A stretch of 27,803 bases of DNA from Candidatus Heimdallarchaeota archaeon (GTDB lineage: Archaea; Asgardarchaeota; Heimdallarchaeia; Heimdallarchaeales; Heimdallarchaeaceae), in contig DXJF01000126.1 in the NCBI GenBank assembly GCA_019057375.1, forward strand, positions 1-27,803, written 5' to 3'. The position numbers were made by a program, and so were the translations under genes. Each line of letters opens with the position of its first letter. Position 1 is the stretch's first letter. Shown here one piece after another: positions 1 through 27,803 of the stretch. The notes below the pieces were generated by a model that saw only the letters and a list, made by a program, of their open reading frames with translations, ran no database searches and was not told the origin of the DNA.

Positions 1-59
1 GCTCCTCTAGTTTTCAAGCACTGTTTTATTTCTTCTGATGTAATGAGTTCAGGAATCAT
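1..59 (-). CDS. 5' end of an unidentified CDS running off the window (MIPELITSEEIKQCLKTRG...)
   Basis: Minus-strand ATG at 59, open to the window edge, AGGGT just upstream, divergent from the HD gene. Confidence 0.4.
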   Translation of the reverse strand, partial: MIPELITSEEIKQCLKTRG

Positions 60-210
60 TTTGCGACCCTAATTCTTAAATTCTTAAACTATTTTGATTT
101 AACTGTTTTAAAAGCTCTTCGTGAATGTTACTAGATTCTATGTACAGTCACCTTTACCCAATATATTATTAAACATGAGCAATATACTACTAAAGGATAA
201 AGTGGTTTCT

Positions 211-1761
211 ATGACCTTAATCAATGAAAAAGTCGTAATGGATTTTTATCTAAAATTAATTGATAAGGATGAAATTAAATTTTTAGTTGGAAAGGAAGCA
301 GAAAAAAAAATAGTCAAAGAGAAAATCTCTCTTTTAAAAAAGAGCGAGGAAATTCATGATAAAATACATAGTGCAAAAGAGTTATGGAAAGCTCTCTTTG
401 AGATTTCAATGGAATATATTGATCCTGATAAACAAGGATACGATGATCTTTTCAAATACTTTGATGAGTTTGTGAAATTTGAAGAACTCATTTTTGCATC
501 AGATTCTTTCTATAGAGATCATACCCTCCACTCTCTATGGGTTTATTTTCTAGGTGAATATTTACATAAAAAACCTGAATTTAGCTTTCTTTTCCAAAAT
601 CTTAACAGACATTTAAAAGTTTCAGCATTCATAAATGAATATTATAAAGATTTAGAGGTACCAAATATCTTTGGAGAACTTAATTTTCTCCTTTCAAGAG
701 TTGCTGAAGTTTTAGAGTACGAAGACTCTGTAAGATGTGTAATAGCTTTAACTCATGACTTAGGTTATCCCCTGAAAAAGATTTCAAAAATAAACAAATC
801 AATTAGAAATGTTCTTCCATTTTTCTCAATCTCGAAATTTGGAGAATTTGATTTTCATTTTGAGAATGTTCAACAATTTTATATCGAAAATCTTCTAGAG
901 ATCCTTTCCCAAAATATTAGCTTTATTATTGAAATCAGTGATTTTACTTTTGAAGAAAGACAAATTGTTCAAGAAATGATAGACAAGATAAATAAAATTT
1001 CAACCTTTTTGTTTAATCTTCAAGAGCCCAGTGAAGAAGAGTTTCTTGAGTTGAGATTGCTTCTAAGCCAAGCTACTGACAAACAAGCAGATATTTTGAG
1101 AAGAATTTATACAATCAAAGGAGCTATTCAAAAGGATATGTCAGCAATTTTGAGATATTCTAATGATTTTGAGCATTATACTCATGGGATAATGAGTGCA
1201 TATCTTTTAATGAAGACACTAAAAGCTTTTTCAAATCTCCCAATTATATATAGTAACCCTGATAATATTGAACTAGATAATCTGAATATAGCTGCAGTAA
1301 ATTCGAAAATGATTATCCTTAAGGCAATGACTGACCATACTAGTCAAGGTTTTCAGATAAGAGATTTTACAAAAAATTCTGAGGTTTTAATTTTATTTGA
1401 TGAAATGGAAGAATTTTCAAGAATATCTAGAGCCAATCAATATAGACAATATGTTAATGAATTCTGTAAAACTGACCTGAGTGTTGAAGAGGGTATCTTA
1501 AACATCGATTTCATTTTTGATGATGAAAACGTAGCAGATTTGGATCCAGAAATAACCTTCAGAGATAAATGCAAGAGGTTTACCACAGTTTTTGATATCA
1601 AAAATCTTGCAGACCATATAAAGATACGATTTAGAAGCATAGGTAGATTACCTCAAAATAAAAACACATACGAGTTATTTATAGAAAAAGATAATGTTAG
1701 AATTTCAATAAATGGTGAAGAAAAAGAACTAACTGAATACTTGAAAACAAAAGAGATTTAA
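211..1761 (+). CDS. HD-superfamily metal-dependent phosphohydrolase
   Basis: Motifs RDHTLHSLWVYFLG, ALTHDLGYP, THGIMSA, DHT, FDEMEEFSR. ORF is open from 121; ATG 211 is the more plausible start. Confidence 0.75.
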   Translation: MTLINEKVVMDFYLKLIDKDEIKFLVGKEAEKKIVKEKISLLKKSEEIHDKIHSAKELWKALFEISMEYIDPDKQGYDDLFKYFDEFVKFEELIFASDSFYRDHTLHSLWVYFLGEYLHKKPEFSFLFQNLNRHLKVSAFINEYYKDLEVPNIFGELNFLLSRVAEVLEYEDSVRCVIALTHDLGYPLKKISKINKSIRNVLPFFSISKFGEFDFHFENVQQFYIENLLEILSQNISFIIEISDFTFEERQIVQEMIDKINKISTFLFNLQEPSEEEFLELRLLLSQATDKQADILRRIYTIKGAIQKDMSAILRYSNDFEHYTHGIMSAYLLMKTLKAFSNLPIIYSNPDNIELDNLNIAAVNSKMIILKAMTDHTSQGFQIRDFTKNSEVLILFDEMEEFSRISRANQYRQYVNEFCKTDLSVEEGILNIDFIFDDENVADLDPEITFRDKCKRFTTVFDIKNLADHIKIRFRSIGRLPQNKNTYELFIEKDNVRISINGEEKELTEYLKTKEI

Positions 1762-1841
1762 ATCAGTAAAATGTATACTATTGGGAAATTGTAATATTTT
1801 CCATCTAAGCTCAAGAAAAGGGAAAAGAGAGTGCTGAATCT

Positions 1842-2963
1842 ATGGAGAAACAATCCGATTCCGGTCAAATTAATGAAATCTACAAAATTCTTTTCGAAAA
1901 GTCAAATGATAGTATCACTCTCTGCAAACTCGATGATAAAAATGAAATGTTGAATTTTATCTATACTAATCCCGCAACAGCTAAATGGACAGGCTTTACA
2001 AAGGAGGAAATTTTGAGTAGTTCTCCAATGAATATTATTGCCCCGCATTGGTTAGAGGATGCTCAAAAGTATATTGAATCTATTATTAAAGACGGATTTC
2101 TAACATATGAATTGGAAATAATGCTTAAGAACGGTAAACTGTTGCCAGTTGAATTTAGCTCTAGCTTAGTAAAAATAGGTGAAGAGAATTTTATACTCAC
2201 AAGTGGAAGAGAAATTGCTGAAAGAATTGAAGCACGCAAAGAAAAAGAAGAAAGAATGAAAGAAAAAACTCTACTTTTGGATATACTTACTCACGACCTT
2301 CGGAACTATCTTTCTATATTGTGGGGTTGTATCTCACAAACTCTTGATGAGGAGGAGGTAACAATTGAAGAAATCAAAGGTTCTGTTTTAAGAGCAAAAG
2401 CTTCTCTAGCAAAAACAGATGCACTTTTAGATGATATCTCTGTTCTGATGAAAAAAGATATTGAATTTACTTATGAGCTAAGGCCAGTTAATATTCTCAA
2501 TAATGTCCACAAATGTCAATCAAATCTAGAGGATATGTATCCACTAAAGAAAATACAAATAAATACAAATAAGGTTGATCCTAAACAAAATGTTCTAGCT
2601 GATATGTTGTTTGAACAACTCATTTTCAATATCCTTTCAAATTCTGTAAAAAATACTCCAAGTCAAGCTGTTAGAATTGATGTTGCTACAGAAGAAAAAC
2701 AAGATGGAAGAGTCATTATTTCTATTTCTGATTTTGGAACAGGCATTACTCAAGATAAAAGAAGAAAAATCTTTGAAAGATACGGCGAATTCCGCAAAAA
2801 GGGTTCAGGTTCAGGTCTAGGTTTGTTTATTATCCAAACTTTAATTGAAAGATACAAAGGACAAGTTTGGATTGAAAATACAATAAAGGGAGATTACACT
2901 AAGGGAACAACTTTCAAGATTGAACTAAGAAAAACCGAAACTGAAATGTTTGAATTTGCCTGA
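1842..2963 (+). CDS. PAS-domain sensor histidine kinase, no receiver domain
   Basis: PAS (YTNPATAKWTGFTKEEI), H-box LTHDLRN, N-box NILSNSVK, G1 DFGTGI, G2 GSGLGLFI. Confidence 0.93.
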   Translation: MEKQSDSGQINEIYKILFEKSNDSITLCKLDDKNEMLNFIYTNPATAKWTGFTKEEILSSSPMNIIAPHWLEDAQKYIESIIKDGFLTYELEIMLKNGKLLPVEFSSSLVKIGEENFILTSGREIAERIEARKEKEERMKEKTLLLDILTHDLRNYLSILWGCISQTLDEEEVTIEEIKGSVLRAKASLAKTDALLDDISVLMKKDIEFTYELRPVNILNNVHKCQSNLEDMYPLKKIQINTNKVDPKQNVLADMLFEQLIFNILSNSVKNTPSQAVRIDVATEEKQDGRVIISISDFGTGITQDKRRKIFERYGEFRKKGSGSGLGLFIIQTLIERYKGQVWIENTIKGDYTKGTTFKIELRKTETEMFEFA

Positions 2964-2980
2964 TTTCAGTTTCCATATTT

Positions 2981-4453
2981 TTATTTCGTAGACTCAGATT
3001 CATCTTTGTAGAGTTTTTGATAAGTAGCAGAGATTTTTCCTTCTTTTTGCAATTGAGCTATATATCCTTGTTCTTTTTGTAAATGAATTGCATTCAACTT
3101 CTTTTTCTTCTCGAACCATTCAGGCCCATCTAATTTATACCACTTTAGAGCTAAAGCACTCAGAACTAAGCAAATAGCAGGAATCAAAGTAAATCCTAGA
3201 ATTATACCAAATTGAGCTTGAGAAGTTTGAGTTGCTACTAAATTATCAAATCCAAATGCGCTAATGGTTGCAAGAAAGATGGCGTTAGCAATCGAAATTG
3301 AGGGTTTAGTTACCAAAGCATTCATTCCAGCATAAGTAGTTTCTCTTCTCTTTCCTGTTAGAAGCTCATCATTATCAATTACATCGCTCATCAATGGTCC
3401 ATTAATGAGGGCAACAGGAGCAAATCCTATTCCTAGGATAGCTATTACAATCAAAGAAGGAATGGTGAATTTTCCAACTGCTAACAATAGAAGAAATATA
3501 ACACTGGAGGAAATTAATCCAACAATATACACTTTCTTTAATCCATACTTCTTCACATAATGATTTGCTACAACTGAAAAACCAAATATCATTGCAAATA
3601 TCAAAACAAGCGGGAGAGATGCCATCAAACCAGAAAATCCTAGAACATAAGGAACGAAATAATAAATTGCTCCTGTTAAAGTTGTATATCCTAATATATA
3701 GAAAAAATTACTAACTTCAAAAACAAGAAATTCTCTATTTTTGACAGTTTCAACTATTGATTTAATGAACCCTAAAGGTTCTTCAGTTCTTGTGTATTCA
3801 TTCTCTACTAAAAAGAAACTAGCAGCGAACATTATAGTTCCAGCTACTACTCCTACTATAATCATTGCAGGTTTGAAGAAAGGATGAATTACTCCTGGAG
3901 TTTCATCTAACAAGATGAGAGGTATAATCATAGCTACTATCATTCCTATAGCACCCAGATATATTGAATAAACTGACAAATTAGATCTTCCTTGCTGAGT
4001 CAGAGTCATTTCTGCTGGTAGTGTATATGTAATTAAGCCTATCAAAGTATAGAGAGAATCCACTAGAAACAATACAAAAAGCATGTTCCAGAACAAAGCC
4101 ATTTGAGAGTTTCCCATAAAAGGATACCAACAAATAATAAACGTTAAAACATATATTGGTGCTCCATATCGTAAATAGGGGATTCTTCTTCCTATCTTAG
4201 TATTTGTACGTTCTTGGAGAATTCCAAATAAAGGATCATTTATCGCATTCCAAAAAGCAAATGCTAACCAGACAATCGCAACAAGTTCTTCACTAAGACC
4301 TAACTTCACATTATAGAAGAGAGTTATAGCTCCACCTATAGCTAATCCACTCAACATACCATTTGCAGAATTTGTAAAACCATATGCTAATTTTGATTTA
4401 ACTGGCAATCTCTCATCAATAAATTTTGTTTCAGATTTATCATTCGGTTCCAT
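2981..4453 (-). CDS. GPH-family (MFS_2, MelB-like) cation symporter
   Basis: About 12 TM; WNAINDPLFG, TKIGRRIPY, DELLTGKRRE motifs. Confidence 0.92.
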   Translation of the reverse strand: MEPNDKSETKFIDERLPVKSKLAYGFTNSANGMLSGLAIGGAITLFYNVKLGLSEELVAIVWLAFAFWNAINDPLFGILQERTNTKIGRRIPYLRYGAPIYVLTFIICWYPFMGNSQMALFWNMLFVLFLVDSLYTLIGLITYTLPAEMTLTQQGRSNLSVYSIYLGAIGMIVAMIIPLILLDETPGVIHPFFKPAMIIVGVVAGTIMFAASFFLVENEYTRTEEPLGFIKSIVETVKNREFLVFEVSNFFYILGYTTLTGAIYYFVPYVLGFSGLMASLPLVLIFAMIFGFSVVANHYVKKYGLKKVYIVGLISSSVIFLLLLAVGKFTIPSLIVIAILGIGFAPVALINGPLMSDVIDNDELLTGKRRETTYAGMNALVTKPSISIANAIFLATISAFGFDNLVATQTSQAQFGIILGFTLIPAICLVLSALALKWYKLDGPEWFEKKKKLNAIHLQKEQGYIAQLQKEGKISATYQKLYKDESESTK

Positions 4454-4565
4454 CAGAGAAAATAACTCCGTATACTAAGTAAGTTGTTTAATAACTCTAA
4501 AAAGAAATAAGCCAATTTTAAGTTTTTTTCCTCTTTTGAAGAATCTAACTACTTTTAGGAGTAAG

Positions 4566-6083
4566 TTACTTTGATTTCTTCTTCATAAAATATCTCTTTA
4601 CAAGTAGAACTAAGGCTATTGCAAGTAAGTAACTAACAACCCAAACTGAAACATACGTTTTCTCTGAAATCAAGAGTACTGGATTATCAATTTCTTGATA
4701 AACTATAGGTTCGTCAGTTGTAACAAAAGTGACACCTAATGCCCAGAGTTGCTGAAATCTTGAAGCCATGTTTACTGTCCAGACATTGATGGTCACATTA
4801 TTGTCATTATAATCTCTTAAGACTCTATTAGGTTTCTCATGAGCAGAATTTATCATATCATATCCTGTAGCTTGAAATTCTTCAGCATTGATATTGTCCG
4901 AAAAATCCAGAGTAAGTGCAGTAATCATATCTGGTGCTTGAGTTTCTACTAAATCTAACCATTCTCTTTCATATGATGTGATCCATAAGTGGGAGTCATA
5001 ATCAGCTGCAATTAAAACAGCAAGACAGATATTAAAGTATTGATCGTAAAAGGGGTGTGTGTCTGGAGGAGGTTTAAAGTCTACATCTACTAGAAGACCG
5101 GCAGATTTGGAATAAATCAAAGCTTCTTCTAAAGTTGGTATTGAAGCATTCTGATAGACGGTAAATAGATTTGTTGGAACCTTCTCTTTTGAAATCAGAC
5201 CATAGGGATCTTCTTCTAAAAACCATTCACCTGCATTGAGCTTTTTCAAATCAGATATATTGAATGAACTAGAAAAATCCTCTGCTCTTAAAGGAAAAGT
5301 TTTTGATACATTAGTAGTTCTCTGTAAAGTATCATCATGCATAAGGAAAGGTATTCCATCATTACTGATTTGAACATCAAACTCCCAGCCATCAACATCA
5401 ATCTGGTTAACATACATTGCAGCTGCAATTGTGTTTTCAGGTGCATATCTTGCTCCACCTCGGTGTGCAATTAAAAGAGGTTTTGGAGGTAGTTCCTCCC
5501 TTAGTACATATACTGGTTGAAATACTAAAGGCATTATCAGTAACCATGAGAAAAATAGAAATGTTCCCACAATGGGGATGATCCTTTTTGTTTGCGAAAT
5601 AAATGACTTCGTTGTTGGTTTCTTAAATAAGGCCAGAAGCTCATCAGTGAATGCATATAATAGCAATAACGAAGCAATGATGAGAACAATTGAAATGAAG
5701 GGCAAATAATATTCCAAAACATAGAATAGAATCACAGCATTTTCTCCAGCAACTACAATTAACCCCACTAATAATCCTACATTGAAAATAAGGAAGAAAA
5801 TACTTAGTATTTTGTTAACAATTGATGGTCTAATTTCGTGTTCTCTTCTAATTTGAATTGCATATTTGACAATAAAAAATCCAGCATAGACCAAGGGGAT
5901 TAGAAAGAGAAACATCAAGAGAAGAACATAGTTTGTATATACACCTAACTTATCACCGATCAAATCGTTGAATTCCACATGCATTGGTCTTATAAACATG
6001 AGGAGTGCTTCTAGAAGAAGGTCACTTATAAAAAGTAAAGAGAAAAACAAAATCCATTTCTTACCATGCAAATGATTTTCCAT
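4566..6083 (-). CDS. Membrane-anchored glycerophosphodiester phosphodiesterase (N-terminal TM bundle, GDPD domain, C-terminal TM)
   Basis: AHRG..APENT, EFDVQ, MHDDTLQRTTN, VWTVN, TTDEP. ATG 6083 lies about 30 nt below a TATA box. Confidence 0.92.
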   Translation of the reverse strand: MENHLHGKKWILFFSLLFISDLLLEALLMFIRPMHVEFNDLIGDKLGVYTNYVLLLMFLFLIPLVYAGFFIVKYAIQIRREHEIRPSIVNKILSIFFLIFNVGLLVGLIVVAGENAVILFYVLEYYLPFISIVLIIASLLLLYAFTDELLALFKKPTTKSFISQTKRIIPIVGTFLFFSWLLIMPLVFQPVYVLREELPPKPLLIAHRGGARYAPENTIAAAMYVNQIDVDGWEFDVQISNDGIPFLMHDDTLQRTTNVSKTFPLRAEDFSSSFNISDLKKLNAGEWFLEEDPYGLISKEKVPTNLFTVYQNASIPTLEEALIYSKSAGLLVDVDFKPPPDTHPFYDQYFNICLAVLIAADYDSHLWITSYEREWLDLVETQAPDMITALTLDFSDNINAEEFQATGYDMINSAHEKPNRVLRDYNDNNVTINVWTVNMASRFQQLWALGVTFVTTDEPIVYQEIDNPVLLISEKTYVSVWVVSYLLAIALVLLVKRYFMKKKSK

Positions 6084-6112
6084 TGTTAACAAAAAAACAT
6101 TCTCTCAAACAT

Positions 6113-6120
6113 ATATAAAA
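6113..6120 (-). promoter_or_regulatory. Archaeal TATA box for a leaderless GDPD transcript
   Basis: Minus-strand TTTTATAT about 30 nt upstream of ATG 6083. Confidence 0.55.
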
Positions 6121-6242
6121 GTGACTGAATCCAGAATCTGTTCATCAAAGAGGCCAATTTTTCTCGACTTACTTCTTTTTCCATTCCTAATCCTTTCCAC
6201 TTCCACATCAAATCTCCTTCTTTCACTTCATTAACAAAACTA

Positions 6243-6263
6243 TGTCGAAGTTTTTCTTCGACA
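6243..6263. repeat. Perfect 8-bp-stem hairpin
   Basis: tgtcgaag-ttttt-cttcgaca. Confidence 0.6.
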
Positions 6264-6279
6264 AAAAGATTCCCTTATA

Positions 6280-6340
6280 AAACTAACTGTTGACCTTAAG
6301 TGTTACATTAAATAATTGATAATTAATTGAAACTAACTGT
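6280..6340. repeat. 11-bp direct repeat with 50-bp period
   Basis: aaactaactgt at 6280-6290 and 6330-6340. Confidence 0.6.
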
Positions 6341-6350
6341 AAATCAAAGG

Positions 6351-6545
6351 GTTTATGAAAATAAGAACTTGAATTTTAGGAAAATCTCAGTAGGACTAAG
6401 AATGCATAAACTTGAAGGTGCTACTAGGGAGATAACATTAGACTCGAACCGAGGACTAAAATACTACTCTAAAGGTGAATTAACTAATTCAACAAAAATG
6501 TTTTAGTTTAGTTCTAGGAAACTTTCTTAAATGCTCCTGCATATT
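6351..6545 (+). repeat. Direct repeat unit A: 3' tail of a lost membrane-gene copy plus a radical SAM 5' relic
   Basis: Aligns to 7025-7218 at offset 674 (gtttatgaaaataag..., gataacattagac..cgaggactaaaa..ctctaaaggtga, gttctaggaaa). Confidence 0.85.
6402..6545 (+). pseudogene. Relic 1 of the radical SAM N-terminus (MHKLEGATREITLDSN...), frameshifted
   Basis: cagtaggactaagaATGcataaacttgaa matches cagtaggagtaattATGtatagactagat at the intact gene (8294). One extra A near 6497 shifts KCFSLVLGNFL out of frame. Confidence 0.7.
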
Positions 6546-6580
6546 ATTAGTTGAAATCTAAACTGAAGGTGTCTACATTT

Positions 6581-7063
6581 ATGAATGAAGAAAAACTAAA
6601 TGAAGTAGGAGCATTAACAGAAGTAGATTCTAAAGATTTAACAAAGAAAAAGATTAGAAATAAAATTACTCTTGTTTATTATTATTTGATACAGTTTGCT
6701 TTCTTCGTATTTTTAAGCCTAGTAGGAGTAGCATTTGGTTTGTATAGTAGATCTATAGCTTCCTATCCCTATATTAGTTTTTCAGAGAGATATATCTATG
6801 GACCAATAATATTGGCAATAACTCATGGAGGAAATTTGGGATTATCTTTCCAACTAAGTAGAAAAAAAATGTTGATATTGAAAAAGAGTGAACCTAAGGA
6901 ATTAGCACTTCCTTATATATATCCGGCGATTTTTCTAAATATAATCCTGTCAACGATAAGTCTGTTTGCAATACATAATTTAGTATTCGAAGGAAGAATA
7001 TTCACTATTGGTATAATGTATGGAGTTTATGAAAATAAGGACTTGAATATTAAGAAAATATAA
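6581..7063 (+). CDS. Uncharacterised ~3-TM membrane protein, paralog 1
   Basis: GAAGGTG RBS before ATG 6581. Shares NE..L.EVG.L, YI.GPI....HG.N, YP...N and YGVY motifs with paralogs 2 and 3. Confidence 0.85.
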   Translation: MNEEKLNEVGALTEVDSKDLTKKKIRNKITLVYYYLIQFAFFVFLSLVGVAFGLYSRSIASYPYISFSERYIYGPIILAITHGGNLGLSFQLSRKKMLILKKSEPKELALPYIYPAIFLNIILSTISLFAIHNLVFEGRIFTIGIMYGVYENKDLNIKKI

Positions 7064-7218
7064 GTGTGAATAAGAATGTATAAACATGAATAACTTATTT
7101 GGGAAATAACATTAGACTGTAATCGAGGACTAAAATGCAACTCTAAAGGTGATTTGACTAATGCAGGAAAATGTTTTACTCAAGTTCTAGGAAATTTTTT
7201 AAATTCTTTTGCATATTA
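7025..7218 (+). repeat. Direct repeat unit B
   Basis: Second copy of 6351-6545. Confidence 0.85.
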
Positions 7219-7219
7219 A
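7076..7219 (+). pseudogene. Relic 2 of the radical SAM N-terminus, TAA at codon 6
   Basis: MYKHE*LIWEITLDCNRGLKC... versus intact MYRLDCAIWELTLACNMRCKHC. Confidence 0.75.
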
Positions 7220-7284
7220 ATAAGTGAATCATAAATAAATGATAATCGAGGATTAAGTAACACTCGATGTAAATCTAGGAGTTG

Positions 7285-7778
7285 ATGCAAATAAACGAAG
7301 ACTATCTAGAAGAAGTTGGAGATTTAGTAGATGTTGATCCAAATGATATAAGACAGAAAAAAGAAAGAAACTTCATGGATATCTGATTCATTATTTTATT
7401 CAAGTTTTTGTGCTTCTCCTCTCCTCACTAATGGGTTATCTTTTTGTGTTATGGGAACATTCAGATAGAAGTGGATATCCATACGGTTTTTTACCAAGAC
7501 ATATATATCTAGGCCCAATCGGTCTTTTTACTTTACATGGAGTAAATGAAGTTCATAGCTATTTTCATAAGAAAAGATATAATCTCCGTTTTGTTGAGGT
7601 TTATCCAGTAATAATCGTCAATCTTATAATCTCATTCGTTAGCTTCTTTTTGATTTTTATCGCATTTTATCAAGAACCAGTATATCCTCTAGGTGTTCTA
7701 CCTGCTTATGGTGTGTTTGAAAGAAGAAAATCGAAGAAGTTTAGAATAATTAGGAGAAAATTTTATTATTATAACTAA
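7285..7778 (+). pseudogene. Membrane protein paralog 2, frameshifted in an A6 run
   Basis: AGGAG plus ATG 7285 gives MQINEDYLEEVGDLVDVDPND. Adding one A at 7357-7362 joins it colinearly to the 7410-7778 frame. Confidence 0.8.
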
Positions 7779-7844
7779 ACTGAAGGTGTTTACACTTATG
7801 AATGAAGAAAAACTAAATGAAGTAGGAGCATTAACAGAAGTAGA
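7775..7844 (+). repeat. 70-bp near-identical copy of 6558-6627 (RBS plus first ~16 codons)
   Basis: 68/70 identical by manual alignment; both mismatches lie upstream of the ATG. Confidence 0.9.
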
Positions 7845-8301
7845 AGCTAAGGATATAGATAAGAACAAAATCAGAAAGAAAATCACCTTAGTTTATTATT
7901 ATTTTATACAACTAGGATTCTTAGTCATCTCAGGATTTACTGGATTTTTATTGGGTTTATACAAGGACACAAATTCTACTTATCCCTTTAGTGGTTTTGA
8001 TCGAAGTTACATTTTTGGACCAATTTTTGTAGCTATTGCACACGGAGGAAATTTAGGATTATCTTACGGTATGAGAAAGAAAAACAAACTAATTTTTAAA
8101 AAAGGGGTAAATATTAAGCTATCTCCTTTCTATGTCTATCCTGCTGTTTTTCTAAATTTTGTTTTATCGGTATTCTTCTTCTTATCTATCTATCATATAA
8201 TGGTTTCTGGGAATGCTTTCACAGCTACAACTAGATATGGTGTATATACTAGAAAGAAAGCAACATGTAATAATCTTGCCAGTAGGAGTAATTATGTATA
8301 G
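7798..8301 (+). CDS. Membrane protein paralog 3
   Basis: Same RBS and start as paralog 1; overlaps the radical SAM start. Confidence 0.85.
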   Translation: MNEEKLNEVGALTEVEAKDIDKNKIRKKITLVYYYFIQLGFLVISGFTGFLLGLYKDTNSTYPFSGFDRSYIFGPIFVAIAHGGNLGLSYGMRKKNKLIFKKGVNIKLSPFYVYPAVFLNFVLSVFFFLSIYHIMVSGNAFTATTRYGVYTRKKATCNNLASRSNYV

Positions 8302-9358
8302 ACTAGATTGCGCGATTTGGGAACTTACTTTAGCTTGCAATATGCGTTGTAAACATTGCGGATCAAGTGCAGGAGAAGCTAGATCAGATGAACTTTCTTT
8401 AGAAGATTGTTATAAATTATGCAGGGGACTTGCAGATGAAGGGTGCAATTTAGTTACTTTGATGGGAGGTGAACCATTTGTTAGACCAGACTGGAATCAA
8501 ATTTCTTGGTGTATTAAAGACCTTGGAATGGACCTAGGATATGTAACAAATGGACTATTAGTTCCTAAAATTATTGAAGATCTAACGTTACTTGAACCAC
8601 TGGTTGTCGGTATCTCTTTGGATGGTGTAAAAGAAACTCATGATAATATCAGAAGAGAAGGGTCTTATGATTCCGTAATTAAGGTACTGGATCTTCTGGA
8701 AGAAGCAAGTATTCAGACCACTGTAATTACAACCCTAAGTAAAACTAATTTCAAAGAATTACACAGTATAAAGGAGATTATCCAGGATAGGAAAGTCAAT
8801 TGGCAGTTGCAAATAGGTTTACCTTTTGGTAATTTTGAACCTGAACTCACTCTGAGTTTAGAAGAGTTTTATGCATCTGCAATGTTTATCACTGCTGAGG
8901 GATTTAAAAACAAATTCGATCATATGCCTGTAGTTGGAGCGCATTGTTATGGATATTATTCACATCTTCTTCCTAACAACAAGAATTGGAAGGGATGTAC
9001 AGCTGGTATAAATACAATAGGCGTAACATCTGATGGTTCGATTGTAGGATGTTTATCAATGGGTAACGATAAATTTATTGAGGGAAATATCAGAGAACGT
9101 AATTTCTCAGATATCTGGAATGATCCTAATTCCTTTGCATACAATCGGCAATTTACTAGAGCAAACTTAGGTGAGAATTGTGTCAATTGCTTATTTGGTG
9201 AAACCTGTAAAGGGGGTTGTAACTCCACTTCTTATCACCTTAATCGAACTTTTCATAACACAGCTTACTGTTTCAAGCAAATTGAAGAAAACCTCTTTGA
9301 GGCAAAGCAATACCGTAAAGAGATCAAGTGGTTAAAACAAAAGGGAGTTAAAACCTGA
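8294..9358 (+). CDS. Radical SAM protein with SPASM domain
   Basis: CNMRCKHC, MGGEP, ISLDG, SPASM cysteines CTAG...VGC...CVNC...CKGGC...C. AGGAG RBS favours ATG 8294 over 8213. Confidence 0.95.
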   Translation: MYRLDCAIWELTLACNMRCKHCGSSAGEARSDELSLEDCYKLCRGLADEGCNLVTLMGGEPFVRPDWNQISWCIKDLGMDLGYVTNGLLVPKIIEDLTLLEPLVVGISLDGVKETHDNIRREGSYDSVIKVLDLLEEASIQTTVITTLSKTNFKELHSIKEIIQDRKVNWQLQIGLPFGNFEPELTLSLEEFYASAMFITAEGFKNKFDHMPVVGAHCYGYYSHLLPNNKNWKGCTAGINTIGVTSDGSIVGCLSMGNDKFIEGNIRERNFSDIWNDPNSFAYNRQFTRANLGENCVNCLFGETCKGGCNSTSYHLNRTFHNTAYCFKQIEENLFEAKQYRKEIKWLKQKGVKT

Positions 9359-10641
9359 TGATAAAACTCAATCTAGGGTGTGGTGTTTTTTATAAACCTG
9401 GATATATCAATATTGATTTATCAGAAAACGATGTTGCTGACGAGATACAGAATGTCGCTAATCTTAAGTTTAAATCTAATAGTGTGGATGTCATAGAAGC
9501 ATCCCATATTCTCGAACACTTCGATATTATTCATCTTCCATACGTTCTTGCAGAGTGGTTTAGAGTACTAAAAACGGATGGGGAATTATGCATTGAAACT
9601 CCAAATTTAGTGAAATCTATTATCTCTTTGAAGCCTAGAAGCGATGAGTCAAAGAAACTCACATACCAATTTCTATTCGGCATTGATTTTGAAGGAAATG
9701 TCCACAAAATAGGTTTCACTACTCGGTTTTTGAAGAAATATCTTATTTCTACTGGTTTTACTAAGATATCAAAACAAAAACAAAAAAGCTTCAAATCAGA
9801 GAAGAGTATAAGGTACTGTTGCAAGAAACCTGCAGAGATTCCACTGACTAACACAAAATTCCTTATAAATCATTTCAGAACACTAATTAAAACTCAATTT
9901 GGCTTATTAGATACTCTCTTTTTAGATCACTGTGAGTCAAATTGTATAAGTTTTTTCAGCAAATTAAAACTAAACAATGACATGAATAATTTGAGTGATG
10001 AATTATGCTTAGAACTAATAGCTTCACTAACACTTTTTAGTCCCAAGGTTGCTAAAATCTTCGTTGAGCTCTTCTCAGACAATTTACCAACTCACATAAA
10101 TTTTGATGTATTAGATTATTTGGATTCTATTGATTTCTCCTCAAAAATGTATGAGAATTGGAAGAGCTGGAGAAAAAATAAAGATAAACCAAAATATGAT
10201 GTATTCTATTTCTATAATCATTGGATTTCAAAAATAAAGAAAAGTTTGTTATCAAAAACTAAGATTGATGTCATGTATAATTTTATTGAATCAGTGGAAA
10301 GGAGCGATTACGATTACTTTTGTTTTGAGCTAGTAGATATCTTATCTCTCAGAAAATCTAATCAAGGCTTAAGATACTTCTCAAACAAAAATTTTGAAAA
10401 AGCAAAAGAATTATTCTTAGAAACCTTGAAACTTCAACCCTATAATCCTGTTTCAAACTGGAATCTAGCTAGATTATCAAAAAATTCTGAGAACAAAGAA
10501 AAGCTACTCATATATTATAAACAAGCAAAGATGAATGCCTTATCACGTGAGTATAAGAAGAAAATAAAAAAGGAGATTCATCTCTTGAAGAAGGGTAATG
10601 AAAAACTAATACCACTAGAACCCATACAAATTAGATTCTAG
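9358..10641 (+). CDS. Class I SAM methyltransferase with C-terminal TPR-like helices
   Basis: KLNLGCG, SHILEH, EWFRVLK.DG; TPR-like GLRYFSNKNFEKAKELFLETLKLQP; TGATG coupling to the radical SAM gene. Confidence 0.85.
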   Translation: MIKLNLGCGVFYKPGYINIDLSENDVADEIQNVANLKFKSNSVDVIEASHILEHFDIIHLPYVLAEWFRVLKTDGELCIETPNLVKSIISLKPRSDESKKLTYQFLFGIDFEGNVHKIGFTTRFLKKYLISTGFTKISKQKQKSFKSEKSIRYCCKKPAEIPLTNTKFLINHFRTLIKTQFGLLDTLFLDHCESNCISFFSKLKLNNDMNNLSDELCLELIASLTLFSPKVAKIFVELFSDNLPTHINFDVLDYLDSIDFSSKMYENWKSWRKNKDKPKYDVFYFYNHWISKIKKSLLSKTKIDVMYNFIESVERSDYDYFCFELVDILSLRKSNQGLRYFSNKNFEKAKELFLETLKLQPYNPVSNWNLARLSKNSENKEKLLIYYKQAKMNALSREYKKKIKKEIHLLKKGNEKLIPLEPIQIRF

Positions 10642-10800
10642 AACTTTTTCATCATTTACTGCAGATAACCTCGGTAGCCAATTTTCCTATAACTGCATGA
10701 AATCTATCAATCTTGAGTTGTGTGCAATTTTCTTTTTTTACTCGTTCAAACTAAAACTTAAAAGCAACTTTTATTTCCTAAAATTATAACTTATCAAGGA

Positions 10801-12096
10801 ATGTTTAGAGTGGAGAAAGTTTCCTTCCGAGAATCAATTAAAAACATGAATTATAATGTCAAATTGGTTTTTCTTTTCTCGTTTTTCACATCCTTTGGTA
10901 GAGGAATTTGGATGGGAAATGTTCTCACAGCTTATATCTATTTCTTCACAAATAAATCCAATATTGTTGTTGGTCAGACCTCTTTAGCTATGGGGTTAAC
11001 CATGACTGTTTTTGTATTTCCTTCTGGCTATTTTGCAGATAAAATTCGCAGAGATATTCTATTAAAAATCGCTTCAGTTGTTGGAGTGGTTGGTCTTGTA
11101 GTTATTCAATTTGGCAATACCATTACAACCATCTTTGTAGCTCTTGCCTTATGGGGGTTGTTTCAAGCTCTAACTAGACCTTCTTTAGAATCTATTTTTG
11201 CAGATTCTGTTGAATCAGGAAAGAGAACGAAAGTCTATTCCTTGGTACATTTGGTCAGGCAATTAGCTATGGCGATTGGACCTTTTGCAAATATCTTTTT
11301 CTTCCTCTGGTTTGGTAATGAATGGACACTTAAGAATATGAAAAACGTAATGCTTATTGGAATTTTAATCACTTTTGTATCTGTTATTATTATGCTGTTT
11401 TTCAATGACAATAAAAGTCTAGGGAGTTCAAGTGAATCCATTGAAGAAAATATGGTAGAGACAGATGAATTAAAACAGAATGGGCTTTCATCAAGGTTAC
11501 CTGTTAGTAGAGCAACTAAACTTGTTCCATATCTTTTGGTTGGTTCAAATATTATAATTGGAGTAGGGGCTGGTATGACGATAAAATATTTTCCACAGTT
11601 CTTTATAGAACAATATCATCTAGAACCTATTTGGGTTCAGATAATTATGGGGCTGACAGCTATTTTCACAGGATTATTAGCACTTCTTGCACAAAAGTTT
11701 TCTGTAAAACGAGGAAGACCACTAATAATTTTCTCTGTTCAACTCATAGCTACTCTCTGTTTATTTGGAATAGCGTTCTATCCAAACATTTGGCTTTTAG
11801 TGCCTTTATTTATAGCCAGAGGAGCGTTGATGAATGCAGGCCAACCCTTGTCTAGATCGATTCTCATGGATGTAGTTCCGAAGAATAAAAGAGGAAAATG
11901 GAATTCATTAGAAACTTTTGCATGGGGATTTTTCTGGAATTTCTCAGCTTTGATAGGTGGATATATAGTTGGAGATATTGATCCAAGATTTTGGTTAGTT
12001 TTCGTGGTTACAGCTTCTGTTTACCTTGTCGGAATCATTCCTCTCCTGTTCCTAATTCCTCTTGTAGGCAAAGAAAAATATGCTGAAAAAATTTGA
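10801..12096 (+). CDS. MFS transporter
   Basis: About 12 TM; motif A GYFADKIRRD; SILMDVVPKNKRG. Confidence 0.92.
   Translation: MFRVEKVSFRESIKNMNYNVKLVFLFSFFTSFGRGIWMGNVLTAYIYFFTNKSNIVVGQTSLAMGLTMTVFVFPSGYFADKIRRDILLKIASVVGVVGLVVIQFGNTITTIFVALALWGLFQALTRPSLESIFADSVESGKRTKVYSLVHLVRQLAMAIGPFANIFFFLWFGNEWTLKNMKNVMLIGILITFVSVIIMLFFNDNKSLGSSSESIEENMVETDELKQNGLSSRLPVSRATKLVPYLLVGSNIIIGVGAGMTIKYFPQFFIEQYHLEPIWVQIIMGLTAIFTGLLALLAQKFSVKRGRPLIIFSVQLIATLCLFGIAFYPNIWLLVPLFIARGALMNAGQPLSRSILMDVVPKNKRGKWNSLETFAWGFFWNFSALIGGYIVGDIDPRFWLVFVVTASVYLVGIIPLLFLIPLVGKEKYAEKI
11930..12091 (+). repeat. Left direct repeat (3' end of the MFS gene)
   Basis: 150/162 identical to 16910-17071 by manual count. Confidence 0.92.
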
Positions 12097-12160
12097 GTTC
12101 CAAAAGGAACACAATATTGCTAAAATTCCACTAAGAAACAGTTTCAAAGAATGAAAAATA

Positions 12161-12397
12161 TCACATAAAATCTTCTAATCCTGATTGTTTTTTGGTTCTC
12201 TGAAAATCCTTCAGTTCCTTATCCTTCTGGTCAATGAACCATTGTTCAATGAGTTTGGTTTCAAGATCAACAACAGATTTAGGTATCCAGATAGGATTGT
12301 CAACAAAGCCATCAATGAAAGCTAGAAAAGCTTCCTCTGTTTCAATATCTACTTTACCTAACTTATAGTCTGAATACTTGCTCTGTTTTTTATCCAT
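12161..12397 (-). CDS. 78-aa protein with a C-terminal PIP-box-like motif
   Basis: Ends KKQSGLEDFM*; ATG lies 1 nt after the stop of the restored upstream gene. Confidence 0.7.
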   Translation of the reverse strand: MDKKQSKYSDYKLGKVDIETEEAFLAFIDGFVDNPIWIPKSVVDLETKLIEQWFIDQKDKELKDFQRTKKQSGLEDFM

Positions 12398-12398
12398 G

Positions 12399-12844
12399 TT
12401 AAAAACTAAGAGGAGATTTCAGTTTATAATTATACCATTCTGTAAGAAGAAAATACAATTTTATGTTAGACAATTCAGATTTATTCGAATAGTTTTCGTT
12501 GTGAATACTTCTGATCTCTTTTTTTCATTATTCTTTCTATTTCTCTCTTTCTCTTCTTTTGGTTTAACTATTGGAAAATAAATGATAATTGAGCTTATAA
12601 TTCCTAAGATTGAAGCTAGTAAGAAAATTCCAATAATCACAAAATATAGAACTTTAAGATAGTATTTGCTTTCTTCTAACGAACTGGCTTTTTCGAATGT
12701 TCCCATAAGAAGTGATCCTGCTAGACCAACACTTACTAAAAGACTCTGGATTGTTATTGATATTGTTGCTTTAGTATCAGCTTGTTTAATAGTGTTCATT
12801 GAGTTTTCATATGCTAACACGACATGATCAAATTTTCTCGTCAT
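12399..12844 (-). pseudogene. PycTM/DUF5706-like 2-TM effector, frameshifted in an A7 run
   Basis: MNTIKQADTKA followed by TM segments. One extra A near 12520 continues KEIRSIHNENYSNKSELSNIKLYFL to TAA at 12399, abutting the next ATG. Confidence 0.55.
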
Positions 12845-12961
12845 TGCATTCCCTCTCAAAATAAAACCTTTGTAACATAAATAAAGATTTTGTGAAAAAT
12901 AGATAATTTAACATAAATCAATATTGAACTAGAATTTAAGAAGGATATTTTTTTTATATTT

Positions 12962-13057
12962 TTAAGGAACTAATCTTCTTTCTTCTTGTGAAAAATGATA
13001 AACTGAGATTTCTTCAGAATAACCAATAAACCTATAGTTCTGAGTACCATTTCCCAT
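12962..13057 (-). CDS. 31-aa small ORF or truncated gene downstream of the TIR gene
   Basis: AGGAG RBS, MGNGTQNYRFIGYSEEISVYHFSQEERRLVP*. Confidence 0.35.
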   Translation of the reverse strand: MGNGTQNYRFIGYSEEISVYHFSQEERRLVP

Positions 13058-13073
13058 AGATAAACTCCTAGAA

Positions 13074-14236
13074 TCATGTAGGAGAAATTTTTACGAATCC
13101 TGAGCCAACTAACTCCATTATCAATTCCATTGCTTTTGCTTCGACCTGATCCTTCTCAAAAGAAATGTGACCAATATCACTGAAATCGCTACTGAGAGTT
13201 ACACTTTTTTCTTTTAGTATCACAATTTTATCGTACAAAATGGATGCTGCTCCTAGCTCGTATACTGCATTGTCACGCTATCAAGCACTGATACGATCAT
13301 CTGTTGATTAGTAGAAATGGATGCTGCTCCTAGCTCGTATACTGCATTGTCACTTGGTCGCCAAATTTCAGTGCCATTTTCATCTATATGCTTTTCGTCA
13401 GCTGTAAAGATTATAATTGCAGATGTACATTCGCGCATTAAATCTGCAACCTTCTTTGAAATTGGACGTCCCTTATGTGGTTCACCTATGGCCATTTTAT
13501 AAGGAATCTTGAACTTGTCAAGAATATCTATCAACTGTTCCACAGGCTTACGATTCTTACCATGAACTACAAAAATCTGATTTTGTTTCCTCGTATCTAG
13601 AGGGATAGTTTGTTGAGTTGTAGTGTCAGCTTCTGCTTCTTCAACATCCGAGGATGAAGTAGTAATGTCTTCAGACATTGATTCACTGGAAACAGATGGA
13701 CCTTTAAAAGTAACATGATATGCTCCTTGGCTGTGAAAGAGTATGCCTGAATAGAGACCATTTGCAATTAATTGGTCAGCACATTCAGAAACTAACTGAG
13801 ATGGTATTTTGAACTGACTTTCTAGTATATTAAGGAAGTATTTTTCCTGCTTAAAAGGAAGTTGTCCGTCTTTGTAATGTTCGTAGATTTTCTTATAAAC
13901 AGGAATGTTCAGAACAGCGGTTTGCCTAGCAGTGATTTCTTCTTCTGGACTTGTAGGTTTAATTATGGATTTTCCAAGCGAAGTTAAGCTGATTGTAGAT
14001 GCTTGATAAGTTCCTTCAGTAAGTCCATATCTGTATGCAGAACTTGTGAAGTCCCGAAAGTTTTGACTAGTTTTTGTGATTTTGACATAGTCCGCGATGA
14101 AAACAGGTTCCCAAGACTTACCATTGTAACCCATTTGAATAGCATTTGCAATTACTAGTGCCTCTTCTAAGGTATTAGGAGGAATGGGGCGTGTAGTTCT
14201 CGTCTTCCTTTTTGCCTTTTCTTTTTTTTCTGACAT
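13074..14236 (-). pseudogene. wHTH-like N-domain plus Cap12-like TIR protein, interrupted by a 77-bp insertion
   Basis: IFVVHG, IFTADE, RPSDNAVYELG. The true C-terminus (ILYDKIVILKEKSVTLSSDFSDIGHISF...SPT*) resumes in another frame after the duplicated segment. Confidence 0.85.
13238..13353. repeat. Perfect 39-bp direct repeat flanking a 38-bp unique spacer
   Basis: aaatggatgctgctcctagctcgtatactgcattgtcac at 13238-13276 and 13315-13353. Confidence 0.97.
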
Positions 14237-14255
14237 ATTAAATATTCACCTAGTA

Positions 14256-14272
14256 TACTCAAATTCTGAGTA
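14256..14272. promoter_or_regulatory. Palindromic candidate operator upstream of the TIR gene
   Basis: tactca-aattc-tgagta between a TATA-like TATATTAAA and the AGGTGA RBS. Confidence 0.35.
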
Positions 14273-14298
14273 CTTTAATATATTTGAAGATATTTAAG

Positions 14299-14955
14299 TT
14301 AATTACGTTTTCTTTTTTTGTAAATAGCTGCAATTTGTAAAGTTATAGCAAGGAAAGCGATTGGAAACATGACTGTTAAACTAACTTCATTAGTATGTGG
14401 ATTGTCAAAATAACTGTAAGTTACATTCATGATTCCTGAATTCATACTAATAAAAGTTAATAGTATCTCCCCAGGAGTTCCATCGACGGTTGTAGGACCA
14501 TATTCAATATATCTCCAGAGAGTATAATTACCATCTGGAAGGTGACTTAAACCTGTTTGATTAATGTAAAACCTCATAATGTCATATTCAATAGTGATAT
14601 TAGGTTGATAGTAATACATTGCAGACATATCAAGACAATATGCTATTAGATCAATCTCTAATGATTGATTAACTAATGTTGCATTAATATTAACTTTTGG
14701 ATAACAAATCCCATCCTCAACAACAGTTTGATTTTTAGTATCTCTATTTAGGATTTCAACTTCTGTTTCAATTCCAAATACAGTATTATTAGGTTTATAA
14801 TAATCTGGTTCAGTAATAACTGTTACCTCAATAATTTCAGATACCCTTGAAGCAATAACTGGTTTTTCTCCACTAACTACTAGTTCACTTGGAAAGACAA
14901 CGATACATATTATTACTGATGTTATCAAGAAATTTCTCAAATGCTTATTTCTCAA
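14299..14955 (-). CDS. Exported beta-rich protein with C-terminal TM anchor
   Basis: Signal peptide, N-x-S/T sequons, C-terminal TM plus basic tail, GGAGGAG RBS before TTG. Confidence 0.8.
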   Translation of the reverse strand: MRNKHLRNFLITSVIICIVVFPSELVVSGEKPVIASRVSEIIEVTVITEPDYYKPNNTVFGIETEVEILNRDTKNQTVVEDGICYPKVNINATLVNQSLEIDLIAYCLDMSAMYYYQPNITIEYDIMRFYINQTGLSHLPDGNYTLWRYIEYGPTTVDGTPGEILLTFISMNSGIMNVTYSYFDNPHTNEVSLTVMFPIAFLAITLQIAAIYKKRKRN

Positions 14956-14977
14956 TATTTCTCCTCCTTTTTCTAAT

Positions 14978-16144
14978 TTAAGCTAACCTACCCTCCATAT
15001 AGGCTTTTCCATAAGCAGTGTATACATCTATATATCCATATCCCATTTGTTGATCAAATGAGCTCCTTGAACTAGCATATTGTAAGATATCAACAACTTT
15101 TTGCACAGTAGGGTCAGTAGAAGAACCAATACCGTTGTGATACCCAGTTATTATTAACGCAATAATCCCAGCTAAATAGGGAGTACTTGCACTGGTTCCA
15201 CAATGATACTTCCAATACCCCCTATAAATCTCGAGGGTTGGGTCAAGATATGGTTGAGTTAGTGTTGGTATCCCATTTCCTGGTGCAAGCCAGTTAACTA
15301 TGTGATTCCCCCCTGTAGAAGATTCATACCATGATGATTTAGCACTTTTTTGACCTTTTGTTGAACCTGAACCATCTGAACGAGTTTCATGATCAATTGA
15401 ACCAATAGTATACCAATCTGTATAGTACTGGGGGTATTTATATGGAATATCATTTAATATGTTATTATAATTGTTATTCTTACCAGCTGAAGAAATCATT
15501 ATAACACCCTTATTTACCAAACTGTCAAAATAACCTTGAGTTGTAGAACTCTTAAAATCAGTATCTATCGACCATGACCAAGAAATAATGTCAATATCTT
15601 TTGATGCTTGATTATCATCAATCCATTCCCAAATTTTGTCTTCTCCATTTTCAAATCCATATGGTTCATCCCCTATATCTAAATCAACAAAAATTACTTT
15701 CACATCTCTTGCAATTGTAGCAAGTACTGATATAACAGCGAAACCATGAAAATGGACAGTTTGATCATCTAAGTAAGGATCATCTGGATCAGTAATATAT
15801 TTAACAAGTCCACTAGATGTTTCTGTAAGAAAACCTATAATGTCAACATTAGCTTCAGGATTCTGTTCTAGCGCCTTCCATTGTATATCTAATAAGCCAG
15901 TATCAATTATAACTACAGTAACGTAATTATCTATACTAATACCATAGTCATGAACGACAATGTCTGCACCTGTATATGTATAAGCTTTATCTTGAAGTTG
16001 CCCAACATTTACAGATGGGTTTGGTACAAGAGTAAATTCTGTTCCATCTAACAACACACCTATGGAGGAAACATTAATAGACTGTACAGGTGCTAATCCA
16101 GTTAATATTATCAAAAATATTGAATATATTTTCCTAAAATTCAT
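14978..16144 (-). CDS. Secreted subtilase (peptidase S8)
   Basis: Signal peptide; triad VIIDTG / HFHGFAV / GTSASTP. Confidence 0.88.
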   Translation of the reverse strand: MNFRKIYSIFLIILTGLAPVQSINVSSIGVLLDGTEFTLVPNPSVNVGQLQDKAYTYTGADIVVHDYGISIDNYVTVVIIDTGLLDIQWKALEQNPEANVDIIGFLTETSSGLVKYITDPDDPYLDDQTVHFHGFAVISVLATIARDVKVIFVDLDIGDEPYGFENGEDKIWEWIDDNQASKDIDIISWSWSIDTDFKSSTTQGYFDSLVNKGVIMISSAGKNNNYNNILNDIPYKYPQYYTDWYTIGSIDHETRSDGSGSTKGQKSAKSSWYESSTGGNHIVNWLAPGNGIPTLTQPYLDPTLEIYRGYWKYHCGTSASTPYLAGIIALIITGYHNGIGSSTDPTVQKVVDILQYASSRSSFDQQMGYGYIDVYTAYGKAYMEGRLA

Positions 16145-16381
16145 TTTCTTTCCCCCATTTATTGTAATTTACTTAAAAAGTGGTTTCTCTTATTTCTTTA
16201 AAAGCAATTCTGAAAACTATGAATTTAGGTATAAAAACCTTCAGAATTTACCCTTTAGTTTTATATTCTTTCTCTAATAGTGTTAACTCAACTAAGATCG
16301 GTCATATTCTTGGGTAGGATTTCTTTTGGTGGGTTTAAATAATTCTTTCAACTAATACTAGTTAAGGTACAATTTAGTTTT

Positions 16382-16850
16382 GAAGAGTTTCTGAAGAAAG
16401 CTGAAGAAAAGCTGATTTCGTTGAACCTAAACAAGAAGAACAAGAACCTGACATAGATGAAGAAAAAAAGCCTCATTGGTTATATTCATTCTTATCTGAT
16501 ACGTGGTTAATATTGGTTGGCACAGCCTTTGAAATCTTCTTAATACTATTAGCTATTTTTATAGAACAAAACATCGCTGCAAGAATAACAGCTATCATCT
16601 TTGCTAGTTTGTTTTTCTCGGGAGGATCATTTGGTCTTTATCTGAATTTAAAGAAAAAAACTTACAAAAATTTGAACGAAATGAAATCCCTGATATTCTT
16701 TTAAACAATAAATTTCTAGGGTTATTTTCTAAACCAATAAAAAAGAGAAAAGTATTCATTGAGAAATATGGAGAAGATATTTTAGAGGATGTAAGTATCT
16801 ATAGTGACATGAGAAGGGGGATACTTTCACTAAATATTATACAATTATAT
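16382..16850 (+). pseudogene. Decayed 2-TM membrane protein gene with two A-run frameshifts
   Basis: EEFLKKAEE / KADFVEPKQEEQ...LYLNLKK / NLQKFERNEIPDILLNNKFLG join after adding single As near 16410 and 16655; no start found. Confidence 0.45.
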
Positions 16851-16851
16851 T

Positions 16852-17088
16852 TTCTTGAATTTTTCTGCTCTTATTGGAGGTTATCTTGTTGGTGATGTAG
16901 CTCCTAGAGTTTTCTGGAATTTCTCAGCTTTGATAGGTGGATATATAGTGGGTGATATTGATCCAAGATTTTGGTTAGTTTTCTTAGTAACAGCTTGTGT
17001 TTACCTTGTTGGAATCATTCCCCTCCTGTTCCTAATTCCACTTGTTAGCAAAGAAAAATATACTGAAAAAAAGCACTTAGAGGGTTAG
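16852..17088 (+). pseudogene. Displaced MFS 3' end, preceded by a more divergent 60-nt copy of the same helix
   Basis: FLNFSALIGGYLVGDVAPRV then FWNFSALIGGYIVGDIDPRF...; 16910-17071 is the right direct repeat. Confidence 0.88.
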
Positions 17089-17100
17089 TTTTTTTACTTT

Positions 17101-17215
17101 CAGTGAAGCCTCCCCAACTACTGATTTATATATTGATTTCAACAATAGTTTCTTGGAGGAGGTTGAAATGACCTCTTTTCCACTTGGGGGGTAAAACCCC
17201 CACCCAAACCCTTTT
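17101..17215. other. GC-rich multi-hairpin element at the island boundary
   Basis: gaggt-tgaaatg-acctc, ggggg-gtaaaa-ccccc, atttcaac/gttgaaat, imperfect cctccccaa/ttggaggagg. Confidence 0.4.
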
Positions 17216-17346
17216 GGAATGTTTTGTTAAATTCAGTTAGATAGTATACAATATTTCATTATTTAAACTTCAAAGGCAAAAACTGATAAGTATCTTTCTT
17301 CAATAGTATTTTAAGATTTATATTTGGTAAAGTAGGGGATATCAAA

Positions 17347-17955
17347 ATGAAAAGAAAAACTGCTCTTCTAACATTTGCATTACTAGTAATAATTCTCCCT
17401 ACAGTTGTTTCTGGATCCCCTTTCTACTTTGTTCCTAACACAATGATTGAAGATAGGAAATATGGTTCCTTTTCAGTAATTGTTGAAGAAGGGTTCTATT
17501 TCCTGATTTTTGATAACACAGGATATATAACGGATAACTATACTAGGGTTGATTCCTATGTCATCTTCACTCTGAACTTCGAAGAAGAAGGTATGAGAGA
17601 TATAAGTGCTCAGAAATCGGTAAAAGCTGGCGAATATAATTTCATCTCTTTTAATTTTGATTTAACAGGAATTTATGTAACAGAATGCGATTTTGAAATG
17701 ACGGCTTCTGAGAGAATATCTGCCTTTCTAACTGATTCTACTGGTTTAGCAGAATACTTGGAAGAGACAGCTGATCTTACTAAAGGACAAAGGCAGAGAG
17801 CGATAATATTAGTGTCTAGCATCAGTTCAAGTATTATAGCAATATTGTTGATAATGATTGTTTTTATGCGATATAAACCTATTTGGCGTATCAAAAAGAA
17901 ATACCAAGCGTATCGAAATAAAAAAGCTGGAATAAAATTCAAAAATATAGGATAA
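17347..17955 (+). CDS. Exported protein with C-terminal TM anchor
   Basis: Signal peptide, beta-rich core, TM plus basic tail, GGGGA RBS. Confidence 0.8.
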   Translation: MKRKTALLTFALLVIILPTVVSGSPFYFVPNTMIEDRKYGSFSVIVEEGFYFLIFDNTGYITDNYTRVDSYVIFTLNFEEEGMRDISAQKSVKAGEYNFISFNFDLTGIYVTECDFEMTASERISAFLTDSTGLAEYLEETADLTKGQRQRAIILVSSISSSIIAILLIMIVFMRYKPIWRIKKKYQAYRNKKAGIKFKNIG

Positions 17956-17959
17956 AAAA

Positions 17960-19237
17960 CTATTTTGTGGATTTAGGTTTTGTTTTAGCAGGAGTTTTTG
18001 GAGTTTTCTTTCCAAAGATTCTGTCACCATTTTCCACAAAAGTTTTAGTAATTTTTTCTCTTAATAATAGAGCTTGATCGTGATTAAAGAAAATGTGAGT
18101 ATGAGTATAGAACATCGGTTTTCTTATTTTAGCAACCTTTGGAGGGAGTAACAATAGTAGATCATCACTTGAGAAGTTTTCATCTATTTCTAGAACTTTT
18201 CTAAAATCACTCAGCTTAAGTTTTATCCGTTCAGTTAATTCAATGAAACGATTTGCTTTCAATTCATATTCAGTCATTTTCTGCTTATTCAGAAAAGCAT
18301 CATATTTTTCTTGAATTACAAAAGTAAACCATTTAGCTTTCCTTACTTCCTTTAGAACAGCGCCATAGCGAGTGAATTCTATATTCAGGTGTCTCTTAAG
18401 TTGGAGCTGTTTTAGGAGGAATATTGTTTCTTCTAAAGAAATGCCTAAATCAAGTGCAACTGTTGATAAATTAACTTCCTCTTCGAAATTGAGTGAATTA
18501 ATGATTAGTTTTCTTTTTACTTTTCGAACTACTGAAGGACGCATGAAAACATGATAGAGAAGCCAGAAAAATTGTATGAATAAGACACCAGTAATTATAG
18601 CTAAATATCCTGAGATTGTGTGATATTTTCTCCATTCCAATTCTGCAGGAGAACCAGCTATGGCTTTTCTGAACAGCGAGTTTTTTGTTGTTTCTTTCTT
18701 TGTTAAGAGGTATGTCTTCAGCACTATGTGGTTAACAAAACAATAATTCATGAACACATATATTCCTATAAGAAAACCATATACAGGTATTGAGTAACCA
18801 TATGAACTAGGTGGATCGGCTAAAGGAAAAGCTAGGGTAATTAAAGCAGTTATATTTAGAAACCTAACAATATAGATCTTACTTCTATGAATTGAATCCA
18901 ATCTAAAAATATAGAAGTAAGTGTTAAGTAATGCTAGAGCCGGAATTGCGAAGGTTAAAACTAATGTCCACGGAAGGGGGGATTGAATGAAATATGAAAT
19001 CCCATCGTGATATATTTCGAAGAACAAACCAGGTTCTACACTCATCAAACTAAAACAGATAATTACTAGAACAAGAATTATAATTTCTGAAATGAATAAG
19101 TAAAATGGAAAGCTCTTTTTCTTAGCTGGAGTATCTACTAAGCGTTGTTTATTGTTGTTTGGTTTTACAACAACTTTGCCTTCTTCTATTTCTTTCAATT
19201 TCGCACTAGGAATAGACCCTTCATTCTTAGCGGACAT
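17960..19237 (-). CDS. Multi-TM protein with cytoplasmic winged-helix-like domain
   Basis: About 5 TM then VNLSTVALDLGISLEETIFLLKQL. Confidence 0.75.
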   Translation of the reverse strand: MSAKNEGSIPSAKLKEIEEGKVVVKPNNNKQRLVDTPAKKKSFPFYLFISEIIILVLVIICFSLMSVEPGLFFEIYHDGISYFIQSPLPWTLVLTFAIPALALLNTYFYIFRLDSIHRSKIYIVRFLNITALITLAFPLADPPSSYGYSIPVYGFLIGIYVFMNYCFVNHIVLKTYLLTKKETTKNSLFRKAIAGSPAELEWRKYHTISGYLAIITGVLFIQFFWLLYHVFMRPSVVRKVKRKLIINSLNFEEEVNLSTVALDLGISLEETIFLLKQLQLKRHLNIEFTRYGAVLKEVRKAKWFTFVIQEKYDAFLNKQKMTEYELKANRFIELTERIKLKLSDFRKVLEIDENFSSDDLLLLLPPKVAKIRKPMFYTHTHIFFNHDQALLLREKITKTFVENGDRIFGKKTPKTPAKTKPKSTK

Positions 19238-19259
19238 GTATGTAAAATTTCAATCATTA

Positions 19260-19267
19260 TATATAAA
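19260..19267 (-). promoter_or_regulatory. TATA box for leaderless 17960-19237
   Basis: Minus-strand TTTATATA 23 nt upstream of the ATG. Confidence 0.55.
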
Positions 19268-19386
19268 TGCATGCAAATCAAGAAATCAAAATGTTGTTTA
19301 AGAGCGTCTAATTGACAAATAAAAAGTTTCGTTTTAACTTTCACTACTTTAAATATGAAAGTCCCCATTAATAATTTGAGCAGACC

Positions 19387-21231
19387 ATGGCCAACATCCA
19401 CCATAGGACATTCATCATACTGGCAGTGATTAGTATCGCATCTTTTGGATATAATGCTAATCATGGTCATCTCGGGTCAAGTCTGCTCACCCACTCGTAT
19501 AACTCATCACACACACAGGAAGGGGTGCTTTCACAATACTTAGGCGAGGACTTGGTCTTCAACTATACAGACTCTTTTACTGAAAGCACCTTCCAACTTT
19601 CCTTAACAAACCTGAATTTAACCAATCATAGTGAGCTTAACATGAGTTTCTTAGTTGAAGGTGATAGTTCTACTAGCTCTGGTATTTCTATAACCTTCAA
19701 TTTTGATACAATAGCTGTTAATCTTATTGTAGAAAGATATTTTCAAGATAATCAAGCTCATTCATTAACTCAAGGATTTTTTGTAAGTGAACCTATTGTA
19801 AAAGATTTCACTGTTAATGTCACAATCTCAGGAGAAGCAGGATTTGGAAAAAGTGGTTCTATCATTGTATATGCAACAAGTTTCATTTCCAACATTTCTT
19901 TGGTAGACCTTTCAGAGGAATACAAAACGCTACCTGTAACTCCAGATAATTTACTTTTTGAGGGAGAAATGTTTGGAATCAAAGAAGTCACTGTACTAAC
20001 TGTTATTAGTAATTCATTCAATGACTCATATAACTTAGATCTAAACCTGGAATTTCTAGTTAATGATTTTCAATCTTTTACTAAAGAAGTTATTCTAACC
20101 ACAAATTCTACTGAACTTGCTAGAAGTAATTTTGCTGATAATCAAATAAATAATCTTGATTTTCAATTGGATATAGAGCAGGGCTATTTTCCACTATACA
20201 TAATTTTTCACGTAGAAATTAGTAGTGATTTAATTGAAATTAGCAATATTCAGCTATCAGCTAAAATTATTCAGATAACCACAAATAAGGATATTTTTTT
20301 TGAAGCCAACTGGATTGATGGAATCGATGAGAACATAAATATTTCGTTCTTCAAACCAAAGTCTACCCTCTCAGAACAGATATTAAATATCTCATTTTTT
20401 TTCAGTTTCGAAGGAAGTATTGTCTATTTAGGGATAGGCTTTGAAGTAAAACAAGGAAGCAGTTTGCTTGCTTATGGAACAATTTCATCCAATAAACAAA
20501 ATGGAGAAATTCAACTCATCATTATAGATACCTATACATTGAATTATCAAGATGGCCTGTACATCAACTTTCAAGCGGATGTTTCAGGCTCAGGAACTAT
20601 CAAAATCTATGGTTCAACAACAATCGAAATAAGAGATATCCTTCATATAGATACTGAAATTCATCAGATGCAGTTTGAGGAATCTCTGGTGTTCGAAACA
20701 CCATCTTATGGATCAATTGCTCTGATGTTTTATGATGTTATATTTGTTGAAAATGCTTCTGTTGAGTTTAGAAATGACTTCCTCATGGAGTTCTCTGTAT
20801 CTGATTATAATTTTGATAGTATAACTTTGACTTGTTATATCAATGAAATAGCTACTTATACGAAAACTTTCCGAAATCCAGGAGATGTTCATGTTACAGA
20901 AGAAATTACATTTACACAAGGAATTAATGAATTAGACTACATTCTAATTATTTTAGGTGGAGGATCTGATATAACCATTGAAAATATGAGATATACATTA
21001 CAGCAAGAAACTGGATCCGAGAACGTTGGACCCCCTGCAGGAGGCATAGATATTCCATTCTTCCAGTTGCCAAAAAACATTTTTCTAGGGGCGTTTGTCC
21101 TGTTTGATTGTTGGTTATTAATGGGAATAATGTTGAGAATTTATAAAGGTCGCAAATTGAGAAAGAGTAGACAAACAGAAAATGATGAATTTATTCTTGA
21201 AATTGCTCAAATGTCTCAAGATTACAAATGA
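19387..21231 (+). CDS. Large exported beta-rich surface glycoprotein, C-terminal TM
   Basis: Signal-like N-terminus, many N-x-S/T sequons, TM near residue 570. Confidence 0.8.
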   Translation: MANIHHRTFIILAVISIASFGYNANHGHLGSSLLTHSYNSSHTQEGVLSQYLGEDLVFNYTDSFTESTFQLSLTNLNLTNHSELNMSFLVEGDSSTSSGISITFNFDTIAVNLIVERYFQDNQAHSLTQGFFVSEPIVKDFTVNVTISGEAGFGKSGSIIVYATSFISNISLVDLSEEYKTLPVTPDNLLFEGEMFGIKEVTVLTVISNSFNDSYNLDLNLEFLVNDFQSFTKEVILTTNSTELARSNFADNQINNLDFQLDIEQGYFPLYIIFHVEISSDLIEISNIQLSAKIIQITTNKDIFFEANWIDGIDENINISFFKPKSTLSEQILNISFFFSFEGSIVYLGIGFEVKQGSSLLAYGTISSNKQNGEIQLIIIDTYTLNYQDGLYINFQADVSGSGTIKIYGSTTIEIRDILHIDTEIHQMQFEESLVFETPSYGSIALMFYDVIFVENASVEFRNDFLMEFSVSDYNFDSITLTCYINEIATYTKTFRNPGDVHVTEEITFTQGINELDYILIILGGGSDITIENMRYTLQQETGSENVGPPAGGIDIPFFQLPKNIFLGAFVLFDCWLLMGIMLRIYKGRKLRKSRQTENDEFILEIAQMSQDYK

Positions 21232-21258
21232 ACGTATACAGTTTTACTCCCTTTTTAT

Positions 21259-22752
21259 ATGAAATTAATTATGATATTGATAGACATGGCAGTTAATACA
21301 TTTGCAACCACTCTTTTAGGTAAACTAAAAAAGTTCGGAAAAAATCAGAAGGAATCAATCAAAGAAAACCTTTGTACTAAAGGAGAATTACCTTTGTTAG
21401 TGCAGATTTTTGGAGCTGTATTTATTTGGTTTCTTCTATTCATAATGTTTGTAACCATAATTGTACCAACTCAAAGATGGATTGTAGCTTTGGTTGCTGT
21501 AATAGTAGCTTTTAGCTTTGTTCAAGGTTTGAATTTCATTGGTCGAAAACTGGTTCTAAAGGATTTCAGAGAAGAGGAATTTCCAGAAATTAATTCGCTT
21601 GATTTAACTGATAATTCAATTTTAATAGGGGATGAGTTTCAACAGGGTGGATTAGTATTATCTCAAAAAGTTAGAGGAAGATATCATCTTACACCTATAG
21701 TTGCTCTCAAAATTGATTCCATTTCTTCCTCAACATCTTCAATCTTCAGCTCAATATCCAACATTACTCTACAAAAATTAAGTCTAAAATATCATTGCAG
21801 TATTATTGATACTGCTAAATATGAAATTCTTCTCTTGAAAGGACAACCAAAAAGCTCTAAGCATACTTCGTTATTCGTCACTCTTCAGATTTTAGAGGAG
21901 AGCTTTTTCCAGAAAGTATTTGATACTTTAACAGAGTTTACAAGAGAAAAAAAGATTGAATTCGAGAAGCTTGATGGGAGTGTATTGAAAGAGATTTTTC
22001 CTCTTTATGAAAACGTGCTTTTTATTTCACAAAACAGAGAAGAAATACAAACCGTTCCAGAATCAGCAGATATAATCGATAGTGATCCAGATGATCAAGA
22101 TGATCGAGATGAAAGTTTTGTGGAATTTCTAGTTAAAGAAAACAATAAAGACTCTACTGAAGAAACTGTAACTGTTAAAGAACAAAGTAATGTCATCATT
22201 CTAGACAAAGTTGATGAAAAACAATCGGTTGATTCAGAACAGGTGAATCAAGAATCAGATTCAAATCAAAAAGAAATGATCAAAAATATTCTTTTAGGTG
22301 AGCTAAATTTCTCTATCGACAGTTTTCTATCAGCTGCTAGAGGTTATTACAAAAAGGCTATAGAAACAGCTCTTGAAACTAAATATAAAGCAAATGCAGA
22401 ACGATTCTTGAAAACTGTTCATCTCTATTGCGAAAGAGAAAATATTCCTTTCTATTATCCATCATATTCTTATCTTCTCAAAATTGTTGAATTTCTAGAT
22501 ATAGAACTACCATCATCAACAGAAATTGAGAATTTCGTAGATAGATTATCTGAAGAATATACTTCTATCTCAATAGATGATGAGAACAAACATAAATTAA
22601 GTACTTTTCTAGTGTCGAAATTCAAAGATTCACAAAATAGTTCAAATGAATCAGTCAAGAATTTAGATGAAGCAGCGGATATTTCTTCTATTCCACAACC
22701 ACCTGCAGCACGAAATACCAAAAAAGAATTACTAATAGATGGAGGAGATTAA
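21259..22752 (+). CDS. 2-TM membrane protein with large cytoplasmic region and acidic linker
   Basis: 497-aa ORF, two N-terminal hydrophobic helices, operonic spacing. Confidence 0.8.
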   Translation: MKLIMILIDMAVNTFATTLLGKLKKFGKNQKESIKENLCTKGELPLLVQIFGAVFIWFLLFIMFVTIIVPTQRWIVALVAVIVAFSFVQGLNFIGRKLVLKDFREEEFPEINSLDLTDNSILIGDEFQQGGLVLSQKVRGRYHLTPIVALKIDSISSSTSSIFSSISNITLQKLSLKYHCSIIDTAKYEILLLKGQPKSSKHTSLFVTLQILEESFFQKVFDTLTEFTREKKIEFEKLDGSVLKEIFPLYENVLFISQNREEIQTVPESADIIDSDPDDQDDRDESFVEFLVKENNKDSTEETVTVKEQSNVIILDKVDEKQSVDSEQVNQESDSNQKEMIKNILLGELNFSIDSFLSAARGYYKKAIETALETKYKANAERFLKTVHLYCERENIPFYYPSYSYLLKIVEFLDIELPSSTEIENFVDRLSEEYTSISIDDENKHKLSTFLVSKFKDSQNSSNESVKNLDEAADISSIPQPPAARNTKKELLIDGGD

Positions 22753-22755
22753 ACG

Positions 22756-23409
22756 ATACAAGATATATTCTTACTTGAGATTATCGAGTTTTACTTGAAA
22801 TTTTGGTTACTTTCTCTCGCAATGAGATGGATGTTATCGTTTCTACCCGGGAGAATTTTCGATTTAATTCGTTTCACAGGCAACTTAGCTAGATATCCGG
22901 TTAAACGGTTATTGTACCTAATCTACGGTGTTCAAATTCTTGAAACAGATTTTGAGAAATCATTATTCAAAACAGAGGAAGTTGATGATTTTGATTGCAG
23001 AATTACTTCAAATGTAATTGCACCACTTCTCATATTGACATATGTTGGTTCATTCATTTTGTATTGTGCAAATGAATTATATGACACAAAATACACATGG
23101 ATAAGCATAATTCTGTTTATTCTAGGTTTCGCAATTATTTTGATGTCAGCTCCAGATTTTCGTGAAGCTGAAGAATTACTCAAAACTAATCTAAAATCGA
23201 TCTTCAAATGGTTCGCAAAACTAGTCTTTCTCGCACTTCCAACATATTTCATCTTACATTATTTTGTTGGGATTGAAGCTTTAGCACAAGGAGTATTCTT
23301 CATTATACTACTGATTCCAGTATATCACCATAGCAGGAAAAATGTAGGAGAAAAATGGGTTAAATCGAAAAAAGCAAAAGTTTTAGAGGCTGACCCTTTT
23401 GGAGAATGA
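22756..23409 (+). CDS. Multi-TM protein resembling zincin/M50-like membrane peptidases but without HExxH
   Basis: Spacing of G...(RYPVK)..L.GV.I, IAPL and A.PDFRE. Frame is open from ATA 22756 behind GGAGGAG; TTG 22795 is the alternative start. Confidence 0.6.
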   Translation: MQDIFLLEIIEFYLKFWLLSLAMRWMLSFLPGRIFDLIRFTGNLARYPVKRLLYLIYGVQILETDFEKSLFKTEEVDDFDCRITSNVIAPLLILTYVGSFILYCANELYDTKYTWISIILFILGFAIILMSAPDFREAEELLKTNLKSIFKWFAKLVFLALPTYFILHYFVGIEALAQGVFFIILLIPVYHHSRKNVGEKWVKSKKAKVLEADPFGE

Positions 23410-24475
23410 ACTTGAACTCAACGAAATTGTAGATGAACTTTTAAAAGATGTTGAATCTACTTTAGGGAAATTAGAGAAAAACTTTAAGCTAAATCAAGCA
23501 AATGAAATTCACTCACAGGAACAAGTAGAGATAGAAGAGAGACACAAGTTTCCTTATCCAAGCGTGAGATATCCAACCTCAGATCAGAATTTAAAAGATA
23601 ACCAGCATTTAACAATTATTAGAAAAACGACAACAATTGCTGACACCTCTAAAACAAATATTGAGGAGATAGAGGAGAAAAACATCAAAGCTGATGATGA
23701 CGTTGATGTAAAAGATTATGAAAAAATCCTAAATGTTCAAGACATTCCATCTGTTTCAAAGGAAAAAATAAGTTCTGTTAAGCAGAGCATCTTACAATAT
23801 TCTGAATCATTGGCAACTGATGAAAAATCAGATAGTGCAGAATTGATGTCAGAAGAAGAAACACATTTTCTAGATATAAATAGAGAAATAAGGCTCGTGC
23901 ACATTTATGGACCTCCTGGCTCAGGTAAAACAACTATTGGAATTCAAGCATCTATTGAAATAGTTCCGAGAAAAACCTATTATTTTATTACTAGTCATGG
24001 AACATCAGTACTTAAACGAGTAAAACAGATGATATCTGAAGAACGATGGTCAGATTTTAAGGGAGTAAAACAAAGTTTTTTCCCTATAGAAATCACAAAT
24101 TTAGATGAGTTAGAAATCCAATTAGACAAAATGGCAACACTTCATCCAGAAGAGTTAGGGATGATAGTTATTGATCATGTAACAGATTATTGTAGGGGTC
24201 AAATTTACCAAGAGGAAAAACGCATACAACTAAGAAATATTCTAGAGAAACTCTATCTTCTAGCTGACGAGAAAGGATGTAAAGTATTGCTAATTAATGG
24301 TTTTTCCTATAAGGATTCAGCGCCTGCAGAAGATATAATTGAATCATTCTGTGATATGACAATTAAGATGAAAATAGAAGATTTTAAATCGAAAATTTTG
24401 TTACAAGAAGAAGAAATTGAATTAGCTGTTAATAATTCAGGGATTTCAAATCTTCATCTTAATATTTACTATTAA
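23399..24475 (+). CDS. RadB/RecA-superfamily ATPase with long acidic N-terminal extension
   Basis: Walker A GPPGSGKTT, Walker B MIVIDHVT..CR, L.LLA....KVLLIN. Confidence 0.8.
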   Translation: MENELELNEIVDELLKDVESTLGKLEKNFKLNQANEIHSQEQVEIEERHKFPYPSVRYPTSDQNLKDNQHLTIIRKTTTIADTSKTNIEEIEEKNIKADDDVDVKDYEKILNVQDIPSVSKEKISSVKQSILQYSESLATDEKSDSAELMSEEETHFLDINREIRLVHIYGPPGSGKTTIGIQASIEIVPRKTYYFITSHGTSVLKRVKQMISEERWSDFKGVKQSFFPIEITNLDELEIQLDKMATLHPEELGMIVIDHVTDYCRGQIYQEEKRIQLRNILEKLYLLADEKGCKVLLINGFSYKDSAPAEDIIESFCDMTIKMKIEDFKSKILLQEEEIELAVNNSGISNLHLNIYY

Positions 24476-24530
24476 CAATCAACTTTCTTGTCCTTTTAAA
24501 TGAATTAAAGAATATATTATCAGAAAAGAC

Positions 24531-25025
24531 ATGACTTTAACTACAGAACAAGATTTAGTTGATTCCTTAGTTACTAAATGGTTATCAGAAAAAAAATTCG
24601 TTGTCACTGAACTGACTATTCCTATTATTCATCAAATTAATTATGATGATTACTTAGAGGGTAGAGATTACGTTAGAATAGATTTAGCAGCTTTTGACCA
24701 AGTGACTGGAGAGGTTATTTTTGTTGAAGCTGAAAATGGTTTGTATTTACAGCATCCTCAGATCTATCTTCCTTTTTGCCATTCGCTTTATATCCTATGT
24801 CCAGAAGACCATTCTTCTTTCCGAGATGAACAAGTAGGTTGGAGTAAAAGTCAAGGCATAGGTATTATTGAGAAGAATAAAAATGGAGAGCTGATTTTTT
24901 CATTAGATCCTAATTCTAGAAAAATTAATCCAGCAGTTGAAGCATTTGTAAAGTCAAGATTACTAAAAAAATTTGAGAAGGAGAGGAAATCAAATGTCAT
25001 CATTGATGTCAAAGAAAAAGCATAA
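24531..25025 (+). CDS. PD-(D/E)XK-fold (MmcB-like) protein
   Basis: VVTEL...RIDLAAF...IFVEAE...QIY..FC..LY..CP...GIGII. Confidence 0.55.
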   Translation: MTLTTEQDLVDSLVTKWLSEKKFVVTELTIPIIHQINYDDYLEGRDYVRIDLAAFDQVTGEVIFVEAENGLYLQHPQIYLPFCHSLYILCPEDHSSFRDEQVGWSKSQGIGIIEKNKNGELIFSLDPNSRKINPAVEAFVKSRLLKKFEKERKSNVIIDVKEKA

Positions 25026-27803
25026 AAAATTCATAGGCTCGAACAAATCCATATATTCCATAAGAAAAGGGGGAAAAATTACTCTCTACGCTGCATTCAT
25101 AGTTAAACCACACAAAGAATCAACTGATGAAGCGCCAGACAAGAGAAATTATTGGAGGAAAGACCAAGAATTAAATGAAAAACTTCCATCTGTTCTTTCC
25201 GTACTAACTCAAGTTAAGAGATTAAAAACATCCCTTCACCGATTATTTCTTCCAGGGAATGTCAAACGCAAAAGTCAATCAGAAAATGAAGTTAAGAAAA
25301 CAGCTGATTCTTCACTCCTCGATCAGCTCTTTAAAGAAAAAAACAAGAACATCAACGTTAAACTATCGTTCTATCTGTTAAAAACATGGAAGCAGTATGA
25401 TATTTCTGAATCGTTCCAGACAATAGAGGATCTAGTGGAAGATTTTGTTTCTCTTTTAAGAAATGAATTAAAGCAGAAATTAGAAAGTGTTGGGAATATT
25501 GGTAGATTATTAGATACCACACTAGAAGAATTGGTCCTTTATGGAACCCTAGATAAAACAAATTTTCTAGCTTCTGGAAAAAAACTGTTCAGTGAGTTAA
25601 CTAAAGATTATTCTGTAATTGAAAGGGATAATCAGTTTCATAAAAGTTTCATGCCTGGTCCAGCTGTTGATAAAAGACCAGATGTAATGTTTTCATTTCC
25701 TACAGGAATAGTATCCGATCAATTAGCAATACTTGGAATAACAGAAAATGAGTCCATGATTGGATTGCCTGAGAATGCATCCTATCCCATTTTAATTGCA
25801 GGAGATAAAAAAACACGAGAAATAATTACCTGCAAATTATTGGAACAAAATAAGAGATTTATCATTCTTGATCCTAGGATGAATCTAGAATTTGAGGATC
25901 GGCTAAATGTCCCAATTGAGAGCTTGAATCTTGGAGAAAACTTCTTCCTAAATGTTTTAGCTCCTTTACTGAATGAGCACGTTCCAGAGAAACTTTCTTC
26001 TCAGTATCTGGGGAATTTCATTGATCTTGTTAAATTAATAAGTGATGTAAGAAATGATGGAGCTGTTCTTTTACGAGATTTAATTGACTTTTATACAAAT
26101 GAGTATCATGAAGAGCAAGATGATATCTTGTTTCCTCATAATGAAACCAATGTCTCTCTGAATGATCTTTATACTATGCTAACTGTTGAACCTGGAGGTT
26201 TAGTAATTACAGATTATCAACTTTCGATAATTAGATCACTTATCAACGAAATCAGAGATCCAAGTATTTCAACAAATACATCTGTAAAAGACACAAAAGG
26301 TTTACAAGAATTGTTCACTAGTAACAAAGTGATAAATTTCAGCTCTCAAGGATACAAAATTCAGCGTTTGTTCATCTACTCGTTTCTATTACAACTTTCA
26401 ACTTATGATCAAATATCTAAAGATGATGAAGAAATAATAATTTACATTGATGATGCAGAACTCTTTTTCTCTCACAATACAGATAAATCAATTCTGGCTC
26501 ATATTATAAAGAAATTGGAAAATAGTAGATTCAAGGTAGTTTTATCAACACCATATCCATCTCATTTAGCTTCCCAAATCTTCGATCTAACTTTTAATCG
26601 AATCATAGGGAATTTAAAATCTGCAAGATGTGTTAAGTTAATTTCAGACTCACACGGTTTTGGAATAAATCAGGTAGATTTCATTAGGAGACTTCCAAAG
26701 AACAAATTTATGCTGTTAAGAGAAGATTTAACAGAAAAACCTTTGTTGCTTCAAATACTTCCAGATGACATTGAAAGACATGAGAATCAACCAATTCAAA
26801 GAAAAGTAAAAGAAGAAACAGAACAAAGTAGAATATCAGAAAAAGATAGCGAAAAGATTCGTCTAAATTATGAAGATTTTGCTCAACTACATCCGATAAT
26901 GATTGATATTCTTTCAAAACTTTCTTCCAAAGTTAATAGGGGAATCAACACAGAATCAATTGTAAATATCTTTCCTAAATGGTCGAAAAATGAGGTAAAG
27001 GAAGCTATTTCAGCTTTAGAGATGTTTGGATATATCTTCTTTGAAACCGTAGACTCCAAAGGAAGAAAAAATGAATTTTGGACAAAAATCACCCCTAGAG
27101 GAAAGAAGTTTCTTGACAAACTTAAGTTTTCTAAATTAGTTGATTCCAGCAATAAAGAAGTAGATTCAAGTGATGCAGAGAAAAATGAAGTATCTGAGAG
27201 GATGGTGGAATTCATTGAATCACCAACTGTTATTCAAAGACAGGATCAAGAAGCAGGATCAATTATTATCAAAAAACTGAAAGTTATTAGAAAAATTGTT
27301 CGTGAAACTAGAGATTCAGCAGATATTCCTTTTAACAAATTAGAAATATTAAATTCTTTCTTAACTCAAGTTGAACCATTGCTTTCTGGAGATTATTCAA
27401 CAGAAAAGGATAAGCTTCAGAAGTTCTTAGATTCTTTACAAAACCTGCTAGATGAAGAGAAATCAGTTGAAAGTATGCCACAAAAGATTCTTCAACAAAT
27501 CTTCCAGAAAGCATTATCGATAATTGATGCTATTCAAATAAGAGCAACTTATGGGGAGGAAACAAGCTCTTCGAAAGATGAAGAATTTATTGATAAGATC
27601 ATTGAGACTGAATTAGGTTCTGACAAATGGAAGGAGTTTAACAGAGATATCTTTCTTACGGAAATCCCAGAACTGTCTTCGATATCAAGAGATAAAGAAC
27701 AAATACTAGAATTGTTAAAGTCTGAGTTTCCAGAAGAGGTTTTGAAAGGGCTTGAATTATCTTCAAACCTACCTAAAGAGGAATTTATTGAAACTACTAG
27801 AAA
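24994..27803 (+). CDS. Large (>936 aa, partial) HerA/VirB4-like protein with degenerate Walker A and an internal winged helix; absent from the ORF track
   Basis: Manual translation is open from ATG 24994 to the window end; ILDPR, Walker-B-like IYIDDAE, LSTPYPSHL..IF, wHTH (EVKEAISALEMFGYI...KITPRGKKFL). Confidence 0.8.
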   Translation, partial: MSSLMSKKKHKKFIGSNKSIYSIRKGGKITLYAAFIVKPHKESTDEAPDKRNYWRKDQELNEKLPSVLSVLTQVKRLKTSLHRLFLPGNVKRKSQSENEVKKTADSSLLDQLFKEKNKNINVKLSFYLLKTWKQYDISESFQTIEDLVEDFVSLLRNELKQKLESVGNIGRLLDTTLEELVLYGTLDKTNFLASGKKLFSELTKDYSVIERDNQFHKSFMPGPAVDKRPDVMFSFPTGIVSDQLAILGITENESMIGLPENASYPILIAGDKKTREIITCKLLEQNKRFIILDPRMNLEFEDRLNVPIESLNLGENFFLNVLAPLLNEHVPEKLSSQYLGNFIDLVKLISDVRNDGAVLLRDLIDFYTNEYHEEQDDILFPHNETNVSLNDLYTMLTVEPGGLVITDYQLSIIRSLINEIRDPSISTNTSVKDTKGLQELFTSNKVINFSSQGYKIQRLFIYSFLLQLSTYDQISKDDEEIIIYIDDAELFFSHNTDKSILAHIIKKLENSRFKVVLSTPYPSHLASQIFDLTFNRIIGNLKSARCVKLISDSHGFGINQVDFIRRLPKNKFMLLREDLTEKPLLLQILPDDIERHENQPIQRKVKEETEQSRISEKDSEKIRLNYEDFAQLHPIMIDILSKLSSKVNRGINTESIVNIFPKWSKNEVKEAISALEMFGYIFFETVDSKGRKNEFWTKITPRGKKFLDKLKFSKLVDSSNKEVDSSDAEKNEVSERMVEFIESPTVIQRQDQEAGSIIIKKLKVIRKIVRETRDSADIPFNKLEILNSFLTQVEPLLSGDYSTEKDKLQKFLDSLQNLLDEEKSVESMPQKILQQIFQKALSIIDAIQIRATYGEETSSSKDEEFIDKIIETELGSDKWKEFNRDIFLTEIPELSSISRDKEQILELLKSEFPEEVLKGLELSSNLPKEEFIETTR

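Follow-up and report, generated by a model that had tools for sequence, protein, structure and literature searches.

Off-target integration by Cas1-Cas2 has been established in vitro and in E. coli over-expressing these proteins, and clean natural examples are scarce in print. The neo-CRISPR units that arise by such integration are credited to Nivala, Shipman and Church (2018, as cited in bioRxiv 10.1101/148544); the published case reportedly used an over-expressed E. coli type I-E Cas1-Cas2, with a 28-bp duplication and a 33-bp spacer, and natural cases were circumstantial only. In vitro, the Cas1-Cas2 of P. furiosus carries out full-site off-target integration at non-CRISPR sites ~43% identical to the repeat (PMC6698737), its attacks falling one repeat length apart with a preference for G1, T2 and A6 (Grainy et al., 2019, PMC6698737). 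For one type III-A Cas1-Cas2, integration becomes promiscuous when its architectural cofactor is missing (PMC13769266). Here we describe a lesion in an Asgard (Heimdall-group) archaeon that is most likely a new natural case of this known type of event, off-target spacer integration. It appears to have inactivated a defence gene at its predicted active site, and the same genome holds a sister event with a self-derived protospacer.

The window, which is the whole stretch of DNA analysed (27,803 nt), corresponds to the complete contig C77 of a 159-contig, 3.47-Mb MAG with 33% GC and 89% completeness. On the minus strand, positions 13074-14236 hold a broken gene with an N-terminal domain of unknown function and a C-terminal CAP12/Pycsar-type TIR-like domain, the latter interrupted by 77 bp. 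Two direct repeats lie at 13315-13353 (copy 1) and 13238-13276 (copy 2), 77 bp apart from start to start and 100% identical over an apparent 39 bp. Between them is a unique insert, or 'spacer', of an apparent 38 bp (13277-13314). These coordinates bear out the perfect duplication around a spacer reported by the first-pass annotation. A perfect 39-bp match should have a negligible probability of arising by chance, and the 39-mer and the 38-mer are each confined to this single locus in the 3.47-Mb genome. Read on the minus strand, the repeat translates as (S)DNAVYELGAASI. The truncated ORF (13253-14236, minus strand, 327 aa) comprises 307 native residues ending ...DNAVYELGAASI and 20 out-of-frame residues; it leaves the frame after the first repeat copy and reaches a stop codon within the second. 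The stranded C-terminal fragment of the TIR-like domain (13074-13238, minus strand) is intact, with 54 codons to the TGA at 13074, and its frame is that of the homologs' C-terminus (LYDKIVILKE...ISPT). By manual count, 48 of its 54 residues (89%) are identical to those of the closest homolog, P0002, in keeping with the earlier description of a 77-bp frameshift followed by an undamaged end of the gene.

Removal of the 77 bp restores the reading frame. The homologs, ~1,500 proteins of 350-380 aa, read ...RPSDNAVYELGAASILYDKIVILKE... uninterrupted and are collinear with the broken gene if the 77 bp are ignored. The empty site is preserved in P0002, which is 77% identical overall and has one contiguous 39-mer at this position, 37/39 identical to the repeat. 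The lesion is accordingly a 77-bp insertion, made up of a duplicated target and a unique insert. Tandem duplication followed by divergence was rejected as an origin, since the insert bears no relation to the 38 nt after repeat 2.

The TIR-like domain matches the PF10137 profile with 41.2 bits (cut-off 24.7), but the break confines the match to profile positions 1-96 of 119; the full domain is present in intact homologs. In an alignment that is weak overall (E = 0.29), the DNAVYELG motif of the homologs pairs with DNVVFEFG of SfSTING/Cap12 (PDB 7UN8), in which E84 is the catalytic residue (PMC9402430). The duplicated segment encodes the active-site motif, with the Glu of YELG aligned with E84. 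This agrees with the first-pass annotation, which cited the Glu of the (Y/F)ELG motif as catalytic in TIR NADases; the intact protein would be a putative NADase. The insertion breaks the gene at this motif and removes the last 54 residues of the TIR-like fold. The gene appears to be a recent pseudogene, and the practical upshot would be to annotate this TIR-like effector as such.

The protein shares with CAP12/Pycsar TIR effectors a TIR-like domain with the motif DN(A/V)V(Y/F)E(L/F)G. Unlike in those effectors, the TIR-like domain here is C-terminal, behind an uncharacterised domain of ~200 aa for which no family match was found, and there is no STING, SAVED or cNMP sensor. The island that carries the gene is also without a cyclase: among its genes, no nucleotide cyclase partner (CD-NTase or PycC) was found. 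The best defence-database match of the gene's family is the candidate system PDC-S35, and the gene is sporadic within the genus. The island is of a defence type, ~5 kb long and bracketed by 165-nt direct repeats at 11927-12091 and 16907-17071 (92% identical, 4980 bp apart), of which the left copy is the 3' end of an MFS transporter gene. It contains a 78-aa ORF, a PycTM-like gene, the TIR-like gene, a 218-aa membrane ORF and an S8 peptidase, and no integrase was seen in it. The PycTM-like membrane gene (12461-12859, minus strand) lies directly downstream of the TIR-like gene, is co-oriented with it and matches PADLOC PycTM at E = 6.7e-8. Its protein, of 127-132 aa, has two TM segments, and the match covers only the first half of the profile.

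The dimensions of the lesion have a close counterpart in the CRISPR arrays of related genomes. A unit of 39 + 38 bp is equally one of 37 + 40 bp, and its 77 bp fall on the modal period of type III-A arrays in this lineage. The closed genome G006 carries 99 repeats, each 37 nt long; the spacers measure 37-45 nt (most often 40-41), and the commonest period is 77-78 bp. This array is immediately downstream of csm1-csm5, cas6, cas1, cas2 and cas4, and is therefore assigned to a type III-A system. Arrays similar to those of G006 are present in G001 (loci L045 and L046), the period in the class being 75-79 bp, and a same-genus genome, G020, has a 15-repeat array (C211) in which the repeats are 37 nt long, the spacers 38-42 nt, and the terminal repeat is degenerate. 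In the G006 locus (L043, G006:C1:1037400-1057300), the stretch 7382-9958, between cas6 and cas1, encodes a 494-aa protein with two weak hits to wHTH regulators and a 311-aa protein without a family match. Both may be accessory genes of the adaptation module, as yet uncharacterised.

The MAG's own arrays (on C103 and at the end of C17) have 29-30-nt repeats, 35-36-nt spacers and a period of 64-65 bp. Its type I locus (cas6 ... cas3-cas4-cas1-cas2) is on C8, the end of which overlaps the 30-nt-repeat array at the 3' end of C17, and a second piece of the 30-nt repeat family is at C103:873-1230. A host CRISPR repeat was rejected as the template of the 39-mer: host repeats are 29-30 nt long and unrelated to it. 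The match to host repeats that an earlier reading had suggested looking for is thus absent, and the matching system lies outside the MAG. In a Cas1 tree, two clades with 100/100 support separate the MAG's Cas1, which groups with 30-nt arrays, from that of G020, which groups with 37-nt arrays; the two Cas1 clades of the family match array geometry exactly. Within the MAG (89% complete), the only cas1 is of the type I clade, and searches found no Cas10/Csm1, second Cas1 or second Cas6. Nor was any 37-nt array or trace of 37-nt repeats found in it, contig ends included.

A genome-wide scan for short-range direct repeats returned exactly one other isolated unit, at G000:C115:54768-54882 of the same MAG (locus L011/L063), and no older degenerate scars or scars of 30/36 geometry. 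The C115 unit has an apparent 38-bp repeat and a 40-bp insert; it is intergenic, with no cas genes nearby. In the same-genus genome G018 its 38-mer occurs once, with 3 mismatches and continuous flanks. The insert is near-identical to the MAG's own ABC-transporter ATPase gene (C100:3-875, PF00005) and to same-genus G014. Exactly 41 nt (54805-54845) align, with a single mismatch (40/41), to C100:419-459 in the Walker B/D-loop region. From this protospacer match it follows that C115 is composed of a 37-nt repeat, a 41-nt spacer and a second 37-nt repeat; the 38th 'repeat' base is the spacer's first base, which coincides with the native flank.

Against 20,000 random genomic 39-mers, the C115 unit is similar to the G020 repeat with an empirical p of 1.5e-4 and to the G006 and G001 repeats with p = 0.02, and it is not similar to the MAG's own 30-nt repeat (p = 0.21). 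A plain target duplication of non-CRISPR DNA was dropped as an explanation of C115, the unit being homologous to type III-A repeats. C115 is CRISPR in nature. It is a solitary repeat of the type III-A class, or orphan mini-array, with one self-derived spacer, and the genome around it has no cognate effector genes. Because of the homology to type III-A repeats, either a solitary repeat would have gained a spacer here or G018 would have lost one.

Both units have a geometry identical to that of the lineage's type III-A arrays, and the length of the TIR insert is within the 37-45-nt spacer range of these arrays. From C115, where the protospacer fixes the boundaries, and from the lineage's 37-nt repeats, we infer that the TIR unit is a 37-bp duplication with a 40-nt spacer. 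The duplication would occupy 13317-13353 (copy 1, starting with GTGACAA in the sense of the gene) and 13240-13276 (copy 2), and the spacer 13277-13316, with its first two bases (TT) equal to the native flank. By our own estimate, a coincidence of at least 2 nt at the flank has a chance of ~0.2. The uninterrupted target site reads GTGACAAT.... At its 5' end, GTGACAA agrees with GTTACAA of the G020 repeat at 6/7 positions (p ~0.012, for a comparison chosen post hoc), and over the whole length a manual position-by-position count gives ~40% identity. Compared over its full length with 37-nt repeats, the target shows no significant similarity (p = 0.2-0.64), and no leader-like motif was found ahead of it. 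Its GTGACA start and its ~40% identity to a same-genus 37-nt repeat may be set beside the G1/T2/A6 preference and the ~43% identity of the P. furiosus integration sites; those were plasmid targets attacked in vitro with a 30-bp ruler, and here the spacing is 37 bp and the setting a natural population.

C115 has a repeat homologous to those of the type III-A arrays. The TIR unit, unlike the arrays, lacks a leader, the 3' handle ATTGAAAT and any significant overall repeat similarity, and it departs further from a canonical CRISPR array in having two copies only and lying in coding sequence. It is not an array member, and crRNA output from it is unlikely.

We consider the 77 bp to be probably the scar of a natural off-target full-site spacer integration, made by a type III-A-associated Cas1-Cas2 with a 37-bp ruler. 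The first-pass annotation had raised an ectopic event resembling spacer acquisition, a suggestion now well supported by the geometry of the lineage's 37-nt-repeat arrays and by C115 with its 41-nt protospacer. In such an event, Cas1-Cas2 of the 37-nt-repeat, type III-A-associated class, probably with Cas4, would capture a prespacer of ~40 nt. The integrase would then attack the TIR-like gene at the site starting GTGACAA, with a 37-bp offset between the strands, and gap repair would duplicate the 37 bp on either side of the insert. With two insert bases equal to the native flank, the repeat would come to appear 39 bp long. The outcome would be a one-spacer 'neo-CRISPR' unit in coding sequence, with a frameshift just past the catalytic Glu motif.

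The units described by Nivala and colleagues are alike in having a spacer-length insert within a repeat-length duplication of non-CRISPR DNA, and in forming a one-spacer chromosomal pseudo-array. The present unit differs from them in being natural, in coming from an Asgard archaeon and in its 37/40 geometry, as well as in lying within a coding sequence, which is inactivated, and in a genome whose assembly does not contain the cognate cas genes. We infer that an enzyme of the type III-A-associated class also produced the TIR unit and once resided in the lineage on an unbinned, lost or mobile element. The MAG has no type III-A genes, so the enzyme would have been lost, have remained unbinned (11% of markers are missing) or have been supplied by a mobile element.

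If off-target integration is the right reading, the two events point to a real mutational cost of CRISPR adaptation and to the capture of self DNA, and they indicate that such scars can persist once the responsible cas genes are gone, or move independently of them. When MAGs are annotated, an orphan 'mini-array' or an odd frameshift may turn out to be an integrase scar. The events also have a bearing on the birth of new CRISPR arrays. A further proposal is improbable: that integrases of the 37-nt class, maybe on transient mobile elements, are occasional natural mutagens of Asgard chromosomes and that the TIR hit became fixed as a precisely revertible off-switch of a toxic effector. If true, a CRISPR integrase would have made a genetic switch or an anti-defence lesion, and the event would be more than a neutral accident.

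The alternative that survives best, and which we still regard as unlikely, is that some other process cut the strands ~37-39 bp apart and filled in around a captured fragment, the CRISPR geometry being coincidental. This process could be the work of an unrecognised integrase or transposase-like enzyme, of a mobile-element enzyme unrelated to Cas1, or of error-prone break repair. Transposon insertion resembles the present case in that a staggered strand attack and fill-in duplicate the target around the insert. It differs in that known transposases leave target duplications of ~2-15 bp around elements with defined ends; the present duplication measures 37 bp, and the TIR and C115 inserts are unrelated to each other. 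To our knowledge, no transposase or repair pathway yields 37-bp duplications with 40-nt inserts. Another process would fit a MAG without cognate cas genes and a TIR target that is not significantly repeat-like. It would also fit the searches for the origin of the insert, which found no source in any of the collections covered. The 38-mer has no match longer than 15-16 nt in its own genome, which rules out a genomic source and with it the local template switch that the first-pass annotation had entertained for the spacer. It has no match at three or fewer mismatches in 83 genomes of the class. Exact scans with the full 38-mer in IMG/VR, and with a 24-mer core and a 20-mer of the insert in JGI metagenomes and in GTDB genomes, returned nothing; these collections may have masked the records closest to the window's genome. 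In the databases scanned, a protospacer was traced for the C115 twin unit and none was found for the TIR insert. Against a coincidence of geometry stand C115, which is placed on sequence homologous to type III-A repeats and measures exactly 37 + 41, and the fact that two independent events share dimensions equal to the modal period of the lineage's arrays.

Integration by the resident type I module (cas3-cas4-cas1-cas2), acting with an aberrantly long ruler at a non-cognate site, is decidedly improbable. This is the only adaptation module present and it adjoins an active-looking array, but the period in the MAG's own arrays is 64-65 bp, and likewise in relatives. Published off-target events preserve the cognate repeat spacing (PMC6698737). 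The genome holds no isolated 30/36 scar, and the C115 repeat is unlike the 30-nt repeat at the p value given above.

It is very improbable that the insert is functional, either as a selected reversible off-switch or as a segment that is spliced from the RNA (BHB intron) or bypassed in translation to give a full-length protein. The gene is otherwise undamaged, with its C-terminal 54 codons 89% identical to the closest homolog; the repeats are 100% identical, and the insertion sits precisely on the active-site motif. A recent pseudogene would equally retain an intact gene body, however, and the C115 twin, being intergenic, shows that genes are not the specific target of the mechanism. Recombination between the repeats could physically revert the lesion with precision, as with any direct repeat, so that the reversible switch proposed earlier is reduced to a passive possibility. 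The insert is present in each of the four assemblies, and a 15-billion-protein collection yielded no intact allele of >90% identity. Because no such allele was found there, the insertion looks fixed wherever the population has been assembled. RNA-level excision, also proposed earlier, fares no better. No strict bulge-helix-bulge (two 3-nt bulges, 4-bp helix) was found at any register that would excise 77 nt, and inspection showed no GT-AG intron register in the repeat. The imperfect hairpin noted in the insert is weak, the region folding no better than shuffled controls (z = +1.65). A GT-AG or BHB intron and a structured RNA were rejected on these grounds.

Both 39 and 77 are k-mer sizes of common assemblers and the genome is a 159-contig MAG, yet the probability that the repeat-insert-repeat is an assembly or library artefact absent from the organism's DNA is close to nil, because an identical block is present in four assemblies that were made by different pipelines and differ by 5 SNPs or a divergent 490-nt block, because by our reasoning the path at k = 77 contains no repeated k-mer, so reads must span it, and because the C115 twin has an independent biological signature in its 41-nt protospacer. 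The exact truncated protein occurs on four contigs, from the source sets JGI 3300032170, ENA ERZ6006181, GCA_002505645.1 and the window's MAG. Comparison of the NCBI MAG contig, the JGI contig and the ENA SPAdes NODE contig with the window showed the identical repeat-insert-repeat block in all three. The NCBI MAG and JGI contigs have 5 SNPs relative to the window, and the ENA contig has two of those 5 SNPs and a divergent 490-nt stretch. The allele is thus found across different pipelines and in at least two haplotypes. The first-pass annotation had named an assembly artefact as what would overturn its reading; four assemblies with SNP differences carry the same block.

In the ENA ERZ6006181 contig (L007, positions 1-490), the S8 peptidase region is strongly divergent from the window and the remainder is near-identical. 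This ~490-nt block could be a recombinant block or a strain chimera beside the island. Many contig ends of the MAG (e.g. C101_5/C54_3, C114_3/C66_5 and C23_3/C7_3) have 18-mers in common over long stretches, and repeated sequences therefore break the assembly; some of the MAG's contigs are probably joinable.
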